Notes under the pieces: model-generated
Told to the model about the DNA's origin: nothing
Databases searched by the model: none
What the model saw: only the letters and a program-made list of their open reading frames with translations
Shown: positions 1 through 13,072 of the stretch, in pieces
How the letters are laid out: each line of letters starts with the position of its first letter
Position numbering within the stretch: position 1 is the first letter of the stretch
Program-made: the position numbers and the translations under genes
Virus record (IMG/VR): IMGVR_UViG_2671180405_000011
Source of the DNA: a virus
Lineage: Duplodnaviria > Heunggongvirae > Uroviricota > Caudoviricetes
Direction: 5' to 3' (one strand)
DNA: 13,072 nt

Positions 1-1
1 G

Positions 2-319
2 CTGCTTAAAAAAAGAACAAATGGTAGTGTCCGCTATTGCCAGTACACCTCAGAGTTTTACACCACAACCCGCAAACCCTCTGCGGGAGATGTTGGTGCA
101 TATACGCAGGCAGAATGTAACTCAAGGTTTATTACAGGTATTCGCCTTGGTGGTCTGTTATCTGTTCAGACATGGAATGGTCCCGGATGGTCTGACAGGT
201 CAGGTTATGTTGTTACCGGTTCCGTTAACTCAAACAGAGATGAACTAATTGATACAACTCAGGCAAGGCCAATTCAGTATTGCATTAATGGGACGTGGTA
301 TAACGCGGGGAGTATTTAA
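2..319 (+). CDS. Tail fibre protein, C-terminal end of the currently expressed variable domain (Sv); 5' part lies outside the window
   Basis: Frame ending at TAA 317-319 translates to ...GYVVTGSVNSNRDELIDTTQARPIQYCINGTWYNAGSI*. Its C-terminus parallels the minus-strand segment 1413-2441 (...[12 protein letters not shown]). The stop lies 2 nt before the chaperone start, as in Mu S-U and P2 H-G. Confidence 0.75.
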   Translation: MLKKRTNGSVRYCQYTSEFYTTTRKPSAGDVGAYTQAECNSRFITGIRLGGLLSVQTWNGPGWSDRSGYVVTGSVNSNRDELIDTTQARPIQYCINGTWYNAGSI

Positions 320-321
320 CG

Positions 322-855
322 ATGATGCACTTAAAAAACATTTCTGCTGGTAATCCTGAAACAAAAGAGCAATACCAGCTAACGAAACAATTTAACATCA
401 AATGGCTTTATACAGAGGATGGGAAAAACTGGTATGAGGAACAAAAGAACTTTCAGCCTGATACGTTGAAAATGGTCTATGACCACAACGGCGTTATTAT
501 TTGTATTGAAAAGGATGTTTCAGCAATTAATCCGGAAGGCGCAAGCGTCGTTGAGGTTCCTGATATTACAGCAAATCGCCGGGCTGATATTTCAGGTAAA
601 TGGATGTTCAAAGATGGCGTAGTGATAAAGCGAACTTATACCGGGGAAGAGCAGAGGCAACAAGCGGAAAATGAAAAGCAAAGCCTGCTACAGCTCGTCA
701 GGGATAAAACCCAGCTATGGGACTCACAGCTACGGCTGGGCATTATTTCCGACGAGAATAAACAAAAATTAACCGAGTGGATGCTCTATGCGCAGAAGGT
801 CGAATCCACAGACACCTCCAGCCTGCCAGTAACGTTTCCCGAACAACCAGAATGA
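322..855 (+). CDS. Tail fibre assembly chaperone (Tfa / Mu U / P2 G family)
   Basis: 177-aa ORF immediately after the fibre stop. It shares the N-terminal ~125 aa with the minus-strand paralogue (MMHLKNI.AGN...[24 protein letters not shown]) and differs in the C-terminus, which is the typical Tfa architecture. Confidence 0.85.
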   Translation: MMHLKNISAGNPETKEQYQLTKQFNIKWLYTEDGKNWYEEQKNFQPDTLKMVYDHNGVIICIEKDVSAINPEGASVVEVPDITANRRADISGKWMFKDGVVIKRTYTGEEQRQQAENEKQSLLQLVRDKTQLWDSQLRLGIISDENKQKLTEWMLYAQKVESTDTSSLPVTFPEQPE

Positions 856-858
856 AAC

Positions 859-886
859 AAGGCCCGATATCGGGCCTTAATTTTTA
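859..886. terminator. Palindromic hairpin with T-tract between convergent chaperone genes (likely bidirectional terminator)
   Basis: Perfect 20-bp palindrome aaggcccgatatcgggcctt (859-878) followed by aattttta; sits between the stop of 322-855 (+) and the stop of 884-1411 (-). Confidence 0.5.
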
Positions 887-1411
887 CTCAGGCTTTTGTG
901 GCCATTCTGGCTTTGCCGTATCCACACGGCTGACCAGAACACTGTAGCGTTCCCATGCTTCCAGTCGTGTGCGTTCCTCGTCCGTCGCCATATTCAGCCT
1001 GACAGCGCGTTCCAGCGGCTGGATGACTGATTCAGCTTCGGAAAGCAATGCGGCCTTTTGTGATTCGGCCTGTTGTTGCTGTTCGTCAGCCGTATAAATC
1101 CGTTTAACCACAGCTCCGTCCTTAAACATCCACTTACCGGAATCATCAGCACGACGATTAGCTGTAATATCAGGAACCTCAACGACGCTATAACCTTCAG
1201 GGTTAAGCGTGGAGGCATCTTTGGTGATGGCGACAATAATATTATTTGCATCGTAAACAATCTTTATTGTGTCTGGCTGAAAGTTCTTCACTTCCTCATA
1301 CCAGTTTTTTCCGTCCTCAGAGTAAAGCCAGATGACTCCGTGCTTCTTTGTTAACTCATACTGCTCCACTGTTTTAGCATTACCTGCTTTTATGTTCTTT
1401 AAGTGCATCAT
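884..1411 (-). CDS. Alternative tail fibre assembly chaperone (U'-like), inside the invertible segment
   Basis: The minus-strand ORF is listed to 1444, but the homologous start [11 protein letters not shown] is the ATG at 1411, 1 nt after the TAA of the upstream Sv' segment (TAATATG). This mirrors the plus-strand Sv/U junction. Confidence 0.8.
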
Positions 1412-1412
1412 A

Positions 1413-2441
1413 TTAAATACTCGCCACATTATACCAAGTGCCATTTATATACTTTTGCACTGGCCTGTAATGAACGCCTGCAATATTATCGGCAGAGTTT
1501 TTTCCGGTATCCTGTACGTTAATCCCCGTCAGTACATAGCCTGACGGGCACTGAAAATTCCATGTTTGCCAGTTGTTCACTCCATAATATTGCTGTGAAC
1601 CAAGTCGAACATCTTTCACATATCTGGAATCAAAATTGCCATAGTTGCCGGGAATAACTTGCGAGCCGCAAAGCCAGTTCCCGTTATTATCCATGTACGC
1701 CTGACCATCGGTGCCATTGGCTGTCCTTGAGTTATTAATCATGTAGATGCCAAATTGCTTATTTCCCAGACCGCCAATCATAAATTTGCGGTCGGCATGG
1801 TCCTGACGGAGCAAAGCCTGAGCACCATCAGTGGATACCGCATTACGTCCCAAAATAACATTCTGGTCACGCATATGAATCCACATGCCGGTACTACTGT
1901 TAATTGCAAAACGGTTTGCAAATATATCCCCTGTAACATCAAGACCATGCCCCATGCTTATCCGGCCAGTTCTGAGATTAAGCGTAAAGGGGCGTAGTGG
2001 CCCTATATTACCATTTTCCCCTTCATTCTCTCGTGTAGGGATGATATGCAGGCATTCTTCAGAACGACGAAAAATGGCACCAAAAGATGAATTAAATATC
2101 CTCAGTGCATTGACTGTCGATATTTTCACTTCACTGCTGAAAAGGGCTTCAACAAGAACAGACAAAGCATTCCATTTAAGATTCATCAGGTCTTTAGGCC
2201 GGGTGCCAATGATGCGGTGTCTCCATTTGAAATATTCATTGCCGTTGTTGCCTGTTTCAAACCACATGTAGGAATCGGTGTCTGCATCCGAATTATTTTT
2301 AAACCCAATCTTTGCCCAGTCAGTATTTCGAATCCAGGCAAGGATTGAGTCGTTTTCAAAAGTAAGTCCACCGGACAACGTATCGCCATTTTTTTGCACG
2401 GCGTTACCAGCCTTGTTTACCGTTTCCTGTAAACCGAGGTT
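1413..2441 (-). CDS. Alternative tail fibre C-terminal segment (Sv'-like), start-less cassette expressed only after inversion
   Basis: Minus-strand frame is open from 2441 with no proper ATG (listed start is GTG). It ends ...[12 protein letters not shown], paralogous to the plus-strand fibre C-terminus, and the frame opens just inside the crossover site. Confidence 0.75.
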
Positions 2442-2449
2442 TTAGATAA
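2424..2449. other. Serine-invertase crossover site (gix/hix/pix-like), right end of invertible segment
   Basis: ttcctgtaaaccgaggttttagataa: a 26-bp imperfect palindrome with 12-bp half sites around a central GA, closely matching recalled gix/hix sites. It lies about 55 bp upstream of the invertase start. Confidence 0.7.
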
Positions 2450-2503
2450 TGGCCGTTTCCGGCCTGCATGGCATGATTTGCGCTTTTGGACGGGAGATTC
2501 AGC

Positions 2504-2760
2504 GTGCTGATTGGCTATGTAAGGGTATCAACAAATGACCAGAATACAGACCTGCAACGAAACGCTCTTGTTTGTGCAGGATATGAACAAATATTTGAAG
2601 ATAAATTAAGCGGAACAAGGACAGGCCGACCTGGATTAAAACGTGCTTTAAAGCGCCTTCAAAAAGGTGACGCACTGGTTGTCTGAAAACTGGACTGACT
2701 GGGTCACTGTATGCGGCATCTTGTCGTGCTGGTGGTGGAAGCCTAGAAAAAGTATCGGGT
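2504..2760 (+). pseudogene. DNA invertase remnant (Gin/Pin/Hin/Cin family), inactivated
   Basis: GTG 2504 with SD gggaga, then MLIGYVRVSTNDQNTDLQRNAL... identical to the intact copy for about 80 bp. Scattered substitutions follow, TGG becomes TGA at 2684-2686 (W to stop), then further in-frame stops and weak residual similarity (LD*LGHCMRHLVVLV vs LDRLGRSMKHLISLV) to about 2760. Confidence 0.7.
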
Positions 2761-2844
2761 GTTGCTGAACCGTGTTGATACATCAACTGCACCTGATATT
2801 GAGTGGCCTACGAACCCTGTCAGGGAGTAATCATTGGGATTATG

Positions 2845-2877
2845 CCGCAGCACGTCTTAAGCAAGAACGTGCTGCGG
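2845..2877. other. Perfect 10-bp stem hairpin (ccgcagcacg / cgtgctgcgg, 13-nt loop), possible terminator
   Basis: Lies 8 nt beyond the methyltransferase stop (minus strand) and is followed on the plus strand by a T6 run at 2888-2893. There is no immediately adjacent U-tract on either strand, so terminator function is uncertain. Confidence 0.3.
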
Positions 2878-2884
2878 TTGGATG

Positions 2885-3532
2885 CTATTTTTTCCCTGAA
2901 GCGGAAAACATTACTACAGTACCTTGAACCCTGGTTTTAACATTCTCGAAATGCTCTGAGAGTATATGTGTTAAGCCTTCTTCGGAATCTTTTGTGTTTG
3001 AAAAGATGCCTTTCTGATTGTAAATGCGCATCAGTTTTTGACCGAAGCTATTGTGCACAACTCCATCGCCAAGAATTGTGGCTCCGTATAGAGTTCCATC
3101 GTCAGTTAAGGCCTGCGCCGCATTGCGTATTACACAGCTTTTTGTAGATATATTTCCAGGCAGGCAGTGAAGAAGGTAAAACATGGAAATGGAATCAAAT
3201 TGACCATGTAACGCCGCGGGATAAGGTTCAAAAACATCATGGCTAATTTTATGTTTAATTTTTGATTCCCCAGCCCTTGTAGATGCCGCGTTCAGGCTAG
3301 CTTCGTTCAAATCCATTAAAGATATCAGACTACTCTCAGGTACGTGAGTAAGGTAAAACCCAGTTCCAACACCAATATCCAGATGGTTGTTACCTAAATG
3401 TTCCAGAAAGTGTGGAAGAAGGTGTTCCTTTGTAGGACATCCCCATGCAAGCCGATTTGATACTCCCAAAACCCACCAGTCATAAAGCTTTAGGGTAAGT
3501 GGTGTGTAAATTTTAGCCCCATCATCTGTGTT
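2885..3532 (-). pseudogene. Class I SAM-dependent methyltransferase, 5'-truncated (small-molecule/RNA type, not an obvious DNA methyltransferase)
   Basis: Minus-strand frame is open from the repeat junction at 3532 to TAG at 2885-2887. It carries the Rossmann motif I LDIGVGTGFY and a post-I acidic/hydrophobic segment. There is no ATG with an RBS; the listed start is an internal TTG and the frame runs into the repeat, so the N-terminus is missing. The region is visibly AT-richer than its flanks. Confidence 0.6.
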
Positions 3533-3768
3533 TAGTGATAAAGCGAACTTATACCGGGGAAGAGCAGAGGCAACAAGCGGAAAATGAAAAGCAAAGCCTG
3601 CTACAGCTCGTCAGGGATAAAACCCAGCTATGGGACTCACAGCTACGGCTGGGCATTATTTCCGACGAGAATAAACAAAAATTAACCGAGTGGATGCTCT
3701 ATGCGCAGAAGGTCGAATCCACAGACACCTCCAGCCTGCCAGTAACGTTTCCCGAACAACCAGAATGA
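3533..3768 (+). pseudogene. Tail fibre assembly chaperone, C-terminal fragment (copy 2; lacks first ~100 codons)
   Basis: Identical to 619-855 of the intact chaperone gene. Identity begins abruptly at 3533; upstream sequence is methyltransferase, not chaperone. Confidence 0.7.
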
Positions 3769-3771
3769 AAC

Positions 3772-3799
3772 AAGGCCCGATATCGGGCCTTAATTTTTA
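3772..3799. terminator. Copy 2 of the palindromic hairpin with T-tract
   Basis: Same sequence as 859-886, offset 2913. Confidence 0.45.
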
Positions 3800-4324
3800 C
3801 TCAGGCTTTTGTGGCCATTCTGGCTTTGCCGTATCCACACGGCTGACCAGAACACTGTAGCGTTCCCATGCTTCCAGTCGTGTGCGTTCCTCGTCCGTCG
3901 CCATATTCAGCCTGACAGCGCGTTCCAGCGGCTGGATGACTGATTCAGCTTCGGAAAGCAATGCGGCCTTTTGTGATTCGGCCTGTTGTTGCTGTTCGTC
4001 AGCCGTATAAATCCGTTTAACCACAGCTCCGTCCTTAAACATCCACTTACCGGAATCATCAGCACGACGATTAGCTGTAATATCAGGAACCTCAACGACG
4101 CTATAACCTTCAGGGTTAAGCGTGGAGGCATCTTTGGTGATGGCGACAATAATATTATTTGCATCGTAAACAATCTTTATTGTGTCTGGCTGAAAGTTCT
4201 TCACTTCCTCATACCAGTTTTTTCCGTCCTCAGAGTAAAGCCAGATGACTCCGTGCTTCTTTGTTAACTCATACTGCTCCACTGTTTTAGCATTACCTGC
4301 TTTTATGTTCTTTAAGTGCATCAT
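3797..4324 (-). CDS. Alternative tail fibre assembly chaperone (U'-like), copy 2
   Basis: Translation identical to 884-1411. Confidence 0.75.
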
Positions 4325-4325
4325 A

Positions 4326-5354
4326 TTAAATACTCGCCACATTATACCAAGTGCCATTTATATACTTTTGCACTGGCCTGTAATGAACGCCTGCAATATT
4401 ATCGGCAGAGTTTTTTCCGGTATCCTGTACGTTAATCCCCGTCAGTACATAGCCTGACGGGCACTGAAAATTCCATGTTTGCCAGTTGTTCACTCCATAA
4501 TATTGCTGTGAACCAAGTCGAACATCTTTCACATATCTGGAATCAAAATTGCCATAGTTGCCGGGAATAACTTGCGAGCCGCAAAGCCAGTTCCCGTTAT
4601 TATCCATGTACGCCTGACCATCGGTGCCATTGGCTGTCCTTGAGTTATTAATCATGTAGATGCCAAATTGCTTATTTCCCAGACCGCCAATCATAAATTT
4701 GCGGTCGGCATGGTCCTGACGGAGCAAAGCCTGAGCACCATCAGTGGATACCGCATTACGTCCCAAAATAACATTCTGGTCACGCATATGAATCCACATG
4801 CCGGTACTACTGTTAATTGCAAAACGGTTTGCAAATATATCCCCTGTAACATCAAGACCATGCCCCATGCTTATCCGGCCAGTTCTGAGATTAAGCGTAA
4901 AGGGGCGTAGTGGCCCTATATTACCATTTTCCCCTTCATTCTCTCGTGTAGGGATGATATGCAGGCATTCTTCAGAACGACGAAAAATGGCACCAAAAGA
5001 TGAATTAAATATCCTCAGTGCATTGACTGTCGATATTTTCACTTCACTGCTGAAAAGGGCTTCAACAAGAACAGACAAAGCATTCCATTTAAGATTCATC
5101 AGGTCTTTAGGCCGGGTGCCAATGATGCGGTGTCTCCATTTGAAATATTCATTGCCGTTGTTGCCTGTTTCAAACCACATGTAGGAATCGGTGTCTGCAT
5201 CCGAATTATTTTTAAACCCAATCTTTGCCCAGTCAGTATTTCGAATCCAGGCAAGGATTGAGTCGTTTTCAAAAGTAAGTCCACCGGACAACGTATCGCC
5301 ATTTTTTTGCACGGCGTTACCAGCCTTGTTTACCGTTTCCTGTAAACCGAGGTT
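4326..5354 (-). CDS. Alternative tail fibre C-terminal segment (Sv'-like), copy 2
   Basis: Translation identical to 1413-2441. Confidence 0.7.
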
Positions 5355-5362
5355 TTAGATAA
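5337..5362. other. Serine-invertase crossover site (gix/hix/pix-like), copy 2
   Basis: ttcctgtaaaccgaggttttagataa, identical to 2424-2449 and in the same (direct) orientation. Confidence 0.7.
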
Positions 5363-5416
5363 TGGCCGTTTCCGGCCTGCATGGCATGATTTGCGCTTTT
5401 GGACGGGAGATTCAGC

Positions 5417-6004
5417 GTGCTGATTGGCTATGTAAGGGTATCAACAAATGACCAGAATACAGACCTGCAACGAAACGCTCTTGTTTGTGCAGGATGTGAA
5501 CAAATATTTGAAGATAAATTAAGCGGGACAAAGACAGACCGACCGGGATTAAAACGCGCTTTAAAGCGCCTTCAAAAAGGTGACACGCTGGTTGTCTGGA
5601 AACTGGATCGCCTCGGGCGAAGCATGAAACATCTGATTTCTCTCGTCGGGGAACTACGGGAGCGAGGAATTAATTTTCGCAGTCTGACCGACAGCATAGA
5701 TACATCTTCTCCAATGGGGCGTTTTTTCTTCCACGTGATGGGTGCCCTGGCTGAAATGGAACGTGAATTAATTGTTGAACGTACACTGGCCGGACTGGCG
5801 GCAGCACGCGCACGGGGGCGCACAGGCGGACGTCGACCGAAGCTGACAAAAGAACAGCATGAGCAAATAGCAAGGCTGATCAAAAACGGGCACGACAGAA
5901 AACAACTGGCAATAATTTACGGCATTGGTATATCGACGATTTATCGTTACCACCCCGCAGGAGAATCAATCGGAACAATAGAGAAGAGTCAGGAAACAAA
6001 ATAA
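5417..6004 (+). CDS. Site-specific DNA invertase, small serine recombinase of the Gin/Pin/Hin/Cin family (intact)
   Basis: GTG 5417 preceded by SD gggaga. N-terminus MLIGYVRVSTNDQNTDLQ carries the catalytic Ser; VVWKLDRLGRS, SPMGRFFFHVMGALAEMERELIVERT and a C-terminal helix-turn-helix (GGRRPKLT...) follow. It sits immediately downstream of a gix-like site, as Mu gin and e14 pin do. Confidence 0.9.
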   Translation: MLIGYVRVSTNDQNTDLQRNALVCAGCEQIFEDKLSGTKTDRPGLKRALKRLQKGDTLVVWKLDRLGRSMKHLISLVGELRERGINFRSLTDSIDTSSPMGRFFFHVMGALAEMERELIVERTLAGLAAARARGRTGGRRPKLTKEQHEQIARLIKNGHDRKQLAIIYGIGISTIYRYHPAGESIGTIEKSQETK

Positions 6005-6036
6005 CCGCTAATCTGACCATTAGCGGTTTTTGTGTT
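6003..6036. terminator. Bidirectional rho-independent terminator between convergent invertase and gpU genes
   Basis: Stem aaccgctaat / attagcggtt with loop ctgacc, followed by ttttgtgtt on the plus strand and by TTATTTT on the minus strand. Confidence 0.6.
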
Positions 6037-6039
6037 AAA

Positions 6040-6528
6040 TCAGAACAACCCTTTAACTGAACTGGCCGCGCTGTTAAGGGATGATGTTACCTTATCTTTG
6101 AAGCCGGACAGCATATCGCTGAACGATGAGGATTGCAGGCGCTCCCGCAAATCCTCATCACAGCGTTCAAGAGTCAGTGAAAATTCTATCTTTTTCGCCT
6201 TACCGTAGCGATCAAACTCGGAGCGGGTCGTATTCGTTTCGGTCAGGACATACATGCCGTAAATCTGCCCGACGCCATCAATCAGAGGCCAGGGTCGTCC
6301 TGTATACGCCTGCGTGGTCAGCAGCGACAGCGACACTTCGCCACCTGTAATTTCAGGATAAAGCACACCAGAAAGAACGATGCGCTCATCACCTGCACCG
6401 ATATACTGCCAGCTTGCCGAACGGTTAACGCGTTCATTTTTCACATGCCGCCAGCTTTTGTTTTGCTGTAACTGCTGATGCGGCAATGTACGCAGCTCAA
6501 AAACAAACATGCCGTAGATCATCATCAT
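6040..6528 (-). CDS. U: Phage tail protein gpU (P2 U family)
   Basis: Matches recalled P2 gpU: short N-terminal Met run, then GxFVF...SWRH...RVNRS...GVLYPEITGG...LIDG. The listed ORF starts at 6534, but SD GAGGAG spacing favours the third ATG at 6528. It follows T on the same strand. Confidence 0.85.
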   Translation of the reverse strand: MMMIYGMFVFELRTLPHQQLQQNKSWRHVKNERVNRSASWQYIGAGDERIVLSGVLYPEITGGEVSLSLLTTQAYTGRPWPLIDGVGQIYGMYVLTETNTTRSEFDRYGKAKKIEFSLTLERCDEDLRERLQSSSFSDMLSGFKDKVTSSLNSAASSVKGLF

Positions 6529-6540
6529 GGCCATGACTCC

Positions 6541-9357
6541 TCAATCTTTATCGTAAAAACTGCCACGCCCGGCACGGGCGCGCCGTTCCATTTCTGCCCT
6601 GACCATTTCACCGACCAGTTTCGCCAGTTCGCGGGGATTCTGCGTAACAACGTTATGCAGATGAACATGAATTTCACCACCAAATCCGGAGGCAACAGGC
6701 TCCCGGTTACGGGAAGTTACAGGAACTGATGCCACTGGAGAGCGTATGGCCTCCGCCACCGGGCGGGAGCTGGCCGCAACAACAGGGACCAGCGCCGGAG
6801 GCAGCGGAGCCGGGACCACGGGTGTGATATTAATTGCGGGGGCAGGCTTACTGACCTGCGCAATCTTCCGCTCCTGCCACTCCCCACGAACAGCAAGTGC
6901 GCGGGGCAGGTTCTTAAAGACAATATCGCCGGGGCCAATGCGTTTTTTCGTCTCATCAACCAGCTTACCTGTGTTATCAGCAATTTTGCTGAGTCTGCGT
7001 AGCGTCCCGGTATTGCTGTCTGTGAGCGGTTTGTTGTCTTTGGGTTTATCACCTCCGGTGCCATTGCCATTTTCCACAGGCTTCGGCGGATTGATTTTCG
7101 CCAGGTCCCCCTGAAGCAAGGCAACCTTGTCCTGAAGAATGGCCGCACGCTGTGCGTCTTCGATTTTCTTGCGCGCCCTTTCCGCTTCATCCGGAAGGAC
7201 GCCAAGTTTTTCAAGTATCCACGCCAGCGTATCCAGTAGCATTTTTGCAGGTGTCAGAACAAGTTGTAACGCACCGCCAAGAACGTTACCGAATATCTCG
7301 CCAGCACTGGCACATTTATCCAGCGTTTCCTTGCTGGACTCCATCGGTGACAGCAGCGATTTAAACCAGTTAAAGACCTGAATAATCCCATCGCGCACGA
7401 CATCAAAAACAGGGCCAAACCGTTCAAAGGTTTCGCGCAACGGGGTCAGCCTTTCCATAATCCCGCTGAACACCCCGGCAAAAAATGCCCTGATGGGATC
7501 CCAGTATTTCCAGATAAGAACGGCAGCTCCGGCAAGCGCAGCCACGATAAGACTAACCGGACTGAACAGCGCCCCGATAGCGCCACCAAGTAAAGAAACG
7601 GAACCCGTCACCATTCCCCATAATGCAGGCAGAACCCTGACAACATTCATTGATTCGGTCAGGAGAGAAAAACCGAGACGCAACGTAGCCAGCTTCCCGT
7701 GAAGCACCCCAATAACCAGAGACAACGAACCAACCGTTGCTGTTGTCGCCAGCAGTGCGCCTCCCGCTATCAGTAACTGGCGCGTCAGTGCCGGGTGGGC
7801 CTGCGCCAGCGCCGTCACCTTTGAGACAACCCGCGTGAGCCACTGCGTGACAGAACGCAGCGGACCGTCAACCAGATCACTGATGCGAATACGCAGACCT
7901 TCCCATGCACTGCCGAGTGATTTCAGGTTGCCATCAAGGTTATTGGCCATAACCTTTGCCGTGCGTTCTGCCTCACCGCGCGCGCCTTCAAGTTCTTTTC
8001 TCAGTTTGGCTAAGAAGCCGTCACCTGCCGCATCAACGAGGCCCATAAATGATGTGAAAGCCTCTTCTCCGGCAATGTCCTTAAAGAACGATACCCGGTC
8101 AACCTCCCCGTATTTGCGGGTGGCTTTATAGAGATCGGCCAGCACATTCTCCATCGGGCGCATTTTGCCTTTGGCGTCAGCAACTGACACCCCCAGCTCT
8201 TTCAGTGCTTCTGCCGCTGCCTTTGGCGGTGATGACAGATTGGCCAGGCTTTTACGCAACGCTGTACCTGCATCACTCCCCCTGATACCCATCTTCGCCA
8301 GCACGCCCGCCATCGCTGCGGCCTGCTCCAGCGATATTCCCAGCTTACCCGCCACCGGACCTGCATATTTCATGGTTTCGCCCAGTGCGCGAAGGTCAGT
8401 GTTGGTACGGGTAAACGCTGCGGTAAGTGTGTCACCGACCCGGTCCATCTGGTCAGCAGAGAGGCCGAACTGCGTCAGGATATTGGAACCAATATCCGCC
8501 GTCTCGCCGAGGTCCATACCGCCAGCCGTTGCCATGCTCAGCACGCCGGGAAGCGCAGCCTGAATGGCCTGCGGTGTGAAACCAGCCATTGCAAGAAATG
8601 CCTGTCCACTGGCGGCATCGCCTGCGGTGAACTGCGTTTCAGAGCCAAGTTTTAACGCCTGCTCACGCAGCGCCTTAAACTGCGGGCTGTTTTTATCGAT
8701 TCGCGTCAGTGCCTGAACACGGGACATCTCTTTCCCGAACCCGATAGCGGGCTGCAAAAAACGCCCGGCAGCATAGCCGCCCGCTGCCGCCGCACCTGTT
8801 GCCAGCGCACCACCTGTTTTCAGTTTTCCCGCTGTTTCCTGCGCGCGTGAATACCGCTCACGCGCCTGCGTTACACGCGCAAGCGCCCGCCGTTCGCGTT
8901 CAAGCTGGTTGTTGTATTGTCCGGTGCGTCTGATGGCCTGCTGGATGGTGTTATCGCTGCCTGTCAGGGAAATGCCGTGGCGTTTCAGCTCTCCGCCAAG
9001 TTCCCGCATTTTCTGAATTTCCCGTGTGCGCGATTCATTCAGGCGTTCAAGCCGGGTGCTTAACTGCTGCATCAGCTTTTGTTGTTTTTCGCTGAGCACT
9101 GTACCCGTGCGTTGTAACTGATTAAGGGCGTTAAGCTGGCGTCGTGCTTTCACGATGCCCGCATCCGCTTTACTGACAGCGTCACGGGCGCGCTCAAATG
9201 AACGCGCCTGACGCTCGAGATTTTTGATCGCCCCCTGCGTTCGCTGGATGGAGTCACCAAACTGCCCCATCAGGCGGCGGGCGTTTTCGGCAGGCCGGGT
9301 CAGCCTGTCAACGGCGCTGAAAGCGACCCGGATATCAAGAGTCTTCATTGTCTGCAT
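6541..9357 (-). CDS. T: Tail tape measure protein (P2 gpT-like)
   Basis: About 940-aa ORF rich in Ala/Gly/Leu with coiled-coil N-terminal third and hydrophobic central segments. It sits between E/E' and U as in P2. The start is ambiguous (GTG 9384, ATG 9357 or ATG 9348). Confidence 0.85.
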   Translation of the reverse strand: MQTMKTLDIRVAFSAVDRLTRPAENARRLMGQFGDSIQRTQGAIKNLERQARSFERARDAVSKADAGIVKARRQLNALNQLQRTGTVLSEKQQKLMQQLSTRLERLNESRTREIQKMRELGGELKRHGISLTGSDNTIQQAIRRTGQYNNQLERERRALARVTQARERYSRAQETAGKLKTGGALATGAAAAGGYAAGRFLQPAIGFGKEMSRVQALTRIDKNSPQFKALREQALKLGSETQFTAGDAASGQAFLAMAGFTPQAIQAALPGVLSMATAGGMDLGETADIGSNILTQFGLSADQMDRVGDTLTAAFTRTNTDLRALGETMKYAGPVAGKLGISLEQAAAMAGVLAKMGIRGSDAGTALRKSLANLSSPPKAAAEALKELGVSVADAKGKMRPMENVLADLYKATRKYGEVDRVSFFKDIAGEEAFTSFMGLVDAAGDGFLAKLRKELEGARGEAERTAKVMANNLDGNLKSLGSAWEGLRIRISDLVDGPLRSVTQWLTRVVSKVTALAQAHPALTRQLLIAGGALLATTATVGSLSLVIGVLHGKLATLRLGFSLLTESMNVVRVLPALWGMVTGSVSLLGGAIGALFSPVSLIVAALAGAAVLIWKYWDPIRAFFAGVFSGIMERLTPLRETFERFGPVFDVVRDGIIQVFNWFKSLLSPMESSKETLDKCASAGEIFGNVLGGALQLVLTPAKMLLDTLAWILEKLGVLPDEAERARKKIEDAQRAAILQDKVALLQGDLAKINPPKPVENGNGTGGDKPKDNKPLTDSNTGTLRRLSKIADNTGKLVDETKKRIGPGDIVFKNLPRALAVRGEWQERKIAQVSKPAPAINITPVVPAPLPPALVPVVAASSRPVAEAIRSPVASVPVTSRNREPVASGFGGEIHVHLHNVVTQNPRELAKLVGEMVRAEMERRARAGRGSFYDKD

Positions 9358-9864
9358 TCCCGCTGCGAAGTGCCGCCCGCTCACGCCAGCTAACCACTTC
9401 GCCGGGCGTCATCATGAAGATTTCGGCGGGCGACCAGTTAAAAATGGCGGCAATATCCGCCACAAAGTCTTCTATGTGCTCAAAGCACACAACCGTGATC
9501 AGGCTTCCGTCGCCTGTTCGTTCTTCTCGCCAGAGTCCGCACCGCTCAAAAAATTTACGGCAACCACACATAACTGAATAAAGTCACGGGATGCCATTTT
9601 TTTGATCGTCACTTCATCCAGTCGCGGTGATGTCACGCGTGACAGCAGCGTAAACATGGATTCCGCTTTCAAATTCAGCACATCAGACAGCGACAAATCT
9701 CGCAGAGATCCAGCCTGCTCAATAGCCCCGGTGATCTCCACATACGTGATTTTTTCGCCGCCTCGCTCAATTGGTTGGGTAAGTTTTACGCCACGCTCAC
9801 TGGTTTCTTTCACAGTGTCAGCAACGACCGTGTTTTCGGTATCGATGTTTTTCGTCTCTTTCAT
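9335..9864 (-). CDS. E+E': gpE+E' fusion chaperone made by programmed -1 ribosomal frameshift
   Basis: Slippery heptamer T TTT TTG on the minus strand (plus coordinates 9547-9553) in the E frame (AAT TTT TTG). The -1 frame then stays open for about 70 codons (ERCGLWREERTGDG...NADNEDS*) to 9335, overlapping the start of T, as with P2 E/E' and lambda G/GT. Confidence 0.7.
9499..9864 (-). CDS. E: Tail assembly chaperone gpE (zero-frame product)
   Basis: ATG 9864 with strong SD AAAGGAG at 7-nt spacing; 121 aa ending ...ASRDFIQLCVVAVNFLSGADSGEKNEQATEA, between tube and tape measure genes. Confidence 0.8.
   Translation of the reverse strand: MKETKNIDTENTVVADTVKETSERGVKLTQPIERGGEKITYVEITGAIEQAGSLRDLSLSDVLNLKAESMFTLLSRVTSPRLDEVTIKKMASRDFIQLCVVAVNFLSGADSGEKNEQATEA
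9547..9553 (-). promoter_or_regulatory. Programmed -1 frameshift slippery site (T TTT TTG)
   Basis: Plus strand reads caaaaaa; its reverse complement TTTTTTG is in X XXY YYZ register in the E frame. Confidence 0.65.
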
Positions 9865-9918
9865 CAGGAAACTCCTTTCAGTCAGAGGCGACGCACTGCG
9901 CCGCCTGCATATTACTTA

Positions 9919-10431
9919 TCAGCCAAGCCCGAGCGCGGAACGGATGCGATCGGGCACAATGTCCCTGCCGTCCTTCCGGTAAATGAAGTTCAGCAGGTCA
10001 ATCTCCCACAACGGGCGATCGTTAACACTCAGCTTGTAGTAGGTGTTTTTAATGGCGTAAGTGTGTGATGTGGCTTCGCCCTGTTTGGCTTCCCCCATAT
10101 CAATTTCCGTCACACGTCCGCGCATTTCGACTTCATACAGGTCGCTTTCAGCGTCGGTGTAGTATTCACCCGCAAAACGCAGCAGCGTACCGTCAATCGT
10201 GCCGCCATACTTAAGGAACAGCTCACGAACTGCGCCCCCCATGACAAAGCTCGCATCAAGCGCGGAGTCATCCAGGCCGAGATCAATACTTACCGCTCCC
10301 ATCATGCCACCACCCCGGTAGCTGTCGGTTTTGCGCGTCAGCTTAGGCAGAGTGACGGACGTCACCTTACCCACTTCGTTTTCACCATCCACAAACAGCG
10401 TAAAAAAGCGAAGATGTTTTGGTACAGCCAT
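9919..10431 (-). CDS. FII: Tail tube protein (P2 FII family)
   Basis: 170 aa with VTLPKLTRK...YRGGGM...IDLGLDD...GTIDG..LRFAG...VEMRGR, matching recalled P2 FII. Its start ATG overlaps the FI stop (TGATG), and SD GGGAGG lies upstream. Confidence 0.9.
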   Translation of the reverse strand: MAVPKHLRFFTLFVDGENEVGKVTSVTLPKLTRKTDSYRGGGMMGAVSIDLGLDDSALDASFVMGGAVRELFLKYGGTIDGTLLRFAGEYYTDAESDLYEVEMRGRVTEIDMGEAKQGEATSHTYAIKNTYYKLSVNDRPLWEIDLLNFIYRKDGRDIVPDRIRSALGLG

Positions 10432-11615
10432 CAGGCACCTCCCAGCACCGCAAATGCGGGACCAAAGAATTCATCAGTAAACGACTGGTAAAGCTCCATG
10501 TCTTCCAGCGGGGGAACAGGCGTATATTTGTAGCGAATACGCACGCGCCCCTGACGTAAATTCGTGGTGCCGTTATCCACCACGTCATACCAGCACGACG
10601 CCCCAATCAGTTTCCCGGCAGTAACCAGTGAATCCAGTTTTGCCCTGATGGCACCGATAACATCCTTCACGTTCGCAGGCGTCAGTGGACTGTCGATGGT
10701 TTCAAACTGCGCTTCCGCAATTGAATCAGCCAGCACCTGTGCGGTTCGGGTATACACCTCAAAGATGTAGGCGTTCGTTTCCGGTGTGCGGTTGCCCCAG
10801 AAGCGGAACCCGTTGCGACGAATAATGGTCGTGATTTCTTTGTTGTTGAGGCTGTTGGCATCACTGTCTTCGGCCTGCAACGACCAGAACACATGCCTGG
10901 ACATCCCCAGCACATTTTTAACCGGAACGTTGGACAGCGATTTGTGCCAGCCCTGCTCATGGTCAATGTACGCACGAAGGCCGCACGCATAGGCAGGCGC
11001 GGGGAACGTTTCGTTTTTGCCACTTTTCGGGTTGTAGGCGATGAAGTCCGGCCATAAGAGCATCACCTCACGTTCGTTGAATTTCTGGCGGTAGGTAATT
11101 GCCTCAGCCATCGTGTTACAGTCATGACATGAGGCATACACAAACGCGCGCAGTTTACCCGCAATCACGCACAGGGATTTTGTCACCGCCTCCGTGTCCA
11201 GCTCCGGCGCGGCCAGAATACGCGGACGGTATCCGATGCTTTCATCCTGCTCTGCAACAAGCAGCGCATACATCCCCGTATAGCTGCCGTCAGATTCAGA
11301 ACCACCGATAACCAGTTGATCCTGCGTTTTTCCGTCTTCTTCTTTGTGTTCAGCCACGCGAACGACGATCACCTTTGTGCTCACCTGGTCTGCGATGGCC
11401 TTAAGCGCACGATAAAGCGTCCCCGTTGTTCCGCATTTTCCCAGCACGTCATTGACGCGGGGCAGCAGTGTGGGCTTGTTCAGCGGGAACAGCTCCGCGT
11501 CCGCATCATCCGCCGTTGCCACGATACCGATAACGCTGGAATCAACATCGTTAATCGCTGTTACCAGGTCGGTATTTTCCGTAACACGGGCACCATGAAA
11601 ACGAGTTTCACTCAT
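10431..11615 (-). CDS. FI: Contractile tail sheath protein (P2 FI family)
   Basis: 394 aa with ...DADAE.FPLNKP...KLRAF.Y...WPDF...GLRA.IDHEQGWHK.LSNV...IRR.GFRFWGNRT...NYTRTAQV.AD...YDYTPVPPLE, matching recalled P2 FI. SD AAGGGG upstream of ATG 11615. Confidence 0.9.
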   Translation of the reverse strand: MSETRFHGARVTENTDLVTAINDVDSSVIGIVATADDADAELFPLNKPTLLPRVNDVLGKCGTTGTLYRALKAIADQVSTKVIVVRVAEHKEEDGKTQDQLVIGGSESDGSYTGMYALLVAEQDESIGYRPRILAAPELDTEAVTKSLCVIAGKLRAFVYASCHDCNTMAEAITYRQKFNEREVMLLWPDFIAYNPKSGKNETFPAPAYACGLRAYIDHEQGWHKSLSNVPVKNVLGMSRHVFWSLQAEDSDANSLNNKEITTIIRRNGFRFWGNRTPETNAYIFEVYTRTAQVLADSIAEAQFETIDSPLTPANVKDVIGAIRAKLDSLVTAGKLIGASCWYDVVDNGTTNLRQGRVRIRYKYTPVPPLEDMELYQSFTDEFFGPAFAVLGGA

Positions 11616-11772
11616 AGCTTCAACCCCTTGTATCCGTTAAATGATTCGGCAACAATCATCACCCACCACGCGCGTAATCTCACCCCTGCGCCATTCTCCC
11701 GCCACGGCGACAACAAAAAGCAGTAACCCCCTCCGCACGCACATGCGACCATGCCACACAGGGAGGGAGCAG

Positions 11773-12882
11773 ATGACCGACACCACCATGCAATTGCTCA
11801 GTCAGGGCACAGACCCCGTGAAAATGCCGGATTTTGATATTCTCGCGGAGGGTAAAACGCTGTCAGGCGTGGCAGAGCGCCTGATGAGCCTGTCACTGAC
11901 CGACAACCGGGGATTTGAGGCGGACCAGCTCACCATCACGCTGGATGATGCGGATGGTCAGTTGCAGCTACCGCCACGGGGCGCGCGCCTGACGGTTCTC
12001 ATTGGCTGGAAGGGAGAACCGCTGACAGAAAAAGGCACTTACATTGTTGATGAAATCGCTCACGAAGGACCGCCGGACAGGCTGACTGTTTCAGCCAGAA
12101 GCGCAGATTTTCGGGCTGAATTTAACGTTAAACGTGAGGTGTCCTGGCATGATGTGACCGTTGAGCGTGTGGTATCCGCCATCGCTCATCGGTATGGTCT
12201 GAAACCGCAAATCAGCGAAATGCTGATGGATATCGAAATCGACCACGCCGACCAGACCGAAGAAAGCGACATGTCCTTCCTTACGCGCATGGCGGAAATG
12301 CTGGGCGCAATCACCACGGTAAAAAGCGGTAATCTGTTATTCATCATGCCCGGTGGTGGCGTGAACGCACAGGGCCAGCCGTTGCCCTCGTTCGCCATCA
12401 CACGCAGCAGCGGCGATCGCCATCAGTTCCGCATTGCTGACCGCGAAGCGTATACGGGGGTACGCGCTTACTGGCTTGATCTTAATTACGGGAAAAAGAA
12501 AAAAGTCAGCGTGAAACGCCGCAAACCGTCAAAACCAAAAAAGGAGAAAAGCAGCAGCCGGGAAGGCGACTATATGGAAGGTGCGGAAGGCAACGTGTTT
12601 GTGTTACGCAAAACTTATCAGAACGAGCAGGCAGCAAGACGTGCAGCGGCGGCAAAGTGGCAGCAGCTACAACGCGGAGCCGCATCATTCTCCATCACAC
12701 TGGCGCATGGACGTGCAGAACTCTACCCCGAAATGCATGGCACGGTAACAGGATTTAAAAGCGAGATTGATAATCAGGACTGGATTATTGCAAAAGCCGA
12801 GCACACCATTGATAACAGCGGCTTTACCACGCAGCTTGAGCTTGAGGCAAAAATCCCGGAATGGATAGCAGAAACAGAGTGA
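11773..12882 (+). CDS. D: Phage tail protein gpD (P2 late control gene D family)
   Basis: ATG 11773 preceded by SD gggagggag. The 369-aa product has a Lys-rich low-complexity stretch and a C-terminus ...DNSGFTTQLELEAKI, consistent with recalled gpD. The longer listed ORF from 11641 has no RBS and a low-complexity N-terminus. Confidence 0.8.
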   Translation: MTDTTMQLLSQGTDPVKMPDFDILAEGKTLSGVAERLMSLSLTDNRGFEADQLTITLDDADGQLQLPPRGARLTVLIGWKGEPLTEKGTYIVDEIAHEGPPDRLTVSARSADFRAEFNVKREVSWHDVTVERVVSAIAHRYGLKPQISEMLMDIEIDHADQTEESDMSFLTRMAEMLGAITTVKSGNLLFIMPGGGVNAQGQPLPSFAITRSSGDRHQFRIADREAYTGVRAYWLDLNYGKKKKVSVKRRKPSKPKKEKSSSREGDYMEGAEGNVFVLRKTYQNEQAARRAAAAKWQQLQRGAASFSITLAHGRAELYPEMHGTVTGFKSEIDNQDWIIAKAEHTIDNSGFTTQLELEAKIPEWIAETE

Positions 12883-13072
12883 GCAACTTAAATGTATTAA
12901 CTCAGAACGGATCAACACACTCACAACATAGAGTCAATATAGCTGCTCGCTTTGTTCCAGCAAGGATGCCTATTTCTAAGGAAAAACAGAGCAGAAACAT
13001 ATGGTGTTTTCCTACCTGACATCAGGGGTGGTAGACTGGCCCCCTGAATCTCCAGACAACCAGTATCACTTA

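Follow-up and report, generated by a model that had tools for sequence, protein, structure and literature searches.

A Gin/Pin-type tail-fibre switch of a Shigella sonnei-type P2-like prophage, carrying a probable duplication-insertion

The window, the whole 13,072-bp stretch of DNA analysed here, most probably holds the Gin/Pin-type tail-fibre host-range switch of an S. sonnei-type P2-like prophage that was hit by a duplication-insertion; we put the probability of this reading at roughly 65%. What results is a scar left by rearrangement at the level of the strain, in a prophage that is decaying, and no new kind of system. Compared with a single-cassette prophage, the window has gained 2,913 bp, made up of 950 bp of lambdoid DNA and a second copy of the 1,963 bp upstream of it. 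Its features are as follows.

1-52, +: right end of IS600 (IS3 family; IS600 matches), inserted in the Sv_A segment
53-319, +: Sv_A 3' end, the variable C-terminal part of tail fibre A
322-855, +: U_A, tail-fibre assembly chaperone, 177 aa, intact (Pfam Caudo_TAP, E = 7e-37)
620-2582: repeat copy 1, 1,963 bp (identity scan at offset 2913)
859-878 (copy 2, 3772-3791): palindromic, terminator-like hairpin between the convergent U_A and U_B
884-1411 (copy 2, 3797-4324), -: U_B, alternative tail-fibre assembly chaperone, 175 aa (Pfam Caudo_TAP)
1413-2399 (copy 2, 4326-5312), -: Sv_B, alternative C-terminal segment of the tail fibre, silent orientation, frame of 328 codons
2424-2449, +: crossover site gixR1 (TTCCTGTAAACCGAGGTTTTAGATAA); gixR2 is 5337-5362
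2482-2582: J1, the 101-bp interval containing the homologous crossover between a P2-like invertase gene and a lambdoid pin pseudogene
2504-2686, +: dead invertase gene, a hybrid P2/lambdoid pin', 60 codons and then a stop
2522-2593 (copy 2, 5435-5506): putative Fis-type enhancer equivalent, homologous to P1 cin nt 19-90
2583-3532: 950-bp insert from the right end of a Rac-like lambdoid prophage
2733-2879, +: tail-fibre-assembly gene fragment of the lambdoid remnant (PGAP annotation in loci L003 and L004)
2885-3533, -: class I SAM-dependent methyltransferase gene (Pfam Methyltransf_12/23/25)
3532-3533: J2, where the methyltransferase 5' end meets U_A nt 299 in an illegitimate junction (microhomology 1 nt, T)
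3533-5495: repeat copy 2, with a U_A 3' fragment (3533-3768), U_B, Sv_B, gixR2 and the invertase 5' end
5417-6004, +: intact Gin/Pin-family serine invertase, 195 aa (Pfam Resolvase and HTH_7)
6040-13031, -: P2-like tail block (gpU, tape measure, E/E', tube, sheath), with gpD on the + strand
13032-13072, +: left end of a probable IS2, judged by its terminal sequence, inserted as in S. sonnei 53G

The repeated tail-fibre cassette

The identity scan found copy 1 and copy 2 to be the same over all 1,963 bp, with 0 mismatches at an offset of 2,913, an extent that makes a chance origin impossible. The repeat begins at nt 299 (codon 100) of U_A and runs through the first 79 nt of the invertase gene, whose GTG start lies at 2504 in copy 1 and at 5417 in copy 2; between these ends it contains U_B and Sv_B, both on the minus strand, and the 26-bp crossover site. 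The original prediction, a mismatch-free direct repeat of ~1.96 kb, 2913 bp apart, comprising a chaperone 3' part, U', Sv', a crossover site and ~80 bp of invertase start, is thereby confirmed. Mapping the blocks by alignment (620-2582 against 3533-5495) placed every mismatch beyond the block and none inside it, and the abrupt loss of identity that had been described from 2583/5496 was equally evident: to the right, identity is 92% over 2583-2694 (mismatches at 2583, 2614, 2619, 2625, 2632, 2644, 2672, 2674 and 2686), 49% over 2695-2745 and ~30%, the random level, farther on, and to the left it is random as well (27% over 520-619).

A dead invertase gene does follow copy 1 and an intact one copy 2, as had been proposed (60 codons versus 195 aa). 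The dead gene matches Pfam Resolvase in its N-terminal part only, and its product is identical to a 60-aa pin remnant that 7,443 index blocks list. The intact invertase, identical in product to that of locus L005 (annotated WP_000905057.1), shares 81% identity with Mu Gin and 72% with P1 Cin and conserves the active-site Ser. The switch has been active, because both inversion states occur among related isolates. The 26-bp gixR site is present in two exact copies (0 expected) and differs at one base from the aligned Mu G-segment boundary sequence; 2522-2593 and 5435-5506 may function as enhancers, an assignment drawn from the P1 annotation and alignment. Gene calls in L016 and other loci likewise give U_B 175 aa, and the 328-aa Sv_B product in related loci has a Gp34_trimer match.

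Copy 1 had been credited with the full cassette, which is incorrect. IS600 severs Sv_A from its own 5' part at 52/53, the reading frame leaving the window leftward, and no left crossover site lies within the window; in the single-copy reference that site is ~630 bp past the window start. Positions 1-60 match IS600 copies in 2,670 E. coli genomes, and 1-53 are 100% identical to the IS600 end in locus L025. The Sv_A 3' end is 100% identical to L016, L019 and FDAARGOS_943, and L016 has Sv_A uninterrupted.

One P2-like prophage and a lambdoid fragment

With 2583-5495 removed, the window has 0 mismatches over ~10,070 bp to the single-copy locus L016. Each copy, taken together with its outer flank (53-2582 for copy 1 and the DNA to its left, 3533-13031 for copy 2 and the DNA to its right), forms a contiguous, mismatch-free stretch of one and the same single-cassette prophage, so that both copies are the P2-like prophage's own Gin/Pin-type invertible segment. 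This prophage adjoins pheST-ihfA in S. sonnei-type genomes. Its tape-measure protein, listed in 576 index blocks, is that of S. sonnei 53G (HE616528.1); 3533-13072, including the tail block, is 100.000% identical to L019; and the gpD reading frame spans 11641-12882 (+), the gene called in related loci being 369 aa. Once the 2,913 bp are taken out, 53G, L016 and L019 all match over ~10 kb without mismatch, and the IS2 that follows gpD in the window is inserted as in 53G (transposase genes of 121 aa and 301 aa, called in L017 and L018, are in line with IS2); these three have one cassette, and the window differs from them by the duplication-insertion and by an IS600 placed elsewhere. In other relatives IS600 lies within the crossover site or at U_A nt 404-406.

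Between the copies lies foreign DNA, 950 bp of it, which bears out the earlier view that this is not a simple tandem duplication. Positions 2482-3532 match CP032523.1 without mismatch, and 2560-3533 are 99.6-99.7% identical to the best E. coli matches; at least 80% of the latter segment is present in ~1,400 E. coli genomes, and in E. coli, lambdoid prophages located near trp/ompW or potB have the insert sequence at their right end. CP032523.1 carries both donors, in the same orientation and ~0.55 Mb apart. Rac-like lambdoid remnants of E. coli and Shigella have the order Stf-Tfa-Tfa'-Stf'-pin pseudogene-tfa fragment-methyltransferase, whereas the window has no more than 950 bp of this, starting within pin' and reaching as far as the methyltransferase gene's third codon; the lambdoid cassette, ~82-85% identical only and located elsewhere, upstream of pin', is missing, as is the DNA past the methyltransferase start. 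The assembly-gene fragment is 89% identical to a second fragment across the methyltransferase gene in L003. Compared with the full 222-aa gene in L003 and CP032523.1, the methyltransferase gene lacks the initial 8 nt, ATG included, together with the region upstream; with pin dead and this gene lacking a start codon, the insert would have no working gene.

These flanks bear directly on gene conversion, by which an older, diverged second cassette would have lain beside the first and had its central 1.96 kb overwritten. The original prediction had favoured such homogenisation of two older paralogous cassettes, and the sharp edge at 2582/2583, inside a homologous gene, does resemble the end of a conversion tract. 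However, no diverged cassette is left on either side: to the left of copy 1 the same prophage goes on without mismatch, and to the left of copy 2 stands the non-homologous methyltransferase gene, joined at a single base. Because this is not a diverged chaperone N-terminus, the left edge is an illegitimate junction rather than a tract end. The 82-85% identical lambdoid cassette lies elsewhere, and a comparison with related prophages found the single-cassette form to be the rule among the related loci retrieved. The flank comparison thus contradicts gene conversion, which we consider scarcely credible. The other earlier suggestion, a mosaic of two related prophages, holds for the joint inside the invertase gene, but not for two related, cassette-bearing partners: the P2-like prophage was joined to a cassette-less right-end fragment (pin'-tfa'-methyltransferase) of a lambdoid remnant.

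Two junctions and the origin of the arrangement

Both partners have the same sequence throughout J1, which takes in the start of the invertase gene and the greater part of the enhancer-equivalent region; where it lies within the invertase gene, even Mu gin matches it at 100% identity. At the diagnostic positions 2454, 2460 and 2481 copy 1 carries the P2-type base, and from 2583 onward every such site is lambdoid-type; the switch from one type to the other therefore falls between 2481 and 2583, not at the crossover-site centre (2436/2437). J1 is a homology-driven crossover. J2, by contrast in type, falls at the T-run of the methyltransferase 5' end, fuses the ATG-less gene to chaperone codon 100 and is an illegitimate join.

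The invertase itself might have recombined a lambdoid site or quasi-site with the prophage site, as Cin does at quasi-cix sites; both partners have a crossover site adjoining their invertase or pin gene, and an active invertase is at hand. Yet the P2-type bases at 2454, 2460 and 2481 in copy 1, to the right of the site centre, put the exchange 45-146 bp away from that centre, and inspection of J2 by eye revealed no convincing resemblance to the 26-bp site, making this origin very improbable.

The junction types suggest a single replication or repair template switch as the most economical origin. A nascent strand on the P2-like prophage would have strayed from its template, at the conserved 5' end of the invertase gene, to the homeologous pin pseudogene, copied 950 nt of lambdoid DNA and then returned to the prophage at a point 1,963 bp back from where it had left; an unequal exchange between both prophages, followed by an illegitimate deletion, would give the same product in two steps. 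A 2.9-kb circle made of the lambdoid fragment and the 1,963-bp segment, integrating in Campbell fashion through RecA recombination anywhere within the 1,963 bp, would likewise yield exactly the observed insert flanked by direct repeats of the homology, and in lambdoid remnants, too, a chaperone-gene fragment is directly repeated on either side of the methyltransferase gene, a hint of similar events in the past. Such a circle, however, must already hold J1 and J2, so that the problem is only pushed back one step, and our sequence searches found no such circle or donor arrangement; we regard this route as improbable.

An assembly artefact is a weightier alternative, if still an unlikely one. With 52 bp of IS600 at its start and 41 bp of IS2 at its end, the window has the look of a single short-read contig, IS ends bounding it on both sides as they do such contigs; its A-R-B-R-C order could then be the assembler's loop traversal, and the zero mismatches could reflect copy collapse in the assembly graph. 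One P2-like cassette and one lambdoid pin'-methyltransferase remnant would have been falsely threaded, the 101-bp invertase 5' stretch that they share merging in a de Bruijn graph and loop resolution writing the repeat twice. J1 lies exactly in that common stretch, a typical place for mis-threading, and a collapsed node would leave the copies perfectly identical. Neither J1 nor J2 was found in 5,426 complete E. coli genomes, GTDB representatives, IMG/VR or JGI metagenomes (Shigella complete genomes being outside the direct search), nor did these databases yield a long contig or complete genome carrying the tandem arrangement. Against an artefact, the partners at J2 share only 1 nt, so no common k-mer could have made that junction, which requires real junction reads; and if both J2 and the normal U_A 5' junction exist, the repeat is present at least twice, for which a tandem path is simplest. 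Contig ends in independent draft assemblies also support J2: contigs L006 and L007 begin exactly at the fork, window 620/3533. L007 covers 620-2440 at 100% identity and ends at the last base common to the invertase-side and Sc-side half sites; in L006 the repeat runs into the Sc side with no fork at the crossover site, which is not fully reconciled with two copies there.

If the duplication-insertion is real, it would give the switch an extra crossover site and an extra enhancer-equivalent stretch, both in direct orientation. The intact downstream invertase could probably still flip the segment against the left site outside the window, and RecA recombination between the repeats would remove the insert. 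With fibre A already disrupted by IS600, the duplication would be a neutral scar in a decaying prophage.

Relation to known inversion systems

The cassette belongs to the family of the Mu G segment (Gin), the P1/P7 C segment (Cin), the e14 P segment (Pin) and the Shigella boydii B segment (PinB). As in these, two alternative fibre C-terminal segments, each with its own chaperone gene, lie in opposite orientation; with Mu it further shares the 26-bp crossover site, one base off, a gene for a serine invertase (81% identical to Gin) whose transcription leads away from the segment and an identical first ~100 nt of that gene, holding the enhancer-equivalent region. It differs from all of them in lying in a P2-like prophage (Peduoviridae, Xuanwuvirus-type) whose tail block follows the invertase gene in inverted orientation, in its two copies of the right 1,963 bp, separated by foreign DNA, in its two directly oriented right-hand sites and in a fibre A broken by IS600.

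Multiple-inversion systems, such as Min of plasmid p15B and the shufflons, have more than two crossover sites for one recombinase, as does this cassette; unlike theirs, its extra site comes from a recent duplication, is direct to its twin and brings no new fibre variant, and the analysis turned up no sign of further arrangements. Tail-fibre genes are also mosaic through recombination at conserved linker sequences, and the joint described here likewise brings unrelated phage types together, at a short sequence that Mu, P1, P2-like and lambdoid elements have in common; in contrast to classical mosaicism, the event is recent, confined to one genome lineage and coupled to a duplication.

Exact repeat, unlike boundaries

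Compared base by base with a shift of 2,913 bp, positions 620-2582 and 3533-5495 of the window agree at 1,963 of 1,963 positions, a block of which a repeat finder saw only part, and identity is random to the left of 620/3533. To the right, 2583-2694 matches 5496-5607 at 92% over 112 bp, with mismatches at 2583, 2614, 2619, 2625, 2632, 2644, 2672, 2674 and 2686; the next 51 bp (2695-2745) match at 49%, and sequence farther right at random. The original prediction had described this pattern accurately, as an exact repeat at this offset with identity then falling, and was also right that a simple tandem duplication does not account for it: of the 2,913 bp, the copies have just 1,963 in common, and nothing that follows copy 2 corresponds to the other 950.

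Features of the duplicated region
620-2582 and 3533-5495: copy 1 and copy 2 of the repeat, holding the next five features
U_A strand: 3' part of the U_A chaperone gene, from nt 299
opposite strand to U_A: U_B, a second chaperone gene
opposite strand to U_A: Sv_B, a tail-fibre C-terminal segment, 328 codons
2424-2449 and 5337-5362: 26-bp crossover site, two exact copies against none expected
end of the repeat: start of a serine invertase gene, first 79 nt
2583-3532: insert between the copies, holding the next three features
start of the insert: remainder of the dead invertase gene, stop after 60 codons
2733-2879: chaperone-gene fragment
minus strand: class I SAM-dependent methyltransferase gene
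5417-6004: intact invertase gene, 195 aa, running on downstream of copy 2

The right boundary (J1) falls where P2-type and lambdoid-type sequences can be aligned, from the crossover site into the invertase gene. Copy 1 carries the P2-type base at diagnostic sites 2454, 2460 and 2481 and the lambdoid base at every distinguishing site from 2583 onward, which confines the exchange to 2482-2582, 101 bp identical in both partners; the abrupt fall in identity therefore marks a crossover where conserved sequence ends. Within these 101 bp, the portion belonging to the invertase gene matches even Mu gin exactly and overlaps the putative enhancer region. A crossover at the centre of the gix site (2436/2437) was rejected on the P2-type bases at 2454, 2460 and 2481, and, because the exchange lies away from that centre, homology and not invertase action drove it. 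Haggard-Ljungquist in 1992 and Sandmeier in 1994 are said to have described mosaic joints at conserved sequences in tail-fibre/invertase modules. Beyond J1, the pin pseudogene in the insert loses its likeness to the intact invertase gene at 2695, with homology gone near 2745, and this drop may mark a second, older mosaic or decay boundary within the lambdoid remnant.

The left boundary (J2, 3532/3533), where the methyltransferase gene meets U_A, is an illegitimate junction. The methyltransferase gene of lambdoid remnants runs on as ...CTGTGTTTGTTTTCAT; the window reads ...CTGTGTTT up to J2 and AGTGATAAAG beyond it, and copy 1 at the equivalent position reads ...GATGGCGT and then AGTGATAAAG, a single T being common to the J2 partners. 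The methyltransferase gene has lost its first 8 nt, ATG included, and is fused to codon 100 of U_A. Inspection of the sequence at J2 for a quasi-gix site found no convincing similarity. Given an illegitimate J2, the repeat's left end is merely the start of the second copy and not the decaying identity of older homologues, and this is the main argument against the gene conversion of older paralogous cassettes that the original prediction had favoured.

Evidence for and against a real tandem structure

The window starts 52 bp inside the right end of an IS600 (1-52) and stops 41 bp inside the left end of an IS2 (13032-13072), which suggests that insertion sequences broke a short-read assembly at both ends and that the window is one entire contig of it. 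An assembler working from short reads can output a loop twice, leaving copies that are identical by construction, and both the IS-bounded form, typical of a complete short-read contig, and the position of J1, at a point where two loci merge in the assembly graph, fit such an artefact. J2 cannot arise in this way, however, its partners having one shared base, and it is supported independently by the ends of two draft contigs, L006 and L007. In an exact-protein look-up, a 77-aa open reading frame, a U_A fragment whose start lies two bases past J2, is called solely on contigs whose first base is 620/3533, namely L006 and L007 (four protein records). L007 covers 620-2440 at 100% identity, its left end being the first base shared by both predecessors and its right end the last that the half sites on the invertase side and on the Sc side have in common, as expected if a conservative assembler meets a two-copy repeat that has both junctions. 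Neither contig has IS bases at its ends, and an IS600 at 619/620 was rejected as the cause of the breaks, the IS600 copies of relatives lying at 725-727 and 2439-2445.

Other contig ends lie close to J2. Twelve draft contigs with the lambdoid pin'-methyltransferase arrangement (L008-L012) end 5-21 bp before its position, at 3512-3528, and a look-up of the 194-aa methyltransferase fragment returned only contigs that end at 3512-3528 and are joined to lambdoid cassettes, a result judged uninformative. The same 194-aa protein, annotated in complete S. sonnei genomes, was set aside as evidence for J2 and judged a matter of start-codon choice, because genome CP032523.1 has the full 222-aa gene.

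J2 itself, sought with 39-nt and 30-nt patterns (the 30-mer being CATCATCTGTGTTTAGTGATAAAGCGAACT) and by BLAST of 3250-3820, is absent from complete E. coli genomes, GTDB representatives, IMG/VR and JGI metagenomes; the best match to J1 or to the left half as a whole (53-3533; 140-nt hybrid pattern) reaches only ~94%. The duplication-insertion is therefore new in the sense that neither junction was found in the searched collections, a set outside which complete Shigella genomes lie. Searching the literature for S. sonnei invertase/tail-fibre prophages and for three genome accessions turned up nothing specific. We consider the tandem structure probably real, at a probability of about two in three.

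The prophage and its invertible switch

Downstream of the invertase gene lies a P2-type tail block encoding gpU, the tape measure, E/E', tube, sheath and gpD, and the assignment to a P2-like prophage (Peduoviridae, Xuanwuvirus-type) draws on a Pfam Phage_P2_GpU match and on the gene sets of seven related loci (L016-L022). From the cassette through the tape measure, the best match in the phage collection is Escherichia phage 520873, classified as Xuanwuvirus. The exact tape-measure protein occurs in 576 index blocks, including the complete genome HE616528.1 (Shigella sonnei 53G), where the prophage adjoins pheST-ihfA; this P2-like prophage is already present in public S. sonnei genomes. Among single-cassette relatives, L019 is 100.000% identical to 3533-13072, and the window minus 2583-5495 aligns to L016 without a mismatch over ~10,070 bp, so that both copies and the outer flanks are this prophage's own sequence.

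The system belongs to the Gin/Cin/Pin/Hin class of invertible tail-fibre switches. The intact invertase, which is 81% identical to Gin of Mu and 72% to Cin of P1, keeps the Y-V-R-V-S-T motif and combines an N-terminal resolvase catalytic domain with its active-site Ser (Pfam Resolvase, E = 1.5e-50) with a C-terminal helix-turn-helix (HTH_7, E = 1.8e-13). Alternative fibre C-termini lie in opposite orientation with matching chaperones, Sv_A/U_A on the plus strand and U_B/Sv_B on the minus, both chaperones matching Caudo_TAP, and the cassette as a whole shows homology to invertible segments of Mu, P1, P7, D108 and SfMu, the G and C segments among them, and also matches P2-like phages classed as Xuanwuvirus. 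The two identical crossover sites in the window are both right-hand sites in direct orientation; in the single-copy L016 the site pair is inverted and ~3.05 kb apart, and the left site, outside the window, would lie ~630 bp past the window start. Homology of 2522-2593 to cin nt 19-90, the annotated P1 enhancer, points to a putative Fis-dependent enhancer equivalent, and the homologous stretch is present in both copies, inside the gene segment that matches Mu gin exactly.

The invertase gene stands beside Sv_B in four related loci (L016, L019, L022, L033) and beside Sv_A in three (L018, L020, L021). The presence of both orientations among otherwise near-identical isolates indicates that the switch has been active in the lineage, a result that holds for the lineage and not for the window's own genome. 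Sv_A is cut by IS600 at 52/53, so only fibre B could still be made.

Several smaller observations concern the same region. In four S. sonnei-type loci (L034, L036, L040, L041) IS600 lies inside the right crossover site, equivalent to 2439-2445, and in three of the four (L034, L036, L040) additionally in U_A, equivalent to 725-727; counting the Sv_A insertion in the window, IS600 has entered the switch at three different sites. In L019 (9927-11897) the fibre gene is called as 377 aa and 247 aa with a ~90-bp gap at the crossover site. Perfect palindromic hairpins lie between convergent genes at 859-878 and 3772-3791 (U_A/U_B) and at 6003-6028 (invertase/gpU), each with a terminator-like score on both strands. 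Base composition and promoter scans of the window revealed nothing discriminating.

Source of the insert and possible routes

The only homology that 2583-3532 shows to the cassette lies near the 5' end of the invertase gene, where it fades. The stretch 2560-3533 is 99.6-99.7% identical to its best E. coli matches, with at least 80% of it present in ~1,400 complete E. coli genomes, where it forms the right end of lambdoid prophages adjoining trp/ompW or potB in the order Lom, tail fibre, two chaperone genes, silent fibre segment, pin remnant, chaperone fragment and methyltransferase. Genome CP032523.1 is identical to the window over 2482-3532 and also carries the P2-like prophage, ~0.55 Mb off, the two having the relative orientation seen in the window. 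Against the window's cassette, that of the lambdoid remnant itself shows only 82-85% identity, and on this ground we rejected it as the identity of copy 1. The insert appears to carry no functional gene.

The order of the structure, prophage to 2582, lambdoid from 2583 to 3532 and prophage again from 620, requires a join by homology, a second that is illegitimate, and a step back by 1,963 bp. All three could be taken at once if replication or repair switched template onto the homeologous pin pseudogene and returned to the prophage behind its starting point. Unequal exchange between the two prophages on sister chromosomes, giving a large duplication most of which was then lost by illegitimate deletion, would yield the same product, but through a rarer sequence of events. 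A circle bearing both junctions could also integrate by homology, although this merely moves the question back.

Gin/Cin-family invertases are efficient only on inverted sites. The duplication would add one more crossover site and one more enhancer-equivalent stretch, both in direct orientation to the first, and loss of the repeat is consequently expected by RecA recombination and not by the invertase. We think it unlikely, taken whole, that a single template-switching event between two prophages about 0.5 Mb apart, guided by the conserved, enhancer-bearing 5' end of invertase genes, produced the structure and left a working three-site inversion network (the left site, gixR1 and gixR2). Were this whole reading correct, the larger inversion would put the methyltransferase gene, which lacks a start, downstream of the late fibre operon, and the window would offer a natural case in bacteria of templated insertion accompanied by duplication and of the way in which Min and other multi-site inversion systems might arise.

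The duplication-insertion is a strain-level rearrangement of a known kind with little import beyond its lineage, and its use lies in the exact anatomy of two junctions and in an assembly caveat. It offers a clean example of prophages of one genome swapping pieces, in which one homologous and one illegitimate joint result in a duplication plus an insert. It also warns those who annotate or assemble Shigella and E. coli prophages that a repeat, a shared 101-bp stretch and IS copies make mis-assembly easy. The junction may be of use in marking the lineage, since contig ends at the same junction appear in a few other drafts.

In lambdoid remnants, direct repeats of a chaperone-gene 3' fragment (L003 7188-7271 and 8144-8320; compare 2733-2879 in the window), ~89% identical, flank the methyltransferase gene; this is a scar older than the window's but alike in form, an insert within a duplicated target.

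Follow-up and report, generated by a model that had tools for sequence, protein, structure and literature searches.

Among the closest described counterparts of the locus reported here is the G segment of phage Mu, which comprises the invertase Gin, the crossover sites gixL and gixR, the sis enhancer and the alternative gene pairs S-U and S'-U'. The enhancer in such systems consists of two Fis sites ~48 bp apart that natively lie ~100 bp from one crossover site, in the 5' end of the invertase gene (PMC3798978). With wild-type Fis/enhancer-dependent invertases, inversion is the exclusive outcome (PMC3798978, PMC4817059), and deletion is efficient with Fis-independent mutants only (PMC4817059). 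Min of plasmid p15B combines a serine invertase with six crossover sites and favors inversion over deletion when sites are of mixed orientation (PMC11850598, citing Sandmeier et al. 1992); shufflons differ in using a tyrosine recombinase. P88-like prophages (P88, 520873, S. sonnei 53G) carry H, U, (U', Sv') and the invertase, with gpU-T-E-FII-FI on the other strand and then D. The right-end module of lambdoid prophages, at trp/ompW and other sites, holds an stf invertible segment, a truncated pin-like invertase, a 45-aa ORF and a class I SAM methyltransferase.

The stretch analyzed here, referred to as the window, is 13,072 nucleotides of viral DNA. Going by its sequence, this is a Gin-type switch of host range in a P88-like (Xuanwuvirus) prophage, one of the Shigella sonnei / E. 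coli type. The order of tail and fibre genes and the nucleotide identity are both those of Xuanwuvirus: positions 50-2582 and 3533-13033 are 100% identical to a single-copy prophage at ihfA/pheT (L005, L008 and S. sonnei 53G), Shigella-type prophages are 100% identical across 9.5 kb, and phages 520873, P88, P884B11 and PhiR44_2 show 93-96% identity to the window. The P88-like gene order is retained, with gpU, T, E/E', FII and FI at 6040-11615 (-) and gpD at 11773-12882 (+). Tail genes on the opposite strand are the usual Xuanwuvirus arrangement. The switch itself begins with the 3' end of the Sv sequence, which encodes the variable C terminus of the tail-fibre protein H, in orientation A (50-320, +; assigned from the H of relatives), followed by its tail-fibre assembly protein U (322-855, +; 177 aa, Caudo_TAP). 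On the other strand are a first U' (884-1411, -; 175 aa, Caudo_TAP) and a first Sv' (1413-2437, -), which is a silent alternative fibre C-terminus. This Sv' has an open frame starting at the gix core, closed off by a TAA in the outer half-site, and all of its 328 residues agree with the C-terminal part of H678, the 678-aa fibre protein of relatives with a flipped segment.

An intact Gin-family DNA invertase of 195 aa is encoded at 5417-6004 (+). It is a serine recombinase of the invertase subclass with Pfam Resolvase (1.3e-50) and HTH_7 (1.6e-13) domains and the VRVSTNDQ motif, matches the Gin structures 4m6f and 3uj3 in the PDB at E ~1e-101, and shares 86% identity with Mu Gin. Fis-independent mutants are altered at H106 and M114, both of which are wild type here. 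As in Mu, the constant part of the fibre is joined across the site to either variable part, each with its own assembly protein, and the first ~200 nt of the invertase gene, enhancer included, are almost identical to Mu in DNA. Putative Fis-dependent recombinational enhancers lie at 2525-2588 (copy 1) and 5438-5501 (copy 2), each with two Fis-like 15-mers (centered at 2532/2581 and 5445/5494) spaced 49 bp from each other and ~95 bp from the centre of gix. Compared with Mu gin, the DNA of copy 2 is an exact match and that of copy 1 agrees at all positions but 2583.

The original prediction was that the window holds two copies of a gix-like 26-bp site in the same orientation, and an exact-match scan of the whole window agrees with it: TTCCTGTAAACCGAGGTTTTAGATAA occurs at 2424-2449 and 5337-5362, each on the + strand. 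Allowing up to 3 mismatches, no further match to TTCCTGTAAACCGAGGTTTTAGATAA was found in the window on either strand, and a looser scan for gix/cix-type half-sites with up to 6 mismatches returned nothing in the window beyond the same two sites. None of 200 dinucleotide-preserving shuffles had two matches. The site consists of 12-bp imperfect inverted half-sites, the inner TTCCTGTAAACC and the outer GGTTTTAGATAA, around a 2-bp GA core, and 25 of its 26 bases are identical to those of Mu gixL/gixR, which sit at the annotated G-segment boundaries. With this identity and an intact Gin-like invertase adjoining, the gix-like nature of the sites holds, and we assign both as genuine Mu-type (gix-family) inversion sites. 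Unlike Mu, which has one invertase-proximal site, the P2-like myovirus examined here (Xuanwuvirus) has two in direct orientation.

The two sites are not independent. A self-comparison at an offset of 2913 revealed a direct repeat in which 620-2582 (copy 1, R1, +) and 3533-5495 (copy 2, R2, +) are 100% identical over 1,963 bp, and R1 is also 100% identical to the single-copy prophage of relatives. Beyond the perfect repeat, ~90% identity continues as far as ~2700/5613. R2 contains the last 77 codons of U (3533-3768, +), a second U' (3797-4324, -) and a second Sv' (4326-5350, -). The two gix sites are probably identical because a 2.9-kb piece of the tail-fibre switch is duplicated. The prediction of two direct sites was correct, but it missed that they are a by-product of this 2-kb perfect duplication. 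Every relative fetched carries a single cassette set and a single gix beside the invertase, with neither the methyltransferase fragment nor the 2.9-kb repeat. The duplicated arrangement did not turn up in 5,426 complete E. coli genomes or in any complete relative fetched.

The spacer between the copies (2583-3532) holds the remainder of a truncated invertase together with a 45-aa ORF and a methyltransferase that lacks its 5' end. The truncated invertase (2504-2686, +; 60 aa) ends at a TGA nonsense codon (2684-2686), its homology ends near 2700, and from 2583 it is the allele of a lambdoid remnant. It is followed by a 3' fragment of the remnant's tail-fibre-assembly (Tfa) gene (2733-2879, +) and the 45-aa ORF of the lambdoid right-end module (2803-2940, +). 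The class I SAM methyltransferase (2885-3532, -) has no start codon, is cut 20 nt inside the gene and would natively start at an ATG at 3553 or 3542. The invertase remnant (2504-2686), methyltransferase fragment (2885-3469/3532) and second cassette copy (3533-5312) named earlier are thus all present. In Shigella-type contigs (L013), the right end of a remnant lambdoid prophage is 100% identical to positions 2482-3512, and positions 2450-3533 are 99.3-99.4% identical to ~410 E. coli genomes, ST131 among them; methyltransferase modules of the 45-aa-ORF/lambdoid right-end type are very common. The spacer is, by its sequence, a piece of a second, lambdoid prophage and not of the P88-like one, and in contrast with the complete lambdoid module it is a 950-bp piece alone, embedded in a P88-like prophage. 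The remnant's own segment flips in strains in which only a truncated invertase adjoins it, so gix and the remnant's enhancer remain usable in trans.

Both joints of the spacer were located. At the left, a 101-bp block (2482-2582, +) is common to both parental types and contains the point at which copy 1 changes from P88-like to lambdoid-type sequence. All 19 lambdoid-type loci have T at 2460, and 18 of the 19 have G2454 and T2481; copy 1 has the P88-type C, C and C at 2454, 2460 and 2481 and then lambdoid-type bases from 2583, which places the crossover 45-146 bp outside the gix core. Since it lies inside the shared block and that far past the core, the left joint appears homologous rather than site-specific. 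At the right, the methyltransferase is joined to position 620 of U at 3532|3533 with 1 nt (T) in common with either parent, as expected of an illegitimate joint with 1-nt microhomology, and a de Bruijn assembler cannot produce such a joint by mis-threading. As contiguous sequence, this joint is absent from the 5,426 complete E. coli genomes, GTDB representatives, IMG/VR and JGI metagenomes. A homologous joint, an illegitimate joint and a spacer traced to a second locus together suggest a segmental duplication of the kind that has a templated second-locus insert between its copies; for the class as a whole, template switching or unequal exchange with remodelling is considered, and here the mechanism is read from sequence alone, with no duplication intermediate seen.

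We therefore consider it probable, though by no means assured, that a Gin/gix switch gained a 2,913-bp unit by recombination between two prophages that have gix/invertase-5' homology in common, with gix, enhancer and invertase presumably functional and collapse through RecA expected. The added unit would comprise a second U-3'/U'/Sv'/gix with the first ~80-180 bp of invertase-proximal sequence (R) and 950 bp from the right end of the lambdoid remnant (C), namely the truncated invertase, Tfa fragment, 45-aa ORF and methyltransferase. The first joint would come from a homologous crossover in the identical 101-bp block and the second from an illegitimate event at 3532|3533, either by a template switch to the remnant and then back or by a large unequal-exchange duplication trimmed afterwards by deletion. 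The second gix would then be a passenger of the duplication.

The ends of the window bear on how far this arrangement can be trusted. An IS600 terminus (1-52, ending ...CCAGTACACCTCA; IS600 matches in >3,000 E. coli genomes) bounds the left and the left end of IS2 (13031-13072) the right, so the window is probably a whole short-read contig. Where such a contig holds an exact 1,963-bp repeat, one graph node has been traversed twice, and on this depend both the 100% identity between the copies and the path taken through the 101-bp block. It is accordingly possible, at odds we put well below even, that the joint at 3532|3533 is real and the sequence to the left of the shared block was wrongly threaded. 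Ahead of the truncated invertase and methyltransferase fragment would then stand the invertible segment and gix of the lambdoid prophage itself, and the P88-type A-R stretch (50-2481) would come from a second, normal switch. Such a genome would still have two direct gix sites at a spacing of 2.9 kb, the left one lambdoid, and would lack the tandem 1,963-bp repeat. The IS ends are those of a short-read contig, and the 101-bp block, the same in both parents, is too long for short reads or k-mers to bridge. Contigs L012-L016, in which the lambdoid remnant is joined to its own cassettes and not to P88-type ones, show lambdoid cassettes, gix, G/T/T, truncated invertase and methyltransferase fragment, and end at 3512/3528, 4-20 nt before 3532; however, these ends may mark the start of identity with a second methyltransferase module. 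In scaffold L050, lambdoid-type cassettes are placed beside IS600. Mis-threading nevertheless requires two P88-like right arms (at least 9.5 kb) or an inter-prophage deletion of ~390 kb, a spacing taken from one complete genome (CP029794.1), and at a shared block with three in-edges and three out-edges an assembler normally breaks the contig instead of traversing R twice. In favor of the tandem form, three other assemblies have contigs that begin exactly at position 620, and one of these is 1,821 bp long (620-2440) and ends at the last base common to the alternative outer half-sites. A single further assembly, L050, shares the IS600|Sv junction, and its sequence breaks 76 nt into R. What other assemblies contribute in support is confined to such contig ends, and one of them, L017, breaks at 620 and not at gix, a pattern not predicted by two copies of R.

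On the reading of a tandem duplication, which we prefer, the behavior of the switch depends on its left side. Single-copy relatives were found with both orientations of the segment, encoding an H of 656 aa with Sv' silent or an H of 678 aa with Sv silent, and in the flipped ones Sc::Sv' is in frame and identical to the Sv' of the window, in agreement with the earlier interpretation. The Sv frame of the window is open to the left edge yet runs into IS600, which interrupts it at nt 50-52, 90 codons ahead of the Sv stop, and the C-terminus of the relatives' 656-aa protein (H656) matches the window only from SEFYTTT... onward. The identical junction is found in L050. Because IS600 breaks Sv, the standard orientation would give no working fibre. 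A partner site in the tail-fibre gene is present in single-copy relatives, as in L019, where an inverted gix lies at 9028-9053 in gene H and projects ~650 bp past the window edge with IS600 left out. In the window's own genome the left site may, but need not, lie upstream as was claimed: IS600 cuts the frame at the end of the contig, no inverted partner gix was found in the window even at the loose threshold, and L050 places lambdoid-type sequence and cassettes left of IS600, though across a gap. A third, inverted site is suggested by the relatives and by scaffold L050 only. In contrast with Mu, one variable part is broken and no left site is seen in the window.

If the inverted left site survives beyond IS600, nested inversions are plausible. 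Each gix site would retain its adjoining Fis enhancer and be served by one wild-type-like intact invertase, and three sites would give four isomers. Three of these would place the constant fibre part before an identical Sv' copy, and the isomer in the window would place it before the IS600-broken Sv. Since the two Sv' copies do not differ, the earlier reasoning that either inversion fuses Sc to the same Sv' was sound. Inversion isomers of the duplicated form were not observed. Excision by resolution between the direct sites, which had also been proposed, is unlikely: wild-type invertases only invert (PMC3798978, PMC4817059), H106 and M114 are unmutated, and no resolution of the direct pair by the invertase would be expected. 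RecA recombination across the 1,963-bp perfect repeat is the likelier and more realistic route of deletion, and it would collapse the locus to a normal single-copy switch. The same assembly graph (A to R, R to C, C to R, R to D) would also fit a single-copy chromosomal switch (A-R-D) with a separate 2.9-kb circle (R-C), but such a circle carries no replication function, would itself need the tandem form as its source, and wild-type invertases do not excise between direct sites (PMC3798978); we regard it as the most improbable account of all.

Like Min, the locus would have more than two crossover sites per invertase in a tail-fibre cluster, with two direct ones seen and an inverted third presumed. 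Min shuffles different cassettes into many fibre variants, whereas the extra cassette here (U', Sv') is 100% identical, so no different cassettes lie between the sites. It is in our judgment doubtful that the duplication has made a functioning nested-inversion system, with three sites and four isomers, out of a Gin-type switch with two sites, which would be a snapshot of a Min-like origin. Far less credible still is a selected three-site mini-shufflon kept for extra regulatory or host-range states. An enhancer-like element is present at both right sites, the invertase is intact, four isomers are formally possible, and multi-site invertase systems are on record (Min of p15B, cited in PMC11850598). 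Against this, the identical cassette yields no new fibre variant, the spacer consists of gene fragments (the nonsense-truncated invertase and the start-less methyltransferase), the arrangement is missing from the 5,426 complete E. coli genomes and the complete relatives fetched, and Sv is disrupted. In addition, perfect 2-kb direct repeats are unstable in recA+ hosts.

Taken all together, the locus looks like an ordinary rearrangement rather than a new switching system, and it reveals no new mechanism. In practical terms, identical "regulatory sites" in a contig may just flag a large repeat, and repeat-bearing invertible regions in IS-rich Shigella genomes are the least trustworthy parts of short-read contigs. 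If a three-site system did exist, one invertase would flip a short or a long segment, the long one carrying the lambdoid fragment and a second enhancer, and multi-site systems like Min of p15B could arise through recombination of co-resident prophages in the invertase-5'/enhancer region. If the tandem form is real, co-resident prophages have exchanged DNA via the conserved gix / invertase-5' / enhancer region, which would be an example of tail-fibre cassettes and morons moving among phage types, and a switch with an extra crossover site would be a plausible early step to multi-site inversion systems.

The 26-bp invertase crossover site (gix) TTCCTGTAAACCGAGGTTTTAGATAA is present on the + strand at 2424-2449 and again at 5337-5362, as the original prediction of two same-orientation sites had stated, but the two sites are not independent. 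When the window was compared with itself at an offset of 2913, 620-2582 and 3533-5495 were identical over 1,963 bp with 0 mismatches. Beyond this repeat the similarity continued for about 120 bp at about 90% identity and then stopped. Because the gix pair lies inside one 2-kb repeat, the finding is a direct repeat containing a gix site rather than two gix sites. No third copy of the 26-mer was detected on either strand of the window at up to 3 mismatches (0 expected by chance), and a more permissive scan, which used half-sites of known gix/cix type and tolerated as many as 6 mismatches overall, returned these two sites only. The gixL and gixR sites of Mu, which coincide exactly with the annotated boundaries of its G segment, match the window site at 25 of 26 bases.

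The window begins with the end of IS600 (1-52) and the 3' end of the variable part of the tail fibre, Sv (to 320, +), which IS600 interrupts 90 codons before its stop. These are followed by the assembly protein gene U (322-855, +) and by the alternative assembly and variable parts, U' (884-1411, -) and Sv' (1413-2399, -). On the other side of the first gix lie an invertase remnant of 60 codons, stopped by a TGA nonsense codon (2504-2686, +), and a methyltransferase fragment (2885-3469, -). The second copy comprises the final 77 codons of U (3533-3768, +), U' (3797-4324, -), Sv' (4326-5312, -) and gix, and leads into an intact invertase of 195 aa (5417-6004, +), which has Resolvase and HTH_7 domains, is 86% identical to Mu Gin and matches the Gin crystal structures with an E of about 1e-101. 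The P2-like tail genes gpU, T, E, FII and FI (6040-11615, -) and gpD (11773-12882, +) occupy most of the remainder, and the left end of IS2 (13031-13072) lies at the very end of the window. The gpD reading frame has a 44-codon in-frame extension upstream (11641-11772), and relatives are annotated from the internal ATG (369 aa). The backbone is that of a P88-like phage, genus Xuanwuvirus. We rejected the minus-strand FI-U block as the trace of a large invertase-mediated inversion, since P88-like phages normally have this order.

An identical tape-measure protein is present in hundreds of assemblies, including HE616528, which we take to be S. sonnei 53G, and both 3533-13033 and 50-2582 of the window are 100% identical to the P88-like prophages of such assemblies. 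Every relative fetched carries one cassette set, and the segment was seen in both orientations among them. Some encode a tail-fibre protein H of 656 aa (constant part Sc plus Sv) with a silent Sv' of 328 aa, and others an H of 678 aa (Sc plus Sv') with a silent Sv of 247 aa. At its C-terminus, the 678-aa H is identical to the window Sv' at 328/328 residues, the fusion being in frame across the gix-encoded LGLQETVN. In these relatives gene H contains the inverted left site, TTCCTGTAAACCGAGGTATTCGATAA, some 950 bp upstream of where U starts. Given both orientations and the in-frame fusion, this prophage lineage has a tail-fibre switch that is real and active. Three complete Shigella-type genomes, L020 (CP026836.1, 9028-9053), L023 (CP180280.1) and L026 (CP029794.1), carry IS600 within the invertase-proximal gix (TTCCTGTAAACCGAGGTT and, across the breakpoint, TGAGGTGT...), and there the switch should be locked. 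The neighbour of the same P88-like prophage also varies, being serS in two loci (L024, L028) and ihfA/pheT in three (L005-L007), which points to two attachment sites or a chromosomal rearrangement.

The sequence between the repeats has a different source. About 410 complete E. coli genomes share a module to which window 2450-3533 is 99.3-99.4% identical; the module sits at the right end of a lambdoid prophage adjoining trp/ompW and is extremely common. Besides stf, which has an invertible segment of its own, it contains gix, the 60-aa invertase remnant also present in the window, a Tfa fragment, a 45-aa ORF and a complete methyltransferase (222 aa, class I SAM). Its Shigella-type copies (L013, L041, L042 and L049) have the sequence found in the window, and L013, compared base by base, is identical to it across 2482-3512. 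A Tfa 3' fragment behind the invertase remnant (2733-2879) is 89% identical to the Tfa fragment that normal lambdoid loci have after the methyltransferase (10333-10480 of L002, from JJ1887), so the methyltransferase moron is bracketed by direct repeats of a Tfa fragment. Between closely related strains the lambdoid segment lies in opposite orientations, in E. coli M45 (L001) and JJ1887 (5894-9000) and likewise in L012 and L013-L016. As only the 60-aa stub is adjacent, the segment must be flipped in trans by the invertase of another prophage.

To the right of the first gix, three positions distinguish the two parents. Lambdoid-type loci have T at 2460 (19/19), G at 2454 and T at 2481 (18/19 for both), while P88-like Shigella-type prophages have C at 2454, 2460 and 2481 in all cases. 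Copy 1 of the window has C, C, C, with lambdoid-type bases from 2583 on, and the switch therefore falls within 2482-2582, a 101-bp block in which the parents do not differ. Since the gix core (2436-2437) is 45-146 bp away, the crossover was homologous. A site-specific origin at the core was rejected, since on its right-hand side copy 1 retains P88-type bases (2454, 2460 and 2481).

At the right joint, between 3532 and 3533, the lambdoid sequence ...CATCTGTGTTT meets U at position 620 (AGTGATAAAGCG...) with a single T in common, and the methyltransferase start codon (an ATG that would be at 3553 or 3542) is lost. A homologous joint via the Tfa fragment normally found after the methyltransferase was rejected; this fragment has no detectable DNA similarity to the 3' end of U, and with 1 nt of microhomology the joint is illegitimate. 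Compared with a normal prophage, the net change is +2,913 bp, made up of a copy of the repeat and 950 bp from the lambdoid remnant. In one complete genome with both prophages, about 390 kb separates them, and their orientation is direct. The joint from P88-like to lambdoid sequence would be of duplication type and the return joint of deletion type. Judged from the joint types, two routes would fit: a replication or repair template switch to the lambdoid remnant and back, or an unequal exchange giving a large duplication that was afterwards trimmed by deletion.

Neither a megablast search with 3380-3700 in 5,426 complete E. coli genomes nor 42-mer scans for exact matches in GTDB representatives, IMG/VR and JGI metagenomes found the joint between 3532 and 3533, and a scan of IMG/VR for the IS600-Sv junction gave no other contiguous copy. 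Since no ORF crosses the joint, it is not searchable via protein. Exact look-ups of the truncated methyltransferase, U fragment, U, 45-aa ORF, 60-aa invertase remnant and 75-aa junction ORF did not find it contiguously, returning just one gapped scaffold and short contigs whose ends lie at the breakpoints or close to them.

The 13,072-bp sequence, with IS termini at both ends, has the look of an entire short-read contig. There, an exact repeat of 1,963 bp can appear only when assembly passes twice through a single graph node, which makes the 100% identity between copies automatic. Threading across the shared 101-bp block may be wrong, in which case the contig would be mis-threaded to its left and the genome would have no tandem repeat; a direct gix pair at 2.9-kb spacing would persist, the left site then belonging to the lambdoid segment. 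The joint between 3532 and 3533 is not a graph artefact, since no k-mer is common to both of its sides. Position 620 is the exact start of three contigs from other assemblies, and one of them (1,821 bp, 620-2440) stops at the final base that the outer half-sites on the invertase side and the Sc side have in common; these contig ends give indirect support to 620 as a real fork. L017 breaks at 620 and not at gix, which the two-copy form does not predict. Mis-threading is favoured by L012-L016, in which the remnant is joined to lambdoid cassettes. We downgraded these contigs as proof of the joint because they end at 3512/3528 and not at 3532, which could be where another copy of the methyltransferase module, a very common one, begins. 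The same IS600-Sv junction occurs in only one other assembly, GCA_001255415.1 (scaffold L050). Its contig break 76 nt into the repeat is further indirect support for the fork at 620. Across a gap, it puts lambdoid cassettes beside IS600, again in favour of mis-threading. The block concerned (L050 3481-4893) is 100% identical to lambdoid-type stf/gix/Sv/U cassettes (L012 4201-2789) and sits between the P88-type H 5' end and IS600 in this gapped scaffold; either the scaffolding is in error there or the segments of both prophages are really fused.

Over their first approximately 200 nt, the two copies of the invertase gene differ very little from Mu gin DNA. Each contains a pair of Fis-like 15-mers (2525-2588 and 5438-5501), spaced by 49 bp and some 95 bp away from the centre of gix. 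The described enhancer is 65 bp long with Fis sites at each end, natively about 100 bp from a site (PMC3798978), and the Fis-like pairs and their spacing match it, making them predicted enhancers. The remnant allele differs at one enhancer position, 2583. Even so, the lambdoid segment beside the same remnant was found flipped, so that segment works with invertase supplied in trans. If gixL still lies beyond IS600, one inverted and two direct sites would permit four isomers; Sc would precede identical Sv' in three of the four and the IS600-broken Sv in the isomer of the window. The original prediction also allowed excision between the direct sites. The exclusive outcome of wild-type Fis/enhancer-dependent invertases is intramolecular inversion (PMC3798978), and it is Fis-independent mutants, Hin-H107Y for example, that delete efficiently between direct sites (PMC4817059). 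As H106 and M114 of the window invertase are wild type, excision by this enzyme is unlikely. RecA recombination over 1,963 identical bp would restore the normal single-copy switch, and we infer that the duplicated locus would collapse in this way.

The system works like the Gin/Cin/Pin/Hin family and, on the tested features, belongs to it. With Min of p15B, as cited in PMC11850598, it would share the possession of more than two sites and nothing else, and the added cassette diversity that defines Min was not found here. None of the 5,426 complete E. coli genomes, and none of the complete relatives fetched, contains the duplicated arrangement, which is rare and undescribed. The best reading is that of an accidental rearrangement, probably unstable, in a Shigella-type genome rich in IS copies, with assembly as a possible complication. 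That it is a working three-site nested switch showing the origin of multi-site systems seems improbable.

Follow-up and report, generated by a model that had tools for sequence, protein, structure and literature searches.

Organization of the locus in a P88-type tail region

The window, by which we mean the whole stretch of 13,072 nucleotides that was analysed, comes from a P2-like prophage of the P88 (Xuanwuvirus) type and covers its tail region. Phage P88 itself aligns with 5322-12893 at 96.5% identity and in the same gene order. The inverted block running from the sheath gene to gpU was considered as a possible rearrangement and ruled out, as the Xuanwuvirus/P88 order normally has it. Moreover, positions 50-2582 and 3533-13072 match at 100% prophages that adjoin pheST-ihfA in draft and complete assemblies, including Shigella sonnei 53G, and each of these identical prophages has one copy of the tail-fibre switch. 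The features that frame the locus are as follows.

1-52: terminal 52 nt of IS600 (IS3 family), a 100% match to IS ends annotated as IS600-family transposase, also matching contig L023 at 4417-4365
2-319, plus strand: 3' end of the tail-fibre variable exon (Sv) in expressed orientation, truncated by the IS; open frame with TAA at 317-319
322-855, plus strand: Tfa, tail-fibre assembly protein, 177 aa (Pfam Caudo_TAP, E = 7e-37)
884-1411, minus strand: Tfa', alternative tail-fibre assembly protein, 175 aa (Pfam Caudo_TAP, E = 2.5e-37)
1413-2436, minus strand: Sv', alternative tail-fibre C-terminal exon, promoterless, a 328-aa ORF reaching the crossover point
6040-12882: P88-like (Xuanwuvirus) tail genes, context of the locus; gpU, tape measure, gpE, tube and sheath on the minus strand, gpD on the plus strand
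13034-13072: end of a multicopy IS; identity with contig L014 ends at 13033, and 53G has an IS3-family transposase pair there

The window therefore has tail-fibre exons in mirror image, each with its own assembly gene, Sv/Tfa on the plus strand and Tfa'/Sv' on the minus strand. The 3' end of the Sv exon (2-319) matches its counterpart in the tail-fibre gene of Shigella sonnei-type P88-like prophages at 99.7-100% identity. In the related contigs L012 and L016, where the segment is flipped, it is Sv' that joins the constant part of this gene. The IS600 end breaks the variable exon at position 50, and natural P88-like loci align only from 50 rightwards. The sequence of the IS end at 13034-13072 occurs at 18,426 places in E. 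coli genomes; from its terminal sequence we take this element to be IS2. We also observed a perfect 20-nt palindrome, AAGGCCCGATATCGGGCCTT, between the convergent assembly genes at 859-878 and again at 3772-3791, which is probably a bidirectional terminator.

An exact repeat with two crossover sites and one intact invertase

Part of the switch is present twice in the window, as an exact direct repeat, called X here, in which 620-2582 equals 3533-5495 over 1963 bp at 100%. X contains half of a Tfa gene, Tfa' and Sv', together with the 26-bp crossover site and the initial 79 nt of an invertase frame.

620-2582: repeat copy 1 (X), identical to 3533-5495
3533-5495: repeat copy 2 (X), beginning in the middle of the Tfa gene
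2424-2449, plus strand: crossover site R1, gix-like, TTCCTGTAAACCGAGGTTTTAGATAA, with its central GA at 2436-2437
5337-5362, plus strand: crossover site R2, TTCCTGTAAACCGAGGTTTTAGATAA, a direct repeat of R1
5417-6004, plus strand: copy 2, intact Gin-family serine invertase, 195 aa (Resolvase, E = 1e-50; HTH_7, E = 2e-13)

The sequence TTCCTGTAAACCGAGGTTTTAGATAA occurs twice in the window against 0 occurrences expected by chance, and it differs by one mismatch from the Mu gix site adjoining gin. An inverted partner (L) site was not detected in the window, even at up to 8 mismatches. In natural relatives the partner lies at a distance corresponding to about 650 bp left of the window start; here it may have been displaced or lost via the IS600 end at position 50.

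Both invertase reading frames begin with GTG, at 2504 and 5417 respectively, and their first 79 nt are identical; the first mismatch between the two copies is at 2583 (A in copy 1, G in copy 2). An earlier note on this DNA had described the crossover site and the first ~80 bp of coding sequence as the same in both copies, and indeed the 1963-bp repeat covers the site and 79 nt of the frame. The protein encoded by copy 2 is 86% identical to Mu Gin and has the features of a serine recombinase, namely an N-terminal resolvase domain with Ser9 and a C-terminal HTH_7 domain.

Copy 1 is a short 5' fragment of an invertase gene

The invertase frame of copy 1 is followed by pieces of other genes.

2504-2743, plus strand: pinPsi, truncated invertase pseudogene; codons 1-60 intact, stops at 2684 and 2696, no HTH domain
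2744-2830, plus strand: C-terminal fragment of Tfa, fused in frame after the stub, ending ...DTSTAPDIEWPTNPVRE*; annotated by RefSeq in JJ1886 and EC958
2885-3532, minus strand: class I SAM-dependent methyltransferase, lacking its first 7 codons (Pfam Methyltransf_12/23/25)

Copy 1 represents only the 5' part of a Gin-family invertase gene, 240 nt long and corresponding to about 80 of the 195 codons. It had been described as a decayed invertase gene inactivated by a change of TGG to TGA at 2686, with further stops and a small deletion downstream. The TGG to TGA change is there (codon 2684-2686), as is a second stop (2696-2698), but the small deletion is not, since the two copies stay in register without gaps up to 2743; and the gene proved to be an ~80-codon 5' fragment fused to a fragment of a tail-fibre assembly gene. 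Over this ungapped stretch identity with copy 2 is 98.6% in 2522-2593, 92% in 2594-2683 and 58% in 2684-2743, while beyond 2743 the similarity is 27-30%, which is the random level. RefSeq annotates the stub in JJ1886 and EC958 as 'recombinase family protein, incomplete, missing C-terminus'.

The Resolvase match of copy 1 covers only profile positions 2-69 of 145, too little for an enzyme. With its stops, its partial Resolvase domain and no HTH domain, copy 1 can therefore serve only as a substrate in cis. Its codons 61-80 (2684-2743), the part that is 58% identical to both copy 2 and Mu gin, read ...MRHLVVLV..., which is Cin-like and not Gin-like, so the stub is a mosaic of two invertase lineages.

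In natural loci the methyltransferase has 222 aa and runs on past the position equivalent to 3533. These loci also have a second Tfa-type fragment after the methyltransferase (for example at 10304-10480 of contig L001). The presence of Tfa fragments on both sides of the methyltransferase points to repeated rearrangements at the locus.

A candidate Fis enhancer lies within the stub

Invertases of the Gin/Hin/Cin/Pin class depend on host Fis and on negative supercoiling, and the enhancers of Gin, Hin and Cin are bound by Fis at two sites 48 bp apart, as known from the literature of 1985-1989. In the GenBank record of P1 the Cin inversion enhancer is annotated at nt 19-90 of the cin coding sequence, and likewise in P7. 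Transferred to the window, this interval defines one enhancer equivalent in each invertase copy.

2522-2593: enhancer equivalent E1 (copy 1), from the P1 annotation, alignment with Mu gin and P1/P7 cin, and pattern scans
5435-5506: enhancer equivalent E2 (copy 2), without any difference from the aligned Mu gin nucleotides

The expectation that the enhancer would lie in the 5' coding region of the invertase, as in related systems, is thus borne out, nt 19-90 of P1 cin falling at 2522-2593 here. Over the first ~100 coding nt, the alignment shows Mu gin to be the same as copy 2, while copy 1, like JJ1886, differs only by G to A at 2583.

E1 has candidate Fis cores at 2526-2540 (TATCAACAAATGACC) and at 2574-2588 (GTGCAGGATATGAAC), both conserved in cin; across copies, the distal candidate core (2574-2588) reads GTGCAGGAT[A/G]TGAAC. 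The centres of the two candidate cores, at 2533 and 2581, are exactly 48 bp apart. The earlier note had proposed a scan for paired Fis motifs about 48 bp apart, and such a pair was found at both copies with the exact spacing. The centre of the first candidate core is 96.5 bp from the centre of the crossover site, in agreement with the native Hin arrangement, in which the enhancer is ~100 bp from the crossover site (PMC3798978). As far as the sequence tells, the stub therefore presents two putative Fis sites 48 bp apart, at about 100 bp from the crossover site and at the 5' end of an invertase gene.

The scan scored the Fis core features described in PMC4784862, namely G/C at +/-7, a pyrimidine-purine step at +/-3-4 and an A/T-rich centre. 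The paired core pattern with 48-bp spacing gave 3 matches in the window against 0.41 expected, and two of them are those of copies 1 and 2. On the contrary, the 15-bp degenerate Fis consensus taken alone was not enriched in the window (33 matches against 26.6 expected). Motif statistics were therefore dropped as a proof of Fis sites, and the enhancer assignment rests on homology to mapped or annotated enhancers.

The single difference between the copies within the enhancer, at 2583, is at +2 of the distal core, a degenerate position, and the A found in copy 1 raises the A/T-richness of the centre. This A is also the allele of the ST131 Phi4 locus (JJ1886), which demonstrably inverts. A third full match to the Fis consensus, GACCAGAATACAGAC, was seen between the two cores at 2537-2551 and 5450-5464; in JJ1886 it has C to T at +7.

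Copy 1 joins P88-type and Phi4-type DNA

We then compared the surroundings of the stub with complete and draft genomes. Positions 2395-3533 are 99.2% identical to E. coli JJ1886 (ST131), at a locus that ends a lambdoid prophage adjoining the trp operon and for which RefSeq gives an incomplete recombinase, a Tfa fragment and the 222-aa methyltransferase. This Phi4-type locus was found in at least 535 complete E. coli genomes, and an exact match to the 60-aa stub protein was obtained in 7,443 blocks of the assembly collection. Among the matches listed, the stub is always beside the tail-fibre module of a lambdoid prophage, with trp adjoining in 9/10.

Of the nine mismatches to JJ1886, five are found before position 2583. 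The natural Phi4-type contig nearest to the window, L008, shows no mismatch from 2482 to 3512, and at 2454, 2460 and 2481 it departs from the window, whose bases there are those of copy 2. The differences from L008 and from copy 2 bound the interval in which one type gives way to the other.

2482-2582: exchange interval of 101 nt in which the parents are identical, with P88-type DNA on its left and Phi4-type DNA on its right

Judged by these diagnostic bases, copy 1 is a hybrid whose P88-type part extends to 2481 or further and whose Phi4-type part begins no later than 2583. Invertase-mediated site-specific exchange was ruled out as its origin, since P88-type bases (2454, 2460, 2481) are found to the right of the crossover. 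Nowhere else do the two invertase loci share so long an identical run as in the enhancer-bearing stretch, which would be a natural spot for homologous exchange, or for merging in an assembly graph. In draft contigs with a Phi4-type locus (L007-L011), we also noted that all end at the equivalent of 3512 or 3528, 4-20 nt before the junction at 3532|3533 of the window.

This composition changes how the likeness of the two copies is to be read. The earlier note took copy 1 for a degenerate copy of the functional gene in which cis elements had been retained. Right of 2481, however, copy 1 is no simple decayed duplicate of copy 2 and has its origin in another lineage, which is widespread. Nor does the identity with copy 2 speak for retention or for selection: because it runs for 1963 bp through unrelated genes up to a recombination or repeat boundary, it is a by-product of the repeat edge.

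The Phi4-type segment inverts although its invertase is truncated

In JJ1886, 3.08 kb separate the site adjoining the stub from its partner, which lies in the gene for the side tail fibre. We built the flipped JJ1886 junction in silico (700 nt) and searched for it in 5,426 complete E. coli genomes. Results showed the JJ1886 orientation in 152 of these genomes (>=80% coverage) and the predicted flipped junction in 374, with 100% identity over all 700 nt in the best 40 of the 374. Both orientations were found among near-identical ST131 genomes and inside strain series: 4/0 differs from 4/1-1 and 4/4, and U12A from U13A-U15A, with the junction of U12A and U15A at identical coordinates and in different orientations. 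The Phi4 segment therefore flips on very short time scales despite its stub invertase. The P88-like segment is likewise present in both orientations in S. sonnei-type assemblies (L014, L017 and L020 versus L016, L018, L019 and L012).

One genome, NZ_CP082831.1 (E. coli SCAID WND1-2021), has the Phi4-type junction in both orientations at two distant places (H177, H223). Either the prophage region is duplicated in this genome or both alleles were taken into the assembly.

Trans inversion at a Phi4-type stub is already known, having been published for EC958. Forde et al. 2014 (PMC4134206) reported both orientations of the 3106-bp Phi4 segment in PacBio reads from one EC958 culture; they called the Phi4 invertase 'severely truncated' and deduced an enzyme acting in trans, probably that of the P88-like Phi1. 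The annotation of EC958 has an intact invertase in Phi1 and the stub (EC958_1582) in Phi4. Inversions in ST131 have also been described in an invertase-less prophage, 'Entero_BP_4795', as well as in invertase-encoding P88-like and phiE255-like prophages (bioRxiv 10.1101/2022.05.07.487787). The earlier proposal that the locus of the dead stub could be flipped in trans thus holds for the parental Phi4 locus, from the genome counts given above and from PMC4134206.

A dead invertase fragment with cis signals probably usable in trans

Taking these results together, we consider copy 1 to be the 5' fragment of a dead invertase gene, Phi4-type to the right of about 2482 and P88-type to the left, whose cis signals are usable in trans, and we give this reading a probability of roughly 0.75. 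In terms of mechanism, the DNA of copy 1 would keep all that is needed in cis, that is, the 26-bp gix-type site and a Fis enhancer ~97 bp away. A Gin-family invertase provided in trans, together with host Fis, would synapse R1 with an inverted partner in the tail-fibre gene, and the segment would flip. The enzyme could come from the intact copy 2.9 kb downstream or from another prophage. Copy 1 may itself invert in this genome, with its partner outside the window, beyond the IS600 insertion.

The enhancer of the stub is presumably the one used in this inversion. Enhancers of the Gin/Hin type also act from a distance in cis (PMC3798978), so the population data on flipping are no proof that it is the enhancer within the stub that serves; and as such distances are tolerated and E2 is only 2.9 kb away in cis, the own enhancer of copy 1 would be dispensable here.

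Copy 1 may also be inert in this genome, if the IS600 insertion or an associated deletion removed or moved the partner, leaving R1 unused and both site and enhancer without consequence. We regard this as a real, if tentative, possibility. The IS600 end (1-52) abuts the tail-fibre exon at 50, an inverted site is absent within the window, and the tail-fibre gene is disrupted, so that switching would give the prophage no phenotype. However, a simple IS insertion would leave the partner ~2 kb off on the same molecule, which is no obstacle to Gin-type systems, and the same stub is an active substrate in ST131.

The duplication may stem from assembly

The weight of copy 1 also depends on whether the arrangement exists as drawn, and it may not. 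The window looks like a whole short-read contig of a Shigella sonnei-like genome, from the IS600 end to the other IS end: it begins 52 nt inside IS600 and ends 39 nt inside a multicopy IS, as short-read contigs do, and short reads cannot resolve an exact repeat of 1963 bp. At the junction 3532|3533, the methyltransferase, minus its first 7 codons, abuts the Tfa gene midway along its length, and the microhomology between the two is 1 bp. This junction was absent from 5,426 complete E. coli genomes, GTDB representative genomes, IMG/VR and JGI metagenomes, and it was not found at natural Phi4-type loci, all of which run on into a full-length methyltransferase. In an exact-protein look-up, the two ORFs abutting the junction were elsewhere found at contig ends only. 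Similarly, the hybrid copy 1 is carried by no other assembly among those searched, and the left 3.5 kb of the window was found at >94% identity in no complete E. coli genome.

Homologous recombination with the natural Tfa fragment that follows the methyltransferase was ruled out as the source of the junction, since that fragment resembles 2733-2879 and not 620-855; the window also lacks the 5' end of the methyltransferase and the spacer, which counters the same idea.

From these observations, the duplication and the hybrid copy 1 could be products of assembly, either because an X->Y->X loop was walked once or because two loci were merged via the ~100-bp 5' region of the invertase. The true genome would then have a single P88-like locus with the intact invertase and, apart from it, a Phi4-type remnant or a small circular or variable-copy X-Y unit. 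Natural S. sonnei-type prophages, identical at 100% over 50-2582 and 3533-13072, are single-copy, and Forde et al. (PMC4134206) caution about artefactual duplications in exactly such regions. On the other side, 1 bp of microhomology provides no shared k-mer, so reads must hold the junction unless contigs were concatenated. The starts of draft contigs L012 and L013 coincide exactly with the equivalent of 620/3533, L013 spanning 620-2440 at 100% identity, and these independent starts fit a real fork in other isolates. An X->Y->X graph would also fit a tandem duplication, a variable copy number, or a chromosome with A-X-B plus a 2913-bp X-Y circle. An origin of the duplication in assembly appears less likely than not.

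Possible selection and a possible genuine double locus

Selection could have preserved the 5' end of the dead gene as an enhancer for trans-driven switching of the tail fibre. In favour of this, the identity of the stub to functional genes steps down from 98.6% in the enhancer to 92% over the following 90 nt and 58% over the final 60 nt; the stub is also very common, and its locus continues to flip. We nonetheless find such selection improbable. All observed copies share the truncation and the stops, as expected of one allele inherited by descent and not of independent retention; the 5' 100 nt are the most conserved part of intact genes too; and mosaicism (Cin-like codons 61-80, a recombinant 5' part) explains the stepwise identity better.

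Finally, X-Y-X could be real and have arisen via exchange in the enhancer-bearing 5' ends of invertase genes from two different prophages, giving one intact invertase with two direct sites and two enhancers, which we hold to be improbable. If it were true, the enzyme could invert a short or a long segment against a single partner, or excise a 2913-bp X-Y circle, keeping in mind that deletion between direct repeats is disfavoured in Gin/Hin-type systems. The graph loop could in that case be the trace of the X-Y circle or of copy-number variation, and the enhancer region would be a hotspot for the shuffling of tail-fibre modules between unrelated prophages.

Significance and comparison with known inversion systems

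The population data, with 152 versus 374 orientations among 526 complete genomes, confirm that a prophage remnant without an invertase can keep switching its tail-fibre alleles. What such a remnant requires is the 26-bp site and, presumably, a Fis enhancer inside the stub, while another prophage provides the enzyme. For annotation, these stubs are cis-acting elements and not junk; for assembly, the segments adjoining them give forks and spurious duplications. Furthermore, orientation differences among near-identical isolates carry no phylogenetic signal.

The closest known system is Phi4 of EC958 (EC958_1582; Forde et al. 2014, PLoS One 9:e104400), which shares with the window the crossover site, the 60-codon stub with its stops, the Tfa fragment and the methyltransferase. 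Unlike EC958, the window has P88-type DNA and not the Phi4 segment to the left of ~2482, and its methyltransferase is cut at 3533, where it abuts a second P88-like segment with the intact invertase. In EC958 the Phi1 and Phi4 prophages are ~0.5 Mb apart. A discussion of an enhancer inside the stub was not found in the sections of Forde et al. 2014 (PMC4134206) used here. What is added by the present analysis is the mapping of the enhancer within the stub, the 152:374 orientation count, and the recognition of the 'retained' identity as a recombination or assembly boundary.

The P88 tail module likewise has its invertase between the fibre genes and gpU, but its segment is single-copy and has no Phi4-type insert. 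With the Cin/C segment of P1 and P7, the window shares an enhancer within the first 90 nt, in which both Fis cores are conserved, and a homologous tail-fibre segment; however, DNA identity is only ~72%, and the P1 invertase reads towards the segment, with cixL at its 3' end. Mu, with its Gin/G segment, agrees fully with copy 2 in the first ~100 coding nt and in the spacing to the crossover; its site is one base off, and its alternative tail-fibre exons and assembly genes are arranged in the same way. In contrast to Mu, the window belongs to a P2-like host element (Xuanwuvirus/P88), the C-terminal third of its invertase differs, and it has two directly repeated sites and two enhancers.

Follow-up and report, generated by a model that had tools for sequence, protein, structure and literature searches.

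How does a methyltransferase gene come to lie between two copies of a phage tail-fibre cassette, and is it still a working gene there? The question is raised by a stretch of 13,072 nucleotides from a tailed phage (the window, that is, the whole stretch of DNA analysed), which looks like an entire draft contig bounded by the ends of the insertion sequences IS600 and IS2. Its ends, the first cassette copy, the invertase gene and the tail genes are laid out as follows, with strands where they apply:

1..52: right end of IS600, with 100% identity across 1-52 to numerous copies of this element
50..319, plus strand: 3' end of a tail-fibre variable segment (Hv), cut by IS600, with a TAA stop at 317-319
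322..855, plus strand: tfa, an intact tail-fibre assembly gene, 177 aa (Pfam Caudo_TAP, E = 7e-37)
884..1411, minus strand: tfa', an alternative tail-fibre assembly gene, 175 aa, copy 1 (Caudo_TAP, E = 3e-37)
1413..2438, minus strand: Hv', a silent alternative tail-fibre C-terminal segment, copy 1 (open reading frame; Gp34_trimer matches in relatives)
5417..6004, plus strand: intact serine invertase of the pin/gin type, 195 aa, as in relatives; the P2-like prophage's own allele
6040..12882: P2-like tail genes (Pfam GpU and annotations of relatives)
13032..13072: left end of IS2 (121-aa and 301-aa IS3-family reading frames here in relatives; many-copy matches)

Both insertion-sequence ends are probably contig ends. 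On the left, IS600 interrupts the variable part of a tail-fibre gene, and P2-like H homology in relatives begins at window position 50; matching genomes label the remaining 3' end as tail fibre or phage tail protein. On the right stands TAGACTGGCCCCCTGAATCTCCAGACAACC, which we take to be an IS2 end. Gene calls in relatives likewise make tfa' 175 aa long; the Hv' frame is open as far as the crossover site, and its product presumably resembles the C-terminal half of P2 gpH. The invertase (reading frame 5399-6004) matches Resolvase (E = 1.5e-50) and HTH_7 (E = 1.8e-13), and among the tail genes gpU, tape measure, E', E, tube and sheath are encoded on the minus strand and gpD on the plus strand. 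Window 3533-13072 is 100% identical to the single-copy loci L018 and L021, to which window 50-2694 is 99.66% identical, the 9 differences being those between the truncated pin and the pin allele.

A direct repeat with a period of 2913 pairs positions 620-2686 with 3533-5599. Its copies are 100% identical over 620-2582 (1963 bp) and show 9 mismatches onward to 2686, true homology ending near 2694, which bears out the initial annotation in placing an insert between two cassette copies. The repeat starts within the intact tfa, at 620, and related assemblies without the insert run unbroken through this position. The second copy and the crossover sites are:

3533..3768, plus strand: tfa without its N-terminus (last 78 codons), the start of repeat copy 2, identical to 620-855
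3797..4324, minus strand: tfa', copy 2, identical to copy 1
4326..5351, minus strand: Hv', copy 2, identical to copy 1
2424..2449, plus strand: Gin/Pin-type crossover site TTCCTGTAAACCGAGGTTTTAGATAA, copy 1, with the core AAACCGAGGTTT at 2431-2442
5337..5362, plus strand: crossover site, copy 2, in direct orientation relative to copy 1

The two 26-bp crossover sites are thus identical and in direct, not inverted, orientation; any inverted partner would be expected in the part of the H gene beyond IS600, which the window does not cover. Between strains, the segment inverts with an endpoint at 2424..2449; strain 53G has it flipped, with the endpoint at this crossover site. The window is apparently a short-read contig in which the perfect 1963-bp repeat is crossed twice; the linear order A-R-B-R'-C is therefore the way in which the assembler resolved a graph loop, which may also have made the two copies perfectly identical as an artefact.

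From the truncated invertase to the seam with the second copy, the features are:

2504..2686, plus strand: truncated invertase, about 60 aa, lambdoid allele (Pfam Resolvase, N-terminal part only)
2695..2830, plus strand: 3' fragment of a tail-fibre assembly gene of the lambda type; its frame contains a TAG (annotations in matching genomes)
2885..3532, minus strand: ybcY-family class I SAM-dependent methyltransferase, 215 codons and a stop (reading frame, Pfam, family alignment)
3532..3534: junction ...CTGTGTT[T]AGTGATAAAG..., at which methyltransferase codon 4 is joined to mid-tfa

The initial annotation had recognised the minus-strand frame as a methyltransferase from its motif LDIGVGTGFY, and rightly so: the 215-aa translation scores above the gathering cut-offs of Pfam Methyltransf_12 (37.7 bits, cut-off 30), _23 (28.9, cut-off 27), _25 (27.8, cut-off 27) and _11 (24.7, cut-off 21.2), with a best E-value of 3.6e-9. 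The gene is not a novel methyltransferase but the known ybcY of the cryptic prophage DLP12, as window 2733-3533 has 99.0% nucleotide identity to K-12 ybcY (b0562), located between tfaD and tfaX. The description of the insert as something other than tail DNA holds for this gene, whereas the stretch at about 2695-2830 is a piece of a tail-fibre assembly gene: JJ1886 and OZ040035 label it 'tail fiber assembly protein, incomplete', and it shares 89% identity with the second of the tfa fragments found beside ybcY in lambdoid prophages. Nor is the insert an AT-rich island, as had been stated: its GC content is 0.437 (0.417 for the methyltransferase alone) against 0.453 and 0.454 in the repeat copies and 0.423 in window 1-619, with values as low as 0.39-0.40 in parts of the cassette. 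The GC scan that had been proposed to reveal such an island shows instead a true composition step, from about 0.44-0.45 across the cassette region (1-6000) to 0.546 in the P2 tail genes.

A search for the full-length family and its context leads to ybcY (phrog_2132), a stand-alone gene at the right ends of lambdoid prophages, where it is always flanked by tail-fibre-assembly fragments. The intact allele matches phrog_2132 with E = 4.2e-157 over residues 5-222. The gene is present in 3801 of 5426 complete E. coli genomes (~70%) and is carried by 14 sequenced temperate Escherichia phages; in these and in lambdoid prophages it lies downstream of the side-tail-fibre genes on the strand opposite to the late genes. 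It occurs in some related phages and is absent from others, and intact copies have their own mapped sigma-70 (RpoD) promoter. Strand and promoter agree with the cargo or moron type of gene that had been suggested. Within the family, D59, G61, G63, T64, G65 and D81 (in LMDLN) do not vary among the 31 sequences aligned, D81 presumably being the acidic residue at the end of strand 2, and an N-terminal block, Y16...Y24-D-W-W-V-L29, is invariant in 30 of the 30 full-length members aligned.

The AlphaFold model of the intact allele (pLDDT 90.3) shows alternating strands and helices in a seven-stranded alpha/beta fold and has 1383 methyltransferase matches in the PDB at E <= 0.001, which point to a generic small-molecule enzyme, the best being a bacterial PE N-methyltransferase, 8ys9. 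YbcY has the Rossmann-like seven-stranded fold, motif I and an N-terminal helical lid in common with PmtA 8ys9, UbiG, JHAMT and UbiE/RquA, but the resemblance comes with 12-21% identity, TM-scores of about 0.55-0.66 and no common operon context. Membership of UbiE/COQ5, RquA, PmtA or CpaM was rejected at NCBIfam scores of 15.7-18 bits against cut-offs of 175-390, as were UbiG and JHAMT as the specific enzyme family, to which the similarity is only remote. PADLOC returned nothing significant for a defence-system component (only mad2, E = 0.009, 12.9 bits, no stretch passing), and chromosomal homologues in Salmonella and Enterobacter stand alone, with no conserved neighbours. A literature search found only eight papers that mention ybcY, none of them on its function, and nothing specific on a methyltransferase moron beside tail-fibre invertases. 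Intact YbcY is predicted to be a stand-alone, lysogen-expressed class I methyltransferase of the small-molecule type, whose acceptor is most likely lipid- or quinone-like, though confidence in this acceptor is low.

Is the copy in the window still such an enzyme? Its frame runs into the junction at 3532/3533 without a start, as noted at the outset: upstream it is open through antisense tfa to a TGA near 3613, and this 26-codon extension contains no ATG, GTG or TTG, the first such codon being the TTG at 3469. To call the gene 5'-truncated is correct for the start codon, but the truncation is minimal and spares any substantial N-terminal part, since only 3 codons are missing by the family start (218 aa, MKKNTDDG) and 7 by the annotated start (222 aa). 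The YDWWVL block is kept, though no start lies upstream of it. The loss that matters is that of start codon and promoter, not of a part of the fold. The ybcY promoter (TTGATT-17-TATAAC, sigma-70/RpoD, mapped by genomic SELEX) lies in the spacer that is deleted from the window, no promoter-like site was found in 2400-3900, and a terminator hairpin is present at 3771-3792. Because start codon, first codons and promoter are lost and the terminator hairpin and promoterless genes lie ahead, the ybcY copy is a pseudogene, and a recent one, since only two conservative substitutions separate it from intact alleles. That it still functions through a 194-aa protein initiated at the in-frame TTG at 3469 is very improbable. 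Gene callers do report this reading frame, GGTGGG stands just upstream of the TTG, and the Rossmann core is kept from motif I onward; yet such a start drops the invariant N-terminal block, GGTGGG is only 2-3 nt from the TTG, and upstream there is a terminator instead of a promoter-like site. The annotation of 2885..3532 should accordingly read ybcY pseudogene, not 194-aa methyltransferase.

The origin of the insert can be traced through the block 2424-3533, which consists of crossover site, truncated pin, tfa fragment and ybcY. Over window 2395/2429-3533 the identity to lambdoid prophage right ends, where Lom, J and stf are the neighbours, is 99.2-99.7%, so that lambdoid-type sequence starts at crossover site copy 1; the pin region of copy 2 is only about 95% identical to the same prophage ends. 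In the truncated invertase, TGG has become TGA at 2684-2686, homology to intact pin stops near 2694 in the alignment, and JJ1886 annotates an incomplete recombinase. A search for an intact methyltransferase beside a pin gene, as had been proposed, finds about 409 complete E. coli genomes with the block at lambdoid prophage ends and an intact ybcY near the truncated pin. Since these genomes already have the whole block, the truncated invertase travelled along with ybcY, and the initial idea of an arrival beside a resident invertase has to be given up: ybcY came as one pre-assembled block with truncated pin from a lambdoid prophage end. The left-hand scar, in which truncated pin is joined to the tfa fragment, is old and widespread, and only the right-hand junction is new.

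The lambdoid type of block 2424-3533 would also be expected if a deletion between neighbouring prophages, from ybcY codon 4 to mid-tfa, had fused a lambdoid right end (copy 1 and insert) to the P2-like prophage, with no duplication at all. Cassettes of this kind (stf, tfa, tfa', stf') are found in lambdoid prophages too, and IS600 masks the sequence to the left of window 50. However, from 50 to 2582 the window matches, letter for letter, the cassette that the P2-like prophage itself has in L018 and L021, the cassettes of lambdoid prophages with the exact ybcY allele are only 72-89% identical, and the lambdoid sites (potB, ompW/trp) are far on the chromosome from the P2-like site (ihfA/pheT), all of which leaves the deletion quite unlikely. 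Copy 1 presumably belongs to the P2-like and not to a lambdoid prophage, the left side of IS600 lying outside the window.

At the right-hand junction, homology to intact ybcY stops at 3533, where the repeat begins, and the start is removed, in line with the proposal that the event that built copy 2 also truncated the gene. A single T is common to both sides (1 nt microhomology), and the similarity of the parental breakpoints to a crossover site is 14/26 and 12/26, with a shuffle mean of 12.5 and a maximum of 16. Because of this minimal microhomology and the lack of any crossover-site-like sequence, the junction looks like illegitimate recombination, as first suggested. An active invertase adjoins, the cassette inverts between strains, and a core-like GAACCCTGGTTT occurs within ybcY at 2926-2937, which might suggest that Pin recombined pseudo-crossover sites at the ybcY 5' end and in tfa. 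But the core-like match is about 600 bp away from the junction, the breakpoints score no better than chance, and the Gin and Hin invertases depend on an enhancer bound by Fis and have a strong preference for inverted sites in cis. Such an event is hardly credible; as neither breakpoint is crossover-site-like, a Pin-mediated junction was ruled out.

Searches of 5426 complete E. coli genomes, GTDB representatives, IMG/VR and JGI metagenomes did not find the junction sequence, and an exact-protein search found contigs that end at the junction and none that spans it. Contig breaks in other draft assemblies fall on the junction or no more than 21 nt from it: contigs L009 and L010 begin exactly at 3533, and twelve contigs with an identical 194-aa reading frame end at or near 3512-3528 (the five shown at 3512 or 3528). 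That an IS insertion causes these breaks near the ybcY 5' end was rejected, as L009 and L010 start at the window's junction nucleotide and the window has no IS there. The absence from all collections searched would be explained if the junction were an assembly artefact, made by threading a graph loop through a single-copy P2-like cassette and a ybcY block located elsewhere or on a small excised circle. The IS600 and IS2 ends, typical of a short-read contig, and the 100% identity over 1963 bp, as if one graph node had been passed twice, fit this as well. An artefact is nevertheless unlikely: the ybcY-to-tfa edge needs reads with ...CTGTGTTTAGTGATAAAG..., and parents that share 1 nt make a false k-mer join implausible; contigs of independent assemblies stop, on either side, at this very nucleotide or beside it; and a 2.9-kb circle without an origin would itself derive from a tandem arrangement.

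The 2.9-kb unit is therefore probably a recombination scar, left when a lambdoid block was copied into a P2-like cassette, with ybcY a pseudogene there. The scar would belong to a P2-like prophage in decay, carried by a Shigella sonnei-like or E. coli strain; into the invertible tail-fibre cassette of this prophage the lambdoid right-end block (crossover site, truncated pin, tfa 3' fragment and ybcY) was presumably copied. On the left, P2-type sequence switches to lambdoid type within a stretch of roughly 270 bp, made up of crossover site and pin 5' sequence, over which the two types are 95% identical; this suggests a homology-driven join. On the right, the join lies at the A8/T8 run with which ybcY begins and leads from there into mid-tfa; it looks illegitimate and, by re-entering the resident cassette, would have duplicated tfa(3' part)-tfa'-Hv'. 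One complex template-switching or break-induced replication event might have done this, or two successive exchanges, with the same outcome either way. The join would have removed the ybcY start codon, the first 3 codons and the sigma-70 promoter, and put the gene behind the terminator hairpin and promoterless silent genes.

There is also a slim chance that a ybcY cassette was caught here in cross-family transfer, excisable as a 2.9-kb circle and re-insertable at other crossover sites. This reading rests on the position of ybcY between two directly repeated Pin crossover sites; if true, tfa and pix scars would serve as portable handles for recombination, by which unrelated phage families exchange morons. 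Read as a scar, the window is ordinary prophage mosaicism: the tail-fibre/invertase region of temperate enterobacterial phages collects recombination scars, and the locus adds a further example of accessory genes moving between lambdoid and P2-like prophages and illustrates prophage decay within an IS-rich, Shigella-like genome. On the function of ybcY, a gene with a mapped constitutive promoter in about 70% of complete E. coli, the dead copy is uninformative.

The closest known counterpart is ybcY of DLP12 in K-12 (b0562; WP_000240999.1; phrog_2132), with 99.0-99.7% nucleotide identity to the window copy, the same flanking tfa fragments (tfaD/tfaX type) and the same strand relationship. It is a pseudogene as well, by ATG to ATA and A8 to A7 changes at its 5' end, whereas the window copy lost its 5' end by rearrangement, at the same A-run, and lies inside a P2-like, not a lambdoid, prophage. 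The cassette itself resembles the Mu G/Gin, P1 C/Cin and e14 P/Pin segments in its serine invertase with Resolvase and HTH_7 domains, its 26-bp sites, its alternative fibre C-termini in opposed orientation, with a tfa for each, and its occurrence in both orientations among strains; it differs in that the silent half is duplicated, the two sites are directly oriented and enclose a foreign block, and IS600 interrupts the expressed fibre gene. The sopE cassette, as Mirold et al. reportedly described in 2001, is common to the P2-like SopEPhi and lambdoid phages. It parallels the window in placing an accessory gene beside tail-fibre and invertase remnants in two unrelated phage families, but its cargo is an effector, whereas that of the window is a methyltransferase, in an inactivated copy. 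Between the tail-fibre genes and the sheath operon, the Z/fun hotspot of P2-like phages holds cargo, swapped fibre and tfa genes, and also invertases with inverted neighbouring genes (bioRxiv 10.1101/2024.10.15.618418). Unlike the defence or toxin genes carried at Z/fun, the cargo of the window is a dead copy of a lambdoid-prophage gene.

The sequence of the window comes from a P2-like prophage, of which it covers the tail region. To the left of the P2 tail genes lies an invertible tail-fibre module with an intact invertase, a silent alternative tail-fibre C-terminus (Hv') and a pair of tail-fibre-assembly genes in opposed orientation (tfa, tfa'):

1-52: right end of IS600, at the probable contig end
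2424-2449 and 5337-5362: 26-bp Gin/Pin-type crossover site TTCCTGTAAACCGAGGTTTTAGATAA, once per repeat copy, in direct orientation
5399-6004: intact serine invertase (Pfam Resolvase, E = 1.5e-50, plus HTH_7)
6040-6534, minus strand: gpU
6541-9348, minus strand: tape measure
minus strand: E'/E and tube
10431-11615, minus strand: sheath
11641-12882, plus strand: gpD

Throughout this prophage lineage (window 6040-12882; L003, a P2-like prophage of E. coli strain B2; L018-L024), the sheath-tube-E-E'-tape measure-gpU block runs in the opposite orientation to the H/G fibre genes, gpD and ogr, and gpD is therefore cut off from the sheath-operon promoter; in P2 itself, these same tail, fibre, gpD and ogr genes all run in one direction. 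The inverted arrangement occurs in >100 complete E. coli genomes, and the sheath/gpD boundary yielded no crossover-site core. Between gpD and ogr, L003 carries a His-Xaa-Ser (hxsDBCA) radical-SAM cluster (19076-22473), and L018-L020 encode a PIN_4 protein at this position.

A direct repeat with a period of 2913 (620-2686 vs. 3533-5599) is 100% identical over 620-2582, then differs at nine positions in the 5' part of the invertase gene, and loses homology near 2694. Compared with the window (50-2453), the fibre segment is flipped in 53G-like genomes (L020, which is S. sonnei 53G itself, L022 and L023), with the endpoint in a 45-bp overlap (2409-2453) that includes the crossover site; this shows that the invertase system has been at work in the lineage.

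Between the repeat copies, the initial annotation had placed an AT-rich insert free of tail DNA that carries a 5'-truncated methyltransferase gene. The gene itself was read correctly: positions 2885-3532 of the minus strand hold 215 codons plus stop, include the motif LDIGVGTGFY and exceed the gathering scores of four Pfam methyltransferase domains. As claimed, the frame runs into the repeat junction at 3532/3533 and lacks a start codon; it stays open for a further 26 codons through antisense tfa up to a TGA, an extension devoid of ATG, GTG and TTG, and the earliest possible start within the ORF is TTG at 3469. The composition of the insert, however, hardly departs from its flanks (GC 0.437, ORF 0.417; repeat copies, 0.453 and 0.454; window 1-619, 0.423), and the true step separates the whole cassette region from the P2 tail genes (0.546). 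Nor is the insert free of tail DNA, because ~2695-2830 is a 3' fragment of a tail-fibre-assembly gene.

Megablast of window 2600-3620 against 5426 complete E. coli genomes returned a contiguous match to 2600-3533 at ~99.6% in 409 of them, annotated as 'recombinase (incomplete) | tail fiber assembly protein (incomplete) | hypothetical | class I SAM-dependent methyltransferase'. In the E. coli genomes JJ1886 and OZ040035, this block forms the right end of lambdoid prophages (order J, Lom, stf, tfa, tfa', stf') and contains an intact 222-aa methyltransferase, WP_000240999.1. Homology to the intact genes ends at window 3533, beyond which they run on as TTTTTCATTGATTTCACCAT on the plus strand, i.e., ATGGTGAAATCAATGAAAAAAAAC... 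on the coding strand. The usual family length is 218 aa, with the start at the second ATG (MKKNTDDG), as in nearly all of 30 aligned homologues, and the phrog_2132 match spans residues 5-222. The truncation is thus real but tiny: the window copy lacks three real codons (seven as annotated).

The gene is ybcY, known from K-12 MG1655 as b0562, an annotated pseudogene of the cryptic prophage DLP12 between tfaD and tfaX, to which window 2733-3533 is 99.0% identical. The K-12 copy has been inactivated by two changes, ATG to ATA and A8 to A7, in the same 5' A-run (K-12 locus L026 6760-6830 vs. lambdoid locus L001 6930-6960), which suggests that this run, where the window breakpoint also falls, is a mutational weak point of ybcY. 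Counted at ≥80% of the gene and ≥95% identity, ybcY is present in 3801 of the 5426 genomes (median one copy); it also occurs in 14 sequenced temperate Escherichia phages (e.g., ev243, 2G7b). In lambdoid prophages, it is flanked by direct repeats of the tfa 3' end (~100-150 bp, 89% identity; L001 6148-6231 and 7104-7330; window 2733-2879), the pattern expected had the cassette entered by recombination within tfa. An independent rearrangement is seen in S. sonnei GCA_900159025.1 (L025 10001-10672), where protein P0079 joins an internal piece of a tail-fibre constant region (...GKQPKDATLT) in-frame to ybcY from ~residue 90 on; judging from the gene order, a lambdoid prophage may have undergone an internal inversion. 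Of two further damaged alleles, P0012 and P0001, one has an internal tandem duplication of ~43 residues, and in the other the C-terminus reads into an IS629-like end.

In the window, ybcY has lost its start codon, three codons and the mapped promoter. No promoter-like site was found in 2400-3900, and between the ORF and the promoterless tfa' and Hv' upstream of it lies a bidirectional terminator hairpin (3771-3792). Starting at TTG 3469 would drop the N-terminal block Y16...YDWWVL29, invariant in 30/30 aligned full-length family members. Since start and promoter are gone while only two substitutions distinguish the ORF from the JJ1886 allele (V53L and K208R, both residues being found in other family members), this copy is a very recent pseudogene.

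BLAST against fetched loci separates two ancestries. Window 2395/2429-3533 is lambdoid-type (99.2-99.7% identity), but the fibre cassettes of those lambdoid prophages are only 72-89% identical to the window's. Against the single-copy P2-like loci L018 and L021, window 3533-13072 is 100% and 50-2694 is 99.66% identical, the nine differences being those between truncated-pin and pin alleles (pin, serine invertase gene). The resident cassette was thus duplicated, with a lambdoid block (crossover site, truncated pin, tfa fragment, ybcY) between the copies. The truncated pin/tfa-fragment scar is old and widespread, and the ybcY/tfa junction, where the parental sequences share one T, is the sole new one. 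A crossover-site origin of this junction was rejected, since the parental breakpoints score 14/26 and 12/26 and shuffled sequences average 12.5. The structure probably arose by a homology-guided switch in the crossover-site and pin 5' region together with an illegitimate one at the ybcY A8 run, which could represent one template-switching event or two successive exchanges.

IS600 breaks the variable segment of the currently expressed tail-fibre gene, homology with relatives beginning at window 50, and the last 41 nt (13032-13072) are the left end of IS2; relatives carry IS3-family ORFs of 121 and 301 aa at this spot. With IS ends on both sides, the window probably spans a short-read contig from end to end, the source being an IS-rich strain similar to Shigella sonnei; an identical tape measure is present in S. 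sonnei 53G. Some caution is therefore warranted: crossing a 1963-bp perfect repeat twice reflects the assembler's resolution of a graph loop, and the ybcY/tfa junction was found in none of the 5426 complete E. coli genomes, GTDB representatives, IMG/VR or JGI metagenomes. An assembly artefact is nevertheless improbable, and three points favour a real junction. A 1-nt overlap makes a false k-mer join implausible; contigs from other assemblies break at or near the same place (L009 and L010 begin exactly at 3533, and the identical 194-aa ORF lies on twelve contigs, of which the five shown stop at 3512 or 3528); and related assemblies without the insert continue unbroken through 620. We consider it likely that the tandem arrangement is real.

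As to the intact protein, NCBIfam gave only sub-threshold matches (CpaM, RquA, PmtA; 16-18 bits), PADLOC no significant match, and a PDB sequence search weak matches to JHAMT and UbiG. The AlphaFold model (pLDDT 90.3) shows a class I fold of the generic small-molecule type, with a bacterial phosphatidylethanolamine N-methyltransferase (8ys9; TM ~0.6, 15% identity) as top Foldseek match. Chromosomal homologues in Salmonella and Enterobacter (56-68% identity) stand alone, with no partner genes conserved beside them. A constitutive RpoD promoter, TTGATT-17-TATAAC, was mapped by genomic SELEX in the H-NS-bound ybcY/tfaX spacer (PMC3946193), and it lies directly upstream of the start in intact copies. 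Our best guess, held with low confidence, is a lysogen-expressed methyltransferase with a small hydrophobic, lipid- or quinone-like acceptor.

The window holds no new kind of system, but an ordinary recombination scar in which a copy of the known and common prophage gene ybcY has recently been inactivated. Its module is of the same type as Din-family invertible tail-fibre segments, both orientations occurring among strains. The P2 Z/fun cargo hotspot is described as harbouring invertases, exchanged fibre genes and flipped neighbouring genes (bioRxiv 10.1101/2024.10.15.618418). The window's module occupies the corresponding location. The transfer of ybcY beside fibre and invertase remnants also recalls the sopE cassette, a cargo gene that has moved between P2-like and lambdoid phages in just such company.

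Follow-up and report, generated by a model that had tools for sequence, protein, structure and literature searches.

Reversed FI-U tail operon and separate gpD gene in a P88-like prophage: a lineage-typical gene order with a possible two-way late promoter

The P2 tail operon and its counterpart in the window

In phage P2, the genes V W J I H G Z FI FII E T U D ogr follow each other on one strand, in agreement with the original prediction. The F operon (FI FII E E' T U D), transcribed from the promoter pF, thus lies on the same strand as H and G, with D as its last gene overlapping U. The closest described relatives of the locus studied here are P88 and the Citrobacter phage PhiSM (Xuanwuvirus, Peduoviridae), both described as active temperate phages (PMC6456863). 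Between the invertase and D, these two phages share all genes, strands and spacers with the window, i.e. the whole analysed stretch of 13,072 nucleotides, at a DNA identity of 94.8-96.5%. Compared to them, the window alone carries a 2913-bp duplication and a methyltransferase gene upstream of the invertase. While P88 possesses an ogr homologue after D, the window shows the end of an IS2 element ~150 nt after this gene.

All seven products of the P2 F operon have homologues in the window (31-48% identity), and the presence of FI, FII, E, T, U and D, judged from the encoded proteins, indicates a contractile tail module of the Peduoviridae (P2-like) type. In contrast to P2, the single-strand order with D inside the F operon is absent: the minus strand carries U, T, E/E', FII and FI, flanked by a Gin-type invertase and gpD, which are encoded on the plus strand together with H and G (Table 1). 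The minus-strand position of this block, postulated before from the sequence, was confirmed by the Pfam identities of its products.

Table 1. Features of the window around the reversed tail gene block.
Feature	Position	Strand	Remarks
gix recombination site of the invertible tail-fibre segment	5337-5362	+	TTCCTGTAAACCGAGGTTTTAGATAA; second identical copy at 2424-2449
Gin/Hin-type serine DNA invertase	5417-6004	+	195 aa; Pfam Resolvase 1.5e-50, HTH_7 1.8e-13
Two-way intrinsic terminator	6003-6028	both	10-bp stem then T-run on each strand; inverted repeat I16
gpU tail protein	6040-6534	-	Pfam Phage_P2_GpU 7.7e-39; protein identity 99% to P88, 47% to P2
gpT tape measure	6541-9348	-	Pfam PhageMin_Tail 1.4e-57; P88 gp45
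gpE	9499-9864	-	E' frame 9335-9571; E+E' 9335-9864, predicted -1 frameshift product
gpFII tail tube	9919-10431	-	Pfam Phage_tube 1.9e-46
gpFI tail sheath	10431-11615	-	Pfam Phage_sheath_1, Gp18_domIII_N, Phage_sheath_1C
Predicted -10 of pF (FI-FII-E-T-U)	11655-11660	-	GATGAT; predicted start near 11648
Putative Ogr/Delta-type late activator site	11695-11712	both	TCT-N12-ACA (consensus TGT-N12-ACA); spacer centre
Predicted extended -10 of a separate D promoter	11744-11752	+	TG-c-GACCAT; predicted start near 11759
D ribosome-binding site	11761-11769	+	
gpD baseplate hub ('late control D')	11773-12882	+	369 aa; Pfam Phage_GPD 5.1e-17

Several of the start positions were chosen with the help of P88. 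The invertase reading frame extends back to a TTG at 5399, while the start at 5417 agrees with P88 gp43; similarly, the gpT frame is open up to 9384 and the start at 9348 was taken from the P88 annotation. The start of D is preceded by a GGGAGGGAG ribosome-binding site, agrees with the P88 annotation and aligns with the D starts of the relatives. An in-frame ATG at 11641 was rejected as a mere extension of the reading frame. The resulting gpD shows an identity of 96% to P88 and of 48% to P2 gpD over 95% of its length. For gpE, the Pfam match Phage_P2_GpE falls into the overlapping E' frame, and the slippery sequence TTTTTTG at 9553-9547 (minus strand) is the heptamer of the annotated E/E' frameshift site of P2. 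The predicted -1 frameshift at this heptamer is a further characteristic of a P2-like tail module.

At the left end of the block, it was proposed that a single bidirectional terminator serves the invertase and gpU from either side, and the hairpin at 6003-6028 indeed scores as a terminator for both strands. The FI-U operon would end at this terminator and share it with any cargo located between G and U, which in this window comprises the invertible fibre cassette and the Gin-type invertase. At the right end, FI and gpD diverge as predicted from a 157-bp intergenic region (11616-11772), and the corresponding spacer of P88 likewise comprises 157 bp.

Gene order among relatives and origin of the reversed block

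A stretch of 7.6 kb was found to be collinear at 94-96.5% identity with P88, with 12 further phage records and with 106 complete genomes of E. coli. The annotation of P88, an inducible phage of the genus Xuanwuvirus, shows identical strands. Its identity of 96.5% refers to these collinear 7.6 kb, since the window holds the tail end of the genome only; the ICTV genus rule is an identity of about 70% at the nucleotide level over the whole genome. The flipped order was observed in 19 of 19 informative loci from ~15 genera of Enterobacterales, and also in SEN5 (Senquatrovirus) and Kp4871-3 (Reginaelenavirus). Furthermore, all 74 IMG/VR contigs with a gpD at least 60% identical to that of the window showed this order, whereas the six contigs with a gpD identity of at most 54% all showed the P2 order. 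The latter was also found in P2, Cartapus, ST11-OXA48phi15.3, phiCTX and RSA1; in total, the P2-order sample is small, comprising 11 genomes (10 in the trees) chosen by similarity to the gpD of the window. Among the ~100 relatives with a gpD identity of at least 60%, the P2 orientation was not found.

The original prediction had considered the order either native to a distinct P2-related lineage or due to an inversion in this DNA. Since complete related phages have exactly this order, an outcome which the prediction itself had named as its refutation, the arrangement is lineage-typical and no novelty. The synteny comparison supports the native arrangement, which is fixed in P88/Xuanwuvirus, Senquatrovirus, Reginaelenavirus and ~100 further prophages and viral contigs. 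The gene order as such is already known from the annotated genomes of P88 and its relatives, SEN5 and the Klebsiella Reginaelenavirus phages, although a literature search for an explicit description of the FI-U inversion in P88 or Xuanwuvirus found none. Because these three genera are assigned to the Peduoviridae by the ICTV, the P2 order, a trait of P2 and of many genera, is not family-defining. Altogether, we consider it very likely that the window represents the tail end of a P88-like prophage (Xuanwuvirus, Peduoviridae), and that the minus-strand U-T-E/E'-FII-FI is the normal inherited order of a broad enterobacterial P2-related branch.

An intact invertase adjoining the block and two true gix sites within the window could suggest that the FI-U inversion is recent or still switching and catalysed by this enzyme. 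Over the initial ~470-490 nt of the query, i.e. the upstream gix region and the 5' two-thirds of the invertase gene, the DNA is 92-96% identical to the gin genes of Mu, D108 and SfMu. The gix site at 5337-5362 differs in one position from the gixL sequence of Mu, with 0 chance matches expected. However, this site lies outside the FI-U block, and true gix sites occur in the window only there and at 2424-2449. The block ends (5960-6080 and 11580-11800) were searched with the complete 26-mer (3 mismatches allowed), by an exhaustive count of mismatches and with the AAACCnnGGTTT core. The best matches had at least 12 mismatches out of 26, which corresponds to background, and inverted repeats joining the two ends were not found. 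The earlier statement that neither endpoint carries a gix-like site, and that catalysis by the adjacent invertase is unsupported, thus holds. In addition, every relative examined has the identical order, many of them without an invertase between G and U, while Cartapus combines a 77%-identical invertase of the same kind with the P2 order. A recent or switching inversion is accordingly regarded as extremely improbable, and the invertase would flip the fibre cassette only.

Two features upstream of the block were not mentioned in the original prediction. One is an inverted G'/H' fibre cassette. The other is an exact duplication with an offset of 2913 bp (620-2582 identical to 3533-5495), which carries an illegitimate junction at 3532/3533. 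A search for this junction in complete E. coli genomes, IMG/VR and JGI metagenomes gave 0 matches.

Such an odd upstream structure, with a junction found nowhere else, could point to a misassembly or a chimeric join which made the inversion merely apparent. Nonetheless, independent complete phage and bacterial genomes match the whole sequence from the invertase through D in one unbroken alignment. This refutes a misassembly for the FI-U block, and the probability of such an artefact is considered negligible.

A further explanation would be that recombination with another contractile-tail phage brought in a foreign FI-U module in the reversed direction. This would agree with the mosaic nature of P2-like phages and with reported rearrangements of the tail operon, e.g. 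in Smp131 (PMC3931495). In neighbour-joining trees of D, FI and U, which are rough as they were built on segments derived from tblastn, the inverted type nevertheless forms one clade each, with 0 members of the P2 order inside. Moreover, the proteins of the window show similar distances to those of P2 (identity of FI 45%, U 47% and D 48%), and the distance from the pF activator site to FI is the same as in phages with the P2 order. A foreign origin of the module is therefore very unlikely, with a small probability left for an ancient exchange between closely related phages. The monophyly of D, FI and U fits one old inversion in the ancestry of the branch.

Homology to the P2-order relatives reaches to within ~7 residues of the N-terminus of D and spans 98% of U. 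The flipped order most likely results from a single ancient event which inverted the F operon except for D, with one breakpoint presumably upstream of the pF activator site and the other within a few codons of the overlapping junction of the U stop and the D start.

The spacer between FI and D

The putative activator site in the centre of the spacer has TCT instead of TGT as its left half-site (consensus TGT-N12-ACA; PMC3931495) and was recognised only by comparison with the relatives. Among 88 non-identical spacers from relatives, 83 contain the pattern T[GC]T-N12-ACA, compared to 5% in shuffled sequences, with conserved half-sites and a variable N12. Its distance to the ATG of FI amounts to 78-88 nt in the relatives (median 84), while the phages with the P2 order showed 83 nt (P2), 85.5 nt (Cartapus) and 78.5 nt (ST11-OXA48phi15.3). 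The FI/D spacer of P88 contains the site of the window too, and GTTCT-N12-ACAACAAAAGC recurs in the P-O spacer of the same phage. An exact TGT-N12-ACA occurs in the window only as two chance matches inside the duplicated fibre gene.

On both sides of this site, conserved candidate promoter elements were observed. Towards FI, a GATnAT hexamer ending 49 nt from the site centre is kept in 33 representatives (<85% identical), which suggests a late pF promoter for FI-U at 11655-11660. Towards D, counted from the site centre, the relatives show a conserved TG at positions +40/+41 and a conserved hexamer with its last base at +48, which points to a D promoter and to the use of one activator site from both sides. 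For comparison, the pF start of P2 lies 57 nt from its site centre, and a single annotated site is flanked by the starts of pP at -56 and of pO at +55.

Based on these distances, it is assumed that FI-U would still be transcribed from pF, whereas D, having lost its coupling to U, would have acquired a ribosome-binding site and a late promoter of its own. This promoter may use the dyad-symmetric Ogr-type site from the opposite side, as the divergent P2 promoters pP and pO do. The 157-bp spacer would then act as a small bidirectional late promoter, with a single Ogr-type site switching on the FI-U operon on one side and the isolated D gene on the other. The symmetry of the P2 activator site would explain why the ancestral inversion was tolerated, and the dosage and timing of gpD would have been freed from the rest of the tail operon in the whole branch. 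We lean towards this interpretation, with some reservation. A literature search found no paper describing a two-way FI/D late promoter with a shared Ogr-type site.

Alternatively, with the order being lineage-typical as well, D could be driven by an independent promoter without activator or by read-through instead of the shared site. This is conceivable in view of the degenerate left half-site TCT and the very short leader of D, which would comprise only ~14 nt. On the other hand, the promoter scan found no sigma-70-like promoter in 11616-11772, the TG-n-hexamer on the D side is kept at the mirror-image distance, and read-through to D would have to cross the 5.6-kb FI-U block in antisense direction and the two-way terminator. 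An expression of D independent of the shared site is thus possible, but appears the less probable of the two.

A candidate for the activator protein is encoded next to D in the relatives, where an Ogr homologue was found downstream of this gene, including P88 and an O111 prophage. In P88, it was detected by tblastn in the unannotated stretch after D, while a domain scan of several small P88 and SEN5 reading frames gave no match for Ogr_Delta. Within the window no ogr homologue is present, and the IS2 end interrupts the sequence after D. The annotation 'ogr' in Shae_phiSM was rejected, since the label is shifted onto gpD.

Comparison with known systems

As a discovery, the flipped order carries little weight, since it is already contained in annotated reference genomes. 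It nonetheless provides a clear-cut marker of synteny, by which one enterobacterial branch of the Peduoviridae can be recognised, and tracks the gpD identity, with all flipped members at 60% or above and all others at 54% or below in this sample. For annotators, D should be expected as a separate transcription unit in this branch. If correct, the predicted common-site promoter would illustrate on a small scale that an operon with a symmetric activator site can be split by an inversion and still keep its regulation.

The fibre cassette, gix site and invertase of the window share an identity of 88-96% with their counterparts in SfMu, Mu, D108, P1 and P7. In the G segment of Mu and the C segment of P1 (Gin/Cin/Hin/Pin systems), only the fibre and chaperone cassette flips, and the ends of the FI-U block lack such sites here. 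Regarding P2, the F operon shares with the window the E/E' slippery site and an activator site ~83 nt upstream of FI. The FI/D spacer as a whole resembles the region of P2 pP and pO, since both comprise divergent late genes, a spacer of 150-175 bp, one central dyad of the TGT-N12-ACA type and transcription starts ~55 nt to either side of the site, which for the window are predicted ones. While the P2 site was mapped experimentally and serves the packaging operon P,Q (terminase, portal) as well as the capsid-and-lysis operon O, the role of the window's site for FI-U and D is a predicted one.

Occurrence and origin of the inverted tail gene block

The gene content of the window was mapped by ORF listing combined with Pfam scans, and the gene order and strands described in the original prediction were correct on every point that could be checked, with FI-FII-E/E'-T-U on the minus strand between the invertase and gpD. 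The hairpin between the invertase and gpU scores as a terminator on both strands, in agreement with the proposed bidirectional terminator, and the slippery heptamer in E/E' is the same as the annotated frameshift site of P2. The P2 order stated in the original prediction also agrees with the P2 record, where V W J I H G Z FI FII E E' T U D ogr lie on a single strand.

Features of the window with coordinates and strand
Feature	Position	Strand
Tail fibre gene, C-terminal end	21-248	+
Fibre chaperone	322-855	+
Chaperone and fibre-tip pair, inverted	884-1444, 1413-2399	-
gix site	2424-2449	
Invertase fragment, 66 aa	2486-2686	+
Class I SAM-dependent methyltransferase	2885-3469	-
Second copy: half of chaperone, inverted pair, gix	3533-5362	
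gix site of second copy	5337-5362	
Gin-type invertase, full	5417-6004	+
Terminator hairpin	6003-6028	both
gpU	6040-6534	-
gpT	6541-9348	-
E/E'	9335-9864	-
E/E' slippery heptamer TTTTTTG	9553-9547	
FII	9919-10431	-
FI	10431-11615	-
gpD	11773-12882	+

From 5300 to 13072 the window is collinear as one piece with Escherichia phage P88, as well as with 12 further phage records, at 94-96.5% identity, and the RefSeq annotation of P88 has U, T, E', E, FII and FI on the minus strand, flanked by the invertase and D on the plus strand. At least 80% of the window was found together at one place in each of 106 complete E. coli genomes, with the same strands in the examples strain B2 and O111 RM9322. Between a local inversion and the native arrangement of a distinct lineage, both of which had been considered, the latter was the right reading. 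The arrangement of FI-U and D recurs in related complete phages, namely P88, Salmonella phage SEN5 (Senquatrovirus) and Klebsiella phage Kp4871-3 (Reginaelenavirus), as well as in many prophages and contigs, and is therefore lineage-typical, the outcome that the original prediction had named as its refutation. Since it is already present in annotated reference genomes, the arrangement is not new, and the block in this window is not special. It is also functional, since P88 and its relative, Citrobacter phage PhiSM, are described as active temperate phages (PMC6456863).

A gpD-based scan with one genome per species yielded 22 loci, 19 of which contain both genes, and FI-U was opposite to D in all 19 (gpD 64-98% identical to that of the window). 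The hosts belong to Salmonella, Trabulsiella, Edwardsiella, Kluyvera, Erwinia, Enterobacter, Mixta, Pantoea, Kosakonia, Citrobacter, Izhakiella, Brenneria, Klebsiella and Rouxiella, together with a record labelled Vagococcus. Among the IMG/VR contigs, those with a gpD at least 60% identical showed the inverted order (74/74) and those with a gpD at most 54% identical the P2 order (6/6), which was also found in P2, Cartapus (Elveevirus), ST11-OXA48phi15.3 (Kapieceevirus), phiCTX and RSA1. In neighbour-joining trees rooted with phiCTX and RSA1, the inverted type formed a single clade for each protein, with zero P2-order members within it (D n=97, FI n=94, U n=78 distinct sequences). The simplest reading is one old inversion, which would have been fixed in the ancestor of this enterobacterial branch.

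Two records with Firmicutes labels, Vagococcus sp. and Planococcaceae (comparison records L006 and L023), also contain near-identical P88-like prophage sequence, most likely due to contamination or mislabelled contigs.

In P2-order phages (P2, Cartapus) the U stop overlaps the D start. The homology of the window D to Cartapus starts at residue 7, with a coverage of 98% for U, which would place the first breakpoint within a few codons of the U/D junction. The distance from the activator site of pF, the P2 late promoter of the FI operon, to FI is kept: the median is 84 nt for phages with the inverted order (range 78-88), compared to values of 83 nt for P2, 85.5 nt for Cartapus and 78.5 nt for ST11-OXA48phi15.3. 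This suggests a second breakpoint upstream of the activator site.

The invertase as the cause of the block orientation was rejected. As noted before, there is no gix-like site at the block ends, where the best match has 12/26 mismatches and equals background, and a search for an inverted repeat linking the two ends found none. Furthermore, most relatives with the inverted order carry no invertase between G and U, among them SEN5 and O111 RM9322, where a serine O-acetyltransferase gene occupies the gap instead, while Cartapus has a 77%-identical invertase, yet shows the P2 order. Altogether, the invertase plays no role in the orientation of FI-U, and the G-U gap is a cargo slot.

Duplication upstream of the block

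The only true gix sites in the window are the two listed in the table. They are identical, in direct orientation, 2.9 kb apart and adjoin one intact invertase; an inverted partner is expected inside the fibre gene, upstream of the window.

An exact direct repeat of 1963 nt (620-2582 = 3533-5495, offset 2913) continues with few mismatches to 2671/5584. Half of the chaperone gene is thereby present twice, as are the inverted chaperone/fibre-tip pair, the gix site and the 5' end of the invertase. No such repeat occurs in the best P88-like E. coli prophages, whose matches span 9.9 kb compared to 12.8 kb in the window. The exact repeat encloses 2429-3533 (truncated 66-aa invertase, methyltransferase and flanks), which matches a decayed lambdoid prophage end adjoining trp in E. 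coli strain 4/1-1 at 99.3% identity and is present for the most part in about 410 E. coli genomes with identities of up to 99.7%. At 3532/3533 the methyltransferase 5' end, from which the initial 20 nt with the start codon are missing, is fused to the middle of the chaperone gene. The junction is illegitimate, with a microhomology of 1 nt. It was absent from 5,426 complete E. coli genomes and from the phage collection, as well as from IMG/VR and the JGI metagenomes, and could represent a strain-specific duplication, two adjacent prophage ends or an assembly error.

Sequence downstream of gpD and annotation of related records

In relatives, an Ogr homologue is encoded 3' of D and in the same direction. 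The window shows no ogr because the terminal ~40 nt of IS2 (IS3 family; 13034-13072) begin ~150 nt past gpD. The insertion-site sequence matches the P88-like prophages in 58 E. coli genomes, including O111 RM9322, at 100% identity, and the uninterrupted prophages carry a PIN-domain gene followed by ogr at this point. In P88 (NC_026014) an unannotated Ogr homologue (MFRCPLCGASARIRTSR...) was observed at 15595-15753, 43 nt downstream of gpD, with 41.5% identity to P2 Ogr over 53 aligned residues.

In Citrobacter phage Shae_phiSM (OR565851, comparison record L031) the product labels at 8105-10556 are displaced by one gene, so that the sheath is labelled 'late control gene D protein' and gpD 'ogr/Delta-like zinc finger family protein'. 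For E. coli prophages of this lineage, the gpD annotated by RefSeq (PGAP) is a 5'-shortened protein of ~265 aa labelled 'VgrG/Pvc8 family' (12117-12911 in comparison record L003, 13213-14013 in L114), while P2 gpD homology and the conserved ribosome-binding site support the 369-aa form.

Predicted late promoters between FI and D

The length of the FI/D spacer is conserved (median 157 bp), and 83 of 88 non-identical spacers carry T[GC]T-N12-ACA at the centre, compared to a match in 5% of shuffled ones. Half-sites and spacing are kept in the FI/D spacers of relatives, while N12 is free to vary. The Ogr-dependent late promoters of P2 have the consensus TGT-N12-ACA (PMC3931495); the window copy at 11695-11712 reads TCT-N12-ACA instead of TGT and is followed by ACAACAAAAAGC. 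The P-O (terminase/scaffold) spacer of P88 also has GTTCT-N12-ACAACAAAAGC.

A set of 33 representatives with pairwise identities below 85% was aligned by anchoring on the activator site. At 11655-11660 of the window the FI strand showed a conserved GATnAT, which ends 49 nt away from the site centre, and at 11744-11752 the D strand showed a conserved TG-n-hexamer, which ends 48 nt away from it. A consensus scan of the FI/D spacer gave no sigma-70-like promoter. Based on the positions of these -10-like elements, transcript starts are predicted near 11648 (-) for the FI side and 11759 (+) for the D side. Judged from these sequence features, FI-U and D are probably expressed from divergent late promoters around one central activator site. 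No description of the inversion or of a shared FI/D promoter was found in the papers searched, and the latter would be a modest, testable addition rather than a discovery. The predicted design is the same as that of pP/pO in P2, where a single annotated activator site (3057-3087) lies between starts at 3016 (-) and 3127 (+).
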